Shown: piece by piece, positions 1-64,000 of the stretch
Layout of the letters: every line of letters starts with the position of its first letter
How positions within the stretch are numbered: position 1 is the stretch's first letter
From: Nitrosopumilaceae archaeon
GTDB lineage: Archaea > Thermoproteota > Nitrososphaeria > Nitrososphaerales > Nitrosopumilaceae
Direction: 5' to 3'
Assembly (NCBI GenBank): GCA_965200155.1
Contig: CBDATR010000034.1
Location: 160,001-224,000, forward strand
Length of the DNA stretch: 64,000 nt
The notes under the pieces: model-generated
What the model saw: only the letters and a program-made list of their open reading frames with translations
What the model was told of the DNA's origin: nothing
Database searches by the model: none
Program-made: the position numbers and the translations under genes

Positions 1-10
1 GAACTCATAC

Positions 11-634
11 CATGTCCAACACTGTAACCTTTACCATCACTAGTTAATTTTTTTCTCAGTTTAAGTTGTCTCACGCGTTCAGATGCCAACCCGGCTTGTA
101 TGAGAGTGTGGCATAGCCACGAAATTGTTCTAGCCGCCCAACCACGGGACGGCATAGCTATGGTACTGTTCTAGCCGCCCAATAGCCAAAAGACAGTAAG
201 GCTGGCGTATATCCTGTCCCGACAGAGTACACATAACGGAATTAATGCCAGCTAGAATGTGCGGTAGCAGTGAGCGGGAATGATTCCAATTGGGTGCGGT
301 AAATAAAGGGGCGACCATTCCAGGGCCAATTATGCCTGGGAACAATTCATGGTACATGTGGAATAGCGGAGAACAGTGGCTAGATTTGGATGATGTAAGT
401 AGTTCATATGGACGGCTACCATGGAATGAGTCACAGAATGGCGTGTATCAGCACCTGGGCGCTATCAGGACGCCCGGATCATCCCTGAATCGTTGTGGGT
501 CGTCCGCGCAAATTACTGAGGGGATTGAATCATTCTTGGATGTGTTCCGGGAATGATTCCCGGCCAGTTAAAGTCCACACCGGGCCTTTCTGTAGTAGAA
601 TGCATTACGCCAATCTAAACACGTGAACTCATAC
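11..634 (+). mobile_element. Highly decayed IS66-like (family A) remnant with terminal repeat at 617-634
   Basis: Fragments HITELMPAR, LGAVNK and HLGA resemble the transposase at 34601-37256; ends in AAACACGTGAACTCATAC. Confidence 0.55.
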
Positions 635-790
635 GTTCAGTTTGCATATGCTACGGAAGGCTATGGTAAAGAGAATAACAGAGGAATCAAGACAAAAGAG
701 GCGTTGCTGCCGCCAAAATAGCTCAAGACCTGAAACAAGACACTTACGAAGATTGTGAACCAGAGAACGGGAACGACTCGAGTAAAGATG

Positions 791-882
791 GTATGAGTTC
801 ACGTCTTCCGGAATCTTATTCACAAATCACATTAACTGTCGCGATCAGTTGTGCGTAAATTTAGACATAGGTGAATTCATAC
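791..882. mobile_element. MITE-A (TIR GTATGAGTTCAC)
   Basis: 12-bp TIR; 8-bp TSD TAAAGATG. Confidence 0.9.
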
Positions 883-1531
883 TAAAGATGGGCAGGTCCA
901 TGATACCAATCACCGCCACCCAGATACGAATGGTAACTGAAGCATGCAACAAGGATCCCGCCGGAGTAGTACGTATTGCAAAGAGTCTTAGATAGAATTA
1001 CAATATATCATATCGCGCAGTATATCGCATAATTAAAAAGAACGGCACGACAGTCTCATCACCTGCAAAGTCAGAGTGGGTACGCTATGAGCGTAAATAT
1101 TCCAATGCAATGTGGCACTGGCATGTCATGAAAAGATGAGCGCTTCAGGGGACTGAATCTCATAGATGATGCATCCAGGTGCATCGTCGGAGCGGCACTA
1201 TTCTAGCATACAACCTCAGAGAACGCCACTCTATTACTGAGACTGGCAATGAAACGATTCGGCGCCGCGTCATCTAATGAGGTTGTTATGTTGGCTGTAA
1301 TACTATTACTGAGACTGGCAATGAAACGATTCGGCGCCCCTGCATCTTGGATAACGGCGCGTGTTTCGTAGGACAATAAAAGGGCAAGAAAAGCTGTAAA
1401 CCCACTATTCTAGGAAGAACTGCTGGATCAAGACATCATACTAATCAATTCCAGACCATACCACCCGCAGACAAATGGCAAACTGGAGCGCTTCCATGGA
1501 ATGATTGAGGATGAGATATGGTATTATGACA

Positions 1532-1632
1532 GTATGAGTTCACCTATGTCTAAATTTACGCACAACTGATGGAACAGGTTGTTCTAGTTAATGTAATTTG
1601 TGCATAAGATTCCGGAAGACGTGAACTCATAC
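1532..1632. mobile_element. MITE-A, GGAACAGGTTGTTCT variant
   Basis: TIRs; TSD TTATGACA. Confidence 0.9.
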
Positions 1633-1816
1633 TTATGACAGTCTCCGGGATTATTTAGACTACTACAATGAGAGAAGATTGCACTTCTCACTGGATAGAT
1701 AACGGCGAAACACCGCTTCAGGAATAAAAATGCGACCCAGACAATTTAGGGCAAATGATGCAAAATGGATGGAGCGGGATGCCAATTACTAGCGGACCCA
1801 CTTTTCATACATTACA

Positions 1817-2295
1817 TGTTCCCGGCTTCTTTTTGTAGTACAGCTTGTTCCTGGACACCCCGCAGAGCTCCAGTGTACGGGCTATACCGGTGGCATCCTT
1901 GATCTCCTTGAGTACCTTCAGTTTGGCCCCCTCCCATCATCATTTTTTTTTTAAATACGTTATTAGCAAACGTCAGCTCACACACTGAGATTATCGTTCT
2001 CTTGTAGCATCTTTTTCGTCTGAGTTTTGGAATCTTGGGTTCCTGTCCAATCCCTCAGAACCGGCCTTTGGGAATCTCTCCCTCCATGTGTGTGCGGGGC
2101 GATATGTTGTACCGCCTGCAGATCTCTGCGGTGACCACTGTCGAGTCTAATGTCTCTAATGATCTCTTCCCGACTCCATTGGTGTTTTTTGTCAACCATG
2201 GCAGACTCCGCTCTTGAATCTAAAAAGTGTGAGTTGAGATCTATTCTCAATTTTATGGGGTCCCGGCCAACATGGAAATAATTTGTGCGTTTCCA
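1817..2295 (-). mobile_element. IS3-family remnant (orfA, A-run slippery site, start of orfB)
   Basis: HTH-like orfA fragments (QWSREE, EICRRYNISP), poly-A at the orfA/orfB junction, GVSRNKLYYK; TG terminus. Confidence 0.55.
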
Positions 2296-2573
2296 TTACG
2301 CAATCATATGCCGACAGCCATTAGATCCAAGCATCAATATCGGAATATGGTATCCGCCGACAACGTAGAGTACATCAGGCGAGGAATGAATCTTGCATTT
2401 AGGTCCGATCCCTCATAGTATGATGACGCTAGAAAGTCAGGATGATGCGCCATCCGGATTCCCAGACAATGGTTATCGCGGCAATGCGCATGGCATTAAA
2501 TATGAAATACCTGCAGCTATCCGGCTTTTTTATGGGAATACTGGACGGATACAAATCATGCCACTCATATACC

Positions 2574-2665
2574 GTATGAGTTCACGTCTTCCGGAATCTT
2601 GTGCACAAATTACATTAACTGTCGCGATCAGTTGTGCGTAAATTTAGACACAGGTGAACTCATAC
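2574..2665. mobile_element. MITE-A
   Basis: TIRs; TSD CATATACC. Confidence 0.9.
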
Positions 2666-2785
2666 CATATACCGGCACATACATACTGATATGGACAACC
2701 ACGTGCCCGAGCCACCTGTACTAATCGCGATAAAACCCGGACCATGATTTACCGGACTGGAAACATGTGTACCCAGATAGCGCAA

Positions 2786-4978
2786 CTATTCCTTGTCAAT
2801 GAATTCGGAAGCCGATGGTGGCTCCGGTGCAACTCCCTTTCGCTTTCTTATGGTGGAGATGGTACTCTCAAGCATGGACTTTGGAACCTCGGACCACGAC
2901 TTGAAATGCGTATTCCACATGGCCCTGCCCGCGGTCTGACCCCGCATTTCCTCGGATAGTGTGAATGTCTCAGAGGCAGGTATCTCACCCGTTACAATGC
3001 TCGCGGGACCATTCTGGTTCATATCCAGCACCTTGCCCCGCTTACCTGAGAGTACGGTGGCCACGTTTCCCACAAGATCCGTCGGTACCCTCACCTCTAT
3101 GGCCAACATGGGCTCTAGCAGAACCGTACCCGCAGTGAGGAGTGAGCCCATACATGCGCGCCGGGATGCAGGCCCTAGCTGTGAGAGACCCCTATGGGCA
3201 GTATCCTCGTGGGGAACAAAGTGCGTGAATATGAACTTGCAGTCCCGCATCTGTTCCCGACATAGTGGACCCTCCTTCATAACTTCTTCAAATCCCGAGT
3301 TTATGGAGTCGGTAGATTCCTGGACAAACTGTACACCCTTGGTACCGTTTATGATAACATTTCCCCTAGAGTCGAACTTCATTACTCGCTTTATGGTATC
3401 GGTATCCCAGCCCTGGGCCTTTAGCAGTGCTGTAACCTCGGCCTTGTCCTTGAGGTCACTGATCTCGCCGGTACGAAGCATGTTGGCAATGGCAGGCTCC
3501 AGCGGCTCTACCCGCATGAATATCTTGTTGTGACGGTTGGGAGACTTGGACATCACCGCCTCGCAGCTGCCCCTTACGGTTTCCCGGTAATTTATCAACG
3601 GCTCTGAGGTTACTATATCCACCTTGGCATCCTGAATCCTGTGGGTGGCCACATCCAGGTGCAGCACACCCATACCCGCTATAATGGTCTCCCCGCTCTC
3701 CTCGTCAATCTTTACCACCAAGTTTGGATCCTCAATGGTTAGCTGTCGCAATACCTCTACCAGCTTTGGTAGATCCTTGGGATGCTTGGGCTCTACCGCA
3801 ACCTGCACCACAGGCTCTGAGACGTACTTTATTCCCTCAAATACATGAATGTTCTTGACCGAAGACAGTGTGTTGCCTGCCCTAGATTCAGTCATACCCA
3901 GCAGTGCAGGAATATTGCCCGCGCCAAGCTCCCCTACCTGCTCCCGCTGGTTTCCCATGAAGAAGTTTACAGACTGTATTCGTCCTGGTTTGTGCGCATC
4001 TATGATATTTATGGTCTGGCCATCATGCACGGTTCCGGAGAATAATCGCCCTATAGCTACGGGCCCCGCGGCCTTGTCCAGGACCATATTTACCACCATC
4101 ATTATGGCGGGGCCATCATCCTTGCATTCAAGCAATGCCTTACCTATATCCGAGGTCAGGTCACCATGCCATATTTTGGGAATGCGGTATTTTTGAGCTT
4201 CGTGAGGGGGAGGGTGATGCTTTACAACCATGCCCAATACTGCGTTGGCCAAGGGGGCTCGGGAAACCAAGTCATCCACATTTCCCGTATTATAGGACTC
4301 CATGACCTGCTTAAAGGTAATACCCTTCTCCTTCATGACATCCAAGTTTATAGCCCAGCGATCCTTGGCGGAGCCAAAGGTTACGCTGGCATTCTGTATT
4401 GATACCTTCCACTTCTCCTTGTATTCGTCCTCGGCATATGTATCGATGAGCTGGTTAAAGTTGGCCACCACGCCAGCCAGTGATTCCTGCATCTTTTCAG
4501 GGGTGAGACGCAGCTCCTTTATCAGCCGGTCCACCTTGTTTATGAATAGTACAGGTTTGACCCTCTCCTCTAGTGCCATGCGGGTAACGGTCTCGGTCTG
4601 GGTCATAATTCCCTCTACGGCATCGCATACCACGACCGCCCCGTCTATGGCGCGCAAACTGCGTATGACCCGGCCGCTAAAGTCCACGTGTCCCGGGGTA
4701 TCTATCATGTTTATGACGTACTCTTTGTCATTTTGGGTAAAGTGTAATGTTACATTAGCCTGGTATATGGTAATACCCCTCTCCTGTTCCTCCTTGTCAT
4801 AGTCCATGGCCAAAGCCTTGCCCGCGGTGGAGGGAGCTATAATGCCAGAGTTTGCCAGGAGACTGTCGCTCATGGTGGTCTTGCCATGATCTACATGTGC
4901 AATGACACCGAAATTGCGAATTTGCTCCTTCTGCTTGATTATCTTTAACACCTGGTCGGTGGACTTGTACTTTGGCAT
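2786..4978 (-). CDS. fusA: Translation elongation factor aEF-2
   Basis: AHVDHGKTT, RGITI, DTPGHVDF, NKVD and diphthamide-site DTAHRG motifs; 730 aa. Confidence 0.98.
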   Translation of the reverse strand: MPKYKSTDQVLKIIKQKEQIRNFGVIAHVDHGKTTMSDSLLANSGIIAPSTAGKALAMDYDKEEQERGITIYQANVTLHFTQNDKEYVINMIDTPGHVDFSGRVIRSLRAIDGAVVVCDAVEGIMTQTETVTRMALEERVKPVLFINKVDRLIKELRLTPEKMQESLAGVVANFNQLIDTYAEDEYKEKWKVSIQNASVTFGSAKDRWAINLDVMKEKGITFKQVMESYNTGNVDDLVSRAPLANAVLGMVVKHHPPPHEAQKYRIPKIWHGDLTSDIGKALLECKDDGPAIMMVVNMVLDKAAGPVAIGRLFSGTVHDGQTINIIDAHKPGRIQSVNFFMGNQREQVGELGAGNIPALLGMTESRAGNTLSSVKNIHVFEGIKYVSEPVVQVAVEPKHPKDLPKLVEVLRQLTIEDPNLVVKIDEESGETIIAGMGVLHLDVATHRIQDAKVDIVTSEPLINYRETVRGSCEAVMSKSPNRHNKIFMRVEPLEPAIANMLRTGEISDLKDKAEVTALLKAQGWDTDTIKRVMKFDSRGNVIINGTKGVQFVQESTDSINSGFEEVMKEGPLCREQMRDCKFIFTHFVPHEDTAHRGLSQLGPASRRACMGSLLTAGTVLLEPMLAIEVRVPTDLVGNVATVLSGKRGKVLDMNQNGPASIVTGEIPASETFTLSEEMRGQTAGRAMWNTHFKSWSEVPKSMLESTISTIRKRKGVAPEPPSASEFIDKE

Positions 4979-5062
4979 GAGTCATTTCGATGAATTTGCC
5001 ATATTAAACGTTACAGCACTAGGATCGTAGCCGTTCAGGCTTTGTGTGAGTTCACCAAAACT

Positions 5063-5956
5063 CTAGTATATCATGTAGTCACTGAGACCTCGAAGTTCTT
5101 TGGCATCCATAAAGTATACCTCCTTCCCCGTGGCCAGGTTCAATGGCAGGAGCTGCGCATAAAATGTGTGGTATATGACAGAGTGCAACATATCCAGGTT
5201 TGGATCCGTAACGGTACAGTGTATGTTTTGTGCTCGCAATTGTGATGCCAGGCTTTGTGTGTACGAATCACTATTACATAATAGTATGACGCAGTCGCCG
5301 GGTTTTGCGCTGAACAGTTCCATGTGAGAGAATTGCTCCATTCTAGAATAGTGTGCGTCCGAACCCAATATCTCGTACATCTTGGCTGCTGCATATATGG
5401 CTATAGGATATGTGTACTGATCGCCAACAAAGAATACGCGTCCGCCAGTTTCGGTTCCTGCCGCATCAAGTTTGGCCCTGTCATAGAGATCTTGTACATC
5501 ACCCAGCGATACCGGGTACACCAGCGAGATACATGCAAGAGCGCTGTTCAGAAAACTGATGCTGCCGGCGGTGAGTGTGTCGGAGTTTGGAAATGAGAGC
5601 CTTATGATGTTACTTGCGGCAATACCCAAGGGGCTATCGAGCTTGGCCGTTATTGCGGTACACTTATGGTTACGCGCCAACTGTATGTTGGCCACGGTTC
5701 TGCCGGACACAGATATCACGTACAGTCTTCGCCCGTCCAGGATACTAGGATTGTGGCATATCTCCAGGGGATCCATGGCCCTTGCCTTGTAATTGGAGAA
5801 TGCCTCTGCCAACATGGCCGCGGCTAATGAATCTCCGCTTCCGGCAAATACCGTACTGCCAATCACGTGATCAGGTAGTTGTCCTGGTGGCTCAAAGGAG
5901 TGTATTGCGGCAACCTGTCGTTCTATGTCATCCAGGTAAGCCTTGACCGATTCCAC
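5063..5956 (-). CDS. SIS-domain sugar isomerase/aminotransferase-like protein
   Basis: FAGSGDS, ISVSGRT and EQFSHMEL SIS motifs. Confidence 0.75.
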   Translation of the reverse strand: MESVKAYLDDIERQVAAIHSFEPPGQLPDHVIGSTVFAGSGDSLAAAMLAEAFSNYKARAMDPLEICHNPSILDGRRLYVISVSGRTVANIQLARNHKCTAITAKLDSPLGIAASNIIRLSFPNSDTLTAGSISFLNSALACISLVYPVSLGDVQDLYDRAKLDAAGTETGGRVFFVGDQYTYPIAIYAAAKMYEILGSDAHYSRMEQFSHMELFSAKPGDCVILLCNSDSYTQSLASQLRAQNIHCTVTDPNLDMLHSVIYHTFYAQLLPLNLATGKEVYFMDAKELRGLSDYMIY

Positions 5957-6063
5957 GTAGCCGTATCTGTAATGTGTTGTAAAAACCCTTGTTCATGTAC
6001 TCATAGGGCAGAATCGAAGATTGGAAACCCGGTCATATATCATGTATTGATATAACAGCTATG

Positions 6064-7024
6064 TCAATAGTACGAAAAGTAAGTCCGCTTAGGATCCGGC
6101 GTACAGTAGCTCAGATTGCACAAGCCAGATGGTAAAGAGAACAACAGAGGAATCAAGACAAAAGAGGCGTTGCCACAACCAAAATAGCTCAAGACCCGAA
6201 ACAAGACACGTACGAAGATTGTGAACCAGAGAACGGGAACGACTCGAGTAAAGATGGGCAGGCCTATGATACCAATCACCGCTACCCAGATACGAATGGT
6301 AACTGAAGCATATCACAAGGATCCCGCCGGAGTAGTACGTATTGCAAAGAGGCTTAGACAGAATTACAATATATCGCGTAGTATATCGCATAATGAAAAA
6401 GAACGGCACGACAGTCTCATCACCTGCAAAGTCAGAGTGGGTACGCTATGAGCGTAAATATTCCAATGCAATGTGGCACTGGCATGTCATGAAAAGATGA
6501 GCGCTTCAGGGGACTGAATCTCATAGATGATGCATCCAGGTGTATAGTCGGAGCGGCACTATTCTAGCATGCAACCTGAGAACGCCGCTCTATTACTGAG
6601 ATTGGCGATAGAACGATTCGGCGCCCCTGCATCTCGGATAACGGCGCGTGTTTCGTAGGACAATAAAAGGGCAAAAAGAACTGGAAACCCACACTATTCT
6701 AGGAAGAACTGCTGGATCAAGACATCATACTAATCAATTCCAGACCATACCACCCGCAGACAAATGGCAAACTGGAGCGCTTCCATGGAATGATTGAGGA
6801 CGAGGGGACTCTTATTTAAGAGTCCAACGAGATATGGCATTATGACAGTCTCCGGGATTATATAGACTACTATAATGAGAGAAGATTGCACTTCTCACTG
6901 GATATAGATAACGGCGAGACACCACTCCAGGAATAAAAAGGCGACCCAGACAATTAGGGCAAATGATGCAAAATGGATGGAGCGAGATACCAATGACTAG
7001 CGGACCGACTTTTCGTACATTACA
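6064..7024 (+). mobile_element. IS481-like non-autonomous copy B
   Basis: Ends TCAATAGTACGAAAAGT...ACTTTTCGTACATTACA; frameshifted integrase-core transposase. Confidence 0.9.
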
Positions 7025-7249
7025 GTCGAGTAAAAATCAGACATCTAGACGGTAAATTCATGGGTATATGTGAGGCATCATGATAGAAAAAGCAAGGTGT
7101 GGGTTCATCTATGTCTAAATTTACGCATGACTTATCGTGACAGCAAGTGTGATTTGTACACGAGATTCCGGAAGACGTGAACTCATACAAAGAATGGATA
7201 TGTCCGCGGTGTGTTTTGAGCGATTGTCTAGGGTGACCTAAATGGTTAC
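7025..7249. mobile_element. Truncated MITE-B (IS66 family B ends) containing a degenerate MITE-A (7097-7188)
   Basis: Homologous to 51198-51319; right end GACCTAAATGGTTAC. Confidence 0.7.
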
Positions 7250-7407
7250 TAACAGGTTTCCCTGCACCAAGCTGGTCGTCTAGAGGGCGTCAGAGTCGCC
7301 CAGCTAGAGATGTCAGGACGGAGCGCATAGTGACAAGCCAAAACCATGTACTGACCAATCGCAAGGCGCCGTTAAGATCATAGTCAAAGACTTATGATTG
7401 TCGCCAT
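7250..7407 (+). mobile_element. 3' end remnant of the tnpB TIR element
   Basis: Similar to 15712-15840 (reverse complement); ends CAAAGACTTATGATTGTCGCCA followed by TA. Confidence 0.6.
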
Positions 7408-7532
7408 AAAACGTCTCAATCCACAAGGAATTCTACGGTATGAGAATTCAAAATAGTCAAACTGCAACAAAGAGCAGGCATCATTTGTCGAATCATACAA
7501 GAATGCAATAAATACAAGTCAATTATTAGTTG

Positions 7533-8777
7533 ATGATAGACTTGAGATTCGCACACTTTGCCGATACGCATCTGGGATTCCAAAAGCAGGAGCCATTACA
7601 AAAGATAGAGCAGCAGGTCTTTGAGGAGGCCATGGACAGGTGCATGGAGAAAAATGTCGATTTCATACTAATGTGTGGTGATTTATTCCACACAAATATC
7701 CCCGACATGCGCGTACAAAAGATTGCCATGAAAAAGTTTTCCGAGATACACAAGGCCAAGATCCCCGTATACGCCGTATATGGGAGCCACGACTTTTCGC
7801 CCACATCCAGCTCCACCATTGATTTGCTAGAGTCCGCAGGCTTTCTGACCAAGGTGACTGTACAATTACCCCACGAGGAACTCATTCGCCTGGATTTTCT
7901 TGAGGACAAGAATACAGGCGCCCGTCTTGCAGGCTTGTCCGGTCTCAAGGCAGGCAGGGACATAGAATATCATGAAAGACTGGACCGGGAATATTTGGAA
8001 TCGCAGGACGGCTTCAAGATATTCATGTTTCATGGTGCCATTACAGAAATGTTGCACGAGGAGAGCGGCGATAGCATGGCAATATCAAATATGCCAAGGG
8101 GAATGGACTACTATGCTGGTGGGCACATGCACACATATCAGCACCACAGTTTTCCCGGATACGACAATGTAGTGTATCCAGGAACGATGTTTGCAGGCTA
8201 CCACTCCGATATTGAGAATAGTGCCAAGGGGGTAATGCGCGGCTTTGCCATGGTGGACTTTGAGGACAAGGTAAAAGATGTACGGCACGAGGTGATAACC
8301 GGTTGCCAGTACAAGATGCTAGAGATAAACGGCGAGAACAAATCCTCCGCGTCAGTAAGTGCGGAAATTCACGACCGCATGAGCGGTATGGACGTGAGAG
8401 AAAAGGTGGTCATACTAAAGGCATGGGGCGAGATGGGAGAGGGACGCACATCCGATATAGATTTTCAGGGTATTTACAGGCAGTTATTGCAGAATGGCGC
8501 CTATGATGTACTGATAAATCGTAGCGGCCTCTCTTCGCGCGAATACAAGATAGAAGGTCAGTCTGCCGGAAGCAGCGAGCAGATTGAGCATAGTACATTC
8601 CAGGAGAACATAGGACAGGTCCGCATGAAGCGGACAAATTTAATAGATTCCAGTGGCGTCCAGCTCTCCAAGGATCTGCTTGGTACCCTCAGGCAATTAC
8701 GTCCAGACAACGAGACAAAGTCAGATTACGATACACGTATGACAAGGGACGGGGCAGCCAGAATGGAGGGACAGTAA
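7533..8777 (+). CDS. mre11: DNA double-strand break repair nuclease Mre11
   Basis: Metallophosphoesterase motifs DTHLG, GDLFH, GSHD, FHG, GHMH; adjacent to rad50. Confidence 0.93.
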   Translation: MIDLRFAHFADTHLGFQKQEPLQKIEQQVFEEAMDRCMEKNVDFILMCGDLFHTNIPDMRVQKIAMKKFSEIHKAKIPVYAVYGSHDFSPTSSSTIDLLESAGFLTKVTVQLPHEELIRLDFLEDKNTGARLAGLSGLKAGRDIEYHERLDREYLESQDGFKIFMFHGAITEMLHEESGDSMAISNMPRGMDYYAGGHMHTYQHHSFPGYDNVVYPGTMFAGYHSDIENSAKGVMRGFAMVDFEDKVKDVRHEVITGCQYKMLEINGENKSSASVSAEIHDRMSGMDVREKVVILKAWGEMGEGRTSDIDFQGIYRQLLQNGAYDVLINRSGLSSREYKIEGQSAGSSEQIEHSTFQENIGQVRMKRTNLIDSSGVQLSKDLLGTLRQLRPDNETKSDYDTRMTRDGAARMEGQ

Positions 8778-11700
8778 ATGCTGATAAAAAAGATAGCGCT
8801 TGAGAATATACGCAGTTACCCCAAACTTCACCTGGATATGCCCACAGGATACGTTCTTTTGGAAGGGGATGTCGGGGCGGGCAAGTCTACCATTCTGATG
8901 GCCATAGAGTTTGCCCTGTTCGGGTTGGGCGAGATGAAGCCGGACAGTCTGATATCCAAGGGAAAGAGTCGCGGCGAGGTGGCACTTACCTTCGAGGTAG
9001 ACGGAATCCAGTACGAAGTGGGCAGAACACTGCTCAGCAAGAATGGCAAGATAAACCAGGATCCCAAAGGCGCATACCTGTCAGTGGATGGGCAGCGGGA
9101 GCCGCTCACTGCCTCTGATCTAAAGAGTCGTATCCTACAGGTACTAAACTTCCGTGAACCGTCGGGCCCGCGCTCCCACAGCAGGGTATACAGGTACGCC
9201 GTATACACACCACAAGAAGAGATAAAGGCAATCCTAGGCAATGATGCCAGCCGGGAAGAAGCCATTCGGCGTGCCTTTGGTATAGAGGATTATGAAACAG
9301 TAGTGAATAACGCAAAGACACTGCGGCAAAAATTCTCAACTGACAGGGCTGAACTCTCAGGCAGGTTCGCCAAGCTGGAAGAGTATTGTGGCGAGCAGGA
9401 ATCGCAAAAAACGGCACTGGTGGAGATGGAGGATAGCCTTGAGGAAATATTCAAGAACAAGAACATCTATGCCGCCCAGATTGCCCAGGCAAAGGCACGA
9501 CAATCCATTCTTTCCCAACAGATGGATGACATGACACGCATAGACGCAGAAAGGAATCACACCAAAAGAGAGATTGGGCGCTACAATGGCATGATAGATG
9601 ACTGCAAGGACAGGCTGGAAAAAGACAGGGCGGATTTGGTCCATGTGAACCAGGAGCTTGATCAGCGGGGCAGTCCACAGTGCCCTACCAGTGTGAGCGC
9701 CGGTGAGCTTCAGGAGAGCCTGGAGAAGATAGAGAGTGAGGAGAAGAGTATACTCAGTAAGGAGGCTGATGACAAGAATTGCAGGAGCAGGATATCGGAC
9801 ATTGAGGAGGAGCTGGGCGAAATTGGTATCTTGGAGTGTCCCACCAGTGTGAGCGCCGGTGAGCTTCAGGAGAGCCTGGAGAAGATAGAGAGTGAGGAGA
9901 AGAGTATACTCAGTAAGGAGGCTGATGACAAGAATTGCAGGAGCAGGATATCGGACATTGAGGAGGAGCTGGGCGAAATTGGTATCTTGGAGTGTCCCAC
10001 CAGTGTGAGCGCCGGTGAGCTTCAGGAGAGCCTGGAGAAGATAGAGAGTGAGGAGAAGAGTATACTCAGTAAGGAGGCTGATGACAAGAATTGCAGGAGC
10101 AGGATATCGGACATTGAGGAGGAGCTGGGCGAAATTGGTATCTTGGAGTGTCCCACCAGTGTGAGCGCCGGTGAGCTTCAGGAGAGCCTGGAGAAGATAG
10201 AGAGTGAGGAGAAGAGTATACTCAGTAAGGAGGCTGATGACAAGAATTGCAGGAGCAGGATATCGGACATTGAGGAGGAGCTGGGCGAAATTGGTATCTT
10301 GGAGTGTCCCACCAGTGTGAGCGCCGGTGAGCTTCAGGAGAGCCTGGAGAAGATAGAGAGTGAGGAGAAGAGTATACTCAGTAAGGAGGCTGATGACAAG
10401 AATTGCAGGAGCAGGATATCGGACATTGAGGAGGAGCTGGGCGAAATTGGTATCTTGGAGTGTCCCACCAGTGTGAGCGCCGGTGAGCTTCAGGAGAGCC
10501 TGGAGAAGATAGAGAGTGAGGAGAAGAGTATACTCAGTAAGGAGGCTGATGACAAGAATTGCAGGAGCAGGATATCGGACATTGAGGAGGAGCTGGGCGA
10601 AATTGGTATCTTGGAGTGTCCCACCAGTGTGAGCGCCGGTGAGCTTCAGGAGAGCCTGGAGAAGATAGAGAGTGAGGAGAAGAGTATACTCAGTAAGGAG
10701 GCTGATGACAAGAATTGCAGGAGCAGGATATCGGACATTGAGGAGGAGCTGGGCGAAATTGGTATCTTGGAGTGTCCCACCAGTGTGAGCGCCGGTGAGC
10801 TTCAGGCAAGATTGGAGGATATAGAGAGAGTTGAGAGGAACATACTGAGCAAGGAGTCTGAGGCAAGAGCATGTGTAGTAAAGATAAAGCAGCTATCCGG
10901 CAAGATTGGAGAAAGAACACTTGAATCAATACTTAATGAAATATCATCTTTGGAGAAGGGCATAGAGAATCATGAACGAAATATGTCCATGTATGAGGGG
11001 AATCTCAGAAACCACAGTGTTCTAATGGGATCAATCAGTAATACGATACATACACTCGAAGACATTCTGGACAAGACCAAGGACCTTGGGGGGCGCTGTG
11101 ATTATTGTGACAGTACACTTGATGAAAAATATGTAGCAGAGCTGCAAAGTAAACGCAGGGATAAACTAAACGAGGCCAGGCAAGAAAAAGAGAGCATTGC
11201 TCGCAAGATATCCCAAAATACAAAGAGTCGCGAGGATGCCATGCTACAGCTGAACCGCCATCGTATCACGCTAAAAGAGTGCCAGGAAGCCCAAGTACAC
11301 GCCATGCAAAAGAGGGATCAGGGATGGATGCTGGAGGGAATCACCAAAGAGCTGGAGCAGCTGGACGCGGAAAAGTACGTACCCCAGGAGCAGCCTATAG
11401 CGAGGGAGGAGAACGAGAGTAGTACGGCGTATGTACGCAGACTGCAGAGCCTGCTACAGAGTTATGAAACCAAGTCAGAGAAGAAGAACAGTCTATTGCA
11501 GCAAAAGGACGAACAGGAAAAGATGCTGGAGGGAATCACCAAAGAGCTGGAGCAGCTGGACGCGGAAAAGTACGTACCCCAGGAGCAGCCTATAGCGAGG
11601 GAGGAGAACGAGAGTAGTACGGCGTATGTACGCAGACTGCAGAGCCTGCTACAGAGTTATGAAACCAAGTCAGAGAAGAAGAACAGTCTATTGCAGCAAA

Positions 11701-13667
11701 AGGACGAACAGGAAAAGATGCTGGAGGGAATCACCAAAGAGCTGGAGCAGCTGGACGCGGAAAAGTACGTACCCCAGGAGCAGCCTATAGCGAGGGAGGA
11801 GAACGAGAGTAGTACGGCGTATGTACGCAGACTGCAGAGCCTGCTACAGAGTTATGAAACCAAGTCAGAGAAGAAGAACAGTCTATTGCAGCAAAAGGAC
11901 GAACAGGAAAAGATGCTGGAGGGAATCACCAAAGAGCTGGAGCAGCTGGACGCGGAAAAGTACGTACCCCAGGAGCAGCCTATAGCGAGGGAGGAGAACG
12001 AGAGTAGTACGGCGTATGTACGCAGACTGCAGAGCCTGCTACAGAGTTATGAAACCAAGTCAGAGAAGAAGAACAGTCTATTGCAGCAAAAGGACGAACA
12101 GGAAAAGATGCTGGAGGGAATCACCAAAGAGCTGGAGCAGCTGGACGCGGAAAAGTACGTACCCCAGGAGCAGCCTATAGCGAGGGAGGAGAACGAGAGT
12201 AGTACGGCGTATGTACGCAGACTGCAGAGCCTGCTACAGAGTTATGAAACCAAGTCAGAGAAGAAGAACAGTCTATTGCAGCAAAAGGACGAACAGGAAA
12301 AGATGCTGGAGGGAATCACCAAAGAGCTGGAGCAGCTGGACGCGGAAAAGTACGTACCCCAGGAGCAGCCTATAGCGAGGGAGGAGAACGAGAGTAGTAC
12401 GGCGTATGTACGCAGACTGCAGAGCCTGCTACAGAGTTATGAAACCAAGTCAGAGAAGAAGAACAGTCTATTGCAGCAAAAGGACGAACAGGAAAAGATG
12501 CTGGAGGGAATCACCAAAGAGCTGGAGCAGCTGGACGCGGAAAAGTACGTACCCCAGGAGCAGCCTATAGCGAGGGAGGAGAACGAGAGTAGTACGGCGT
12601 ATGTACGCAGACTGCAGAGCCTGCTACAGAGTTATGAAACCAAGTCAGAGAAGAAGAACAGTCTATTGCAGCAAAAGGACGAACAGGAAAAGATGCTGGA
12701 GGGAATCACCAAAGAGCTGGAGCAGCTGGACGCGGAAAAGTACGTACCCCAGGAGCAGCCTATAGCGAGGGAGGAGAACGAGAGTAGTACGGCGTATGTA
12801 CGCAGACTGCAGAGCCTGCTACAGAGTTATGAAACAGACATTAGATACGTAAAAGAGCAGGAAGAGAGAAAAGAGAGCCTGGAATCGGACATTGACAAGG
12901 AGGAGACAAATCTGGTACAGTACAGGCAAGAGGATGAAAAACTGCAGGGTTCCCTGATAGAGGCAGAACGCCAACTGCAGGGACGCGATACACTGCAGAA
13001 GGATATTGATGAAAACGAAAAAGAGATGGATGAGGTCATGACCAGCCTGGAAAAAGAGAGGGACGAGGAATCCCGCATCAATGAGCGAATCAGTAATACA
13101 AAGTCAGTACTGGACAAGCTGGACACAGACATACAGGAGGCCAGAGTGTACAAGGCAGAGCACGACAAGTGCCAGGATTATGTGGAATGGCTGAACATGT
13201 ACTTTGTTCCCACGGTGGCGGCAATAGAGAGCAGGGTAATGGAGTCATTACGCTATGACTTTAACGACTCATATAGCGAATGGTACGCCACACTGGTGGA
13301 TGATCCCACCAAGAACTCGTACATAAACGAAAAGTTTGCGCCGGTACTGGAGCAGGACGGGTATCAACAGAATGTGGATTATCTGAGTGGTGGCGAGAAG
13401 ACAAGCGTGGCGCTGGCATACAGGCTGGCCATAAACAGTACAATGAGACGGCAGACCCAAGCCCTGAAATCCAATCTAATCATACTGGACGAGCCCACCG
13501 ACGGCTTTTCCCGGGAACAAATGAACAAGGTCCGGGTAATACTGGAGTCCCTAAAGTCACAGCAGGTAATCATGGTATCCCACGAAAAGGAACTGGAAGG
13601 GTATGTAGATCACGTGTTCCAGATCACCAAGAATGAGGGTGTATCATCCGTGCAAAGAATACGCTAG
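8778..13667 (+). CDS. rad50: Rad50 ATPase with tandem-repeat-expanded coiled coils (1629 aa)
   Basis: Walker A GDVGAGKS, Q-loop TPQEE, zinc hook CDYC (11097-11108), signature LSGGE, Walker B ILDEPT, H-loop VSH. Confidence 0.95.
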   Translation: MLIKKIALENIRSYPKLHLDMPTGYVLLEGDVGAGKSTILMAIEFALFGLGEMKPDSLISKGKSRGEVALTFEVDGIQYEVGRTLLSKNGKINQDPKGAYLSVDGQREPLTASDLKSRILQVLNFREPSGPRSHSRVYRYAVYTPQEEIKAILGNDASREEAIRRAFGIEDYETVVNNAKTLRQKFSTDRAELSGRFAKLEEYCGEQESQKTALVEMEDSLEEIFKNKNIYAAQIAQAKARQSILSQQMDDMTRIDAERNHTKREIGRYNGMIDDCKDRLEKDRADLVHVNQELDQRGSPQCPTSVSAGELQESLEKIESEEKSILSKEADDKNCRSRISDIEEELGEIGILECPTSVSAGELQESLEKIESEEKSILSKEADDKNCRSRISDIEEELGEIGILECPTSVSAGELQESLEKIESEEKSILSKEADDKNCRSRISDIEEELGEIGILECPTSVSAGELQESLEKIESEEKSILSKEADDKNCRSRISDIEEELGEIGILECPTSVSAGELQESLEKIESEEKSILSKEADDKNCRSRISDIEEELGEIGILECPTSVSAGELQESLEKIESEEKSILSKEADDKNCRSRISDIEEELGEIGILECPTSVSAGELQESLEKIESEEKSILSKEADDKNCRSRISDIEEELGEIGILECPTSVSAGELQARLEDIERVERNILSKESEARACVVKIKQLSGKIGERTLESILNEISSLEKGIENHERNMSMYEGNLRNHSVLMGSISNTIHTLEDILDKTKDLGGRCDYCDSTLDEKYVAELQSKRRDKLNEARQEKESIARKISQNTKSREDAMLQLNRHRITLKECQEAQVHAMQKRDQGWMLEGITKELEQLDAEKYVPQEQPIAREENESSTAYVRRLQSLLQSYETKSEKKNSLLQQKDEQEKMLEGITKELEQLDAEKYVPQEQPIAREENESSTAYVRRLQSLLQSYETKSEKKNSLLQQKDEQEKMLEGITKELEQLDAEKYVPQEQPIAREENESSTAYVRRLQSLLQSYETKSEKKNSLLQQKDEQEKMLEGITKELEQLDAEKYVPQEQPIAREENESSTAYVRRLQSLLQSYETKSEKKNSLLQQKDEQEKMLEGITKELEQLDAEKYVPQEQPIAREENESSTAYVRRLQSLLQSYETKSEKKNSLLQQKDEQEKMLEGITKELEQLDAEKYVPQEQPIAREENESSTAYVRRLQSLLQSYETKSEKKNSLLQQKDEQEKMLEGITKELEQLDAEKYVPQEQPIAREENESSTAYVRRLQSLLQSYETKSEKKNSLLQQKDEQEKMLEGITKELEQLDAEKYVPQEQPIAREENESSTAYVRRLQSLLQSYETDIRYVKEQEERKESLESDIDKEETNLVQYRQEDEKLQGSLIEAERQLQGRDTLQKDIDENEKEMDEVMTSLEKERDEESRINERISNTKSVLDKLDTDIQEARVYKAEHDKCQDYVEWLNMYFVPTVAAIESRVMESLRYDFNDSYSEWYATLVDDPTKNSYINEKFAPVLEQDGYQQNVDYLSGGEKTSVALAYRLAINSTMRRQTQALKSNLIILDEPTDGFSREQMNKVRVILESLKSQQVIMVSHEKELEGYVDHVFQITKNEGVSSVQRIR
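9681..10806 (+). repeat. Coding tandem repeat, 156 nt/52 aa, 7 full copies plus partial 8th
   Basis: Unit starts at 9681, 9837, 9993, 10149, 10305, 10461, 10617, 10773; identical except two synonymous changes at the start of copy 1. Confidence 0.97.
11328..12835 (+). repeat. Coding tandem repeat, 195 nt/65 aa, 7 full copies plus partial 8th
   Basis: Unit starts at 11328, 11523, 11718, 11913, 12108, 12303, 12498, 12693; copies appear identical. Confidence 0.97.
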
Positions 13668-13784
13668 AACCGCAAACAAGTCAGACTTTTCCCGTACACC
13701 ACGTATGGCAGGCTCACCGGTAATGCAGGGACGGACTGCTGTTTACTACGTATCCTAATATAACAGGAAAATAATGCACCAATC

Positions 13785-14273
13785 ATGCAAGCTGTTACCG
13801 AGGATCGTCTTGCACTGTTCGCAGAGATGGAGAAAAAGTACGAGGAGAAGGAATCCCAGTACTTTGTAGGCTTGCTGGATCATGAAGATTTTGTGGTGAG
13901 GACACGAGCCACATGCATACTGGTAGACTTTGGCGGTGAGGACAAGGTGCCCCACATAGCACGAGTGTTAAAGAATGATGACAACGAGCTGGTGAGGCAC
14001 GAGGCGGCATTCTCGCTGGGGCAGATGTCTTACTCCAGTGGGGTGGAGGCGCTAGTGGATGCTACATTGAATGATGAAAGCATGTTTGTGAGGCACGAGG
14101 CGGCCATTGCACTGGGTGTTATAGGATCAGATGCATCCCAGGAGGCTTTAGTTAAGGCGCTGGATGATCCTGACAAGCCGGTCTCAGAATCAGCCATTGT
14201 GGCACTGTCCAATATTGCATTCATGAGAGATATCAGTCGCAACGAACAGTTTGCTAAACTTACGGGGGGATAA
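13785..14273 (+). CDS. HEAT/PBS-lyase repeat protein
   Basis: Repeated VRHEAAF/IALG motifs. Confidence 0.85.
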   Translation: MQAVTEDRLALFAEMEKKYEEKESQYFVGLLDHEDFVVRTRATCILVDFGGEDKVPHIARVLKNDDNELVRHEAAFSLGQMSYSSGVEALVDATLNDESMFVRHEAAIALGVIGSDASQEALVKALDDPDKPVSESAIVALSNIAFMRDISRNEQFAKLTGG

Positions 14274-14274
14274 G

Positions 14275-14367
14275 GTGGACTTTTCAGTTGGCATAATTGC
14301 GGCAGTAGGCGTACTTGTTGCGGCCATACTGGGGCTGATAGCCATGTCCCCGGGTGCCCTGCCATAA
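14275..14367 (+). CDS. 30-aa single-TM peptide (MDFSVGIIAAVGVLVAAILGLIAMSPGALP)
   Basis: GTG start 1 nt after the upstream stop; hydrophobic helix; too short for the ORF track. Confidence 0.45.
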   Translation: MDFSVGIIAAVGVLVAAILGLIAMSPGALP

Positions 14368-14407
14368 GTCATTAGGTATTTAGTACCTGCTGAAATAAGC
14401 ACAAGCA

Positions 14408-15067
14408 TTGTCTGCCATAATAGGCCAAAAGGCGCCAGAGATACAGGTGTCCCAATGGGTCCAGGGTATACCCACCACACTGGCGCAGGAGAAAGACAGG
14501 ATAGTGCTGATTGAGGTATTCCAGGTGAACTGTCCCGGATGCTTTTTGTACGGAATACCCGAGGCCATAAACATCTACAACCAGTACAAGGACGAGGGGA
14601 TCAGGGTGCTGGGCATAGCAACGGCATTTGAGGATTTTGACAAGAATACGCCGGAGAATCTCCGGGCCCTGGCAGAGAGCGGCAAGGTCATTGGGGAAAC
14701 CGAACGCGCCCTGCAGCAGTATGGGCAGCTGCAAAATGGCATTCTCCCATACAAGATACCATTTCCACTGGCTGCGGACAATCTCATAAAGACAGAAGGT
14801 AACATAGATGACGGCAAGGTCATATCATTCATCAAGAGTCAGCTGCCGGGATTTGACTCGGAGAGTCCGGACAGGCAGAGGCAGCTGATTCAGCGGGTTA
14901 GAAATTACATGCTCTCCAAGGAGTATTCGGCCCAGACCTTTGAGACATATGGGTTGCAGGGGACACCCTCAACTATAGTGGTGGACCGGCAGGGCATACT
15001 CAGAGATGTTACGTTCGGCCAGACCGGTAGCATAGAGTCAAAGATCAAGGTCCTCTTAAGGGACTAG
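14408..15067 (+). CDS. Thioredoxin-fold (TlpA/AhpC-TSA-like) protein
   Basis: FQVNCPGC CxxC motif; GTPSTIVVDRQG. Confidence 0.85.
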   Translation: MSAIIGQKAPEIQVSQWVQGIPTTLAQEKDRIVLIEVFQVNCPGCFLYGIPEAINIYNQYKDEGIRVLGIATAFEDFDKNTPENLRALAESGKVIGETERALQQYGQLQNGILPYKIPFPLAADNLIKTEGNIDDGKVISFIKSQLPGFDSESPDRQRQLIQRVRNYMLSKEYSAQTFETYGLQGTPSTIVVDRQGILRDVTFGQTGSIESKIKVLLRD

Positions 15068-15136
15068 CGCGCGTCCTTTCCAACAACGTGTAATTATTAC
15101 AATAGGTCGTGCGTGAATTTAGAAGTAAACTTGTAG

Positions 15137-15586
15137 CTATAGGGCAAATCGCTTCTTCATACTAGCATCCTTGTATATTCGTGGATGAGACGTATCGGCC
15201 AGTATAACCTCGAACCACTGATGAATGCCGTCCCGGTATACAAAGTATGATCCCAGCAGGCTCATATTTGGATATCTCTCCAAGACCCGGTTCTCCGCCA
15301 CTTTTTGCATGTTTATGTCTGCCTTTATCTTGGTTACACCTAGGTGTTTTGGACGCCTTCCTCCCCTAGGTCTCTGCTTTCTCATTCCGCCTACGCCAAC
15401 ACGCATGCGTATAACTACGATGCCGTTCTTTGCCTTGTATCCCAGCCGTCTTGCACGTTGCAGTCTGCTGGGTCGCTCTATACGGGTTATGGCATTCTGC
15501 TTTCGCCATTCTACTATCCGCTGTCTCAGCTCGGGAGCATTTGTGCGCCACAACTTGGCCCAAGTGGAATCCTGGTAACTCACCAT
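15137..15586 (-). CDS. rpl15e: 50S ribosomal protein L15e
   Basis: RARRLGYKAK, GGRRPK and FEVILAD motifs. Confidence 0.95.
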   Translation of the reverse strand: MVSYQDSTWAKLWRTNAPELRQRIVEWRKQNAITRIERPSRLQRARRLGYKAKNGIVVIRMRVGVGGMRKQRPRGGRRPKHLGVTKIKADINMQKVAENRVLERYPNMSLLGSYFVYRDGIHQWFEVILADTSHPRIYKDASMKKRFAL

Positions 15587-15711
15587 GATGGTATATCGAC
15601 TCTAGTCCCATTATTAATTCATGCTTCCGGCGACAGGTACAGCAAGTTCCAAAAAGTCAGGCATGGTCATCCCATATGTTCCCGGGACCAAAATCTAAAG
15701 TTCCATGAATA

Positions 15712-17224
15712 TAGCGGTCACCATAAGTCTTTGATTTTCATGGCACCTCGTTCCTGGACAGTACCTGGCTTTGGCTTGTCACCATTATTCCCGCCCTGAC
15801 GCCTCCGGACGACACGCTCTGCCGCCCCATACAGGATGTTCCATGCCGCGTTGATATAGGCGTGAAATTCCTGGTTACATATTGAAAGTGTCCCTAGTTG
15901 ATCGTGATTTGTCGTCAACGTGTCCACACACGTGACAGGTCTGGCTTGTGTATTTCACTGGCACAGCCTCCAATTCAATCCCCAGTGCCTCGCACTTTTG
16001 TACTACTTTCCGGCGGAACTCGCCTACCCGGTTCTCGCGCATGGAACGGTTCATTGCTCTTTTCCGGTTCCCGCCATGACTGGTCATTGCTTTCGGTGAT
16101 AAATCCTCTAGTACTACCTTGTCCACACCTTTGATGATCGCGTGGACCATTCTATTCGTGGAGTCGTTCGCGATATTATTCGCTTTCTGTCTTAGTCGAG
16201 TGATTTGTTTCTCAATCTTTCGCTTCCTGCGCTTACCCTTTCGCGTTCTAATACTCTGGAATGCGCTAATCTCCCGCAATATGGAACAATGTCTCATGTT
16301 ATGAATAATCGTTATGCCATTCGTGTCAGCTGTTACAGCTAGATGTTTCCCGCCGACATCCACGCAGCAAACAACGCCGGTCGGTAGGTGGTGTCTCCCG
16401 TATATTGATGTGAATCTCGAATTAACGTTCCCTGTTCTTGTCAACTCGTTCCACTATACTGAATGGGCGCATGTTCAAGGAACGATCGATTGGTTTGGTT
16501 GTTCTCACCACACCAATACCCGGCAGGTATAGTTCGTGAGAACCGCGCCTTATCGGCGGACTTACATAAGACAGTATTACTCTATCATTGTCACGCCGGT
16601 GTGGTATGTAATTAGAATGATCCTCGTACGCCCGCCTGCACGCGACAGACGCCTGTAGTATGGCGTCCAGACCATAGTTAGAGGGTAACTCGCGCACCCA
16701 CTCCAGATCACGGCGCCAATTTGTCAATTCCAGGAACAAACCATTCTTGTTGGACGGGTAAACCGTCTCTTGATGACCGTTCTAGAACGCGGTAGCTGAT
16801 TCACGGTATGAGTTCACCTGTGTCTAAATTTACGCATAACTGATGGAACAGGTTGTTCTAGTTAATGTGATTTGTGCACAAGATTCCGGAAGACGTGAAC
16901 TCATATGATTCACGTATAATGAATCACAGACCATATGGTGACTTGGCGGACTCGTTCTTATTCTTGACCTTGGCCGGATCATGCTTCAATTCAAGAGTGG
17001 TTCCAGGTATGTAGTAACCGCCCAGCGTGATCTCGGACACCGCTCTATTATAGACATAATCGGATGTGTAACCAAACATCTTGGCGCGCCGGGAGAACTC
17101 CTTATCATTCTTCAACGGTATAATGACGGTCTGAATTATGTCATCCATCATCTGGCGATTCTACTCTAGTAGTGGTTCTATATAGTACGGTCCTATACCC
17201 GGCAAAGACTTATGGTGGGCGCTA
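15712..17224 (-). mobile_element. tnpB: TIR-bounded element carrying a frameshifted tnpB (copy 1)
   Basis: RuvC-I VDVG, RuvC-II VLEDL, CHVC zinc finger, INAAWNIL; 22-bp TIR (20/22) flanked by TA on both sides. Confidence 0.8.
16806..16906. mobile_element. MITE-A in tnpB
   Basis: TSD GATTCACG. Confidence 0.9.
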
Positions 17225-17327
17225 TACAATGAGTATTGTTCGGGGTTAGGGCGCTATAAAATATCATAATGAGGAAAGGTCACCATAGCATCCCTCCTTG
17301 GGGTAAGGTAAACGCCCACACCACATA

Positions 17328-17537
17328 TCACGCCGCAACAGCATCGTGTGATTCCACAAATATGACGCTTAATAGATCCCTGCTACTACGCTTGTTTATT
17401 GTGTCATAGCTGGTATTATGCCGGTTTTTGAGATGCGCCTTGCGGGATTTAATACCATACTCCCGGCACAGTCTGCAAAAGTATGTAGTTTTACGCTCTG
17501 CCCTAGGTCTGGCTTGGTCATACGCAACGCTCATCAT
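17328..17537 (-). CDS. Small C2H2-like zinc-finger protein
   Basis: CRLC...HLKNRH. Confidence 0.55.
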   Translation of the reverse strand: MMSVAYDQARPRAERKTTYFCRLCREYGIKSRKAHLKNRHNTSYDTINKRSSRDLLSVIFVESHDAVAA

Positions 17538-17678
17538 TACTAATTTATGGCATAGTAGATTTTAATGTTGTCATATATCTTACATTTTGTAATACAATTC
17601 CGCCATCATGTATTAAACCTATAAACCGCAGGACAAGACAAACCCAATCGATTTAAGGCGGCAGTATACACCACATGC

Positions 17679-18281
17679 ATGCTCATCAAGATATGCTGTA
17701 TGGCGCTAGCGGCAGTTGTATCTGCGGCATACGGGGATCCCCTGGAGGTGCATACAACGCAGGAGACATATACGTACGGAGAATATCTGAATATAATCAT
17801 ACAGGTGGAGGAGATAAGCGAACCTGTTGCCATACTAACCATACAGGATATGGAGGGCAAACCCAGTGCGCCCATACAGGTACCACTGCAAGGGCTGAAT
17901 ACCACATTTCCCGCAACATTCCCCTTTGATCTTGAGTATCCCGCAGGCCAGTACAGGATACAGGCAGAGTATTCTGGTTACACGGCAGAGACAGTCTTTG
18001 AGCTTGTAGAGACCGATGGCATAGTGATTCCCAACCTAATTCGGCAGGTCGCCATTTACTGGATTAGTGGCCAGGTATCCGGGGAGGTGTATACTGATAT
18101 TTTGGCAGAATTGTCGGATCAGGGTATCCTGACTATTCCGGATACGCAGTTGCAGGGAACCATACCTGCATGGGTTATGATACCTACTGTGTTATGGTTA
18201 CAGGATCTAATAGACAATAGCACATATGTCAATCTCATTCAGTACTTGGTAGATCAAGGCATCATAATAGTAGGCGCGTAA
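17679..18281 (+). CDS. Secreted protein with thaumarchaeal-type C-terminal IPxW domain
   Basis: Signal peptide; IPAWV...IQYLVDQGII. Confidence 0.7.
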   Translation: MLIKICCMALAAVVSAAYGDPLEVHTTQETYTYGEYLNIIIQVEEISEPVAILTIQDMEGKPSAPIQVPLQGLNTTFPATFPFDLEYPAGQYRIQAEYSGYTAETVFELVETDGIVIPNLIRQVAIYWISGQVSGEVYTDILAELSDQGILTIPDTQLQGTIPAWVMIPTVLWLQDLIDNSTYVNLIQYLVDQGIIIVGA

Positions 18282-18548
18282 GAACCACACAAACAGTACG
18301 TGACTGCGCCCACCGGCTTTGGCAAATATCACCCATTATGAGCGACCCTGCATACATGCGTCATTCTGTAACCGCACAGAATATACCAGGTACAAGTTCA
18401 TTCCCAATCGCGATCAGCCGTGTAAACGCCGGTTAACTCATACGATGGCTTGCAGTACAAGGAATACGCCATTTCATGATGCCGCATATGAATTCAGAAA
18501 TACAGGCAGAGTCATTCATGTGAAAAATCAATGCTACGCCAACCGACT

Positions 18549-19607
18549 TGTAATGTATGAAAAGTCGGTCCGCTAGTCATTGGCATCCCGCTCCATCCAT
18601 TTTACATTATTTGCCCTAATTGCCTGGGTCGCCTTTTTATTCCTGAAGCGATGTTTCGTCGTTATCTATATCTAGTGAGAAGTGCAATCTTCTCTCATTG
18701 TAGTAGTCAACATAATCCCGGAGACTGTCATAATGCCATATCTCATTGGACTCTTAAATAAGAGTCCCCTCGTCCTCAATCATTCCATGGAAGCGCTCCA
18801 GTTGTATGAGTTCACCTGTGTCTAAATTTACGCATAACTGATCGCGACAGTTAAAGAACCGGTTCTTTTGTGCATAAGATTCCGGAAGACGTGAACTCAT
18901 ACCTCCAGTTTGCCATTTGTCTACGGGTGGTATGGTCTGGAATTGATTAGTATGATGTCTTGATTCAGCAGTTCTTCCTAGAATAGTGGGTTTCCAGTTC
19001 TTTTTGCCCTTTTATTGTCCTACGAAACACGCGCCGTTATCCGAGATGCAGGGGCGCCGAATCGTTTCATTGACAGTCTCAGTAATAGAGTGGCGTTCTC
19101 TGAGGTTGCATGCTAGAATAGTGCAGCTCCGACTATACACCTGGATGCATCATCTATGAGATTCAGTCCCCTGAAGCGCTCATCTTTTCATGACATGGCA
19201 GTGCCACATTGCATTGGAATATTTACGCTCATAGCGTACCCACTCTGATTTGTGATGAGACTGTCGTGCCGTTCTTTTTCATTATGCGATATACTGCGCG
19301 ATATGTATTATGTCTAAGCCTCTTTGCAATACGTACTACTCCGGCGGGATCCTTGCTGTATGCTTCAGTTACCATTCGTATCTGGGTGGCGGTGATTGGT
19401 ATCATGGGCCTGCCCATCTTTACTCGAGTCGTTCCCGTCCTCTGGTTCACAATCTTCGTACGTGTCTTGTTTCGGGTCTTGAGCTATATTGGTTGTGGCA
19501 ACGCCTCTTTTGTCTTGATTCCTCTGTTATTCTCTTTACCATCTGGCTTGTGCAATCTGAACTACTGTACGCCGGATCCTAAGCGGACTTACTTTTCGTA
19601 CTATTGA
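18549..19607 (-). mobile_element. IS481-like copy C (contains MITE-A 18804-18902, TSD CTCCAGTT)
   Basis: Reverse complement of copy B. Confidence 0.9.
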
Positions 19608-19662
19608 GATTATAGATAAACGGCGGTTAAGTTATATGTATCGTGTAATTTTCTTTACTGTA

Positions 19663-21057
19663 ATGAAAAAACGAGTTAGCATGGTGCTCACTGCGGCAGT
19701 TGTTGCTGTTGTGGGCGCTGCACTAATTGGTAGTACTTTTACTCAGTCTCAATTGTCCACCGCGACCTCTGATCCTCATGTTATGGATCAAATTCGCGCA
19801 ATGGGCGGACTCCAACTGGTTATGCCCGAGGCATTTGCGGATGTCACATGTGATAACATAGATACCACCGGACGTACAGTGGTAGAGTTCAATTTGACTG
19901 GTGAATCAGTAGAGCTGCCAATTATGGGTGGAAATACCTATCAGGCAATGACCTTTAGTGGTCAAGTACCTGGTCCCACACTCAGAGTAACCCAAGGTGA
20001 TGTGGTAATGATGACCCTTACTATACCTGCTGATGAGCTTACGGCTCACGGTAATGACATGCACTCAAGTCAGATGTCATCTGCCAACTTTGGTGCAGTC
20101 TGGCCCGGATCTTCCGAGACATACTGCTACATTGCAGAATCCGCGGGTGTCTTCAAGTACCACTGTTCCGGAATTGATCTGGCTGCCATGGACCAGCACG
20201 TACTGTCTGGCATGTATGGTATCGCCATTGTTGATCCACTGGATGGTTACAAGAAGCTGATGGTAGAAAAGACCAAAGTCGTTAACGGCGAGGTAGTCTT
20301 GGATAGGATGATATATGATGCTGATGCACTGGAGTTCCAACTTCAATACAATCAGCTCTATCTGACTGAGGCTGGCACCTATGACATGGTCGCGATGATG
20401 GGTCACCAGAATACCGGTACTGTGGTAAATGGTATGCAGTTTGGCTATGTGCCTAATGGCGTACACAACTTGCTCATTAACGGTGACATGGGAAGCAACA
20501 TATTCGTGGCTCAGCCATGGAATGGTCTTGATCTAGAACAGTACCAATCCCAGCTACTATACGTTGAGACCGGTCAGCATGTCCGAATATTTGTGGAGAA
20601 CCAGGGTAATGAATCAGTATTCTTCCACATTGTAGGTGAGATACTGGACAGGGTTACCCAGGGTAACCGTGTAGTATCTGCCGCAACCGAGACATGGAAC
20701 TTGGGTGGCTCACAGAACATGATAGTAGATCTGGTCTTTGATGTTCCAGGTACCTATGCAGCAGTGAACCACGACTATGCAGCAATCTACTCTGGCGCGG
20801 CTACAGTATTTGTAGCAGGTGATCCCTTCGGCCTAAATGAGCGTCTAATGGATGCTGGTGTCCTTACTGAGCCGGTTCCATCATACGCATATGTACTGGG
20901 CAATCCCAGCGATGCAGTTCCGCCCATGGGTATGAACAGTATTGCTCATCCTGCCATTAACATACACGGTTTGTACACAGATGAGGTAGTGGAGCAAAAG
21001 AGAAGCGAGGGCGCACTAGCACTCTGGGAAATCGTTCCTACACTACCACCAATCTAG
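19663..21057 (+). CDS. nirK: Copper-containing nitrite reductase (AOA type)
   Basis: VPGPTLRVTQGD, HGNDMH, FKYHC, HVLSGMYG, FFHIVGE and AVNHDY Cu-ligand motifs; N-terminal TM. Confidence 0.92.
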   Translation: MKKRVSMVLTAAVVAVVGAALIGSTFTQSQLSTATSDPHVMDQIRAMGGLQLVMPEAFADVTCDNIDTTGRTVVEFNLTGESVELPIMGGNTYQAMTFSGQVPGPTLRVTQGDVVMMTLTIPADELTAHGNDMHSSQMSSANFGAVWPGSSETYCYIAESAGVFKYHCSGIDLAAMDQHVLSGMYGIAIVDPLDGYKKLMVEKTKVVNGEVVLDRMIYDADALEFQLQYNQLYLTEAGTYDMVAMMGHQNTGTVVNGMQFGYVPNGVHNLLINGDMGSNIFVAQPWNGLDLEQYQSQLLYVETGQHVRIFVENQGNESVFFHIVGEILDRVTQGNRVVSAATETWNLGGSQNMIVDLVFDVPGTYAAVNHDYAAIYSGAATVFVAGDPFGLNERLMDAGVLTEPVPSYAYVLGNPSDAVPPMGMNSIAHPAINIHGLYTDEVVEQKRSEGALALWEIVPTLPPI

Positions 21058-21107
21058 ACATTTTCATTTTTTATATGATTATATACTACTATTCTGGGTA
21101 GACATAC

Positions 21108-22031
21108 ATGACTAATGTATTGGTATGCGACGAGGTAGACCCGGTCTTGCCCAAGATACTGATAGACAATGGTATGGCCGTGACCTATCAACCAGATATA
21201 GATACAAAGACACTACTACTGGACATTGCCAAATATGATCATGTAGTGGTACGCAGTCGTACCCGAATAACCGCGGAGATGATACAGAATGCGCGAAAAT
21301 GCAAGGTTATTGCCAGGGTCGGTGTCGGACTTGACAATATAGACCAGAAGGCAGCCGCGGAGAAGAATATACGGGTAGTTAATGCTGTCGAGGGAGCCAT
21401 GAATGCGGTGGCCGAGCTTGTAATTACCCTGATGCTCTCGCTGGCCAGAAATGTTCCCCGTGCAGATCGCACCCTGCGGGGTGGCCAGTGGGTCAAAAAG
21501 GACCTAAAGGGTACTGAACTGCGGGGCAAGTATCTGGGCATTGTAGGCGTGGGTAACATCGGCAAGCGATTGGCACGCCTAGCACGGGCATTTAACATGA
21601 ATATAATCGGATATGATGTAATGCCAATTGATCCACAATTGGTAAGCGAGGTGGGCATGATAAAGGCCGACCTGGATACCTTGCTACAGAGTGCCGATTA
21701 CGTATCGTTGCATGTGCCGCTCTTGGACTCCACACGACACCTTATTGACGCTAGGCGACTGTCACTTATGAAGAAGGGATCCTGCATAATAAACACGTCC
21801 AGGGGGGGTACCATAGACGAGACTGCCTTGTATAATTCCCTGCTTGAGGGTCACTTGGGCGGCGCGGCACTAGACGTCTTTGAGAATGAGCCCGCTACCG
21901 ATACGCCCTTGGCTAAACTGGACAATGTGGTTCTCACTCCACATATTGGCGCGCAGACACGCGAGGCTCAGAAACTTGCGGCAAATGTAATTGCCGAGAA
22001 ACTGGTCCAGATAGAGCGGGGCGTACTGTGA
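21108..22031 (+). CDS. serA: D-3-phosphoglycerate dehydrogenase-family 2-hydroxyacid dehydrogenase
   Basis: RVGVGLDNID, GVGNIG, NTSRGG, ALDVFENEP, TPHIGA. Confidence 0.85.
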   Translation: MTNVLVCDEVDPVLPKILIDNGMAVTYQPDIDTKTLLLDIAKYDHVVVRSRTRITAEMIQNARKCKVIARVGVGLDNIDQKAAAEKNIRVVNAVEGAMNAVAELVITLMLSLARNVPRADRTLRGGQWVKKDLKGTELRGKYLGIVGVGNIGKRLARLARAFNMNIIGYDVMPIDPQLVSEVGMIKADLDTLLQSADYVSLHVPLLDSTRHLIDARRLSLMKKGSCIINTSRGGTIDETALYNSLLEGHLGGAALDVFENEPATDTPLAKLDNVVLTPHIGAQTREAQKLAANVIAEKLVQIERGVL

Positions 22032-22098
22032 GAGTCTCAGGATTCAGTACTTTCGCGTTCTAATTCATTTTTAAACTACTTTTACATCTGATAGTGTG

Positions 22099-22599
22099 AT
22101 GAGATATGGTGTGTCCCTTGTGGCATTACTGGTCTTGGGAATAGGTATGGCCACTGCACAAACGCCCGACTTTGTGGAAGACGGGGTTGGCCCGGAGATA
22201 TATGTAGAGCGATACCTAAACGAGGCAGAGTTTATCACTTGGTATGATACGTACTATCCGGATATACCCTTCCATGAGGCACTGCAGATAAGCCAAGCAC
22301 AGTACGACGAGATGGTAATGCAGATAGCCAGCGAACAGTGTGAGGCAAACGAGCACATGGTGGACGGACAGTGCATTCCAGTCCCGGCAGATTGCGGGCC
22401 TGGCACGGTAATGTCCGATAACCGGTGTGTTGTAGATCCGGCAATGGGGCCAATGCTGAACACGAACGAGGCTGTATTCCAGGCGCAAGGTGAGGGCTTG
22501 CAGCTTGGCGTGGCTGCGGCCGCGGGCTTTGGTATTGCCATAGGCATACTTCTATTCCTGTGGTTACCCTCCCGGATTAGAAAAAGGATGTCCAAGTAG
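22099..22599 (+). CDS. Secreted/membrane-anchored Cys-containing hypothetical protein
   Basis: Signal peptide, CGPGT repeat-like segment, C-terminal TM. Confidence 0.7.
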   Translation: MRYGVSLVALLVLGIGMATAQTPDFVEDGVGPEIYVERYLNEAEFITWYDTYYPDIPFHEALQISQAQYDEMVMQIASEQCEANEHMVDGQCIPVPADCGPGTVMSDNRCVVDPAMGPMLNTNEAVFQAQGEGLQLGVAAAAGFGIAIGILLFLWLPSRIRKRMSK

Positions 22600-22776
22600 G
22601 ATAACCTGGCGACAGTGTTTTCTTGATGTATTATTATGGGGTTCTGCCCAAATTAGTGTGGTAGTGGTCCAGGTTGTGCACCATGAATACACAACAGAAT
22701 CCCATTATGTGAATCCGGTACCATAACGAATGAACTTTGATACTGGTCTCCCGCATTTGACATTCGGTTGGCGTAA

Positions 22777-23722
22777 TCAATGTACGAAAAGTAAGTCCGC
22801 TTAGGATCCGGCGTACAGTAGTTCAGATTGCACAAGCCAGATGGTAAAGAGAACAACAGAGGAATCAAGACAAAAGAGGCGTTGCCACAACCAATATAGC
22901 TCAAGACCTGAAACAAGACACGTACGAAGATTGTGAACCAGAGAACGGGGACGACTCGAGTAAAGATGGGCAGGCCCATGATACCAATCACCGCCACCCA
23001 GATACGAATGGTAACTGAAGCATATCACAAGGATCCCGCCGGAGTACGTATTGCAAAGAGGCTTAGACATACATATCGCGTAGCATATCGCATAATGAAA
23101 AAGAACGGCACGACAGTCTCATCACAAGTCAGAGTGGGTACGCTATGAGCGTAAATATTCCCATGCAATGTGGCACTGACATGTCACGAAAAGATGAGCG
23201 CTTCAGGGGGACTGAATCTCATAGATGATGCATCCAGGTGTATAGTCGGGGCGGCACTATTTGAGCATGCAACCTCAGAGAACGCCGCTCTATTACTGAG
23301 ACTGGCAATGAAACGATTCGGCGCCCCTGCATCTCGGATAACGGCGCGTGTTTCGTAGGACAATAAAAGGGCAAAAAGAACTGGAAACCCACTATTCTAG
23401 GAAGAACTGCTGAATCAAGACATCATACTAATCAATTCCAGACCATACCACCCGTAGACAAATGGCAAACTGGAGCGCTTCCATGGAATGATTGAGGACG
23501 AGGGGACTCTTATTTAAGAGTCCAATGAGATATGGCATTATGACAGTCTCCGGGATTATGTTGACTACTACAATGAGAGAAGATTGCACTTCTCACGGGA
23601 TATAGATAACGGCGAGACACCACTCCAGGAACAAAAAGGCGACCCAGGCAATTAGGGCAAATAATGTAAAATGGATGGAGTGGGATGCCAATGACTAGCG
23701 GACCGACTTTTCATACATTACA
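22777..23722 (+). mobile_element. IS481-like copy D
   Basis: Same family; inverted relative to copy C. Confidence 0.9.
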
Positions 23723-24028
23723 CCGTTTATCTATAATCTTGTATCATTATATTGTGCGATTAATATGATAATAATTCCCCCGGTAACCATTCAGGTCTTC
23801 CTGTTCCAGACATTAGACTAACATATTTTGGGACAAAGTAGTCACATGTTGCCCCCGTTAATCCTGACTTGTCCGCTTTTGTGATCTAAACAGTTACGTC
23901 CCATTGTTTGTCTTGCCAGTCCGCATGTTTGTGTGGGGAATCAGGCATTTTTGCCAGGATCCCACACATGGTAAGAAGCCTGCGACATGCAGTTCACCAA
24001 ATATATAAAAGCATTATGTCTCATGCAT

Positions 24029-25018
24029 ATGAGAAAAAAGATCTTGCCGAAGGGATTACTCTCTGGCAGAAAACATCACAAGAGCACGGATCCCAAGACA
24101 AATATACAGACATTCCAAGGCAAGGCTTTTCGCTGGATAGACGTAGAGAGTCCACAGAGGGAGGATATGGAGAAACTGGCCGCGGAGCTGGGATTTCACG
24201 GACTAAACGTGGAGGATTGCCTGGCCAAATTTGAGCTGCCAAAGCTTGACAGCTACAAGGACCACTTTTTTGCAGTACTGGGCGTCCCCCCACTGGAAGA
24301 CAGCGGGGACCTCCGCTATGCACAGCTGTCCATGTTTGTGGGGAGTGATTACCTGGTTACCGTTCATCAGGGCGACCTGCAACCACTAAGTGAGATGGCG
24401 CGCATGTGTGCCGAGGAGTCCAGGGACAGTCCACTGATGAAGACTCCCGGATTTTTGGTACACGGCATAGTGGATATGCTGGTGGATGACCTGTTGCACA
24501 TGTCCCGCAGAATAATAGCCAATCTGGAAGACATGGAGGACCAGGTCTTTGATGACATGAGCTCCATGGCCAGGGAAATATCGTTACTGCGCAGAGACAT
24601 AAACAAGCTGCGCCGCATGGTAACCCCGCTAAAGAAGTTTGTAGACGAGATATCCACCAATATAGAACGGTTTGAGGCAGGCACGGGCTTGGAACTCTAC
24701 TTTGATGATGTTATAGATCACCTGGCCAAGGTTATAGAGACACTGGAGGAATCACGGGAGACCATGGAGATTTACAAGGATACGGATTTCATGCTCAGTA
24801 CAGAAAAGACCAACAAGGTTTTGGCAATTCTTACAATAATATTCACCCTGGCCATACCCGCCACGGTTATCGGTACATTATACGGAATGAATGTTGCACT
24901 GCCCGGGGCGAGTCTTCCGGAATCAGGAGACTATACAGCGTTTGTTGGAATAGTGATAGCATCCACTGTCCCCGCAGGAATAATGTTTGTCTACTTTAAG
25001 CGTCTGGGGTGGATGTAG
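24029..25018 (+). CDS. corA: CorA-family Mg/Co transporter
   Basis: YGMN signature, two C-terminal TMs; start uncertain (23987-24029). Confidence 0.9.
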   Translation: MRKKILPKGLLSGRKHHKSTDPKTNIQTFQGKAFRWIDVESPQREDMEKLAAELGFHGLNVEDCLAKFELPKLDSYKDHFFAVLGVPPLEDSGDLRYAQLSMFVGSDYLVTVHQGDLQPLSEMARMCAEESRDSPLMKTPGFLVHGIVDMLVDDLLHMSRRIIANLEDMEDQVFDDMSSMAREISLLRRDINKLRRMVTPLKKFVDEISTNIERFEAGTGLELYFDDVIDHLAKVIETLEESRETMEIYKDTDFMLSTEKTNKVLAILTIIFTLAIPATVIGTLYGMNVALPGASLPESGDYTAFVGIVIASTVPAGIMFVYFKRLGWM

Positions 25019-25778
25019 TCTCCTGGACAAATATGTCAATATTGGTCAGACTTTTTTGCAACGAGTCCGGAATTGCTATGAGTAAGCCGGAACCGGCAGT
25101 CACGTTACTACAGTATCCGGTATAGCTGTGCCGGTTTGACACGCTACACCCGGGCTCGGTATACCTTTCAAAGGAATCCTGATAGTAGTCGGCGTAATCC
25201 GGCATAAATGGTACAAAGTGGGCATCAAATGCCACACCGGGATCGTTAATAGATATGGAGTATTGTAATGTAGAAGATGACTCGCTAGTACAGACAGGTA
25301 TGAACTGGACGTACCCGTTACGAATGGTGTCATACTGTACAGAATCCGAGTAGGTGGTGTTTGGTATGTCCGGGAGGAGAGGTGAGTACGGATCCGTGTT
25401 TATCTGCGTACCCTGAGCGTAAGATACCAGACTGCGCAGTGTGTCAGATCCATACCGGTATAATGGGGGACTCCAGCTGCTCTCACAGTTTGAGAGTCCA
25501 TGGTAAAGCAGAACTGCCTCCCTGCCGTTCTGCGTTACAATTTGATTTGTATTATACACCACATCATCCGGCAATGACTGGTGACCCCAAGATAGCGTAA
25601 CATCATACAGTATGTTGGCCGGGGCGCTGTTCCAGCCGGGTTGTAGATGTACGTATACGGAATACTTGTCCAGCGATTGTTGGGATGGTGAGACGTATAG
25701 ATGATGCCCGTATAGGGCATTAAGTAGTATTAGACCCAGTGCTGCTGCAATTATAATGCCGTAACGTATGCTACGCAC
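24996..25778 (-). CDS. Hypothetical exported protein
   Basis: 260-aa ORF with N-terminal TM. Confidence 0.65.
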   Translation of the reverse strand: MRSIRYGIIIAAALGLILLNALYGHHLYVSPSQQSLDKYSVYVHLQPGWNSAPANILYDVTLSWGHQSLPDDVVYNTNQIVTQNGREAVLLYHGLSNCESSWSPPLYRYGSDTLRSLVSYAQGTQINTDPYSPLLPDIPNTTYSDSVQYDTIRNGYVQFIPVCTSESSSTLQYSISINDPGVAFDAHFVPFMPDYADYYQDSFERYTEPGCSVSNRHSYTGYCSNVTAGSGLLIAIPDSLQKSLTNIDIFVQETTSTPDA

Positions 25779-25824
25779 AGTACTCAGATGGTCTTAGAGT
25801 TATTTAATTCAATTTATTATAGTT

Positions 25825-27132
25825 AGTTTGTTGCATAACTCCAAACAAGTTAGATTAAAAATGTATGTGAGAAACGGTTTGAGTATTTTCGTTATTCTGT
25901 CATAGTGATTACTAACTTGGATCAAGTATTACATCTGAGATTTTTTAAACAAACTTGATGGTATTCACCGACAATGCAAGTACGTCCAGCGGGAGGCTAT
26001 TTGGCTTTGATCATGTATGGGATTGAAAAGGCTAACCATAACAAGGAGGGTGCTCCCTACCAGTATGCCGTGGGCATGTTACATGACACTGAGAACGGCA
26101 TTAGGTATGAGATACAGGCAGGTATCCGGATTCCTTGCAGGACTACTGGAAGAGCACCAAACCCCGCACTACTCCACTACAGACGCGGAAAAGATCTTGA
26201 CATCGACAAGGGGAATGGCATGATTGTCGGCACAGACAAAAAGCTGACTAGAACCATGATTGTGGACTCGACCGGCCTTGAATCGTGGCGAGTGGATAAG
26301 AGCCAAATGGAAAAAGACGCGGATTCATCAGTGCTTGCGGACTGGGAGAGCATATGCATTTACGGTTACCGGCGAGTGGGTTGGGGATACGCACATGTTA
26401 AACAATGCAGTACTGGGCTCGTATGCAGAAGAGTCACAACTGGACAGGGAGCACACCCTGGAATTGGAAAGTTCCGGACCCATTGCAACAGTTGCCATCT
26501 CTGGCAGGACCAACAGATAAGCCACCACCCGGAAACGCGCTTGCTAACTGCGTACCGCCATTACCGAATAATGATGACAAGCGCGCATTTAATCTGGAAT
26601 TACTTGTGGATGGCGCATACGCGTCCAGGGATAACATGAAATTGTGCAGTGATAATCGAATCCGGACAACCATTCCACCTCAGCTAAATTCCACCAAAGG
26701 AAAGGCAACTCATGGGGGACTTGTAGTCTTGGAGGAAGTCCGGAATCGCCCATTTTCCGCCTTTCTGATGAGGAAAAGGTCGAAAACAGTATGAGTTCAC
26801 CGGTGTCTAAATTTACGCACAACTGATAGAACCGGTTACCAGTTAATGTGATTTGTGCACAAGATTCCGGAAGACGTGAACTCATACCGAAAACAAGCAG
26901 TACTGGAAGGCGGCAAAAGGGTACAACAGGCGATGGATAATCGAGATAATCATAGAACCGGTTCACGTTCAAACGATTATTCGGACACAGATTAATGGCG
27001 CGGAAATGGGATAACATAGTACAGGAAATCACAATGAGGGTAGCCAAGTACAACGAGTGGGTGGACGCGGCAGCAACGTAGATTACGACATGGGGAACCG
27101 GTATTCTGTCAAAGTCAGTTATACAACAAACT
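25825..27132 (+). mobile_element. IS5-family (IS903-like) pseudogenised element with MITE-A at 26789-26887
   Basis: IVDSTGL, DGAYAS, YNRRWIIE and FKRLFG DDE motifs; TIR AGTTTGTTGCATAACT...AGTTATACAACAAACT; MITE TSD CGAAAACA. Confidence 0.8.
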
Positions 27133-27267
27133 CGTTTCACACGAGTCTGTGTGGGAAAACCCATGATGCTAGGTCAATTGTTTGTATCTAACCACTTGGT
27201 TTAGACGTGCAGGGTGGGAGAAGTGATTCTGCGCATACGGTCTACTGTAAGAAAATTTCTATACATA

Positions 27268-28486
27268 ATGAAATTTTATGCACTTATAGCACTTGCGGCT
27301 CTAAGTATGGCAGCAATTCCTGCCATGGCAGATGAGCACTCATCATATTGGCTAGTCACTACTGTCTGTATAGTATATGATAATGGTAATGAGGCTAGGC
27401 CTGACTGTGAGGTGACTAACGAGTATGTAGAGATTAGGGAAGGTCCTCCTCCACCCACTGTGGATGTAACTATACCTGAGGGCGCACTATTTCCTGATGG
27501 CAGAAATACTGATATCTACTTTTCACCATCCAGTATAGGTGGAGTCCGGGACAGAAGTGGTCTGGACCAATAATGATAACGTACTGCACTCTGTGACTGG
27601 TAATCCCCATCCCGATGGGAACTTTGACACATTAATTGATAATGGCGAGAGCTTTGCCTTCCAGTTCGGCACTGTATGCACATACGAATACGGTTGTGTC
27701 CTGCACCCGTGGACAATTGGCGAAATAGAGGTAGTTGATGCCATGATGGACGATCTTGCTGTTCAGGAATTTGTAGACGAGCTAATTGCCCTATACATGG
27801 ACAATGGCGATGATGCCTTTGACATGATTAATGCTATGATGGAAGTAGATGCTGAACTAGCAGGATATGTTGTAGACGCAAATAGTAATATGATTGTAGC
27901 TCATATACGGCACCGGAGTTTGTGGGACTTGATGTTGGACTTGTTCTCAATAATGCACTATTACCAATAGACGTGTTTAGAGATCTGGTCAATAAATAGT
28001 GATGGCGTTTGGTTGAGCTATCCAGTTCCGGATCAAGATGGTAATATAGTTGGTTATGAGCGTGGCTGGTTTAAGTATTATGATGGTTATGCCTTCGGTG
28101 GCCGCCTTACTGTTGGCGAGGATGTAAGAGTAATGGGTGTTGTTGAAGAGATGATTAGTCTATACGAACGAAATCCAGACACCGCCTTTGATACTATAAA
28201 CTCGTTTATGTCAGATGATCCAAACTACCCATTCGTACTTGATATCTATACACTGTCTGCAGTAGCTCATGGACAGAATCCAGACTTGGTCGGTGATGTA
28301 GATGCCGCCGCTGTGGTATTCTTTAGATCCAGTGTGTCTCTTGAAGAGTTCCTTGCTCTAGAAGAAGGTGAGGGTGTTTGGTCAGAGTATGTGTTCACAG
28401 ATCTATCAACAGGCGAAGACGCCTCCAAGCTTTCTTGGATAGTGCTGCATGACAGTTATCTGTTTGGTTCAGGTTACTACCCATAA
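27268..28486 (+). pseudogene. Frameshifted cupredoxin + Cache-like repeat protein, paralog of 56693-57955
   Basis: Three consecutive frames align to one paralog (NNDNVLHSVT, CVLHPW, YPFVLD, FGSGYYP). Confidence 0.75.
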
Positions 28487-28706
28487 TCATTGAATCTTTA
28501 GTTTTTGTTATTTTTCTAATGTAGTTGTTTAAGTCACGTATGGCGACTACCATAAGTCTCTGGGCATACGTACAACACCTGTCTTGTATGCCACCGGCTT
28601 ATGGAACATATAATATATGCAAATACCCGCATACGTTTATCTCTAATATGTCATTGCACTTTATCCGGTAAAATATACGGAGCCACGCACCGGTGTAATT
28701 TTTCAT

Positions 28707-29780
28707 ATGAACCATTCCCATAAACCAGAGAATATATTGAACCCAAAAAGTAAGCTCACAATGCAATACAAGCTAAGCCATATTCGACATATGTGGCGCC
28801 AAGAATCCAACTCGTTTGGATACTACCATCTTCCGGAGGAGAATGTGCGTAATGATATGATTCAATCCATAAGATGCGGACTTGAATCAAACCCAAAATA
28901 CATACTGCCAAAGTTCTTGTATGACAGGCAGGGTTCCAAGCTTTTTGACGAAATATGTTGTCTACAGGAATACTATCAAACACGAACTGAGTCGGCCATA
29001 CTAAAGATAATCAGACACGAACTTGCACGGTATATGCATGCCCCCTTCCGTTTGGTGGAGCTGGGTAGTGGCGCTTCCACAAAAACTCAGTACATTCTGG
29101 ATGCCATGCTGGATGTCAGCCCAAATCCGGAGTACATACCAATAGATATTTCAGATGCCATGGAAGATTATGCAGAATCGCTAACTGGGAGATACCCCAA
29201 TTTACTCATAACTGGAATAAAGGATACGTACGAGGGCGGTCTGGATATAGTAGGTAGAATGGATGGTCCATCTAATCTTATCGCGTTCTTGGGATCAAGC
29301 CTAGGCAATATGACGCCCAGTCAATCCTATGATCTTTTAGTCACACTACGTCGTGTTATGCGACCGCAGGATCTCTTCCTGATTGGGTTGGATATGGTAA
29401 AAGACACGTCAATGCTGGAATCTGCATACAACGACTCATCCAGCGTAACCGCCAAATTCAACATGAACATTCTAAAGCGACTAAACAGGGAACTGAATGC
29501 GAATTTCGACCTAGACCTGTTTTCACACTATGCCACATATAACCAGAAACAGTCTCGCATTGAGATGTACTTACGCTCAGAAAAGGACCAAACGGTGGAT
29601 CTGCCAAAAGCCGGAATTCAGATAGGCCTACACAAGGACGAGCTAATTCATACAGAGAACTCTTACAAGTACACTATAACCGATATCCGTACAATGGCGG
29701 ATAAGTGCGGCTTCTCCATCGAGAGACTGTGGCGTGACGATGACGAATTGTTCTCATTAACCCTCATGTCTATCAAATAA
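28707..29780 (+). CDS. egtD: L-histidine N-alpha-methyltransferase (ergothioneine pathway)
   Basis: PKFLYD, EYYQTRTE, ELGSGASTKT, IHTENSYKY; start may be 28761. Confidence 0.88.
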   Translation: MNHSHKPENILNPKSKLTMQYKLSHIRHMWRQESNSFGYYHLPEENVRNDMIQSIRCGLESNPKYILPKFLYDRQGSKLFDEICCLQEYYQTRTESAILKIIRHELARYMHAPFRLVELGSGASTKTQYILDAMLDVSPNPEYIPIDISDAMEDYAESLTGRYPNLLITGIKDTYEGGLDIVGRMDGPSNLIAFLGSSLGNMTPSQSYDLLVTLRRVMRPQDLFLIGLDMVKDTSMLESAYNDSSSVTAKFNMNILKRLNRELNANFDLDLFSHYATYNQKQSRIEMYLRSEKDQTVDLPKAGIQIGLHKDELIHTENSYKYTITDIRTMADKCGFSIERLWRDDDELFSLTLMSIK

Positions 29781-29966
29781 CTCCCAGTAGGTATAACTCA
29801 CGCTTTTGATATCCTGCTCCCGCCCTAGCATTGTCTCAACAGAAACTATGGCGCCTACCATAAGTTTTTGCCGGGTATGGGGCCGTACTTTTATAGAACC
29901 ACCATATGATGGTTAACATAATTTGGACCATCATTATACCGTTGAAGAACAATAAGGAATTCTCCC

Positions 29967-30067
29967 GTATGAGTTCACCTGTGTCTAAATTTACGCATAA
30001 CTGATGGAACAGGTTGTTCTAGTTAATGTGATTTGTGCATAAGATTCCGGAAGACGTGAACTCATAC
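29967..30067. mobile_element. MITE-A
   Basis: TSD ATTCTCCC. Confidence 0.9.
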
Positions 30068-30751
30068 ATTCTCCCGGCGCGCCAAGATATTTGGTCACAC
30101 ATCCGATTATGTCTATAATATAGCGGTGTCCGAGATCACGCTGGGCGGTTACTACATACCCGGAACCACTCTTGAATTGAAGCATGATCCGGCCAAGGTC
30201 AAGAATAAGAACGAGTCCGCCAAGTCACCATATGGTCTGTGATTCATTATACGTGAATCATCTACCGCGTTCTAGAACGGTCATCAAGAGACGGTTTACC
30301 CGTCCAACAAGAATGGTTTGTTCCTGGAATTGACAAATTGGCGCCGTGATCTGGAGTGGGTGCGCGAGTTACCATCTAACTATGGCCGGGGGTGCCATAC
30401 TACAGGCGTCTGTCGCGTGCAGACGCGCGTACGAGGATCATTCTAATTACATGCCACACCGGCGTGACAATGATGGAATCATACTATCATGTGTAGGGCC
30501 ACCAATCCGTCGTGGTAAGTTCGAGTTGGACCTGTGCGGTTTTGGTGTGGTGAGAACAACCAAACCAATCGATTATTCCCGGGACATGCGCTCACTCAGG
30601 ATAGTGGAACGAGTTAACAAGAGCAGGGAGCGTCAATTCGAGATTCACATCAATATACGGGAGAGACCACCTACCGACCGGCGTTGTTCGCGGCGTGGAT
30701 GTCGGCGGGAAACATCTAGCTGTAACAGCTGACACGAATGGCAGAACGATG

Positions 30752-31102
30752 GTATGAGTTCACCTGTGTCTAAATTTATGCACAACTGATCGCGACAGTT
30801 AATGTGATTTGTGCACAAGATTCCGGAAGACGTGAACTCATACGATAATATGACACCCGGTGAAGCCGCGGGTATTCGTATTGATGGAGATAACAAGTAT
30901 CTTACAATAATTCAGAATGCTGCAAAGTTGTAGTATGTACCCAATTTTACACTTCATTCTATGTACCTACTTCTTTACAGCTCCATTCAGACATGGGGGG
31001 CTCAGGGCCTGTATGAGTTCACCTGTGTCTAAATTTACGCATAACTGATCGCGACAGTTAATGTGATTTGTGTATAAGATTCCGGAAGACGTGAACTCAT
31101 AC
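30752..31102. mobile_element. Composite of two MITE-A copies around a 167-bp passenger
   Basis: Only the outer ends share TSD GAACGATG. Confidence 0.85.
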
Positions 31103-31289
31103 GAACGATGATCCATGACATGAGACATCGTTCCATATTGCGGGAGATTAGCGCACTCCAGAGTATTAGAACGCGAAAGGGTAAGCGCAGGAAGCGAAAG
31201 ATTGAGAAACAAATCACTCGACTACGACAGAAAGCCAACAACATTGCGAACGACTCCATGAATAGAATAGTCCACGCAGTCACCAAAGG

Positions 31290-33182
31290 GTAACCGTTGT
31301 ATGAGTTCACCTGTGTCTAAATTTACGCATAACTGATGGAACAGGTTGTTCTAGTTAATGTGATTTGTGCATAAGATTCCGGAAGACGTGAACTCATACT
31401 AACCGTTTAGGTCGCCCCTGGCAAAGAGAAATGTATTTCACCAGATTGTTCTTGGCGTAATAGACTAACTTGCCCCAAGTATTGACAGGCGCATATCAGT
31501 CGTGTTGAGTCCACGCTTTCTCCACGTCATCATGCAGGTCAGGATGTTCTCGACTACCTGCATACCCTTGTTCGAACACCAAGACATGTGGTATCTTGCG
31601 ATGTATGACGAAGCGGAGCAGCATGCGCTCAGACTCGTTATTAGTGGGGGCCATACCAGGGTAGCGCAGGAATGTAAACAGATTTGGAGATGCGCCTTCC
31701 AGCTTATCGCCGAATTTTACGCCCAGCTTTTGCCACTGGGTGGCAATGGAGAGTACACTCATCTGAAGCGAATCTAGAATATCCGGAGTCACCTCTTCAG
31801 GATTCATGTCCCGGGCCTCGGCGTATATTTCCTGAAGCATTTTATGTAATGTTTCCGGTGGACCGGGCCCGGATGCATCTTTTGGTTCCCGTAATATGTG
31901 TGCCCAGCACCTCTGTATTGTCAAATATGTTATATCCGGCATATCCGTCACACGTGATTGGCTTGTCCAAGATATTTGGATAACTATTTTTGATTACTGT
32001 TGATGAGCGCGATTGTTCCAGTGTATATGCCACGCTGTCATTTCCGCTACATACCCACGCGTATGCAGTCTTGCCGTTCAGTGAGGGGGTCTCATCCATC
32101 AGTATTAGATTTGGATAAATCGTCCCTGATTCCTTCCACTTCTTTTACCATTTTTTCAGATGCGGCTTCCAGCACATACCTGCATTGGCATCGGCCCATG
32201 CTCCACAGTACTTCTTTTACCATTTTTTCAGATGCGGCTTCCAGGGCGTGCTGTATTGTTGCCTTGCATGATTGCGCTTCATACATTTGCATGCTATCGG
32301 CGATACCCTGTAGTGTTGAGCCATTGTCATATGAGTTGATCATGATGGTTAGTAAGTTGGGTCCAAACTGCGTGCCGGGGGATCACTCCGGGTTCATGTA
32401 CCGTATCCGTAATGAATGGCATTTCCCGGCACTCCTCTGTTATGTGTGCGGTAACCTCCGCTTTCGGAATGGCGGGTATGTCTGTTGTGGCATTTCCCGG
32501 TCTTTTCGAGATTCATAGAGCCGCATTTTGAGCATTTGTCAGGTGTCTTGCGCACTATTTTGTCCGGCTTTCTGTTGTGGGATTGGCCCTTGTGCCCATT
32601 CTTACGGCCGCGCTGGATTGGGAGTTTTTGTGGCATTTGCCTTTGTGTGGCTCTTTTAGTCCTCTCCGGGATGGAGTTCTGGGATGGTGGGGTATGCGGG
32701 TTCTCATAATATTTTACTTGATTTCAATTTGAGCCTGCATGTCAATTACTGTCTCCAGATTCCTGATCCACGCAGTCTGTATATGGTTGAACGTCTGGTA
32801 TTCGCCATTGATCCTGACTACTTTCTTGTATGCGCCCATGAGATTTGTGTACTTGTCAGTGTAAGAGTTTGCCATCCGGGAGCTTTACAACAAATTAGTA
32901 TTTATGCTTGCGGACGAACCGTTCCTTTGCGCACGCTAAACGTTTTAGTTCCTTGTGCTGCTCTATGGCGATTGCCTCCAGCTCCCTGATCCGTGCATCC
33001 AGTACCCGGCTGATCGCAGTACGCTCCTCATTACTCTTGGTCAGTCTATTGATCTCATCCATGAGTCAGGCATTCCTGTCACGTAACATCTTGGCTTCCG
33101 GGTCTTCCATCTGGCGTGCATTGACGTAACCAGGATATATGGCTGACGTAAAGCTGACCCCTCACGCGACCTAAACGGTTAC
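31290..33182 (-). mobile_element. IS66-like family B element (pseudogenised), MITE-A inserted in its TIR at 31299-31399
   Basis: TIR GTAACCGTTTAGGTCGC...GCGACCTAAACGGTTAC; 9-bp TSD CACCAAAGG; MDETP, CDGYAGY, QRCWAHILR, PTNNESER motifs. Confidence 0.88.
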
Positions 33183-33424
33183 CACCAAAGGTGTAGACAA
33201 GGTAGTACTAGAGAATTTATCACCGAAAGCAATGACCAGTCATGGCGGGAACCACAAAAGAGCAATGAACCGTTCCATGCGCGAGAATCGCGTCGGCGAG
33301 TTCCGCCGGAAAGTAGTACAAAAGTGCGAGGCACTGGGGATTGAATTGGTATTTGTGCCAGCGAAATACACGAGGGGGCGGTTTACCCACCCAACGAGCA
33401 AAGCCTGTCACATGTGTGGCCATG

Positions 33425-33516
33425 GTATGAGTTCACCTGTGTCTAAATTTACGCACAACTGATCGCGACAGTTAATGTGATTTGTGCACAAGATTCCGGA
33501 AGACGTGAACTCATAC
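33425..33516. mobile_element. MITE-A
   Basis: TSD TGGCCATG. Confidence 0.9.
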
Positions 33517-33811
33517 TGGCCATGTAGACAGGGAATCACGATCAACTAGGGGCAGAGGAACAGGCTTACCCGTACCCGATGTAACCAGGAGTTTCATGCC
33601 GATATCAACGCGGTATTTAGTAACCGGTTCCCCTGCACAGGGCGGCTGAGTGTGTCCATTCACAGACAATACCAAATACGTTCGGCAGATAACATTACAC
33701 AGTAGAATAGTGACACCCGAAAACTAAACCGTCCCGAGAAAGATTGCCGTATACTGACATGAAATACAACTAAATAACATGTGTTGGCAACGATGATTAT
33801 TCCTATACAAC

Positions 33812-33979
33812 TTATATAAACTCTGTAAGCTCACACTTACCGCAAGTACGTCTGTTTTTGTGATTGGACATAAACACACCCCGGCCGCATCTTGAACAAA
33901 TTTTTCTTTCTCTCATTACTTTGTCACCCGCTATTTTGTAGTAGGTGTGTACCTTGGGACTGTATCCTTTTTTACTCAT
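33812..33979 (-). CDS. rps27ae: 30S ribosomal protein S27ae
   Basis: MSKKGYSPKVHTYYKI...CSRCG.GVFM..H..R.TCGKC; 55 aa, not in the ORF track. Confidence 0.92.
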   Translation of the reverse strand: MSKKGYSPKVHTYYKIAGDKVMRERKICSRCGRGVFMSNHKNRRTCGKCELTEFI

Positions 33980-34278
33980 TATTCCCCTTCCTCCTCGGAA
34001 CTATTCTCCAGCCTCTTGAACACTGTTGGATTAACATGCATTCGCGCCAATTTCTCGTCATCATACACATAGAAGGTGCCGGTAACGGTGGTTGTACCAA
34101 CATGATTACGGAGTCGTATTGGAAGTATGGTTTTGTCATGCAAGTTAAATTCGGAGACCACCATCTCAATTGCCTGACTCTTTTTCAGCTTGCCACCCAA
34201 TCCCACAAAGTCGCAGGTTATCTCTCTTCGTGAGAGTAAACCGTTTTTATGATCGGTGGACACTTGTATTATGGACAC
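33979..34278 (-). CDS. rps24e: 30S ribosomal protein S24e
   Basis: NGLLSRREI motif; coupled to rps27ae. Confidence 0.85.
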   Translation of the reverse strand: MSIIQVSTDHKNGLLSRREITCDFVGLGGKLKKSQAIEMVVSEFNLHDKTILPIRLRNHVGTTTVTGTFYVYDDEKLARMHVNPTVFKRLENSSEEEGE

Positions 34279-34600
34279 TACGAACTATCCATTATAGTTT
34301 TCATATAAACCTAAAGGATAGACCGTGTTTATTGCATAACTGACTTTGATTACAATCAATACAAGTTCACGTATTTGTAAATTTCCTGCGCAGATTGTAC
34401 TAATTATGGCTACGCGTGAATGAGCATGGGCGGACTCATGCCTTGTGTCGTGCATTTACTCCTCGTATGATGTGTCTGGATTCGCAGACGACGAATCACG
34501 ACGATTGGCGCACTCAAGCAAGCAATTAATACGTGACCTCATACCAATCATGTGCTTATGGCAGCAATTAGTTTTGCATAAATTTAGACATGTGCAAACA

Positions 34601-37256
34601 GTATGAGTTCACGTGTTTTGATCACATAATAAGATAGAATGCATCCCAGTTTTTTAATTATAATTGCATTCTGGCAGCAACCTCGTTCATTACAGAAAGG
34701 CCCTGAGCCCGCCATCTCTGAACACATGTGGACATGCGGCGCATTACACCCTTTATCTGGCCACTAATCTTGCGGAATACCACTGCGTATCAGAACCGGT
34801 TACACTGCTCCGCTGGATTGTTGGTGGGCTCCACACTGTCATATTCTAGGAATACGAACATGCCTGGTATGGCCTTATTCAATCCTTTTACCTTCTTTTG
34901 CAGTTCAGTATCCTCAACATCATAATACTGATGCATCTGCTCCTGTCTCAAATGAGTGTCGTAATTGCGCGGACGGCCCGCAGCGATTCACGTGCGCTCC
35001 GGAACAATTCTTTCAAATCGTTGTCAAGTTTGATCCGGGCGTCCTGATCACCGGGATCGATATAGAATCCTGCATGTAATATACTGGTATCGCGCAATAA
35101 ATGCGCCCAGATGGTGCTTCCCACCGTCATCAAACCGGCGATACACAACGTACCTGTCTGTGACTATCGCGCCCTGGTAACCGTTCAGGTATTTGCCCAC
35201 TACATATGAACTCCTACTTTTGTATATCATCCACTCTTCGGCCCGCATCCCCCATATCCAGCCACGCTTACCCGCCAGTGATATACCAGTTTCGTCCACA
35301 TGAATGCTGGGTGATTTTATTATATTCTCATAAATTGTTTCCATAAATGATTCGCATGCATCGGCGGCCCTGGCAATTATGTTGTTTACCTCACCCACCG
35401 ATATATTCAGGCCGAAGAGATCCCTCGAAATTACAGGTATGCGCTTTATTGGAATCTTTTCCGCACGCAATGCAGTGATGGCACCACATCTCAAAACCAC
35501 CACTCTCTGGGACGCCCGCTGCTGAAGCCAGTTGTTTTTTGCCGCACATACATGTGGCCATTTCTATCACATGAAGGGTCTACTCTATTCTGGCTGGTAT
35601 TAATTCCGTTATGTGTCGTTGTTTCCAACCACTTTTTCTCATTATATTGCCGGTATGAGTTCACGTGTTTTGATCATTCACTAAGTAGATTGGTATGGCA
35701 ATATTTTACTTAAATACCAAATTTGCAATAAGAATCTAATGAGAAGACGCCGGTCCTATAAGGAATTGGAACTGGAAAATAAACTTCTTCAGGATACCCT
35801 TGCGTCTACCGAGAAAGATCTTGCACATTACAAGGAACGTGTGAGAGTATTGGAAGCATATGTGTCCCGCACCACAAAAGAAATACGAAATCTCACACAA
35901 GATTTCCAAATTATTAGGAATTATGTAAATGAATTGAATGAGAAATTAAAAGAAAAACAGGGGAAAATTGCGGTACTCACAACGCGACTTAAATATTATG
36001 AGAATGCTCACTCGCCACCATCCCTTCAATCCCTCCAGTACAAGAAGCGAAAACAGGAGGAACAGAAGCAGGGAGATAATAAGAAACAGAAAGAAGCCAG
36101 TACGAAATCAGCCAAAAAGGCTGGCGCTCAAAAGGGACACAAGGGGGTTTCCCGTTCCCACAACCCCGGCAGAGTAGTGCATCACACCTTTGAGTACACA
36201 CCAATATGTGAGTGCGGCAATATAATGACAAAAATTGGTTGGAAACAACGACACATAACGGAATTAATACCAGCCAAAATAGAGGAGACCCTTCATGTGA
36301 TAGAAATGGCTGCATGCAAGTGCGGCAAAAAACAACTGGCCCCAGCAGCTGGCGTCCCAAAGAGTGGTGATTTTGGAGTTCAATTATGCGGTGCCATCAC
36401 TGCATTGCGTGCGGAAAAGATTCCAATAAAACGCATACCTGTAATTTCGAAGGATCTCTTCGGCCTGAATATATCTGTGGGTGCGGTAAACAACATAATT
36501 GCCGTATGAGTTCACCTGTGTCTAAATTTACGCATAACTGATCGCGACAGTTAATGTGATTTGTGCATATTCCGGCAGACGTACTCATACTATTGCCGCA
36601 CTCACATTGTGGAGTATGCTTAAAGGTATGACGCATTACTCTGTCGGGGTTGTGGGAACGGGAAACCCCCTTGTGTCCCTTTTGCGCGCCAGCCTTTTTG
36701 ACTGATTTAGTACTGGCTTCTGTCTGTTGCTTATTATCTCCCTGTTTCCGCTTCTTGTACTGGAGGGATTGAAGGGATGGTGGCGAGTGTGCATTCTCAT
36801 AATATTTAAGTCGCGTTGTGAGTACCGCAATTTTCCCCTGTTTTTCTTTTAATTTCTCATTCAATTCATTTACATAATTCCTAATAATTTGGAAATCTTG
36901 TGTGAGATTTCGTATTTCTTTTGTGGTGCGGGACACATATGCTTCCAATACTCTCACACGTTCCTTGTAATGTGCAAGATCTTTCTTGGTAGGCGCAATT
37001 GGTATGAGTTCACGTCTTCCGGAATCTTATGCACAAAAGAACCGGTTCTTTAACTGTCGCGATCAGTTATGCGTAAATTTAGACACAGGTGAACTCATAC
37101 CGCAATTGTATCCTGAAGAATCTGATTTTTCAGTTCCAATTCCTTATAGGACCGGCGTCTTCTCATTAGATTCTTATTGCAAATTTGGTATCTAAGCAAA
37201 TATTGTCATACCAATCTATACATCTTAGTGAATGATCAAAACACGTGAACTCATGC
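34601..37256 (-). mobile_element. IS66-like family A element (pseudogenised; probable parent of MITE-A) with nested insertions
   Basis: TIR GTATGAGTTCACGTGTTTTGATCA at both ends; HVDETG, VTDRYVVY, TNNPAE motifs; MITE-A at 37002-37100 (TSD CGCAATTG). Confidence 0.85.
35653..36590 (+). mobile_element. Hybrid unit: IS66-A left end + 5' transposase + MITE-A as right end
   Basis: Flanked by 8-bp TSD TATTGCCG; ORF 35739-36509 with YYENAHSPPS and GAQKGHKG. Confidence 0.85.
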
Positions 37257-37325
37257 CAATGATTACGCACAAAATCCAGTACTTTCGTGGGCTTCCGGAC
37301 CTATTTGAAAAATGTCCAATGTCTA

Positions 37326-38780
37326 CTATTCTACATAATGATGATGAACCAAATCGTCATAAAATCTGACCGATTTTATATTTACAAATTCTAGCATTCC
37401 ATACCTTGATAGCTCCCTTCCAAATCCACTATGCTTTATCCCGCCAAATGGTATCCTGGGATCTGACACAACCACATTATTCACACTAACTATTCCCGAC
37501 TCGATACGCCTGGATATCTTTTCTGCCTTCTGCAAGTTCTTTGTCCATATACTGGCGCCCAGACCAAACTCTATATCATTGGCAAACCTTATGGCCTCAT
37601 TCTCGTCCTCGACTATAGTTATGGGAGCAACGGGCCCAAAGGTCTCCTCTTTTACAATCCTCATATTCGGCTCTATATTGGAAAGTATGGTCGGTTTGTA
37701 AAAGAATCCGTCCCTGTCCATCTGTGATCCTCCCAAGAGTATCTCTGCTCCCTTCTCTTTTGCATCTTCCACAATTCCCGAAATGGTATCAAGACTGTCT
37801 TTGCTTGAGAGAGGGCCAATATCTGTCTCCAGTAATGCAGGGTTCCCCACTCTCAATTGTGATGCCTTTTTGATAAACGCCTCTATGAACTCCTCTGCAA
37901 CGTTCTTGCTCACAAAGAACCGTTTTGATGCCACGCAGCTCTGGCCGCAATTGATGAATCTCCCCTTTACGGCACCCTCCGCCGCCTTCTCCACTTTTGC
38001 ATCATCCAGTACTATGAAGGGGTCACTGCCACCAAGCTCCAGGACACACTTTTTCAGGTTCCTGGCTGCCCTTTGGCCCACCTTTGCTCCTGCATTTGTA
38101 CTGCCGGTAAAAGTGACAGCGTTCACGTCCGAGTCAATCAGGTGATTCGCCGAGTCCACACTACCCACTACCGTCTGAAATATTCCCTCGGGTATACCGG
38201 ACTCGGTAAATGCCTTTTCGATCTCCAACCCGGACTGCAATGTAACCCTGGATGGCTTCATCACGATTACATTCCCGGCCATAAGACATGGCGCGGCAAA
38301 TCTTAGTGCCTGCCAGTAGGGAAAGTTCCACGGCATAATTGAGCCTATCGCGCCCAGCGGCTCAAACGTCAGAAAACTCTTTCTTGCATCTGTATTCAGG
38401 ACCTCGTCTGACAGAAAGACATCGCCATGATCCGCATAAAATTCCAGGGCCCATGCACATTTTTCCACTTCACCTATGGACTCCTTGAGCACCTTTCCCA
38501 TCTCGGCCGTTGCAACCCCTGCCAGTTCCTTCTTGTTCTTTTTCAGATACTCCACAAGGTTGTAGATGTGGACCCTGCGCTCCTCATAATCTCTCTTCCA
38601 TTTCGGAAATGCAATCTGCGCCTTTCTGACCAGATCAAACACACTGTCTTTTCCCATGACATCATACGTGGCAATATCTTTCTCCGTTGCCGGATTCACT
38701 GTAGTTATCTGACTCAGAAATCCAAGTTCCCATAAAACGTATTTGTATGTTTTTTCCCATGTCCTTTTACGCCTCTCCAC
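37326..38780 (-). CDS. NAD(P)-dependent aldehyde (succinate-semialdehyde-like) dehydrogenase
   Basis: PWNFP, FTGST, LELGG, GQSC, EETFGP motifs; true start probably near 38717. Confidence 0.9.
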   Translation of the reverse strand: MERRKRTWEKTYKYVLWELGFLSQITTVNPATEKDIATYDVMGKDSVFDLVRKAQIAFPKWKRDYEERRVHIYNLVEYLKKNKKELAGVATAEMGKVLKESIGEVEKCAWALEFYADHGDVFLSDEVLNTDARKSFLTFEPLGAIGSIMPWNFPYWQALRFAAPCLMAGNVIVMKPSRVTLQSGLEIEKAFTESGIPEGIFQTVVGSVDSANHLIDSDVNAVTFTGSTNAGAKVGQRAARNLKKCVLELGGSDPFIVLDDAKVEKAAEGAVKGRFINCGQSCVASKRFFVSKNVAEEFIEAFIKKASQLRVGNPALLETDIGPLSSKDSLDTISGIVEDAKEKGAEILLGGSQMDRDGFFYKPTILSNIEPNMRIVKEETFGPVAPITIVEDENEAIRFANDIEFGLGASIWTKNLQKAEKISRRIESGIVSVNNVVVSDPRIPFGGIKHSGFGRELSRYGMLEFVNIKSVRFYDDLVHHHYVE

Positions 38781-38961
38781 ACTACCGAGTCATAAAACCG
38801 AGACCAGTCACAGCTGTATGAGTTCGCGCCTTGATTATGCAAGTGCAATTTGTCCACATAAACTCATACCATGAGAATGGCAGTAAACACGTGAAACTCA
38901 TTCTGTTCCCTCATATGCTCTAGCACTGCCGTTACCGGACGAGAATGCGTGAACTGGTATA

Positions 38962-39144
38962 GTAGCCGTTTAGGTTGCTCAATTGATTCATGATACAATA
39001 CGGTAAGCATGAACAAACCGGCAGGGGATTGTACCCGCCATCAATATGCCGTCCTACCTTGTTATGCAAGTGTTCTGAAATAACAGGATTCAGTCTCTGC
39101 CCTGGTGACACATGGAAAAATGATTGGTCAAACTAAACGGTTAC
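38962..39144. mobile_element. MITE-B-type element
   Basis: GTAGCCGTTTAGG...CTAAACGGTTAC; similar to 58277-58467. Confidence 0.7.
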
Positions 39145-39203
39145 CATACTGAAGAAATACGCCTTTTCATATGGTTTAATAATTATAAGAAAACCATACG
39201 AGT

Positions 39204-39530
39204 ATGAGTGATGAGGAAGCGGCGGTTATTCCAGTAGAGGAGCCTGAAAAGGCAGAGGAGCATGATACAATATTTGTGGGTGGAAAACCGATAATGACTT
39301 ATGTCAATGCCACTTTAACCCAGATAAAATCTGTCCCATCGGTAACACTAAAGGCTCGGGGCCGCCGTATAAAACAGGCTGTGGATGTAGCCTTGACCAT
39401 ATCCAAACGCATGAATGCCGCCGGATACAGCATTGGGGATGTCCGCATATCGTCCAGTCCCATGGAGTCGCCGGACGGCAAGAACAGAAACATATCCACC
39501 ATAGAGATTGTTATCCAAAAATCTTCCTAG
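39204..39530 (+). CDS. alba: Alba chromatin protein
   Basis: IFVGGKP.M.YV, LKARG..I..AVDVA, ISTIEI. Confidence 0.9.
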   Translation: MSDEEAAVIPVEEPEKAEEHDTIFVGGKPIMTYVNATLTQIKSVPSVTLKARGRRIKQAVDVALTISKRMNAAGYSIGDVRISSSPMESPDGKNRNISTIEIVIQKSS

Positions 39531-39738
39531 ACGACTAATCTTGGGATTGGTGGCCGTCATAGCATTGGCCACCATATTTGCCACCCCGCCATGTTACGTG
39601 GAGACACAGGCACTTCAATTTGACATTGACCGATATTATGAGACCATGGATCCCGAGACCTGTGAAATACTGCTACATCGCATAATTGAGCATAACGAGC
39701 AGTGCAATGACAGCATTGAAATTTTGGACTGCGGCTAG
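39508..39738 (+). CDS. Small membrane-anchored hypothetical protein
   Basis: N-terminal TM, Cys residues. Confidence 0.55.
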   Translation: MLSKNLPRRLILGLVAVIALATIFATPPCYVETQALQFDIDRYYETMDPETCEILLHRIIEHNEQCNDSIEILDCG

Positions 39739-40658
39739 AGTAGAGCCGAGTACAGGAACGGTAGTATGGTGGTGGCCTCCGCATGCAGTGTAACCTGCCG
39801 TGCCTGGGTAGTTACCTTGCCCCACGAGACCGCTTCCCGTACTGGTGCACCGCTGAGGCTACCGTCAAACTCCGCGGCAGTAGTTATGTATAATGCATAG
39901 TCCAGTCCTCCACGATACTGGTTCCACCATAATGTATGATGCTTTGATATACCTCCGCCTATCATGAGGGCCCCGGATTTCTTTGCTTTGAATACCATTG
40001 ATGATAGCATCTCGCTATCTCCTGAAACATCCAGCATAAAGTCCTGGTGTTTCTGCGTGAACATCCATATCTGGCTACCAACCGAGCCATCCACTATGCC
40101 CGGCACTACAACCTTGGTGCCACTCTGCCGTGCGGCATACAGGAATGACGACTCGCCAGTATTCTTTCCTATCATGTCACAAATGTCCGCTGTAGTCATC
40201 CGGCGCACACCGGATTCATATTCTTCCTTCAAGTACTGCTGAATCTTTTCCTCGATAAGGGGTCCATAGCTGGACATGGGGACTAGCACGTTTCCCAGTC
40301 TGTGTATATCCTTGTCTACTAAATCATAATCGTCCATGGTAAAGGAGCCCTTGTTATATGATGCAAAATATCTGGCAATATCATGATCCAGTGCGCCACA
40401 GGTGGTAATCACCACATCAAACCATCCTCGCCGTATCATGTCGTGTATTATGCCTCGCAGACCGGTAGAAATGGTGGCCCCTACAAATGAAAGGAACCGT
40501 GTACAATCCGAATCCTGCAACATGGACTCCATTATGTCCAGACCTGCTGCCACATTAACCGACTGAAAACCTCCTGCCTCTCCCATCTGTTTTATGACAT
40601 CTTTTATTGTAGAGCCGGAATCAATCACAATATCTTTTACAGCCTCGGACTCCATCAT
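39735..40658 (-). CDS. dys: Deoxyhypusine synthase
   Basis: HRLGNV, GGGISKHH, DGSLSGA, EAVSWGK. Confidence 0.93.
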   Translation of the reverse strand: MMESEAVKDIVIDSGSTIKDVIKQMGEAGGFQSVNVAAGLDIMESMLQDSDCTRFLSFVGATISTGLRGIIHDMIRRGWFDVVITTCGALDHDIARYFASYNKGSFTMDDYDLVDKDIHRLGNVLVPMSSYGPLIEEKIQQYLKEEYESGVRRMTTADICDMIGKNTGESSFLYAARQSGTKVVVPGIVDGSVGSQIWMFTQKHQDFMLDVSGDSEMLSSMVFKAKKSGALMIGGGISKHHTLWWNQYRGGLDYALYITTAAEFDGSLSGAPVREAVSWGKVTTQARQVTLHAEATTILPFLYSALL

Positions 40659-40719
40659 TTCATGTCACCGGTCTAGGGTATAAAATTCTTGAACTGCTAT
40701 AATAGCGATTGGAAGCGCC

Positions 40720-41961
40720 TCACCCATGCTTGTAATTGAATAGCCTGGCCGCCGCATTAACCAACTCCTTGTCATTATGCTCTGATGCTAGCCGTATCGC
40801 GCCGGTGGGCTCAGCTATCATGTTCTCCAGTATGGCGCGACTCATGTCGGTCATGATCTGTACGTGTCGCGGATCCTTCTCGCCCAGCATACGCAGCGCC
40901 TTTGCAAGCTCCCGTTCCCGTATCCTGTCCATGCCCTGGAATATGTGGCTGATTAGCGGCTCGGCCTCCAGCCTGTGCATGGATGCCTCAAGGGCCGGGA
41001 CCTCATCTGTAATGGCATTTCTTATGGTTTGGGCCTTGCGAGAACGATCCTTGAGGTTGCGCTCAACCATCTCGCCTATCTGATCCAAATTCATTAGCTT
41101 GATTCCCGGTATATTGGCAATACGCTCATCAACGGCTCTGGGATTGGAGAGATCCAGTATCATGCTGCCCCTTGTATTATCCTGTGATGCTTTTACCGCG
41201 TCATATGCTACCAAAAAGTAGGGCGCCGTAGTTGCCACAAACATCACATCATATCTTCTAAAGTCGCCCAGCACATCCTCAAAGCGTACGGGAGTGCCGC
41301 CTACAGTATCACAAAATGCGGCAGCCCGTCTTAAAGTCCGGCTGGTCACATCAAAGTTATACTCCCGGCGCAGCAGGGATTTTGCCACCAGTGTGGAGAC
41401 CTCGCCTGTACCTATAACCAGCAGTCTTTTGGACTTCATATGATCCACATGCTCTTCTGCCAGTTTCACTGCCATGGAACCTACAGAGACTCCGGTGTGG
41501 CCTATTCCGGTATTATTCCGTACACGGGTTCCAATCCTTGTGGCACTGTCAAATAATTTGTTCAGGTACAACCCAGATGCTCCAGCATCCCGGGCTTGTG
41601 TTATGGCGTCTTTTACCTGGCCCAATACCTGTTCCTCGCCCAATACCATGGAATCCAGTCCCGATGCCAACATAAGCAGGTGCTCAATGGCTTTTGCATC
41701 CTCGCCTGTAATCATTTCCCTAAACTCTTCTGCATCCAGTCCCGTCAGCTCCGCCCATGCCTTGGTTATGGCGGTATAGTCTGTATCGGTAGCCCGCCCA
41801 TACAGCTCTATTCTATTACACGTCTGCACCAGGACGCATTCATCAAGGCCGCTCTCCTGGAATTTTTGATACGCCTTGATAGGGTCCTTGATTATAAACT
41901 TTTCCAGTCTGTGAACTGGTATTCTGTGATACGTCATGCGTGCATTCAGTATGTGCGTCAT
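40720..41961 (-). CDS. hemA: Glutamyl-tRNA reductase
   Basis: TCNRIE, SGLDSMVLGEEQVLGQVK. Confidence 0.95.
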   Translation of the reverse strand: MTHILNARMTYHRIPVHRLEKFIIKDPIKAYQKFQESGLDECVLVQTCNRIELYGRATDTDYTAITKAWAELTGLDAEEFREMITGEDAKAIEHLLMLASGLDSMVLGEEQVLGQVKDAITQARDAGASGLYLNKLFDSATRIGTRVRNNTGIGHTGVSVGSMAVKLAEEHVDHMKSKRLLVIGTGEVSTLVAKSLLRREYNFDVTSRTLRRAAAFCDTVGGTPVRFEDVLGDFRRYDVMFVATTAPYFLVAYDAVKASQDNTRGSMILDLSNPRAVDERIANIPGIKLMNLDQIGEMVERNLKDRSRKAQTIRNAITDEVPALEASMHRLEAEPLISHIFQGMDRIRERELAKALRMLGEKDPRHVQIMTDMSRAILENMIAEPTGAIRLASEHNDKELVNAAARLFNYKHG

Positions 41962-42482
41962 GTGTCCTCTCCCTGTGGGCGCGGGTTCTTCTGTATCATT
42001 CGCTCAAAGTCACGACCCATGGCGTTCACTATTCTGTCCCGGATGTCTCTCGCGGCTACAGGACTCCTGCCCCCCGTGGACACTGCAACCCGTACCCCGT
42101 TCCTCTCGGCTACTGCCACATGCGCATAATCGCTGATATCCGGATCACTGGCACTGTATGATATTATCCCCCGCGTCTTGGCATCATTCACCAAAAGGCG
42201 GTTCAGTTTGTGGTTGCTGGTCGCGGCTACCAGCAAATCCGGCCTAACCCTGTCCAGTACCGACTCGTCTGAAACATTGCCTTGCATCAACTCTACCTGG
42301 CCATCCTTGGCCATACTCATTATGTCATCGGAGTATACCGGACTGGCTATTGTTACATGGCACCCTTCCTTTGCCATCATTATTGCCTTGCGGGTGGCCT
42401 GCTTCCCGCCACCTATTACAAGCGCAGACTTAGAATCAATTCTAAGATCCACCATCATTATATCGCGAACTTGGCGTTTCAT
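41958..42482 (-). CDS. Precorrin-2 dehydrogenase (CysG N-terminal/SirC-like)
   Basis: VIGGG, VAAT, AVSTGGRSP. Confidence 0.88.
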   Translation of the reverse strand: MKRQVRDIMMVDLRIDSKSALVIGGGKQATRKAIMMAKEGCHVTIASPVYSDDIMSMAKDGQVELMQGNVSDESVLDRVRPDLLVAATSNHKLNRLLVNDAKTRGIISYSASDPDISDYAHVAVAERNGVRVAVSTGGRSPVAARDIRDRIVNAMGRDFERMIQKNPRPQGEDT

Positions 42483-42591
42483 ATTTATATATTAAAACCC
42501 TAGAAGGTGACCATCGTGCCATATAGATGACCATTTGATAATATGTGGCAAACTTCATAACAGTGAAATATCTAAAAGAGGTTGTAAGTAC

Positions 42592-42882
42592 ATGGCTACT
42601 GCTCTTATTATCCCCCTAATGCTAGCAGGAATCGCGGGACTGGCAGGATATTTGCTATATCGGTACGTTGTCTTTGATGCCATGTGCAAGAACTCGGTTA
42701 ATCGTATACTGCGCAATTATGACATACGCAAGACACCCGCGCAGATAGTGCGGGAGTTCCACGAGATACAGGGAGAGAAAATATCCGAGAGCCGTGTTAA
42801 AACCTTGGTAAAGATGTACAGGCAGACTAACCCGGATCAATTCCTGGAAATGTATGACGCCATACGTGAGAGAAGAAAGTAG
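42592..42882 (+). CDS. Hypothetical membrane-anchored protein
   Basis: N-terminal TM, basic soluble tail. Confidence 0.65.
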   Translation: MATALIIPLMLAGIAGLAGYLLYRYVVFDAMCKNSVNRILRNYDIRKTPAQIVREFHEIQGEKISESRVKTLVKMYRQTNPDQFLEMYDAIRERRK

Positions 42883-42914
42883 GTAGACAATATTCTATAG
42901 AATCACTCTGGCAC

Positions 42915-43971
42915 TCAATAGTACGAAAAGTAAGTCCGCTTAGGATCCGGCGTACAGTAGTTCAGATTGCACAAGCCAGATGGTAAAGAGAATAACAGAG
43001 GAATCAAGACAAAAGAGGCGTTGCCACAACCAAAATAGCTCAAGACCTGAGACAAGACACATACGAAGATTGTGAACCAGAGAACGGGAACGACTCAAGA
43101 TGGGCAGGCCCATGATACCAATCACCGCCACCCAGATACGAATGGTAACTGAAGCATACAGCAAGGATCCCGCCGGAGTAGTACGTATTGCAAAGAGGCT
43201 TAGACAGAATTACAATATATCGCGCAGTATATCGCATAATGAAAAAGAACGGTACGACAGTCTCATCACCTGCAGAGTGGGTACGCTATGAGCGTAAATA
43301 TTCCAATGCAATGTGGCACTGCCATGTCATGAAAAGATGAGCGCTTCAGGGGACTGAATCTCATAGATGATGCATCCAGGTGTATAGTCGGAGCTGCACT
43401 ATTCTAGCATGCAACCTCAGAGAACGCCACTCTATTACTGAGATTGGCAATAAAACGATTCGGCGCCCCTGCATCTCGGATAACGGCGCGTGTTTCGTAG
43501 GACAATAAAAGGGCAAAAAGAACTGGAAACCCACTATTCTAGGAAGAACTGCTGAATCAAGACATCATACTAATCAATTCCAGACCATACCACCCGCAGA
43601 CAAATGGCAAACTGGAGCGCTTCCATGGAATGATTGAGGACGAGGGGACTCTTATTTAAGAGTCCAATGAGATATAGCATTATGACAGTATGAGTTCACC
43701 TGTGTCTAAATTTACGCACAACTGATGGAACAGGTTGTTCTAGTTAATGTGATTTGTGCACAAGATTCCGGAAGACGTGAACTCATACTTATGACAGTCT
43801 CCGGGATTATATCGACTACTACAATGAGAGAAGGTTGCACTTCTCACTGGATAGATAACGGCGAAACACCACTCCAGGAATAAAAAGGCGACCCAGATAA
43901 TTATAGCAAATGATACAAAATGGATGGAGCGGGATGCCAATTACTAGCGGACCCACTTTTCATACATTACA
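42915..43971 (+). mobile_element. IS481-like copy E with MITE-A at 43688-43788
   Basis: 15-bp TSD GAATCACTCTGGC(A/G)C; MITE TSD TTATGACA. Confidence 0.92.
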
Positions 43972-44023
43972 GAATCACTCTGGCGCCACAAACGTTTAAT
44001 GTCGCATGTTATGGTTAAAATCC

Positions 44024-44143
44024 GGAGGAGTGATCGAGCCCGGCCAAAGTGGTCTATAGACCCTTGGAGATGCAGGACTTAAGATCAAAAAATGGGAGAT
44101 CCTGTCTTTTAGGAGTTCGCGGGTTCAAATCCCGCCTCCTCCA
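44024..44143 (+). tRNA. tRNA-Leu(TAA) with two introns (D-arm ~44049-44068; 37/38 44084-44098)
   Basis: Acceptor GGAGGAG/CTCCTCC, anticodon stem CAGGA/TCCTG, T-loop GGTTCAAATCC; mature length 85 nt. Confidence 0.85.
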
Positions 44144-44144
44144 T

Positions 44145-44531
44145 CTACTTGGGAACCTTGACTCCCTTGGCGATTAGCGATTCATAGACGTCTGGCAAAG
44201 CTAGCGCGTATCCTACATGCATACAGTTGGCCTCTTCACATAGCTGGCAGAATAGTATGCCATTTTGTATGACTACCTCTGCCACCCTGTTTCTTTCGTT
44301 GTCCAGTAGAATTACGCGGTCCTCATCCACAGACACCTTCTTCATTAGTGGCGCATGACGCGCCAGCAACTCGTTCTCCTGCATCCGCTCCTCTAGCATG
44401 TATGATACGTATCCTGAGAGGCTACGGATGCCCTTGTACGCTAGGGCGTCCCTGTTCTTGGTATATGTCTCGCTGAATCGGTTATACACGGACTCCGATA
44501 CCGTGATTGATTTGAATCCTTCTTTCGGCAA
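44145..44531 (-). CDS. Hypothetical protein (RHH-like N-terminus, CxxC...C.H)
   Basis: MPKEGFKSITVSE; FCQLCEEANCMH. Confidence 0.75.
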   Translation of the reverse strand: MPKEGFKSITVSESVYNRFSETYTKNRDALAYKGIRSLSGYVSYMLEERMQENELLARHAPLMKKVSVDEDRVILLDNERNRVAEVVIQNGILFCQLCEEANCMHVGYALALPDVYESLIAKGVKVPK

Positions 44532-44643
44532 TTTACATCACTACTTGGTATAGTATGGTACTGCTATATATTATTTACTTCATAAGATTGTACTTTTAAT
44601 TATGTCCAATGGGCATAAATGTGAGACTATTATAGTAATTGTA

Positions 44644-45918
44644 ATGGGCGCCAAAACTCACGATGTTGTAGGACTAAATTCGAAAATGGTGGGCCAGAGT
44701 GTGGTACTGGGAGGATGGATCGAGGATCTCCGAAAAATGGGCAAGATGACCTTTGCCACACTGCGTGACGCGTCCGGACGCTGCCAGGTCATAGCCAAGG
44801 GCGAGGCTGCCGTAAAGATGGATGAGATAAGCAGACAGAGCGTGGTCTTGGTAGAGGGCGTGATACAGGATACCCGGGCCCGGGACTTTGAGTTTGAGAT
44901 TGCCGCAAACACCATAACTCTGCTGAGTCCTGCCGTTCATCCATTACCGGTTGATCCCATGGGCAGACTGGAGAGCAATATAGACACGCGATTAAATCAC
45001 AGGGCCCTTGATATGAGGAATCCAAAGACCGCGGCCATATTTCGCATGCGACATGTTGCATTACAGTCCATACGCCGGACACTCTCTGATCAGTTCACCG
45101 AGATAACCACCCCCAAGGTAATAGGCAGTGCCAGCGAGGGTGGCGCCGATTTGTTCTCCTTGGAGTATTTCGGGAGAACGGCGTATCTGGCGCAGAGTCC
45201 ACAGCTGTACAAGGAGCAGATGACGCTGGGCTTGGAGCGGGTATTTGAGGTCTCGAGTTTTTACAGGGCGGAGAACTCGCATACGGGCCGCCACTTAACG
45301 GAGTTTACCAGTGTTGATGTGGAGGCTGCCTTTATGGATTATAATGACGTCATGAATGTCTTGGAGACTCTTGTGGTGCAGGTGTATCAGGATGTATCCA
45401 CGCAGTGCTCTGCGGATCTGGAGTTACGGAATCACACACTGGATGTACCATCAGGTCCCTTTGATGTAATCACGTATAGTGATGCCATAAATGATCTGGC
45501 ACGTGACGGTATAGAGCTGGAGTTTGGCGATGATCTCCAGGATTCACACCTGCATATACTGGGCAAGCGCCATCCGGGATTCTTCTTTTTGACCGACTGG
45601 CCGCTTAAACTAAAGCCCTTTTATATAATGGGGAAGAACGGTGAGCTCTCCGAGTCCTTTGACTTGCAGTATGGGTATCTGGAGTTGTCCTCGGGCGGAA
45701 CGCGACTGCACGATCCTGATATCATAAAGACACGATTGCGGGAGCAGGACCTGAGTCCGGACAACTTCCAGAATCACCTGGACACATTCTGCTGGGGAAT
45801 GCCACCTCATGCGGGATGGGGTCTTGGCATGGACAGGTTGATGACTATTCTGTCGGGCGCATCCAATGTCCGGGAGACAGTACTGTATCCCAGGGATCCC
45901 GACCGCCTCCTGCCCTGA
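44644..45918 (+). CDS. aspS: Archaeal aspartyl-tRNA synthetase (probably non-discriminating)
   Basis: AQSPQLYKE, YRAENSHTGRHLTEF, GMPPHAGWGLG, YPRDP. Confidence 0.95.
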   Translation: MGAKTHDVVGLNSKMVGQSVVLGGWIEDLRKMGKMTFATLRDASGRCQVIAKGEAAVKMDEISRQSVVLVEGVIQDTRARDFEFEIAANTITLLSPAVHPLPVDPMGRLESNIDTRLNHRALDMRNPKTAAIFRMRHVALQSIRRTLSDQFTEITTPKVIGSASEGGADLFSLEYFGRTAYLAQSPQLYKEQMTLGLERVFEVSSFYRAENSHTGRHLTEFTSVDVEAAFMDYNDVMNVLETLVVQVYQDVSTQCSADLELRNHTLDVPSGPFDVITYSDAINDLARDGIELEFGDDLQDSHLHILGKRHPGFFFLTDWPLKLKPFYIMGKNGELSESFDLQYGYLELSSGGTRLHDPDIIKTRLREQDLSPDNFQNHLDTFCWGMPPHAGWGLGMDRLMTILSGASNVRETVLYPRDPDRLLP

Positions 45919-45958
45919 TGCATCACCATTATAACAGGCCGTCTGTATATAATGGGAA

Positions 45959-46204
45959 ATGCTGGACAGAGATGATGCCAAAAAGGTGGCAGAAGCACTA
46001 GCGCAGGAGCTCTATGGGGTATCCAAGAATCAAAAGAATTTTGCCGGACTGCCCGACAAGTACTGGGGCTATTATGCCCGGGGGCGGCACAAGGAGGGGG
46101 TATTTGGCATGATTGTCATGTACTCTGAATCCGGCGACGACATTGATAATATCATGAAGCAGCACGAAAAGTGGCTCTCGGAGAATACTAGCGCGTCTCC
46201 ATGA
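45959..46204 (+). CDS. Hypothetical protein
   Basis: 81-aa ORF, TTG start with upstream TATA-like box. Confidence 0.5.
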   Translation: MLDRDDAKKVAEALAQELYGVSKNQKNFAGLPDKYWGYYARGRHKEGVFGMIVMYSESGDDIDNIMKQHEKWLSENTSASP

Positions 46205-46319
46205 GGAGGCGGCGGTCACGCTGGCACTGCTTGCATATGGGCTTGCCCTTGTACGCGGGGTTCCCGTTCCTGATTCTGCCGGTACCGGGTTTGTCCTTGC
46301 ATATGACACAATTCGCCAT
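46188..46319 (-). CDS. 43-aa zinc-finger microprotein
   Basis: MANCVICK...ICKQCQRDRR; ATG overlaps the leuB stop (TAATG). Confidence 0.7.
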   Translation of the reverse strand: MANCVICKDKPGTGRIRNGNPAYKGKPICKQCQRDRRLLMETR

Positions 46320-47371
46320 TATCCATCCGCCCACTGCCTGGTATTTCTACCTGTCCTTATACGTTCTATTATTTTGTGGGTGAATTCCTCAGTGCTTAGC
46401 TTGCCGCCAATATCTCTTGTGCAAAGACCGCTACCCACTACATGACAAATGACCGATTCCAGTAATGAGGCTGCACTATTGCAATTCTCGTCATTATTAG
46501 TAGTTGCAAGCCACTGCAACATCATTACGATAGATAGCAGAAAGGAGCACGGATTTGCCCACCCTTTGCCAGCTATGTCAAAGGCGGCACCGTGTACGGG
46601 CTCGAACAGGGCAAAGTCATCGCCTATGTTGGCGGCCGGTGCCATGCCCAAACCCCCTGTCACCTGTGATGATTCATCCGATAGTATGTCACCAAACATG
46701 TTGGTAGTGACTATTACGTCAAACTGCTCCGGCTGCCGTATGAGATTCATGGCACATGCATCCACATACATGCTCTCAAATGTTATATCGGGATACTTTT
46801 GCGCCACCTTGCTACATGTATCATAAAAGAGGCCGTCGGTGACACGCATAACATTGGACTTGTGTACGCAGGTGACCTTCCTTGCGCTTCGTTGCATTGC
46901 CATCTTAAAGGCCTTTGTTGCTATGCGCCTGGACGCCTCATAAGTTATAATACGCAGGGCCGCGGCACCACCCTCCACCTCGAATTCCTTGCCCGTGTAT
47001 AGATCCTCGGTATTCTCGCGAACTATGACCATGTCAATGTCATTTCGCAGGCTGGCCACTCCCGGGTATGATCGCGCGGGCCGTATGTTGGCGTACAGGT
47101 CTAGCATGCGACGGAGGGCCACTATCACGTCCGCCGCAGACTCTCCAACCGGCGCCTTGAGACAGGCATCCGATTCCTTTATGATTTTAATGGTATCCTC
47201 GGGCAGCGCCTTGCCAGTGTCCTGCAGGGCGCCATCGCCAGCCTGAACCGGATGTACATTGAATACTATACCGGTGGTGGTCGAGAGCGCATCTAGTGCG
47301 GCAATCCCGGACTCTGAGAGTTCCGGCCCTATCCCGTCACCTGTGATTAGTGATATGTTGTACTCTCTCAT
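46319..47371 (-). CDS. leuB: Isopropylmalate/isocitrate dehydrogenase family, LeuB
   Basis: GDGIGPE, RENTEDLY, HKSNV, NMFGDILSD, EPVHG. Confidence 0.88.
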   Translation of the reverse strand: MREYNISLITGDGIGPELSESGIAALDALSTTTGIVFNVHPVQAGDGALQDTGKALPEDTIKIIKESDACLKAPVGESAADVIVALRRMLDLYANIRPARSYPGVASLRNDIDMVIVRENTEDLYTGKEFEVEGGAAALRIITYEASRRIATKAFKMAMQRSARKVTCVHKSNVMRVTDGLFYDTCSKVAQKYPDITFESMYVDACAMNLIRQPEQFDVIVTTNMFGDILSDESSQVTGGLGMAPAANIGDDFALFEPVHGAAFDIAGKGWANPCSFLLSIVMMLQWLATTNNDENCNSAASLLESVICHVVGSGLCTRDIGGKLSTEEFTHKIIERIRTGRNTRQWADG

Positions 47372-48882
47372 TAGTCCACCTCTGGACCGCGCATATTTTT
47401 CAGCATAAGCCGGTTGGCGCCATCCACCACTGCCTGCACGCTGGTAGTGACAATGTCCTTGCCCACCGACTTTGAGGATATGGCATTTCCCTGTGGATCC
47501 TCCACTCTTACGGTGACCTCACACAAGGCGGTGGAGCCCCCGGATATGGATGCCAGCTGATAGTCCTTTATTCTCATCTCAGAGGCGGCGCCGGTTATCT
47601 TTTGTATTGCATTAAGGGAAGCATCCACCGGTCCCACGCCATAGTCGGTCTCAGAGTAGTCCTTGCCGTCAATGTTCAGTTTCACAAAGGCATAGGGCAT
47701 GGTACCTATTCCCGTGGAGACAGAGAATCCTACAAGTCGTACAAGCCTACCAATGTGGCTGTCCCCCATTATGTCATTAGATATTGCCAATAATTCCACC
47801 TCCGTTACAAGCTTGCCCTGATCCCCCATCTTCTTTACCTGTGATAGTATGTCCCTGGACTGCTGCTCTGTCGGTTTAATTCCATACTCCTCCAGTATGG
47901 CGTTGGTTCCGTGAAGTCCTGCATGCTTGCCCACCCGAAGCCACCTCTTTCTGCCTACAAGTTCCGGCCCTATGGGCTCGTACGTCAGGGGGTTACTCAG
48001 TATGCCATGTGTATGAATGCCCGACTCGTGCCCGAATGCATTGTCTCCCACTATGGCCTTGTTGGGCTGCACCTGCATGCCCGCGACCTGTGATATGAAG
48101 CGGGATGTCTCGTATATTTTCTTGGTCTCTATGCCTGTCTCATATGACTCGTCGTGCTGCAGGCACTTTAGCGCCATTACAAGCTCCTCCAGCGAGGCGT
48201 TCCCGGCCCTCTCCCCTATGCCGTTTATGGTTACATGGGCGCAGGATGCCCCTGCCTGTATCCCCGACAATGAATTGGCTACCGCCAGGCCAAAATCATT
48301 ATGGCAGTGAACCGATACGGGCAGGCCCGATGCTTCTATGGCATCGGCAGTTATTTTGGCGATATACTGTGGCGTGGAGTAGCCAACAGTATCCGGTATG
48401 TCTATGCGGTCCGCTCCCGCGGCAGCTACAGCAGAGAATACCTTGCTTAGATACTCCCTGTCCGTGCGGGTTGCATCCTCCGCGGAGAACTCTACCTGCA
48501 GTCCCCGGGATTTCGCATACTCTACGGCCTCTACAGCCTTGGTTAGTGCCGTATCACGGTCCATCTTTAGCTTGTATTCCAGGTGCATATCTGAGGTTGC
48601 AATGAAGGCATGCGCGTAATTCAAGCCCGCGTCCACTATCGCGTCAATGTCCCGGCTATTGGCGCGGGCCAATCCGCACACATCACAGGAGAGCCCGGCC
48701 TCGGATATGCGTCGTACTGCGTCCATCTCACCCTGTGATATGACTGGAAATCCCGCCTCTATGACATCAACACCCAGCCGGTCCAGCCTCTTGGCTATGT
48801 CCAGCTTCTGGGGCGGCGAGAGGGATATTCCAGGTGTCTGTTCCCCGTCCCTGAGTGTGGTATCGAATATACGTATCCTCAT
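47371..48882 (-). CDS. leuA: 2-isopropylmalate (or citramalate) synthase
   Basis: DTTLRDGEQ, HCHND, GIGERAGN, HESGIH; C-terminal regulatory domain GVGPVDA. Confidence 0.88.
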   Translation of the reverse strand: MRIRIFDTTLRDGEQTPGISLSPPQKLDIAKRLDRLGVDVIEAGFPVISQGEMDAVRRISEAGLSCDVCGLARANSRDIDAIVDAGLNYAHAFIATSDMHLEYKLKMDRDTALTKAVEAVEYAKSRGLQVEFSAEDATRTDREYLSKVFSAVAAAGADRIDIPDTVGYSTPQYIAKITADAIEASGLPVSVHCHNDFGLAVANSLSGIQAGASCAHVTINGIGERAGNASLEELVMALKCLQHDESYETGIETKKIYETSRFISQVAGMQVQPNKAIVGDNAFGHESGIHTHGILSNPLTYEPIGPELVGRKRWLRVGKHAGLHGTNAILEEYGIKPTEQQSRDILSQVKKMGDQGKLVTEVELLAISNDIMGDSHIGRLVRLVGFSVSTGIGTMPYAFVKLNIDGKDYSETDYGVGPVDASLNAIQKITGAASEMRIKDYQLASISGGSTALCEVTVRVEDPQGNAISSKSVGKDIVTTSVQAVVDGANRLMLKNMRGPEVD

Positions 48883-49373
48883 GCCCCACTCCTTTGGAGA
48901 GCGACTATTCCGGTTGTGGCCATCTCTATTATGCCAAACTTTTTCGCCAACTCCTCAAAGGCGCGTATCTGAGATGGCGTAGCAGTAAGCTCCGCCATTA
49001 TGGAGTCCTGCTTGGTGTCATGAGCCTTGGCTCCATATGCCTTTATCAACTGGTTTATCTCCATGCTCTCCTGGGCGTTGGATATTCGTATCTTGAATAT
49101 GGCCAGTTCCCGGTATACGGTCTTGTGCTGATCAAGGCGCCTTACCTCGACGGTGTCTATCATCTTTTCTAGCTGCTTGCCTATCTGGGTAATCTGTTTT
49201 ATGTCCCCATATGCGGTGATGGTCATTCTTGATAGTTCCGGGTTCTCTGTTACTCCGACAGCGATGGTGTCTATGTTGAAGTTGCGGGCCCTGAACATGT
49301 GAGTTACCTTAAAGAGTATACCCGGCCTGTTTTCCACTAGAATAGAAAATATTGCCCATTCCATACGCATCAC
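48879..49373 (-). CDS. ilvH: Acetolactate synthase small subunit
   Basis: ACT domain VENRPGIL...RNFNI. Confidence 0.93.
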   Translation of the reverse strand: MMRMEWAIFSILVENRPGILFKVTHMFRARNFNIDTIAVGVTENPELSRMTITAYGDIKQITQIGKQLEKMIDTVEVRRLDQHKTVYRELAIFKIRISNAQESMEINQLIKAYGAKAHDTKQDSIMAELTATPSQIRAFEELAKKFGIIEMATTGIVALQRSGA

Positions 49374-51058
49374 GAAGGCAGTATCATGTCCTTGAGTGGT
49401 GTTCCCGGAGCTACAAAGGGTAGCACATCCTCTTCCGGATCTATTGGAATATCTATTACAGTGGCCACATCGCTATTCAGGGCTGCGCGGATGGCCTTGT
49501 CCAGCTCCTCCATGGACTGGGCCCGTATCCCCTGTGCCCCATAGGACTCGGCCAGTTTCACATAGTCGGGGCAGCGACCCTGATCCACGCCTACCATTCG
49601 CCTGCCAAAGAATGTTCTCTGCCACTGGGCCACCATACCCAGGCTGTAATTATTTATCAGAAACACGATAACGGGTATGTCTTCTAGTACGGAGGTGGCA
49701 AGAGAGTTCTCCGTCATGTTAAAGCTGCCATCACCGGCTATGTCCACTACGTGTACGTTTGGTCGGGCCACCTTGGCCCCTATGGCTGCAGGAAAGCCCC
49801 ATCCCATGGTACCAAGACCGGTAGAGCTAAAGAATGTGCCCGGCGATATCACATCAAAGAATAGTGACGCCCACATCTGGTGCTGTCCCACCTCTGTGGT
49901 CACTACGGAGTCTGCGGGAAGCAGCTCCCGTAACTTTCGCAGTATCTTTGCCGCTCCCAGCTCTCCGGGGTGTATCTTGAGGTTCTCCTTCCAGTAGGCG
50001 CGCATATCCCTTGCGTGTCTCAGCCACTCTCCCTTGTCATCGGGATTGATCTTTGTACTCTGTAGTAACCTGAGCATGACCCGCAGGGATGCCTTCAGGT
50101 CGCCTACCACCGCGACCCTGGTGGTCTGGTTCTTTCCTATCTCTGCCGGGTCCACGTCCATGTGAATAATGGTGCGCCTGTTCTCAAAGTCCGCAAAGGT
50201 GCCCACTGATCTATCCGAAAAGCGTGTCCCTATTGCCAGTACGCAGTCTGATTCTGACATTATCTTGTTGGCTTCCGCGTGGCCGTGCATGCCTATGGGA
50301 CCCATGGACAGGGGGTGATTCTCCGGAAATGCACCCTTGCCCTTAAACGTGGTAACTACCGGTAGCGAGAGAAGCTCTGCCAGGGCCTGCAGCTCCGCAA
50401 AGGCCGATGATATTATGGCGCCTCCACCGGCCAGTATGACCGGCTTGTTTGATCTCACCAAGGCCTGAATGGCCCGCTCCACGTTGTCAATGTCCGGATC
50501 CATCCATGGGTTATAGCCCCTGATCTTTACCTGATCCGTCATTGTGATATCTGCCTCGCCGGTCTGTACATCCTTGGGTATGTCTATAAGAACGGGACCT
50601 GGCCGCCCGGTGGATGCTATGTAGAACCCCTTTTGCACCGACACTGGCACCTCTTCTACAGTGCGGGGCTGGAACGCATACTTGACTACCGGATTTGCCA
50701 TACCTATTATGTCGCTCTCCTGAAACGCATCCTTCCCTATCATGTTTACCGGTACCTGGCCAGTCACCGCTACCATGGGTGCCGAGTCTGCTTGCGCCGT
50801 GGCTATTCCGGTAAGTATGTTAGTGGCACCGGGCCCTGATGTGGCAAAGCACACTCCTGGTCTCCTGCTTACCCTGCCATACCCGTCGGCCATGTGTGAC
50901 GCGGATTGCTCATGGCGCACCAGAATGTGCCGTATGTCACACCTGTTGAATTCATCATACATGGGAAGGTTGGCTCCCCCGGGAAGGCCAAATACCTCCT
51001 TGACCCCCTCCCGTTCTAGGGCGGTCATAAGCGACTTGGCACCTGTCATATTGCTCAT
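49370..51058 (-). CDS. ilvB: Acetolactate synthase large subunit
   Basis: FGLPGG, RHEQ, TSGPGATN, GDGSF TPP motif; GGAGG upstream of 51058. Confidence 0.95.
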   Translation of the reverse strand: MSNMTGAKSLMTALEREGVKEVFGLPGGANLPMYDEFNRCDIRHILVRHEQSASHMADGYGRVSRRPGVCFATSGPGATNILTGIATAQADSAPMVAVTGQVPVNMIGKDAFQESDIIGMANPVVKYAFQPRTVEEVPVSVQKGFYIASTGRPGPVLIDIPKDVQTGEADITMTDQVKIRGYNPWMDPDIDNVERAIQALVRSNKPVILAGGGAIISSAFAELQALAELLSLPVVTTFKGKGAFPENHPLSMGPIGMHGHAEANKIMSESDCVLAIGTRFSDRSVGTFADFENRRTIIHMDVDPAEIGKNQTTRVAVVGDLKASLRVMLRLLQSTKINPDDKGEWLRHARDMRAYWKENLKIHPGELGAAKILRKLRELLPADSVVTTEVGQHQMWASLFFDVISPGTFFSSTGLGTMGWGFPAAIGAKVARPNVHVVDIAGDGSFNMTENSLATSVLEDIPVIVFLINNYSLGMVAQWQRTFFGRRMVGVDQGRCPDYVKLAESYGAQGIRAQSMEELDKAIRAALNSDVATVIDIPIDPEEDVLPFVAPGTPLKDMILPS

Positions 51059-51088
51059 TATATCATAATCCTCCATAACTACTCAGTG

Positions 51089-51154
51089 GCGTGATTACTC
51101 ATCACGCTAAGGCAACACCAGCAACAAGGGGGTTGCAGGGACCATCATACTCAT
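51089..51154 (-). promoter_or_regulatory. Putative leader peptide (51107-51154, MSMMVPATPLLLVLP) plus hairpin (51089-51107)
   Basis: TTG TTG CTG GTG TTG codon run; 7-bp stem GCGTGAT/ATCACGC; TATA-like TTTATTAA about 51172-51179. Confidence 0.6.
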
Positions 51155-51197
51155 TGAACAATTAGTTGCTTTAATAAATTTTGGCATGTTGGGACTT

Positions 51198-51319
51198 GTA
51201 ACCGTTTAGGTCGCGTAAATCTAGACGATAAATCCGTGGGCATATGATGATAGAAAAGGCAAGAATGGATATGTTCGCGGTGTATTGAGTGGTTGTCTAG
51301 GAGTGAACTAAACGGTTAC
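51198..51319. mobile_element. MITE-B (IS66 family B ends)
   Basis: GTAACCGTTTAG...CTAAACGGTTAC; 9-bp TSD TTGGGACTT. Confidence 0.9.
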
Positions 51320-51396
51320 TTGGGACTTTGGTACAAACCGGATTTGTTGCTCTTTTACGCTGGGGTTATGGTGAATCCCAATCTGATATGTATGCG

Positions 51397-52176
51397 TTAG
51401 TGGCATGTACGGCAGTGATGGGACGAATCCATGTCATATTCATATACCATGTATGAATCCCCGGTACTTACTGCACGATACGACCAATTCTTGGACCACG
51501 GGGCAAGCATGAACTCTTTCTGCAAATCCGGGCGCAGGCGATTATACACGTCCATGCCCAGCAGTATTTGATCCGGTTTTGCGCGGGCCTCTATCTTTGC
51601 GGCCATATTCATGGAGCGGCCCATCATGTCCAGGTGCCTCCTCTCGCCCTTTCCATACTGTATTACTATATTCAGGCCATAATCTATTCCTATCTTGACT
51701 TGTAGCTCCGGAAAGTCATATTGGGTTAGTACCGGGTTTATGCCCCACTTTATCACCGGTAGCATGGTCTTGGCGCATGTCACTGCATCGTCCACCGACT
51801 GCCGTACACTGCTTCTCTTGCTTACAAAGTATCCTATAACTGCATCTCCCATGAATTTGAGTACCAGTCCGTGATTTTTTACTACAATAATGCCCATCTC
51901 TTGTACGAAGGTTGACATTATTGGGATTATGTTTGCGGGGGCCTGGTCCAGCGCCAATTGCGTTGATCCCACTAAATCTATATACAAAATGGCGGAGTTA
52001 AACCTTCTTGATACGTGCCTCCCCAGAAAATCCTCTGACTCCTCTATTATGCCTGAATAGTTGTATCCCCTTTTGAGGGCTGCATAAACACGAGTCTGTA
52101 TGTCCTGTATTGTGGTACCTGCATATATCTCAGTATCAAGAGTGATCCCTTTGGTATCAGGAGTCATCTCGATCAT
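51397..52176 (-). CDS. Class III adenylate/guanylate cyclase
   Basis: LYIDLVGST, KFMGDAV, IGID.G, NMAAKIE. Confidence 0.88.
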   Translation of the reverse strand: MIEMTPDTKGITLDTEIYAGTTIQDIQTRVYAALKRGYNYSGIIEESEDFLGRHVSRRFNSAILYIDLVGSTQLALDQAPANIIPIMSTFVQEMGIIVVKNHGLVLKFMGDAVIGYFVSKRSSVRQSVDDAVTCAKTMLPVIKWGINPVLTQYDFPELQVKIGIDYGLNIVIQYGKGERRHLDMMGRSMNMAAKIEARAKPDQILLGMDVYNRLRPDLQKEFMLAPWSKNWSYRAVSTGDSYMVYEYDMDSSHHCRTCH

Positions 52177-52180
52177 GCCT

Positions 52181-52288
52181 CTACTCCAACGGAAAATCTA
52201 TTCCACATTTGTCGCAACTCCCACGCATGCCTCTATAACTCTCATCATATCTATGCTTTATCGCGGCTCCGCAGTGATGACAGTACAT
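52181..52288 (-). CDS. About 35-aa zinc-ribbon microprotein
   Basis: MYCHHCG...GSCDKCGIDFPLE directly upstream of the cyclase. Confidence 0.6.
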   Translation of the reverse strand: MYCHHCGAAIKHRYDESYRGMRGSCDKCGIDFPLE

Positions 52289-52405
52289 GTGTATGATCAT
52301 TATGGTGATTCCATTATATAATACGCATGAGATTCTGTTCCTGTGCGTATAACTGTCGAAGGGCCTCTTGCCCCCCTGCACGGGGCTGTATCCGGTATAG
52401 AGGCA

Positions 52406-53173
52406 ATGTTCATGGATAAAATGAAACATGCGACAAAGACTGCTACCAGAACCGTAATGCTGGGTGATGCCACCGTTACGTCCCAGAGCACATTTGATCC
52501 CCGTCAGGTCAGTGACTTTTTCAAGACCGTTATGAAATCGCTCCCACAGTGGAGCACTCATGGGGTTACAATTACCAACAATGAGGACATACGGCGGGTG
52601 TTTGTCAAATTCCAGACTAACGTGGGCAAATATGTGCTATCGGGACATTTCTCTGTACAGTTTCATGTACTGCTGTATTATGTGCCAGATCAGCGTGTGG
52701 TGGACTGCCAAAAGGCTCTCTCAGAGACAATAGATGCCTCCAAGAGTGGCGAGGAGGATCTTGCCCGGATATCTGAGGAGGGAATGGTGAAGCATATGCG
52801 CTCACTGGGTTATGACAAGCTGGATACGCAGGATCTCTTTGAGATATTATATGAGAATGACGACATACGCGCCTCGCTGGAATCTCAACTGGAGGAGGGT
52901 CGTACTACAAAGATACGCCAGCTTCAACAGAGAAAGCGGGATTTATTCGAAGAGCTGGACAGCCTGCTGACCGAGGTGTATCAGTGCAGTGCAGTTCTAA
53001 TAGATGATGCTCGATTAGTTACCGGCGAGGAGGGGTGTCTTTGCACCTTTGATGTTGAGCTTGTGGAGGATGGGCGGCGCGTATCCATTCCGGAGAAACT
53101 GGATGCTGATACTATGGCATCATTGCAGGTGGGCCTGGCACAGGTTGCTGCGGCAATACGGGCTCAACTGTAA
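52406..53173 (+). CDS. Hypothetical protein
   Basis: Long ORF with coiled-coil centre; start uncertain. Confidence 0.7.
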   Translation: MFMDKMKHATKTATRTVMLGDATVTSQSTFDPRQVSDFFKTVMKSLPQWSTHGVTITNNEDIRRVFVKFQTNVGKYVLSGHFSVQFHVLLYYVPDQRVVDCQKALSETIDASKSGEEDLARISEEGMVKHMRSLGYDKLDTQDLFEILYENDDIRASLESQLEEGRTTKIRQLQQRKRDLFEELDSLLTEVYQCSAVLIDDARLVTGEEGCLCTFDVELVEDGRRVSIPEKLDADTMASLQVGLAQVAAAIRAQL

Positions 53174-53194
53174 TGACGGATTATACAAAATGTA

Positions 53195-53268
53195 TGGACC
53201 GAAGGGGATTTGAACCCCTGACCCCCCGCGTGCAAGGCGGGTATACTACCAGTCTATACTATCGGCCC
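53195..53268 (-). tRNA. tRNA-Ala(TGC)
   Basis: Cloverleaf, anticodon TGC, G3:U70 pair. Confidence 0.95.
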
Positions 53269-53346
53269 GTGTAATTACTGTGATTCATGGGAATTTTAAC
53301 TTATTCTCATAATGGTTTAATTTGGGGGGTCCCCGTGCATTCATTT

Positions 53347-53898
53347 ATGGTTCTATTAGAATCACAGATAGTACTAAAGACGGGTGATACTGCCCCGGAC
53401 TTTGAGCTGCGAGGAGTCGATGGCAATATGCATTCTACCAGTCAGTACAAGAAGGAGGGGCTGCTGGTTATTTTCATGTGCAATCACTGTCCCTACGTCA
53501 AGGCAAAAGTCGACGCTCTAAACGAGATATACGTCGCGTATGGAGACCGTATAGACATGGTGGGCATAAACAGCAATGATGCCGCTACGTATACAGAGGA
53601 CAGTTACGAGAACATGAAGAGTATGGCGCAGGAGAAGGGGTTCGGATTTGATTACCTGGTGGATGAGTCACAGGAGGTGGCAAAAAGATACGGTGCCATG
53701 TGTACACCGGATCCATACCTGTTTGACTCGAGTCACAGACTGGTCTTTCATGGACGCATAGATGATGCCCACGGCCCAGATAAACAGCCCACTGCAAAGA
53801 CCATGATGGATAACATAGGCCTGATGCTGGCGGGGTCTGTCATACCCAAGGACTTTGATCCGTCTATTGGCTGTTCCATAAAATGGAAGCAAAACTAA
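53347..53898 (+). CDS. Thioredoxin-family (AhpC/TSA) protein
   Basis: FMCNHCPYV, CTPDPYLFD, SIGCSIKWK. Confidence 0.9.
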   Translation: MVLLESQIVLKTGDTAPDFELRGVDGNMHSTSQYKKEGLLVIFMCNHCPYVKAKVDALNEIYVAYGDRIDMVGINSNDAATYTEDSYENMKSMAQEKGFGFDYLVDESQEVAKRYGAMCTPDPYLFDSSHRLVFHGRIDDAHGPDKQPTAKTMMDNIGLMLAGSVIPKDFDPSIGCSIKWKQN

Positions 53899-53926
53899 AA
53901 AGACACTTTTTGCGTAACTAGTGATA

Positions 53927-54001
53927 GGGCTCGTAGCTCAGCTTGGCTGGAGCGTTCGACTGATAATCGAAAGGTCGTGAGTTCGAATCTCACCGGGCCC
54001 A
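53927..54001 (+). tRNA. tRNA-Ile(GAT)
   Basis: Cloverleaf, anticodon GAT. Confidence 0.95.
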
Positions 54002-54886
54002 CTATATATTCTGGTGTACGGTCTCGCACCACTGCATAATGTCGTCTGGGTTTGGTGATGCCATGTCTGCCCCAAACCTGTTGCCATCTGTTTGGCTACA
54101 GAGCGCTAAACGAATCATGCCTCCGAACTTTGATTCTGCCTGGCGAACCGAGTCCGACAGAAACTTCAACTCCTCGCTGCCCCCGCCGAACACTGTTACG
54201 ACCATGATTCCAGGCGTTCCCCTCCAGATACGATTCATTATTTTTTGCAATTCTATATCAAAGAATACGTCAACGATGCCTGATATGTCCCCCAGGTCGC
54301 ATATGCGCCAGCCCTTGGCCGATAGTGCCGCCGATACTGCCTGGGAGTATATAACGTGGCTTGGCTGCGCGGTCATTATGATGCAGTTTTTTGTGCGGAG
54401 TGGTGCATGATTCAATGTCATTCCCTGTAGTGACTTTACTATGATGTCCCAGTACATTCTAAGCTCGGTGTCTCCTATCTTGCCCTCTTGGTGCATGTTG
54501 TTGGCGGACTGTATGGCAGGTAATACTACCTCGGAGATTAGCGTGAATGGCTTGGCTCCTGACTGGATGCAGTTCTGAATTACTGTGCGGGCGCCCGTGC
54601 CGTCTCCTGCGGTAATCATTTCTTGGTATCGGGGGGCCACCTTGAAGTAGTCCTGGGGAAACTCGTATCCCGTTGTGGCGCGTGTAATGCTCCATATGTT
54701 GACGTTTCCTGCGCGCCAACCTTGCACTATGCCGCGCATTTCAAAGTAGCCCAGATACTTTGATAGTGTGATTCTGCTCATGCCCATCCTGGATGCCAGC
54801 TCTGATCCTGACATACCCGATTCTGACTCTCCCAGGATTTTTACCAGGCGCCGGAGTATCTCTGTCTGGTCGTATCCGCGCGCCAT
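54002..54886 (-). CDS. HTH transcriptional regulator with corrinoid-binding-like C-terminal domains
   Basis: N-terminal winged HTH; helical cap plus Rossmann-like tail. Confidence 0.7.
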   Translation of the reverse strand: MARGYDQTEILRRLVKILGESESGMSGSELASRMGMSRITLSKYLGYFEMRGIVQGWRAGNVNIWSITRATTGYEFPQDYFKVAPRYQEMITAGDGTGARTVIQNCIQSGAKPFTLISEVVLPAIQSANNMHQEGKIGDTELRMYWDIIVKSLQGMTLNHAPLRTKNCIIMTAQPSHVIYSQAVSAALSAKGWRICDLGDISGIVDVFFDIELQKIMNRIWRGTPGIMVVTVFGGGSEELKFLSDSVRQAESKFGGMIRLALCSQTDGNRFGADMASPNPDDIMQWCETVHQNI

Positions 54887-55267
54887 TGTGGTATGATATG
54901 GGATAGTGACGCCTAAAAAACGGCGCCCTATGGATTCTTGTTCATATGTCTAAATTTACAGACGATGATTATCACTGCCCTCACGTGTCATCAGTCACTA
55001 AAGATGTGAAATGATTATTCCGGATAATAACACTACAAAAAGTGATGTTATTTCTCCCTGTGTATGAATAATTCGCATATCTCTCATTATATTTCAATAA
55101 AAACATGCAAAACTGAGCGAGCAAGTGTGTGGGGTGACATACTGTTGCTAGTAACCATAATTTCAAAAATAAAAACACTAAAATAAAAATTAATTATTAT
55201 CTTTTTTAAATACGACTTTTCTAATTTTGCTATAATAAAATGAAAAACAAAAAAGAATTACAAATCT

Positions 55268-55421
55268 GTATGAGTTCACGTGTTTTGATCATTCACTAAG
55301 ATATAGATTGGCATGACAATATTTGTATGAGTTCACGCCTTCCGGAATCGTGCACAAATCACATTAACTGGTAACCGGTTCTATCAGTTGTGCGTAAATT
55401 TAGACACAGGTGAACTCATAC
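55268..55421. mobile_element. IS66-A left end (55268-55324) abutting MITE-A (55325-55421)
   Basis: TIR sequences; GGTAACCGGTTCT variant. Confidence 0.8.
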
Positions 55422-55539
55422 TACGTTAGTGCTGGCAGATGTTATTCACATTGTTCATGCTTGACTGATTGTGTGCCATAAAATACACCCCAGTTTGAAG
55501 CAACATGGGATGTTACTGTCAATCATGCGCATAAGGTCT

Positions 55540-56558
55540 AGTAGTTCAGATTGCACAAGCCAGATGGTAAAGAGAATAACAGAGGAATCAAGACAAAAGA
55601 GGCGTTGCCACAACCAACATAGCTCAAGACCTGAAACAAGACACGTACGAAGATTGTGAACCAGAGGACGGGAACGACTCGAGTAAAGATGGGCAGGCCC
55701 ATGATGCCAACCACCGACACCCAGATACGAATGGTAACTGAAGCATATCACAAGGATCCCGCCGGAGTAGTACGTATTGCAAAGAGGCTTAGACATACAT
55801 ATCGCGCAGTATATAGCATAATGAAAAAGAACGGCACGACAGTCTCATCACCTGCAAAGTCAGAGTGGGTACGCTATGAGCGTAAATATTCCAATGCAAT
55901 GTGGCACTGGCGTGTCATGAAAGATGAGCGCTTCAGGGGACTGAATCTCATAGATGATGCATCTAGGCGCATAGTCGGGGCAGCACTATTCTAGCATACA
56001 ACCTCAGAGAACGCCGCTCTTACTGAGACTGGCAATGAAACGATTCGGCGCCCCTGCATCTCGGATAACGGCGCGGTATGAGTTCACCTGTGTCTAAATT
56101 TACGCACAACTGATCGCGACAGTTAAAGAACCGGTTCTTTTGTGCACAAGATTCCGGAAGACGTGAACTCATACACGGCGCGTGTTTCGTATGACAATAA
56201 AAGAGCAAGAAAAGCTGGAAACCCACACTATTCTAGGAAGAACTGCTGGATCAAGACATCATACTAATCAATTCCAGACCATACCACCCGCAGACAAATG
56301 GCAAACTGGAGCGCTTCCATGGAATGATTGAGGACGAGGGGACTCTTATTTAAGAGTCCAACGAGATATGGTATTATGACAGTCTCCGGGATTATGTAGA
56401 CTACTACAATGAGAGAAGGTTGCACTTCTCACTGGATATAGATAACGGCGAAACACCACTCCAGGAATAAAAAGGCGACCCAGACAATTAGGGCAAATGA
56501 TGCAAAATGGATGGAGCGAGATACCAATGACTAGCGTACCGACTTTTCATACATTGCA
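55540..56558 (+). mobile_element. IS481-like copy F (5'-truncated) with MITE-A at 56076-56174
   Basis: Family homology; MITE TSD ACGGCGCG. Confidence 0.88.
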
Positions 56559-56692
56559 TACGTGTCCACCTAAACTGTTACATCCGGTCCTGTATTCACC
56601 AAAAAGAAAGAATGCCAGAAATTGCCATTATGACAAAACCTGGTTTTGGCACAGATGAACTGCTTATATGATAGTTTGGGGTTAACATTATA

Positions 56693-57955
56693 ATGAAATA
56701 TTATGCATCATTTGCACTCATGGCGCTAACTGTGGTGGCAGTTCCCGCCATGGCAGATGATGGAATGTCATATTATATAATCACTACCACGTGTGCCATA
56801 TACTCTGATCTTGACGACATAATGGATACCAGCCTTACCAGTCAGTACTGCGATATAAGTATAGAGTATGTTGTTAATCCGTCCATTACAGTGAATGTGG
56901 ATTTGCCTTCGGGCTCGCTATTTCCTGTTTGTGTAGATACGGATACATGCTTTGTGCCAAGCACGAGGGTGATCGAACCTGGGATAGAGGTAGTCTGGAT
57001 AAACAACGACAACGTATTGCACTCGGTAACTAGTACTGATCCCGACTCAGACGTGGTATTTGATGAATTACTAAATCCAGGCGAGAGTTTTGGCTTACAG
57101 TTTGACACCTTGGGCACATACTCATACACTTGTACCTTACACCCTTGGGCACACGCTGATATCGTAGTGGTCGAGGATATACTTCGTGCACCTCTCTCAT
57201 CGGCCACGCATGACGTACTGAGATCCGATGACACCAAAATAGCTGTGGGTCAGATAATCGAGTTGTACAGTGAATATGGTGAGAGCGCCTTTGATATAGT
57301 CACTGCCATGTCGCCTGAATCAATCAATGATATAGCAATCACCATCTCTAACATAGACGACTTTGTAATTGTGGCCTCCAATTTTGCTCCCGAGAGTATC
57401 GGCTACTCGTTTGATCCAATTCTGGATGCCGCATCTTTGCCCGCGGATGTGTATATTGACGCAATTGAGGAGCATGATGGTCTCTGGTTTACCCTACCCC
57501 TCTCAATAACTGATGATACTATGGGCGAATATCGCCGTAGCTGGTCGCAGGTATCTGGTAACTATATCTTTACTGGCAGCGCTATTGATATTGATAACCT
57601 GTGGGTACAGCATGTAGTTGAGAATGCAATTCTCGTATACCACCTAGATGGTAGTAACTCAGACTTTGACCGGATAAATACACTGATGAGCCAGGATCCT
57701 ACCTATCCCTTCGTGCTTGATACTGCAACCCGGACCGTAGTGGCGCATGGCTCAAACCCATCTCTAGTGGGTGAACCATCAATAGTATTCAGCGACTCTA
57801 CTGTAACCATCGAGGAGTTCGAAAATCTGGAAGATGGTGCGGGTATTTGGGCTGAGTACACGTTCCCGAATCCCTCTACTGGAGAAGATGCCCTAAAGCG
57901 TTCTTGGCTGGTTAAGGAGAGTGGATACATATTCGGTTCCGGCTACTTTCCATAG
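56693..57955 (+). CDS. Secreted cupredoxin + Cache-like domain protein
   Basis: Signal peptide; NNDNVLHSVT...CTLHPW; YPFVLD...VAHG...WAEY...FGSGYFP. Confidence 0.75.
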   Translation: MKYYASFALMALTVVAVPAMADDGMSYYIITTTCAIYSDLDDIMDTSLTSQYCDISIEYVVNPSITVNVDLPSGSLFPVCVDTDTCFVPSTRVIEPGIEVVWINNDNVLHSVTSTDPDSDVVFDELLNPGESFGLQFDTLGTYSYTCTLHPWAHADIVVVEDILRAPLSSATHDVLRSDDTKIAVGQIIELYSEYGESAFDIVTAMSPESINDIAITISNIDDFVIVASNFAPESIGYSFDPILDAASLPADVYIDAIEEHDGLWFTLPLSITDDTMGEYRRSWSQVSGNYIFTGSAIDIDNLWVQHVVENAILVYHLDGSNSDFDRINTLMSQDPTYPFVLDTATRTVVAHGSNPSLVGEPSIVFSDSTVTIEEFENLEDGAGIWAEYTFPNPSTGEDALKRSWLVKESGYIFGSGYFP

Positions 57956-58276
57956 TGGCTGCTAGACTCTGTACTCATTTTTGGGAATAACTCACATGTC
58001 TGCACTTATTGCACAACAGATTGGGATGTGGCTAAAGACGTGAATTCATGAGTCGTAACAGTTTGGCTCGTGCGACTCTAAACCCGGAGAGTGTATATTA
58101 TAACGAACGCCATAATTCTTTGGCATGCAAGACGAGGATTGTATGTGACAAATGTGGGATTTGTTACCTAGAGACTTATGGTGGCCGCTATAGGTTGGGA
58201 CAACCCGTGTTTACATTAATTACAGTGTGATTTGCTCACGAGATTCCGGAACTCGTACAAGTTAGGGACTGGTCTG

Positions 58277-58565
58277 GTAACCGTTTGGGTCGCTCCGAAT
58301 TGCTTTCATGACACAATTCGGTAACCACAAGCCCGAAGCGGTAGGTGATAAACCCCGCTAGCCCTAACGTATGTTGTGTTCGCAAATGTCGCGCAGTCAG
58401 ATAGCAAGATTTAGTCCCTGCCTTGGTGGCATATTAGGAAAAATACTTGGGTGACCTAAACGATTACTAACATATCCATTCCTACTTTTTCAATCATGAT
58501 ATCTCACATATGCCCATGAATTCGCCATCTAGATGTATGATCTTTAACGTGACCTAAACGGTTAC
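58277..58565. mobile_element. Compound MITE-B
   Basis: GTAACCGTTT...AAACGGTTAC; 9-bp TSD ACTGGTCTG; internal second end at about 58467. Confidence 0.85.
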
Positions 58566-58616
58566 ACTGGTCTGTGCCATCAAAACCATATATCCCCATT
58601 TCGTCATTATTATGAT

Positions 58617-60254
58617 ATGATCGGCAAGGGACTAGGCATAGTCGTGAACCGCCTGACTGTGGGTTTCGTATTCGCCTTTATCTATCAGGCAATAACCGGT
58701 GTTGTAACATCTATACTGTCTATACCCCTTACCGGTACCGTTAATGATCTCATACTGGGCATAGAGAATCCTGATGCCAGCCTGCTGGCTATTGCATGGT
58801 GGATTATATCCACCATAATGTTCCCGCTTATAGCTGTGCAGCTTATGCGCATTCGCCGGTATATCTCGCCATACAAAAAGGAGAATATGGATGCGCCTCC
58901 CAATGTTACCATAGTAAGCCTGGTGATACTGGGGGCCATGATGTCCATTACGTTCTATCTGATGGACTTGGTGGTAGGCTCCAGTAGCGTAGCCAACGTA
59001 TCCATGATATACCAGGCTGCGGCGATGGGTGACTTTGTACCACTTACCATAAGTATAGTGTTCTCCATAGTGGCAGGGTTTGTAGTGGTGGGCGTCATGG
59101 GACGCGCAAAAAAGGTCAGGGAGCTGACCCGGGGTGTGGGCTCAGTAGATCGCCTACGAAGGAAATTGGCTCGGGATGAATCCGGAACCAAGACCATAGC
59201 TGGCACTAGGGGCATGGCACCGGGAACTGCGATATTTGTCGGAACCCGCAAGGTGGAGAAAGCTTGGTTCTCTACTATGCGCTATAACGAGGCCAGTTTA
59301 CAAGAAGTAAGCAAGACCCATGACATATCTACCTGTCTTGAGCCCACCACTACCGGCGTAAACTGGATTAACATGACCGGTATACACGACAAGGAATCCA
59401 TAATAGAACTGGGCAGGCGCTTTGGTCTTCATGAGCTGCGTATATCTGATATACTGAACACGGATATGCGTCCGAAGACCGATGTAGACAAGAATAACAT
59501 ATTCGTTGCCCTAAAGATGCCTCATTATGATGCCACGACCTCCTCCAGTGAAAAGGTCGACGTAATGGTGGAGCATATCAGTGTCGTACTGGGACCGGAC
59601 TATGTACTCTCGTTCCAGGAGACTGAAGAGGATGTATTTGATAAGGTGCGGGAGAACATACGGAAATTCAAGGGCCAGTTCCGTACCATGGGCAGTGATT
59701 ATCTGGCCTATGCGTTAATTGATGCCATTGTGGACACGGTATTTGTTATACTGGAAGATTTGGGTGACAAGACCGAAGACATTGAAGATAATTTGATAGA
59801 TAATCCCAACCAGAAAACCCTGGAGGCCATTTACGACCTAAAAAGGGAGATGGTAATGCTCAGACGCATAATATCACCCATGCGAGAGGTCATAAATGCC
59901 CTGGACAGAACCAACTCACCACTCATACATGACAACACCAAAAAGTACCTGCAGGATGCCTATAATCACGCGGTCCAGACCATGGAGGTACTGGAGTCAT
60001 TGCGTGATACCGTCGCTGGCATGCTGGATACATATCTGTCCATAGTAAGTAACAAGACCAACGACGTCATGAAGACGCTGACTATTATAGCCAGCATATT
60101 CATCCCTACCACATTTGTAGCTGGCGTATATGGTACGAACTTTGCACATATCCCCGAACTGGACTGGGAGTATGGTTACTTTGTCATGCTGGGCATAATG
60201 GCAACAATATCCGGGTTTATGCTGGTGTGGTTCAGAAAGAAATCATGGTTATAA
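58617..60254 (+). CDS. corA: CorA transporter with extra N-terminal multi-TM domain
   Basis: GMAPGT leader, FQE, YGTNF..IPEL; about 4 hydrophobic segments in the first 160 aa. Confidence 0.88.
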   Translation: MIGKGLGIVVNRLTVGFVFAFIYQAITGVVTSILSIPLTGTVNDLILGIENPDASLLAIAWWIISTIMFPLIAVQLMRIRRYISPYKKENMDAPPNVTIVSLVILGAMMSITFYLMDLVVGSSSVANVSMIYQAAAMGDFVPLTISIVFSIVAGFVVVGVMGRAKKVRELTRGVGSVDRLRRKLARDESGTKTIAGTRGMAPGTAIFVGTRKVEKAWFSTMRYNEASLQEVSKTHDISTCLEPTTTGVNWINMTGIHDKESIIELGRRFGLHELRISDILNTDMRPKTDVDKNNIFVALKMPHYDATTSSSEKVDVMVEHISVVLGPDYVLSFQETEEDVFDKVRENIRKFKGQFRTMGSDYLAYALIDAIVDTVFVILEDLGDKTEDIEDNLIDNPNQKTLEAIYDLKREMVMLRRIISPMREVINALDRTNSPLIHDNTKKYLQDAYNHAVQTMEVLESLRDTVAGMLDTYLSIVSNKTNDVMKTLTIIASIFIPTTFVAGVYGTNFAHIPELDWEYGYFVMLGIMATISGFMLVWFRKKSWL

Positions 60255-61048
60255 TACTACAAAAGATACATGATGTACTAGATGCCGATGGGACCCACGC
60301 CTCTACGCATTGCTTTCAGGTTTTTCTGGCAACACTGATTATACTTAATGTAGTATTTACGATACTGGATACAGAACAGTCTGTCCATGAGACATACGGG
60401 CCATTCTTGGCACTTTTCAAGAGTATGTCTTTGGGCATATTTACCGTAGAGTATGCTTTACGCCTAATATCATACAGGAAACGGGGTGATACCCGGCGGT
60501 TTGCCTTGGCCAGACTAGTAGTGTCTCCGCTCATGTTGGTGGATTTAATTGTAATACTGCCAATCTTTGTACCACTGTTTGTATCTGCCTCTGATTCAGA
60601 TGTAGCACTTATTCATATACTGCGCTCCTTGCGCCTCTTTAGCATATTCAAGCTGGCAAGAATATCTCGGTCCATGAGGGATATGGGACTGGTAATGAGA
60701 AAGAGCGCCCCGGATCTGGGATTAGCATACTTTATCCTGTTTATCGTGCTGATACTGGCGTCCAGTATGATGTACTATGCAGAGCGGGAGGCGCAGCCAC
60801 AAATCTTCTCCAGCATACCGGCCTCCATGTGGTGGGGTGTTGTGACCCTGACTACCGTGGGATATGGGGACACGTACCCCATTACGGTACTGGGCAGGAG
60901 CATAGCGGCGGTAATAGCCCTGCTGGGAATAGCCATATACGCACTGCCTACGGGAATTGTGGCTTCTGCATTTGTGTCGTATCGCCGGTCCAATACAAAG
61001 AAGGACAAGAATAACTACTGCAAACATTGCGGGAAGCGGCTGGACTAG
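60245..61048 (+). CDS. 6-TM voltage-gated-type potassium channel
   Basis: TTVGYGD filter; S4-like LRSLRLFSIFKLAR; C-terminal CxxC. Confidence 0.92.
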   Translation: MVIILQKIHDVLDADGTHASTHCFQVFLATLIILNVVFTILDTEQSVHETYGPFLALFKSMSLGIFTVEYALRLISYRKRGDTRRFALARLVVSPLMLVDLIVILPIFVPLFVSASDSDVALIHILRSLRLFSIFKLARISRSMRDMGLVMRKSAPDLGLAYFILFIVLILASSMMYYAEREAQPQIFSSIPASMWWGVVTLTTVGYGDTYPITVLGRSIAAVIALLGIAIYALPTGIVASAFVSYRRSNTKKDKNNYCKHCGKRLD

Positions 61049-61158
61049 TGGCTTGTGCGGACGCAACTCGAATCCCATGCATAAGGATAGGCGACTACTG
61101 GGAGTTGTATGAGTGTGCCTGTGTCTAAATTTGTGTATGATGGATTTCGTACTATTGA

Positions 61159-61794
61159 TTCAATTTTTGAGCCTGCATGTCAATTACTGTCTCCAGATTC
61201 CTGATCCACTCAGTCTGTATCTGGTTGAACGTCTGGTACTCGCCATTGATCCTGACTAGTATGCGCCCATGAGATTTGCGTACTTGTCAGTGTAAGAGTT
61301 TGCCATCCGGGATCTTTACAACAAATTAGTATTCATGCTTGCGGTCGAACCGTTCCTTTGCGCACGCTAAACGTTTTAGTTCCTTGTACTGCTCTATGGC
61401 GATTGCCTCCAGCTCCCTGATCCGTGCATCCAGTACCCGGCTGATCGCAGCACGCTCCTCATTACTCTTGGTCAGTATGAGTTCACCTGTGTCTAAATTT
61501 ACGCACAACTGATGGAACAGGTTGTTCTAGTTAATGTGATTTGTACATAAGATTCCGGAAGACGTGAACTCATACCTTGGTCAGTCTATTGATCTCATCC
61601 ATGAGTCAGGCATTCCTGTCACGTAACATCTTGGCTTCCGGTCTTCCATCTGGCGTGTATTGACGTAACCAGGATATGTGGTTGACGTAAAGCTGACCCT
61701 TCACGTGACCTAAACGGTTACTTCACCGTCCATTGATTAATGCCATTATGGCATGTTATATATGGCTGACCCTTCACGTGACCTAAACGGTTAC
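61159..61794 (-). mobile_element. IS66 family B 5' fragment with MITE-A (61475-61575) and a duplicated end
   Basis: Near-identical to about 32720-33182; MITE TSD CTTGGTCA; ends at 61721 and 61794. Confidence 0.85.
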
Positions 61795-62439
61795 TTCACC
61801 TCCGGACAACTGTCCAAAATACACGGCCAACATGTCTGTTCTTGCCTTTTCTATCATGTTGCCTCACATATGCCCATGAATTTACCATCTAGGTGTTGAT
61901 CTTTAACTCGACCTATGGTTACTGGGCGCTCACTAATAGTCTAGTTTACGTATAAGGGATGCAACATCAATTGGGATTGAATCTATGGAAGATCCAGGTA
62001 CAATGCTCAGTCTTAAACATGCACATGATGCAGAACATGTTTGATGGTTTAAGTAATACCTCTAGAATATAATGGAGTCAATGAGGATACCGCATGAACT
62101 TTCTGAGGATATGCAGCTATAGTGATAGAAACATCCGGAATTGAATTGGTCCCAGGATGACGAATTGAGCAATGATACGGTATGTCCTATGCAAACATGT
62201 ATTGTAATATGCCAATTTACAAAGTTCTAGACAAGAAATGAGCAAAGAGTGGAAACCTATTTGACAGCTACTGGGAAAAATCGTCTCTATAGACTAGTGT
62301 ATTTGAGCATGAACTAACATCCCGGTGTAAAATACTACCAACAACACTCCAGATAGGTATACGCTCACGTATTCCTCACACCGTGCCCAGAAAGCGTTTG
62401 TCTCAGCGATAGTATACATGACTATGGGCCTAGGTGAAC

Positions 62440-62913
62440 TTATCCACCATGTCTCCTCACGTCGGCCACCACATGTGGCACAAAGACTCTCTCTTCACAC
62501 GTAACATCAAAACATTCCGGCCCTATTCTCTCTACTATGCTCTTGAATGTACCCACCTCTGATACATCCTGTAGCGGAACCACTATGGTACCACCATCGT
62601 TAGCGGATATGGGCCTGTGCATGTTCCCTATTACGTGGCCCATCAATCCCCACATCTGCGGTGTAACATCAGATATAGCCCGTATTACACCAACCAGCTC
62701 CGGCACCTGCTCTATCATCATGTAATGGCCATCCCCACTTAGTACATCCCCATGATGCAGTATGGTCCCCCGTGGTAATGCTATCCCGACGTCAACACCA
62801 CTCTTGGTGCGAACTCGGAGGCGACTCTTTTGTATGTCAGGGCGCCTCAATGGTATGATATCAAGTCCATGAGTATCTTTCCCGTACTCTATCCTGTCCA
62901 AGACTATTACCAT
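62440..62913 (-). CDS. ureE: Urease accessory protein UreE
   Basis: KSRLRV...G..L.HGDVL; GHVIGNMHRP. Confidence 0.88.
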   Translation of the reverse strand: MVIVLDRIEYGKDTHGLDIIPLRRPDIQKSRLRVRTKSGVDVGIALPRGTILHHGDVLSGDGHYMMIEQVPELVGVIRAISDVTPQMWGLMGHVIGNMHRPISANDGGTIVVPLQDVSEVGTFKSIVERIGPECFDVTCEERVFVPHVVADVRRHGG

Positions 62914-63054
62914 TGCTTACAATATTCTATCACATGTATAATAGAAGTTCCATATGGTACACAAAACCCATGTATGGTTCTCACAGGATACTATTACCAT
63001 TCCTAATACCATGATACAACGATAAATACCACGCTACACTACAACACCCATACC

Positions 63055-63357
63055 ATGATGCTCACTCCCCGGGAAGTTGACAAGCTGCAGATATTTGTCG
63101 CGGCGCAGCTTGCACGGAGGAGGCAGGAGCGGGGACTAAAACTGAATCACCCGGAGGCGGTCGCCATTATATCGGATCACATTCTGGAGGGGGCAAGAGA
63201 TGGCCGTTCTGTGGCGGAGCTGGCCAGTTCCGGCCGTAACATACTAACCAGTAATGATGTCCTGCCGGGAGTATCATCACTAATACATTCAGTCCAGGTA
63301 GAGGCTACATTCGAGGACGGTACAAAACTGGTAACCGTCCATGAGCCCATACGGTGA
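63055..63357 (+). CDS. ureA: Urease gamma subunit
   Basis: [32 protein letters not shown]. Confidence 0.97.
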
Positions 63358-63364
63358 TTACCCC

Positions 63365-63727
63365 ATGGAGCCGGGCGAGTATCTCATACAGGAAGGCGAC
63401 ATATCCATCAATGCTGGCCGCCAAACCAAAATCATTCCAGTCAGTAATACCGGAGACCGGCCCATACAGGTGGGTAGCCATGCTCATTTCTTTGAGGCGA
63501 ACAGGGCGCTCTCCTTTCCCAGGATTGAGGCTTACGGTTACCACCTGAACATACCCGCGGGTACATCCATACGCTTTGAGCCAGGTGACACCAGATCAGT
63601 GGAGTTGGTAGAATATGGTGGGAAGGGAATAATCTATGGCTTCGGGGGGCTGGTGCAGGGTCCGCTAAACGAGAGAATCAATCAGGCCACAGAGAAGGCC
63701 CGGAGGCGGGGGTACACGGGAATATGA
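63365..63727 (+). CDS. ureB: Urease beta subunit
   Basis: [31 protein letters not shown]. Confidence 0.97.
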
Positions 63728-64000
63728 CTTTATCAATATCCCGAAAATCATACGCTCAGTTATACGGGCCTACCACCGGCGACAGGGTCCGGCTGGCAGA
63801 CACCGACCTAATACTACAGATAGAGAAGGATCTCCTACGACACGGTGATGAGGCGGTCTTTGGTGGGGGCAAGACCATCCGTGACGGCATGGCCCAGAGT
63901 AGCGGGTGCCACCGGGACGGATCCCTGGACTTGGTGATAACCAATGCCATAGTAATGGACCCCATTCTTGGAATAGTAAAGGCCGACATTGGCGTCAAGG
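63724..64000 (+). CDS. ureC: Urease alpha subunit (runs off the window)
   Basis: [35 protein letters not shown]. Confidence 0.96.

Follow-up and report, generated by a model that had tools for sequence, protein, structure and literature searches.

What does it mean that a single rad50 gene carries two unrelated tandem arrays, one on either side of the zinc hook, with the same number of copies in each? The gene lies in a 64,000-nucleotide stretch of DNA (the window) from an archaeon that we take to be of the sponge-associated, ammonia-oxidising type, Nitrosopumilaceae-like to judge by what its relatives are called. We argue that it probably encodes a working Rad50 whose arms grow by whole modules, through unequal recombination or slippage, and are kept matched by selection, with the proviso that the pairing of the modules, the added reach, the benefit and the activity of the protein are all inferred. 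The features on which the argument rests are the following.

7530..8777, + strand: gene for an Mre11-type nuclease of 415 aa, ending in a stop codon that adjoins the rad50 ATG
8778..13667, + strand: rad50 open reading frame, 1629 aa; Rad50 heads in the PDB match residues 1-219 and 1525-1626
8865..8888, + strand: Walker A, GDVGAGKS, of the N-terminal ATPase lobe (residues 30-37; motif scan)
9679..10868, + strand: N-arm array of 156-nt (52-aa) units, seven near-identical and an eighth, diverged, running to about 10926
11097..11108, + strand: zinc hook C-D-Y-C (residues 774-777; motif scan), at the apex between the two arrays
11327..12835, + strand: C-arm array of 195-nt (65-aa) units, 7.7 copies with the loop motif eight times and a degenerate start at 11306
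13383..13586, + strand: motifs of the C-terminal ATPase lobe, LSGGE (1536-1540), ILDEP (1569-1573) and SHE (1601-1603)

Identity of the rad50 gene

A Rad50 should have Walker A and Q-loop in an N-terminal ABC-ATPase lobe, signature, Walker B and H-loop in a C-terminal one, a single CxxC hook between two long helical arms in place of an SMC hinge, and an Mre11 partner. The N-terminal lobe is present: residues 1-219 match the solved Rad50 heads 5f3w (E 4e-20) and 3aux (E 1.4e-19), Walker A residues G33, G35 and K36 are invariant in our two alignments of relatives (A1 and A2), and a motif scan places the Q-loop YTPQ at residues 143-146. So is the C-terminal lobe, in which LSGGE is the signature, ILDEP the Walker B and SHE the H-loop; the matching columns are invariant in both alignments, and residues 1525-1626 match 3qku and 3qkt (E 6e-22). 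CxxC occurs only once in the 1629 residues (774-777), where the AlphaFold2 model has a coil flanked by long helices, and both cysteines are invariant in the two alignments and across 64 relatives, which establishes the hook and the absence of an SMC hinge. The Pfam model Rad50_zn_hook matches residues 754-803 with E 3e-4 and 21 bits, under its cut-off of 24.3 bits. An earlier note, made from the sequence alone, had claimed a Rad50 with a CDYC hook between two arrays, and the heads, the motifs and the single CxxC uphold that claim.

The best NCBIfam family is likewise a Rad50 (PRK03918, E 2.7e-37), with a score of 128 bits where the cut-off asks for 700. The NCBIfam Rad50 models are lineage-specific equivalogs, for which the curated score is a database threshold and no biological feature, and a relative with a single module per arm, P0019, also stays under the PRK03918 cut-off (147 bits). 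Two other identities were considered and rejected. A condensin-type SMC proper is not supported, with no hinge family match, a short CxxC loop at the apex and only 17 bits for SMC_prok_B; the model of the Archaea-specific SMC-related protein (ASRP, NF045487) is matched with 90 bits where 300 are required, a weaker match than that to the Rad50 model.

The final base of the upstream open reading frame directly precedes the rad50 ATG. Its product matches Pfam Metallophos (E 7.9e-15), and its top NCBIfam matches are Mre11 models (Mre11_Pyroc, E 5.9e-28), all under their equivalog cut-offs; the relative G003 has the same mre11-rad50 order. The two genes probably form an operon that supplies the Mre11 partner. 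With the window protein as query, rad50 is the sole Rad50-like match in the genome, although a second Rad50 cannot be excluded because the genome is only 87.6% complete.

Two arrays and a putative mid-arm joint

Tandem Repeats Finder describes the N array as 7.6 copies of a 156-nt period with 98% matches, and the C array as 7.7 copies of a 195-nt period with 100% matches; both periods are divisible by 3. HMMs of the units count eight N units and eight C units in the protein, in agreement with a motif scan that finds CPTSVSAG eight times in the N array (residues 302+52k) and YVPQEQPIAREENESS eight times in the C array (residues 867+65k). Compared copy by copy at the DNA level, N copies 2-7 show no difference from one another, copy 1 departs from them at 2 nt, and copy 8 agrees over its first 36 nt and then diverges (59/156 nt differ). 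C copies 2-7 are also identical, with copy 1 differing at 7 nt, all within its first 21 nt, and copy 8 matching up to 12835 before giving way to unique sequence. At the protein level the N unit and the C unit are unrelated: their local alignment scores 32, and shuffled sequences average 30.5 (z 0.3). The N array precedes the hook and the C array follows it, with about 460 nt between them. Together with one array on another contig, they are the three top-scoring long-period (≥60 nt) arrays of the 2.38-Mb assembly, and are therefore not a matter of chance. Removing seven units from each arm (1629 - 7x117) leaves 810 aa, the size of single-module relatives (805-815 aa). Repeat and alignment analysis thus bears out what had been claimed of the arrays, namely unrelated 52-aa and 65-aa units, near-identical within each array, seven full units plus a partial one in each arm, and a remainder of 810 aa.

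What is the repeated unit? By AlphaFold2 secondary structure, the N unit has 41 helical and 11 coil residues and the C unit about 51 helical and 13-14 coil residues, so that the proposed helix with a Pro-containing break per unit holds. Each unit carries about six heptads of hydrophobic stripe, and some 40 residues of each are ordinary heptad helix. Across 64 family members the proline of the N-arm break is invariant and the threonine after it nearly so. In 61 single-module relatives this proline lies a median of 108 residues before the hook and a conserved leucine after the C loop a median of 112 residues past it, which places the two breaks opposite each other at mid-arm. We therefore think it likely that the unit is a mid-arm joint conserved in the family, in which a Pro-containing N linker lies opposite a 13-14-aa C loop; contact between the units is inferred.

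An MSA-based AlphaFold2 model of a relative with two units per arm (pLDDT 82.8) has arms predicted to be helical, and its top PDB fold match is the Chaetomium Rad50 7zr1. In an AlphaFold2 fragment the arms are likewise predicted helical, with a pTM of only 0.22 and without coordinates or contacts. pLDDT falls at every break. A complex prediction in which three N units of the window protein were set against three of its C units was uninformative either way (score 0.00, mark 0.34, fold of the partner uncertain). The antiparallel fold-back of the arms is at most predicted, from the helical arms, the 7zr1 match and the equidistance of the breaks from the hook, with no contacts to show it, and the pairing of one N unit with one C unit that the earlier note had suggested remains an inference. 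No partner or fold was identified for the C loop.

Matched copy numbers and rival readings

Do the two copy numbers vary together in relatives? This test was set beforehand, and its outcome is favourable except for five proteins. Complete homologues of the window lineage have N/C counts of 1/1, 2/2 (three), 3/3 (two), 4/4, 6/6, 7/7 and 8/8, with unit sizes constant at 52 and 65 aa throughout; nine of the 12 complete multi-copy proteins have equal counts (8/8, 7/7, 6/6, 4/4, 3/3 twice and 2/2 three times), and a check at the DNA level gave 4/4 in G003 and 2/2 in G009. The five unmatched homologues, three in the window lineage (P0016, P0017, P0018) and two in a second lineage (P0010, P0124), all have two N units and one C unit. 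In all five it is the more uniform C copy that is missing, and four of them lie on contigs of 5-56 kb. In our opinion they may be collapsed assemblies, which is unproven; if they are real, parity is not strict.

A tree of the head domains supports the expanded clade (100/99), with the window Rad50 on a long branch (0.77). As 3/3 is found at two points of the tree and 7/7 and 6/6 are sisters, the counts appear to have changed repeatedly and in step. In the second lineage (P0009, P0155, G110) the arms carry a matched 2/2 duplication, with units of about 150 and 162 aa; the genome of G110 consists of two contigs. Half-arm local alignments with shuffles, by which the lineage duplications were tested, reveal ancient matched duplications in a third (P0011, P0238; z 8-14, where single-module controls reach no more than 2.8). 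As in the window, each arm is duplicated at a matching position in both lineages, and the C unit exceeds the N unit by about 10-14 aa. Unlike the window, both stop at two copies, and their units measure about 150/162 aa; the copies of P0011 and P0238 are old and diverged, and neither lineage reaches the window's eight identical copies. A metagenome scan returned three distant single-module genes and no expansion, and a scan of genome contigs returned mostly distant Rad50 genes; a long match from it (L053) is a rad50 interrupted by another open reading frame and was rejected as an expansion.

In the mechanism that we propose, one ancestral arm module would have gained seven extra copies on both strands of the antiparallel coiled-coil arm: on the outgoing strand a helix of about 41 residues with an 11-residue Pro-Thr linker (52 aa), and on the returning strand a helix of about 51 residues with a loop of 13-14 residues (65 aa). 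The two arrays would be separate tandem repeats whose copy number shifts by unequal recombination or replication slippage, as inferred from the identity of the units, and only alleles with equal numbers would persist, since with unequal counts the arms, heads and hook would leave register. Arm length would then vary between species in whole modules, from 1 to 8, and in the window about 43-53 nm would be added to an archaeal arm of about 30 nm. These figures are inferred. The gain of 45-50 nm given in the earlier note, and its idea that length is tuned for a purpose, likewise remain inferences. That note had left open selection for parity or a coupled amplification. Parity is supported and is, we believe, the better reading; coupled amplification is without support and was rejected, as the arrays are unrelated in sequence and separated by about 460 nt, no duplication of the hook occurs, and we can think of no single recombination event by which both counts would shift equally. 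Against our proposal stands the lack of expression or protein evidence for the window Rad50, so that a full-length working product is inferred from sequence alone.

The rival that survives best holds that the module may have been multiplied for the action of the joint and not for reach, the linker and loop being a hinge or a binding site for a partner or DNA; with eight copies the arm could be flexible, foldable or multivalent instead of a longer rod. The invariant proline and near-invariant threonine, the dips in pLDDT and a mid-arm position resembling the non-helical elbows of SMC proteins (PMC7752040) speak for it. However, no loop partner or fold has been identified, and the approximately 40 heptad-helix residues per unit add length regardless of the joint. 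As this reading still requires parity, it refines the main explanation and does not replace it.

Could the arrays be real, and their true lengths not 8/8 and perhaps unequal? Short reads are unable to give the copy number of perfect repeats that extend over 1.1 and 1.4 kb, and the short-read relatives G002 and G007 break or carry runs of N exactly at the arrays. Relative to the hook region, which is unique, three runs (two studies) give word depths of 6.5-7.9x for the C unit and 4.2-5.2x for the N junction, the latter below the assembled 6. These values come from Logan k-mer contigs and not raw reads, and the tool itself warns that depth is not copy number; at 1-30% under the assembled counts, they are no proof of equality. 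One k-mer contig closes the 195-nt loop. As no raw or long read spanned either array, the exact 8/8 rests on one assembly. Nonetheless we regard an artefact as unlikely: the source assembly (N50 239 kb, no N) is gap-free and resolves many other perfect arrays, depth ratios of 5-8x rule out one or two copies, and matched counts recur in independent assemblies (2, 3, 4, 6, 7, 8), which an artefact would not produce. Separately, an odd run, X7, has adaptor-like loose ends and a word depth above 1000 on an N-unit fragment; we leave it uninterpreted.

It is also conceivable, if very improbable, that slippage, neutral or slightly deleterious, produced the arrays in a symbiont on which selection is relaxed, and that this Rad50 does not work. 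The genome is indeed transposon-riddled, as had been claimed (38 DDE_Tnp_1 and 20 PF07282, TnpB-type zinc-ribbon, matches in 2.38 Mb), it has other perfect tandem arrays of coding size, and the long branch and missing expression evidence fit decay. However, the 1629-codon frame is open with all catalytic motifs and both hook cysteines intact, it is the only Rad50 found in the genome, and decay would not hold two unrelated arrays at equal counts across species. That equal counts reflect shared ancestry or chance, as descent among close relatives, the small sample and the five 2/1 forms might suggest, is hardly tenable given seven matched count states in one clade, 3/3 in two tree places, 7/7 and 6/6 as sisters, and a second lineage with other unit sizes that is also matched in a two-contig genome.

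A bolder form of our parity reading is that arm length may be a contingency trait in these sponge-associated archaea. Arrays that mutate fast could keep populations always supplied with varied module numbers, including transient unmatched ones if the 2/1 forms are real, while selection might keep the arms matched and shift the preferred length between hosts or with mobile elements. If true, this would be a DNA-repair machine with a reach tuned in whole modules.

Rad50 arms in known systems

How arm length and periodicity affect Rad50 function is an open question. According to Burmann et al. 2017 (PMC5344682), the arms of Rad50 had not yet been examined for periodic elements, and no more than a handful of truncations had been tested. 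In the literature that we searched, by titles and abstract starts, we found no description of tandem-repeat expansion of Rad50 arms or of the mid-arm joint of this family; the papers drawn on are PMC5344682, PMC7752040, PMC7260605 and PMC7788285. Together with the window protein, the relatives make up a series from nature, alike in other respects, of Rad50 proteins with 1, 2, 3, 4, 6, 7 and 8 matched modules for tests of arm length. The series is comparative evidence, from natural variation, that the two strands of an antiparallel coiled coil are held at equal module number, and it points to a conserved mid-arm joint in this family.

With the archaeal Rad50 proteins of Pyrococcus furiosus (3qku, 3qkt) and Methanocaldococcus jannaschii (5f3w, 3aux) the window protein shares the split ABC-ATPase head, the single CxxC hook that separates two long helical arms and the position of mre11 immediately upstream. 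It differs in size: it has 1629 aa, where its own family has about 810 and the NCBIfam archaeal models have about 880 (profile lengths 872-895), and the excess consists entirely of the two perfect tandem arrays. The eukaryotic Rad50 of the Chaetomium thermophilum MRN complex (7zr1) is the best fold match to the 2/2 relative (E 5.6e-25, TM 0.43/0.50), with only 15-16% sequence identity (Foldseek). Rad50 arms measure almost 600 Å in eukaryotes and about 300 Å in archaea (PMC7752040). The window arrays are identical repeats whose number differs between related species, and from their identity we infer that they are recent.

A parallel comes from SMC proteins, whose arms function only at certain periodic lengths; yeast Rad50 arm truncations are defective (PMC5344682). 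As is inferred for the window protein, the SMC arm is an antiparallel coiled coil that needs register and in which length matters in discrete steps (Burmann et al. 2017, PMC5344682), and the SMC elbow, like the joint inferred here, is a non-helical discontinuity at mid-arm (PMC7752040). The SMC length series, however, was engineered in the laboratory, whereas the Rad50 series is natural, and the window protein has a hook in place of a hinge.

A single rad50 frame with two repeat arrays

We show here that the window's rad50 gene, a single open frame, carries two tandem arrays whose inner copies are identical in DNA:

7530..8777: Mre11-type ORF, 415 aa, its stop directly abutting the rad50 ATG
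8778..13667, + strand: rad50 ORF, 1629 codons
9679-10868, + strand: N-arm array, period 156 nt, 7.6 copies, 98% matches (Tandem Repeats Finder)
11327-12835, + strand: C-arm array, period 195 nt, 7.7 copies, 100% matches (Tandem Repeats Finder)

Copy-by-copy comparison places the differences at the array ends: the first N copy differs from the inner ones at 2 nt and the first C copy at 7 nt, all in its first 21 nt, while the eighth N copy keeps exact identity over 36 nt before diverging (59/156 nt differ) and the eighth C copy passes into unique sequence beyond 12835. In the protein, the motif CPTSVSAG occurs eight times at 52-residue spacing from residue 302, and YVPQEQPIAREENESS eight times at 65-residue spacing from residue 867; the only CxxC of the protein, CDYC (774-777), lies between the two series. 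N and C units are unrelated at the protein level (z 0.3), and subtracting 7 x (52 + 65) residues from 1629 aa leaves 810 aa. The earlier note had described these unit sizes and copies, the unrelated units, the hook position and the 810-aa remainder from sequence alone, and every particular held.

Residues 1-219 and 1525-1626 match both lobes of the solved Pyrococcus/Methanocaldococcus Rad50 heads (E down to 6e-22), and the full set of ATPase motifs is in place (Walker A, Q-loop, signature motif, Walker B, H-loop); the columns of these motifs and of the two hook cysteines are invariant in alignments of 12 and 64 relatives. Rad50 is the top NCBIfam family, with both the window protein and P0019, a relative without arm expansion, far under the lineage-specific equivalog cut-offs, and the Pfam hook model matches slightly below threshold. 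The best PDB fold match to the AlphaFold2 model of P0008, a homologue with two units per arm (64-sequence alignment, pLDDT 82.8, pTM 0.47), is the Rad50 subunit of Chaetomium MRN (7zr1), and SMC proteins rank lower. The upstream ORF encodes a calcineurin-type phosphoesterase whose top curated matches are archaeal Mre11 models. A search of the window genome (G000; 2.38 Mb, 51 contigs, 87.6% complete) with the window Rad50 as query found no second Rad50. The genome also has other SMC-like ATPases, including four further SMC/AAA_23-type genes:

G000:C34:15804-16616: frame of 1180 aa
G000:C48:6015-6767: frame of 662 aa
G000:C48:14292-15038: frame of 655 aa
G000:C46:7296-8213: frame of 723 aa

Beyond the window, G000 holds many more tandem arrays that are perfect or nearly so (C10:347556-350093; C24:193702-194254 and 339924-340615; C5:90996-91729; C25:3665-4295; C23; C31). 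Most of their periods are divisible by 3 (78, 126, 93, 174, 261, 96, 312), suggesting that repeats have expanded in frame within several genes. The whole genome has 20 PF07282 (TnpB/Cas12f-type zinc-ribbon) and 38 DDE_Tnp_1 matches, with two of the former in the window:

15902-16024, - strand: PF07282 match
33295-33615, + strand: PF07282 match with 3 in-frame stops

Copy numbers of the two arms

The named homologues come from Nitrosopumilaceae and other Nitrososphaerota. A rad50 match at E<=1e-40 is present in 63/301 family genomes, nearly always of ~2406-2445 nt (805-815 aa). The window's genus was sampled with 10 species genomes, protein searches supplied further homologues, and units were counted on complete proteins by HMMs trained on the units of six species.

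N-arm/C-arm unit counts per Rad50 protein
Window protein: 8/8
P0002: 7/7, 1513 aa
P0004: 6/6, 1398 aa, encoded on a 2.07-Mb contig
G003 protein: 4/4, 1160 aa
P0003, P0005: 3/3, 1043 aa
P0006, P0007, P0008: 2/2, 926 aa, P0008 from the one-contig genome G009
P0019: 1/1

Protein lengths rise in 117-aa steps across the series, and the units stay at 52 and 65 aa across species while their sequence identity between the window and other species is <50%. The G003 arrays (156-nt x3.7, 195-nt x3.7) lie at places homologous to the window's, and G009 has 156 x1.8 and 195 x2.0. The earlier note had proposed comparing relatives for co-variation of N and C counts; they do co-vary, 12/17 complete multi-copy proteins from two lineages being matched, among them all five on chromosome-scale or 239-kb assemblies (G009, G003, G110, the P0004 contig and the window). 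On a tree of head-plus-tail sequences (32 rows, without G003a) the expanded clade has support 100/99. The 3/3 state turns up at two positions on this tree, 7/7 and 6/6 are sisters, and so are 3/3 and 2/2, at branch lengths near 0.01-0.02; both arrays have therefore changed copy number repeatedly and in step.

The matched pattern recurs with longer units in a second lineage (genus g2): in G110 (2 contigs), P0009 and P0155 an N duplication of ~150 aa is accompanied by one of 162 aa in the C arm (486 nt x1.9 at 99% identity in G110), and the C unit exceeds the N unit by 10-14 aa, being the longer as in the window lineage. P0011 and P0238 (~1175 aa), from a third lineage, carry old, diverged duplications in both arms, ~155 aa long in the N arm and ~156-166 aa long in the C arm (z 8-14); matched arm duplication was therefore also fixed long ago elsewhere.

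Some genomes hold further rad50 copies: G003 has an intact single-module paralogue (890-aa frame), and another genus member has a rad50-like copy with an in-frame TAA (G005:C1:1601194-1603410). On a Nitrosopumilus sp. chromosome (locus L053, 6028-9539) rad50 lies in two frames, 6028..7602 and 8676..9539, separated by a 346-aa opposite-strand ORF (7652..8692), probably an insertion.

The unmatched proteins are P0016, P0017 and P0018 (861-871 aa; two N units, one C unit) and, in the second lineage, P0010 and P0124 (N duplication only). All 5/5 lack one copy of whichever array is more homogeneous. P0017 is nearly identical to P0008 and P0016 to P0006, both of the latter 2/2 proteins (branches about 0.003-0.007), and the contigs behind P0017 and P0016 span 13-34 kb. 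The pair of C units in G009 match perfectly over 187 nt, while a dozen sites distinguish its N units. Among short-read genomes of the genus, G002 breaks and G007 has N runs precisely at the arrays; in G007:C23 (L036) 802 N fall in two runs at the expected N-array and C-array sites, either scaffold gaps or masked stretches. P0020 and P0129, cut N-terminally, each show 4 C units, with N arrays truncated by the contig end. Collapse by short-read assemblers is the economical and likely account of the mismatches, albeit unproven, and true n+1/n intermediates remain possible.

Could the 8/8 count itself be an assembly artefact? We consider this unlikely, given the word depths, a gap-free assembly (N50 239 kb, zero N) in which numerous further perfect arrays, 0.5-1.7 kb long, are resolved, and the cross-species parity. 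Read data were k-mer contigs only (8 runs, 2 studies; no raw or long reads), and the runs containing the window rad50 are labelled sponge metagenome. Four runs showed no sequence differences from window 10700-11560. In runs X1, X3 and X5, word depth was 59.6, 43.7 and 66.4 on the unique hook contig; 386.8, 347 and 464.5 on a first C-unit contig (6.5-7.9x hook; 8 predicted by the assembly); 303.6, 288.3 and 437.7 on a second (5.1-6.6x; 7 predicted); and 250, 227.5 and 305 on a 32-nt N-junction contig (4.2-5.2x; 6 predicted). In X7 one contig closes a 195-nt loop. Word depth is not copy number and is taken solely to exclude one or two copies, and X1 and X3 are possibly the source of the assembly itself. 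Separately, X7 has short N-unit contigs (window 10729-10857) with adaptor-like loose ends at word depth 1400-1740 vs 16.7 in unique sequence, apparently either an artefact of the library or a fragment that is over-represented.

A conserved mid-arm joint

The joint multiplied in the arrays is conserved in 61 single-module relatives. Their N-arm proline is invariant, and the following threonine nearly so, at a median of 303 residues from the N terminus and 108 before the hook (range 105-112); a conserved leucine past the C loop follows the hook at a median distance of 112 residues (range 104-116) and is a median of 285 from the C terminus. Both breaks are thus equidistant from hook and head, at mid-arm. 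From these positions we infer, without contact data, that the two breaks must face each other in the folded-back arm.

The earlier note's proposal of a helix plus a proline-containing break per unit also held. AlphaFold2 on window fragment 562-1037 (single sequence, pLDDT 66.7) predicts 41 helical and 11 coil residues per N unit and 50-54 helical and 12-14 coil residues per C unit, in agreement with P0008 modelled with an alignment (41+11 and 51+14), and pLDDT drops at every break in both runs. Hydrophobic 3-4 spacing covers ~40-43 residues between breaks in N and C units of four species. This pattern indicates a module of ~six coiled-coil heptads flanked on one strand by a short Pro-Thr linker and on the other by a 13-14-residue loop. 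Subtracting the loop from the C unit (65-13) gives the length of the N unit, 52 aa. We infer that the loop bulges outward and contributes no rise, which the 10-14-aa excess of the second-lineage C unit also fits.

Parity, arm length and known Rad50 proteins

How might the two arrays stay in step? Identical copies would let unequal recombination or slippage add or remove units; unequal N and C counts would then misalign heads and hook, and the allele would be lost. Such loss is consistent with the defects of yeast Rad50 arm truncations and the periodic arm lengths of SMC proteins (PMC5344682), and with a human disease caused by deletion of one residue from the RAD50 coil (PMC7788285).

Being a Rad50, the protein is of a known kind. 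No description of tandem expansion of Rad50 arms was found in the literature searched (titles, opening lines of abstracts and selected passages), and natural, stepwise, strand-matched arm expansion, with the conserved mid-arm joint that it multiplies, seems to be new, as far as a limited search can tell. A helix rises ~0.15 nm per residue. By inference from this value, and unmeasured, seven extra modules would add ~43-53 nm to a ~30-nm archaeal arm. Eukaryotic Rad50 arms reach ~60 nm (PMC7752040), a length that the window arm would exceed, provided that it is extended and not folded at its eight joints.

Follow-up and report, generated by a model that had tools for sequence, protein, structure and literature searches.

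The short Leu/Val-rich open reading frame that ends just ahead of ilvB in this Nitrosopumilaceae genome, together with its hairpins, is best read as the 5' leader of the ilvB-ilvH-leuA-leuB mRNA, an operon whose products, by Pfam gene content, are the precursors of valine, leucine and isoleucine. We put at about 0.7 the probability that this element acts in cis as a leader peptide on which ribosomes gauge charged Leu/Val/Ile-tRNA, whatever the version of the readout. Its features point to a ribosome-based amino-acid gauge of a type hitherto described in bacteria only, and the comparisons presented below support the leader-peptide attenuator proposed in a first-pass annotation of this DNA.

Nitrosopumilaceae are globally abundant ammonia oxidisers and, to our knowledge, ammonia-oxidising archaea possess few regulators that can be recognised and lack a genetic system. 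In bacteria, ribosome-mediated attenuation is a textbook mechanism. If the reading is true, such attenuation would be known from Archaea for the first time, archaea with a eukaryote-like transcription machinery would gauge a metabolite by means of the translating ribosome, and branched-chain amino-acid tuning in ammonia-oxidising archaea would be accounted for. It would also provide a conserved object of ~100 nt for the interplay of transcription, translation and RNA folding in archaea, and it flags a class of genes of 12-26 codons overlooked by annotation pipelines. A full-text literature search gave no description of ribosome-mediated attenuation for archaeal amino-acid operons. The word 'attenuation' is absent from the accessible text of a 2026 cross-domain review of termination (PMC13675443), and that of a paper on bacterial ilvB motifs mentions archaea 0 times (PMC10272879).

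The window, by which we mean the whole stretch of DNA analysed (64,000 nt), contains the following features:

51171..51178, minus strand: TATA-like box TTTATTAA, a predicted promoter, read from the sequence
51107..51148, minus strand: leader uORF MMVPATPLLLVLP with its TAG, probably leaderless, from the frame, codon conservation and TATA spacing
51111..51143, minus strand: helix P1 within the uORF, from the RNAalifold consensus of 8 genus sequences
51089..51107, minus strand: helix P2, the 7-bp stop-codon hairpin, from sequence, fold and covariation
51070..51085, minus strand: ilvB ribosome-binding region, from sequence and alignment with relatives
49370..51076, minus strand: ilvB, acetolactate synthase large subunit (Pfam TPP_enzyme_N, _M and _C, E 1e-42 to 1e-47)
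48879..49373, minus strand: ilvH/ilvN, acetolactate synthase small subunit (Pfam ALS_ss_C and ACT_AHAS_ss)
47371..48882, minus strand: leuA, 2-isopropylmalate synthase type (Pfam HMGL-like and LeuA_dimer)
46319..47371, minus strand: leuB, isopropylmalate dehydrogenase type (Pfam Iso_dh, E 2e-97)

Pfam agrees with the order ilvB-ilvH-leuA-leuB given in the first-pass annotation, and the parts it had listed (the TATA-like box, a 15-codon uORF, P2, a GCAAC/GTTGC stem, GGAGG and the lack of a T-run) are all found on the minus strand. By ORF coordinates, the 5' end of ilvH overlaps the ilvB stop by 4 nt. The leader is single-copy in its own genome.

In its long form the uORF runs from the ATG at 51154-51152 (ATG AGT ATG ATG GTC CCT GCA ACC CCC TTG TTG CTG GTG TTG CCT TAG), encodes MSMMVPATPLLLVLP and stops at the TAG at 51109-51107 of the minus strand. 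Its tail reads LLLVLP directly before this TAG, with I, L or V at 5 of the last 8 residues. Within the genus, L-L-V-L at codons -5 to -2 is invariant (10/10 sequences), and the codons for these residues vary synonymously only (GTG, GTC, GTT or GTA for Val; TTG or CTG for Leu). The frame is kept in 8/8 aligned genus sequences, in which the uORF measures 42 or 45 nt. Over the whole uORF, a codon-position test in the genus gave no third-position bias (7, 5 and 6 variable columns of 13), and nucleotide conservation within the genus is strong at CCGCAACC, GTTGCTGGT and the P2 arms. The Leu and Val codons used in the window are not rare, with TTG, CTG and GTG making up 0.17, 0.32 and 0.31 of their own families.

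The TATA-like box starts 24 nt before ATG 51154 (minus strand). The TATA motif of the same genome peaks 32-27 nt before ATG starts (32/78 occurrences, with 0 at -24), and in the genus relatives (n=9) the box, which takes the versions TTTATTAA, TTTAATAA or TTATAAAA, stands 29-32 nt ahead of a conserved ATGATG or ATGAAG. Two further in-frame ATGs, 51148 and 51145, lie at -30 and -33 from the box start. Because of the genome's own TATA spacing and that of the relatives, one of these is the likelier leaderless start, which gives a predicted uORF of 13 codons (51148) or 12 codons (51145). The leaderless character that the first-pass annotation ascribed to the uORF is therefore supported by promoter spacing, and its start moves from 51154 to one of these two ATGs; a transcription start downstream of 51154, which had been named as refuting the proposal, is too strict a refutation because an in-frame ATG follows. 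At 36 of the 68 uORF loci found in the class (see below), an in-frame uORF ATG is preceded by a TATA-like motif at a distance of 34-26 nt, and no second TATA-like box lies between uORF and ilvB in the genus sequences. GeneMarkS-2, in the accessible part of its description, assigns 11/11 Thaumarchaeota to the leaderless group (PMC6028130).

Conservation beyond the genus was assessed in 90 ilvB upstream regions from 50 genera and 25 families of the class Nitrososphaeria, using a positional test that asks for an ATG-initiated ORF 8-45 codons long whose end falls 20-80 nt ahead of ilvB and in which five or more of the final eight residues are I, L or V. This test was passed by 68/90 regions, and by 52/90 at the stricter cut-off of at least six of eight, compared with 5/90 and 0/90 reverse complements, and with 16/1142 (1.4%) and 1/1142 upstream regions of the own genome. 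The chance level in a single genome is modest, and conservation in relatives puts the feature far beyond chance. The check proposed in the first-pass annotation, a conserved Leu/Val-rich uORF before ilvB across Nitrososphaerota, thus came out in favour of its reading. Among named Nitrososphaerota records, 8/11 carry the uORF, including Nitrosarchaeum, Nitrosopumilus, Nitrosotenuis and Ca. Nitrosotalea devanaterra. Family f15 is patchy (9/30 with uORF), no uORF was found in genera g2, g5, g8, g13 and g37 of the family or in the three genomes of genus g30, and the seven Methanosarcinales-type ilvB loci have none. Counted from the TATA-fitted start, the uORF spans 12-26 codons across the class; its last residue, peptide length and remaining residues vary, and the I/L/V run alone is conserved.

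Elsewhere in the own genome, no ILV uORF precedes ilvC, ilvD or three aconitase-family genes. The one ILV-rich frame, MEQVVLVNVICA, considered as the leader of another branched-chain gene, was rejected, being part of a repeat that resembles a MITE. Other product-matched leaders were sought by scanning 1532 upstream regions for short ORFs in which a single amino acid is enriched. Trp-, His-, Cys-, Thr- and Met-rich candidates were discarded after inspection of nine downstream genes, none of them for amino-acid biosynthesis: DUF354, ABC transporter, DUF2024, thrombospondin repeats, ankyrin/RING, IS66 transposase and three without a family. One operon of the genome has such a leader, and therefore no regulon is seen.

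P2 is a perfect 7-bp helix whose arms, GCGTGAT (51107-51101) and ATCACGC (51095-51089), enclose the loop GAGTA (51100-51096), and its first base is the G of the uORF stop TAG. Compensatory changes affect two pairs (UA to CG and AU to UA) in 3/10 genus sequences, and the covarying hairpin named as a check in the first-pass annotation is thus borne out, with two pairs kept through double changes within the genus. Paired cells amount to 97.1% for P2. For P1 and P2 together the share is 97.5%, and it drops to 16-56% once the 3' partner is shifted by 1-3 columns. P1 joins a 5' arm that covers codons 2-6 (51143-51132) to a 3' arm made of the Leu/Val codons (51125-51111). The RNAalifold consensus of 8 genus sequences gives it 12 pairs, one of which has changed on both sides (GC to AU, 3 sequences), and the window copy has two mismatches. 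Its 5-bp core, GCAAC (51136-51132) with GTTGC (51125-51121), is 98% paired, yet says little either way because it is almost invariant. The consensus contains P1 and P2 only, with no conserved alternative pairing of the 2:3 or antiterminator type. A long-range helix between the 5' end of the mRNA and the region around the ilvB start, seen in a single-sequence fold only and absent from the consensus fold, was rejected. In three genus members, the minimum-energy fold pairs the P2 3' arm with the SD, at a non-significant z of about -0.3 to -0.5; such pairing, if real, would imply the opposite regulatory sign.

The 121-nt window leader has a folding z of -1.77, and 7/200 shuffles fold as well. Across the class, a helix starts at most 6 nt from the uORF stop in the folded post-stop segment at 68/68 loci, with z < -2 at 20/68. 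When a 150-nt span is searched for its strongest local hairpin, this hairpin begins at most 6 nt from the stop at only 20/68 loci, a moderate enrichment. Other families carry unrelated hairpin sequences at the same place after the stop, and AT-rich genera have weak helices (z near 0).

Downstream of P2 the window holds a remnant TGAG (51085-51082), then ATG 51076 and then GGAGG (51074-51070). The P2 end is 3 nt from TGAG and 12 nt from ATG 51076, which leaves the site adjacent and unpaired. This TGAG aligns with GAGGTG of the relatives; in the genus, ATTTGAGGTG occurs 1-3 nt past P2 and the ATG another 4-6 nt on. The start of ilvB is ambiguous. One option is ATG 51076, which agrees with a conserved TTATGGAG motif and with how long the N-terminus is in the relatives; the other is ATG 51058, from which alignments with homologues run, their first aligned position being residue 5-9 of the long form. 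Sequestration is not evident in the window and the genus because the SD-like motif lies 3-7 nt after P2, outside the helix. In the class as a whole, minimum-energy folds pair an SD-like motif within the helix 3' arm at 23/68 loci (12/33 genera), and the motif starts at most 15 nt after the helix at 21/68, both being counts without a control. P2 is not followed by a T-run, either in the window or in 9/9 genus relatives (TTT at most), and only 5/68 loci (3/33 genera) show four consecutive T close to where the helix ends. Terminator-like elements after the uORF comprise a GC hairpin with six T (locus L161), five T (L016), CTCTTTT (L125) and four T at Nitrosotalea-type loci. Because U-tracts are so rare, intrinsic termination looks unlikely as a general mechanism, and the earlier suggestion that control is probably not of this kind gains support.

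The observed anatomy, its conservation, the synonymous-only change of the Leu/Val codons, the hairpin covariation and the promoter spacing are compatible with the following course of events, in which we infer translation of the uORF, ribosome stalling on it and the direction and level of the effect. Transcription from the promoter ~30 nt upstream would yield a leaderless or nearly leaderless transcript opening with the frame of 12-13 codons, whose last codons are Leu-Leu-Leu-Val-Leu-Pro and whose task would be to place a ribosome on Leu/Val codons just before P2, the hairpin at the stop and just upstream of the ilvB ribosome-binding site. With abundant charged Leu/Val/Ile-tRNA, the ribosome would finish and depart, P2 (and P1) would refold and ilvB initiation would be low. 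When these tRNAs are scarce, it would dwell on the last codons, its leading edge keeping the P2 5' arm open, and the region ahead of the ilvB start would be accessible, resulting in more branched-chain biosynthesis enzyme, that is, translational attenuation. This version, in which a stalled ribosome opens the stop-adjacent hairpin and thereby controls ilvB translation, is the one we favour, tentatively, at somewhat less than even odds. It would work through dwell time only, because a ribosome at the stop codon opens P2 too. For the wider proposal, we lean slightly towards leader-peptide amino-acid sensing as an old and widespread archaeal device, which before ilvB across Nitrososphaeria, including Nitrosopumilaceae, would take a minimal, leaderless, one-hairpin form using no intrinsic terminators, the stalled ribosome remodelling the RNA before the next start.

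The same sensor could be read out by premature transcription termination at P2, intrinsic or mediated by aCPSF1/FttA, with P1 perhaps serving as a pause hairpin and a stalled ribosome blocking P2 or factor access to permit read-through. We consider this unlikely, although regulatory codons, stop and GC-rich hairpin follow one another as in a bacterial attenuator, lineages such as those of L161, L016, L125 and the Nitrosotalea type have a terminator-like element right after the uORF, and the position of the SD outside P2 in the window's genus makes a purely translational role less obvious. Archaeal RNA polymerase can terminate at a bacterial-like hairpin with oligo-T, and a hairpin can enhance termination, according to the accessible text of a review (PMC13675443, citing Santangelo and Reeve 2006). 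The T-runs are missing, however, after P2 in the window and 9/9 relatives and rare in the class (four T at 5/68 loci), the consensus fold has no mutually exclusive antiterminator pairing, and a ribosome at the stop would cover P2 too, a one-hairpin design thus discriminating poorly without an alternative structure. Sensing would be dispensable altogether if the uORF were a constitutive frame for ribosome delivery or coupling, which unfolds the leader and feeds termination-reinitiation into ilvB, its hydrophobic tail being a by-product of the RNA helices. The uORF stop merely 30-48 nt ahead of ilvB, the pairing of the Leu/Val codons with codons 2-6 through a core nearly invariant in nucleotides, and the lack of third-position bias over the whole uORF agree with such a frame, but pairing in one genus does not explain an I/L/V tail kept over 25 families with unrelated nucleotides and helices. 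The enriched residues are, moreover, precisely those that the operon serves to make, other genes seldom have such a tail ahead of them (16/1142), and changes in the Leu/Val codons of the genus are synonymous only, and we judge this explanation improbable.

Archaeal amino-acid operons are often under Lrp/FFRP-type proteins, and an untranslated RNA or DNA element, such as an Lrp-type operator or a protein-bound RNA hairpin with an incidental open frame, would fit this background and the strong nucleotide conservation of CCGCAACC, GTTGCTGGT and the P2 arms within the genus. It would leave unexplained why 68/90 loci keep an in-frame ATG, a stop immediately behind the hydrophobic residues and, in register with both, a periodicity of T at the middle base (5/90 on the reverse strand), why length changes preserve the frame (8/8) and why the TATA spacing matches the ATG, all of which makes it a poor candidate. 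A small hydrophobic peptide acting in trans, for example on acetolactate synthase or in the membrane, is very improbable: the I/L/V run alone is conserved while the other residues, the length (12-26 codons) and the last residue vary, a membrane span would need more than the six to eight hydrophobic residues present, and the overall signature of purifying selection is absent. In its favour, the uORF always adjoins ilvB, and trans functions are described for some bacterial leader peptides in the accessible text on peTrpL (PMC7298713). We give hardly any credence to a chance ORF, since conservation statistics exclude it even though such ORFs precede 1.4% of genes in one genome, or to a hairpin region that is a C/D-box small RNA. 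For the latter, Rfam matches on the minus strand at 51053-51109 (sR9, 20.6 bits, E 0.33; snoPyro_CD, 18.4 bits, E 0.73) fall well short of the respective gathering scores (36 and 45 bits), and the window's GTGATGA, followed after 12 nt by CTGA, is not kept in genus relatives, which have GTGATAG, GTGATCG or GCGCGTT. A terminal D box is absent as well, and the sRNA reading was rejected on the sub-threshold scores and the unconserved C-box-like heptamer. A cmscan of 50500-52000 (E up to 10) gave four weak snoRNA-type hits only and no match to a curated Rfam leader or riboswitch, nor to the bacterial ilvB motifs, provided that Rfam release 15 includes them.

The leader-peptide sensor that we favour has well-known bacterial counterparts. 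The enterobacterial branched-chain attenuators ivbL-ilvBN, ilvL-ilvGMEDA and leuL-leuABCD work with mutually exclusive antiterminator and terminator helices, a U-tract and the bacterial polymerase. The archaeal element shares with them a leader uORF rich in codons for the operon's own products, RNA helices after it and one helix that uses the regulatory codons. It differs in having two consensus helices with no mutually exclusive pairing found, no U-tract in the window (four T at 5/68 loci), an archaeal TATA-type promoter with a predicted leaderless start, and regulatory codons at the extreme end of the uORF, against the stop. Morbach et al. reportedly noted in 2000 that the leader peptide of C. 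glutamicum is formed without a ribosome-binding site, which would parallel a translation seemingly started without one here. The Corynebacterium ilvBNC leader (ilvB-II motif) and the bacterial ilvB-OMG and ilvB motifs also place a BCAA-rich uORF before ilvB and a strong stem after it, and their peptides likewise vary in length and sequence save for the BCAA codons, but these motifs are bacterial and their stem is an intrinsic terminator, as far as the accessible text describes them (PMC10272879).

By analogy, the closest match to the proposed working of the archaeal leader is probably the mycobacterial 'Cys ribulon', in which, according to the available part of the preprint, stalled ribosomes on leaderless poly-Cys short ORFs block an RBS-sequestering structure, and beside which translational attenuation of the ermCL/cat type is named (bioRxiv 10.1101/834739). 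Both would have a leaderless short ORF as first cistron (predicted here), a tract of product codons and no need for a terminator; the amino acid, the domain of life, the promoter and the initiation machinery differ from what that text reports (bioRxiv 10.1101/834739). Unlike in the Cys ribulon, the SD of the window is beside the hairpin and not within it, and one operon is involved, with no regulon seen.

The leader also appears in RNA-library data, which consist of contigs from one study: in 4/4 runs a contig spans ilvB, P2 and most of the uORF to 51119-51139, with DNA carry-over possible and with start, end, strand, level and membership in a single transcript not readable from contigs. The segment 51140-51195 has no contig in 3/4 runs; the remaining run has a second contig, which adjoins the first at 51139/51140.

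The first-pass annotation had described the region upstream of the ilvB-ilvH-leuA-leuB genes as a Leu/Val-rich short open reading frame (uORF) followed by a hairpin, and reading of the minus strand over 50900-51400 confirmed every sequence feature listed there. The leader and the gene preceding it comprise:

51397-52176, minus strand, gene whose 259-aa product carries an adenylate/guanylate cyclase catalytic domain (Pfam, E 1e-14)
51178-51171, minus strand, TATA-like box TTTATTAA
51154-51107, minus strand, uORF from ATG 51154, MSMMVPATPLLLVLP, with the stop codon TAG at 51109-51107
51136-51132 and 51125-51121, minus strand, inner stem GCAAC/GTTGC
51107-51089, minus strand, perfect 7-bp hairpin GCGTGAT/GAGTA/ATCACGC (P2), its first base being the G of the stop codon
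51074-51070, minus strand, GGAGG

The downstream genes were assigned by Pfam as ilvB, ilvH, leuA, and leuB. Counted to the first base of P2, the distance is 8 nt for the last Leu codon and 11 nt for the Val codon. Folding of the 121-nt leader is only slightly more stable than that of shuffled sequences (z = -1.77; 7/200 shuffles fold equally well). A two-codon frame, ATG ATA TAA (51066-51056, minus strand), begins 3 nt downstream of GGAGG, ends in TAATG, and overlaps ATG 51058, the alternative start of ilvB; none of the genus relatives showed this start-stop arrangement.

To count as a uORF, an ATG-initiated frame of 8-45 codons had to end 20-80 nt before the gene and carry at least five Ile, Leu, or Val (ILV) residues among its last eight. 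In the genome under study, 16/1142 genes are preceded by such a frame, short ORFs with five of eight ILV residues in some stretch are common, and the uORF barely exceeds chance when judged in this genome alone; the case therefore rests on relatives. The sequence preceding ilvB was collected from 90 genomes that span 50 genera and 25 families of the class Nitrososphaeria. Of these regions, 68 contain the uORF, as compared with 5/90 of their reverse complements; tails with at least six ILV residues were found in 52/90 (reverse complements, 0/90; 29/50 genera hold such a locus) and with at least seven in 25/90. The conservation of a Leu/Val-rich uORF among relatives, proposed earlier as a check, is thus borne out, and the element's range is far wider than one genome. 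Separately fetched records of named Nitrososphaerota carry it in 8/11 loci, with the peptides MSTTTNYALGVLSLVYLVL in Nitrosarchaeum, ...LLPVELVL at the end in Nitrosotenuis, and MTKVDSTSISSILLQVELVL in Ca. Nitrosotalea devanaterra. IlvB of the window is 73-80% identical to that of named Nitrosopumilaceae, a range that family-level relatives also span, which places the window most likely in a further genus of that family. The uORF is absent from all seven Methanosarcinales-type loci checked and was not found in five genera of the family (including two GC-rich and two small genomes), in the three genomes of genus g30 (family f15), or in most of families f23-f25. Its occurrence in f15 is patchy (9/30, start codon not required), and loci L124, L158, L161, and L163 lack the ATG and have the ILV tail behind GTG or TTG.

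Because this comparative test was positive, the earlier interpretation as a leader peptide is supported. Full-text literature searches retrieved bacterial ilv attenuators and no archaeal leader peptide; a paper on a Corynebacterium ilvB uORF makes no mention of archaea (PMC10272879). The element predicted here would be a bacterial-type leader peptide in archaea that is leaderless and followed by one stop-adjacent hairpin, usually without a terminator.

The TATA-like motif of this genome peaks 32-27 nt before ATG starts (32/78 occurrences, none at -24), which is a signature of leaderless mRNAs; GeneMarkS-2 is reported to have found this signature in 11/11 Thaumarchaeota (PMC6028130). Measured from the start of the box in the window, ATG 51154 is 24 nt downstream, and the in-frame ATGs 51148 and 51145 are 30 and 33 nt downstream. 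Nine genus relatives have a conserved ATGATG or ATGAAG at a distance of 29-32 nt from the box. Since this spacing fits 51148/51145 and not 51154, the uORF is most likely MMVPATPLLLVLP, predicted to be translated from the RNA 5' end; the leaderless character proposed by the first-pass annotation gains support from the promoter, and its start codon is shifted to 51148 or 51145. In 36/68 uORF-bearing loci, a TATA-like motif precedes an in-frame ATG by 34-26 nt, the distribution peaking at -38 to -29.

RNA data comprised four metatranscriptome runs from one study, as contigs only. In each run, one contig takes in ilvB and P2 and reaches through most of the uORF, ending at 51139, 51139, 51136, or 51119. 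Such ends would agree with transcription starting near 51148 and with ilvB RNA that includes the uORF; contigs, however, show neither starts nor single transcripts, and DNA carry-over is possible. On the upstream side of 51196 the contigs of three runs diverge, leaving 72-74 letters loose; one contig steps back by 38 nt at 51362/51325 and has 35 extra letters there, and all four runs have G>A at 51340. These differences suggest that strains vary in the intergenic stretch that separates the cyclase-domain gene from the ilvB promoter. Word depth is greater for the contig of the cyclase-domain gene than for that of ilvB, a measure that cannot rank genes.

Ten sequences of the window's genus were aligned from promoter to ilvB. 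Codons -5 to -2 invariably read L-L-V-L; the Val codon varies among GTG, GTC, GTT, and GTA, two Leu codons alternate between TTG and CTG, and all changes within these codons are synonymous. The uORF measures 42 or 45 nt in 8/8 members, and no third-position bias was detected over its whole length (of 13 columns, 7, 5, and 6 vary at the three codon positions). This pattern suits a leader that acts in cis and whose peptide would not itself be under selection, and it argues against a peptide acting in trans. The consensus fold of the genus adds to the earlier anatomy a second helix (P1), wider than the inner stem, in which codons 2-6 pair with the Leu/Val codons (12 pairs, one compensatory). P2, for which covariation had been proposed as a check, keeps pairing through two double-sided changes: in the three members most remote from the rest, UA has become CG and AU has become UA. 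These changes probably represent one evolutionary event, and the covariation is therefore supportive, not decisive. Over P1 and P2 together, 97.5% of cells are paired, compared with 16-56% for slid partners.

Across the 68 uORF loci, segments folded from the last sense codon onward have a helix starting within 6 nt of the stop in 68/68, which is weak alone, as the segment starts there by construction. The post-stop fold reaches z < -2 in 20/68 (about 2 expected). A stricter test, which took the most stable local hairpin over about 150 nt, placed its start within 6 nt of the stop in 20/68 (about 6 expected). Hairpin sequences show no relation between families; they are GC-rich in L025, L030, L120, L122, L152, L154, L161, and L164, and AT-rich Nitrosopumilus-like genera have a weak AU stem, with the conserved, ATG-containing motif TTAAAATTATGG as its 3' arm. 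In Nitrosopumilus-like genera (L011, L013-L016, L132-L135, and others), AACACATTAAAATTATGG(A/G)G is strongly conserved between the ILV uORF and ilvB, about 32 nt before the latter; its window counterpart is 51078-51070 (TTATGGAGG), with only TTATGGAG kept. This motif could be the 3' arm of the AU hairpin, or it could be a TATA box of a second promoter for leaderless ilvB. Its ATG could mark where ilvB truly starts, or it could begin a mini-ORF of 6-8 codons that ends at the ilvB start or close to it.

We predict, with a probability of about 70%, that branched-chain amino acids are sensed through the translating ribosome. If it stalls on the last three to four codons, a ribosome should, with the footprint size that we assume, reach into the 5' arm of P2. 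Enterobacterial attenuators follow a terminator/antiterminator design, which matches the present leader more poorly than do the leaderless poly-Cys short ORFs of mycobacteria. For the latter, translational attenuation has been shown (10.1101/834739). The earlier doubt about intrinsic termination was justified: no T-run follows P2 in the window (minus strand, 50900-51400), and only 5/68 loci (3/33 genera) have four consecutive T near the end of the helix. An SD-like motif, by contrast, is paired in the 3' arm in 23/68 loci (12 genera), and in 21/68 it starts no more than 15 nt past the helix, both being descriptive counts without a control; hence the shared layout is ILV codons, stop, hairpin, and ribosome-binding site, not hairpin and U-tract.

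A translational readout of such sensing is our tentative prediction, held at somewhat below even odds. Transcriptional readout, through pausing or termination assisted by the archaeal factor FttA, is less likely and nevertheless a serious rival: a hairpin with a T-tract occurs in a few lineages (L161, L016, L125), and archaeal polymerase can use such signals (PMC13675443). Two further points, both from the window's genus, count against the translational version: the SD lies beside P2, not within it, and three members have an alternative, non-significant fold in which the SD pairs with the 3' arm of P2.

An Rfam search around the leader returned only four sub-threshold snoRNA-type matches. A C/D-box sRNA at 51053-51109 (minus strand) was rejected, as the sR9 and snoPyro_CD matches, caused by GTGATGA with CTGA 12 nt later, are weak, sub-threshold, and not conserved.

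The leader is single-copy in this genome. Nothing comparable to its uORF stands before ilvC, ilvD, or the aconitase-family genes, and none of the other amino-acid-rich short ORFs checked lies before a biosynthetic gene. The short ORFs MEQVVLVNVICA and MSSRLPESYAQ... were dismissed as spurious, being created by a MITE-like repeat of about 100 nt with terminal inverted repeats GTATGAGTTCAC...GTGAACTCATAC that lies before several genes. A 9-codon Cys-rich ORF, MCCYCQSCA, is present twice. Copies of both, those of the repeat lying outside the window, are:

G000:C23, ~6650-6850, MITE-like repeat just upstream of ilvC (L180)
G000:C34, ~100300-100420, MITE-like repeat upstream of an aconitase-family gene (L185)
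G000:C10, upstream of 81454-82497 (minus strand), MCCYCQSCA
G000:C24, upstream of 394787-395515, MCCYCQSCA

The distance to the following gene is 51 nt for one MCCYCQSCA copy, where that gene belongs to the DUF354 family, and 64 nt for the other, where it has no Pfam family; the ORF could be either repeated sequence or a conserved small gene.
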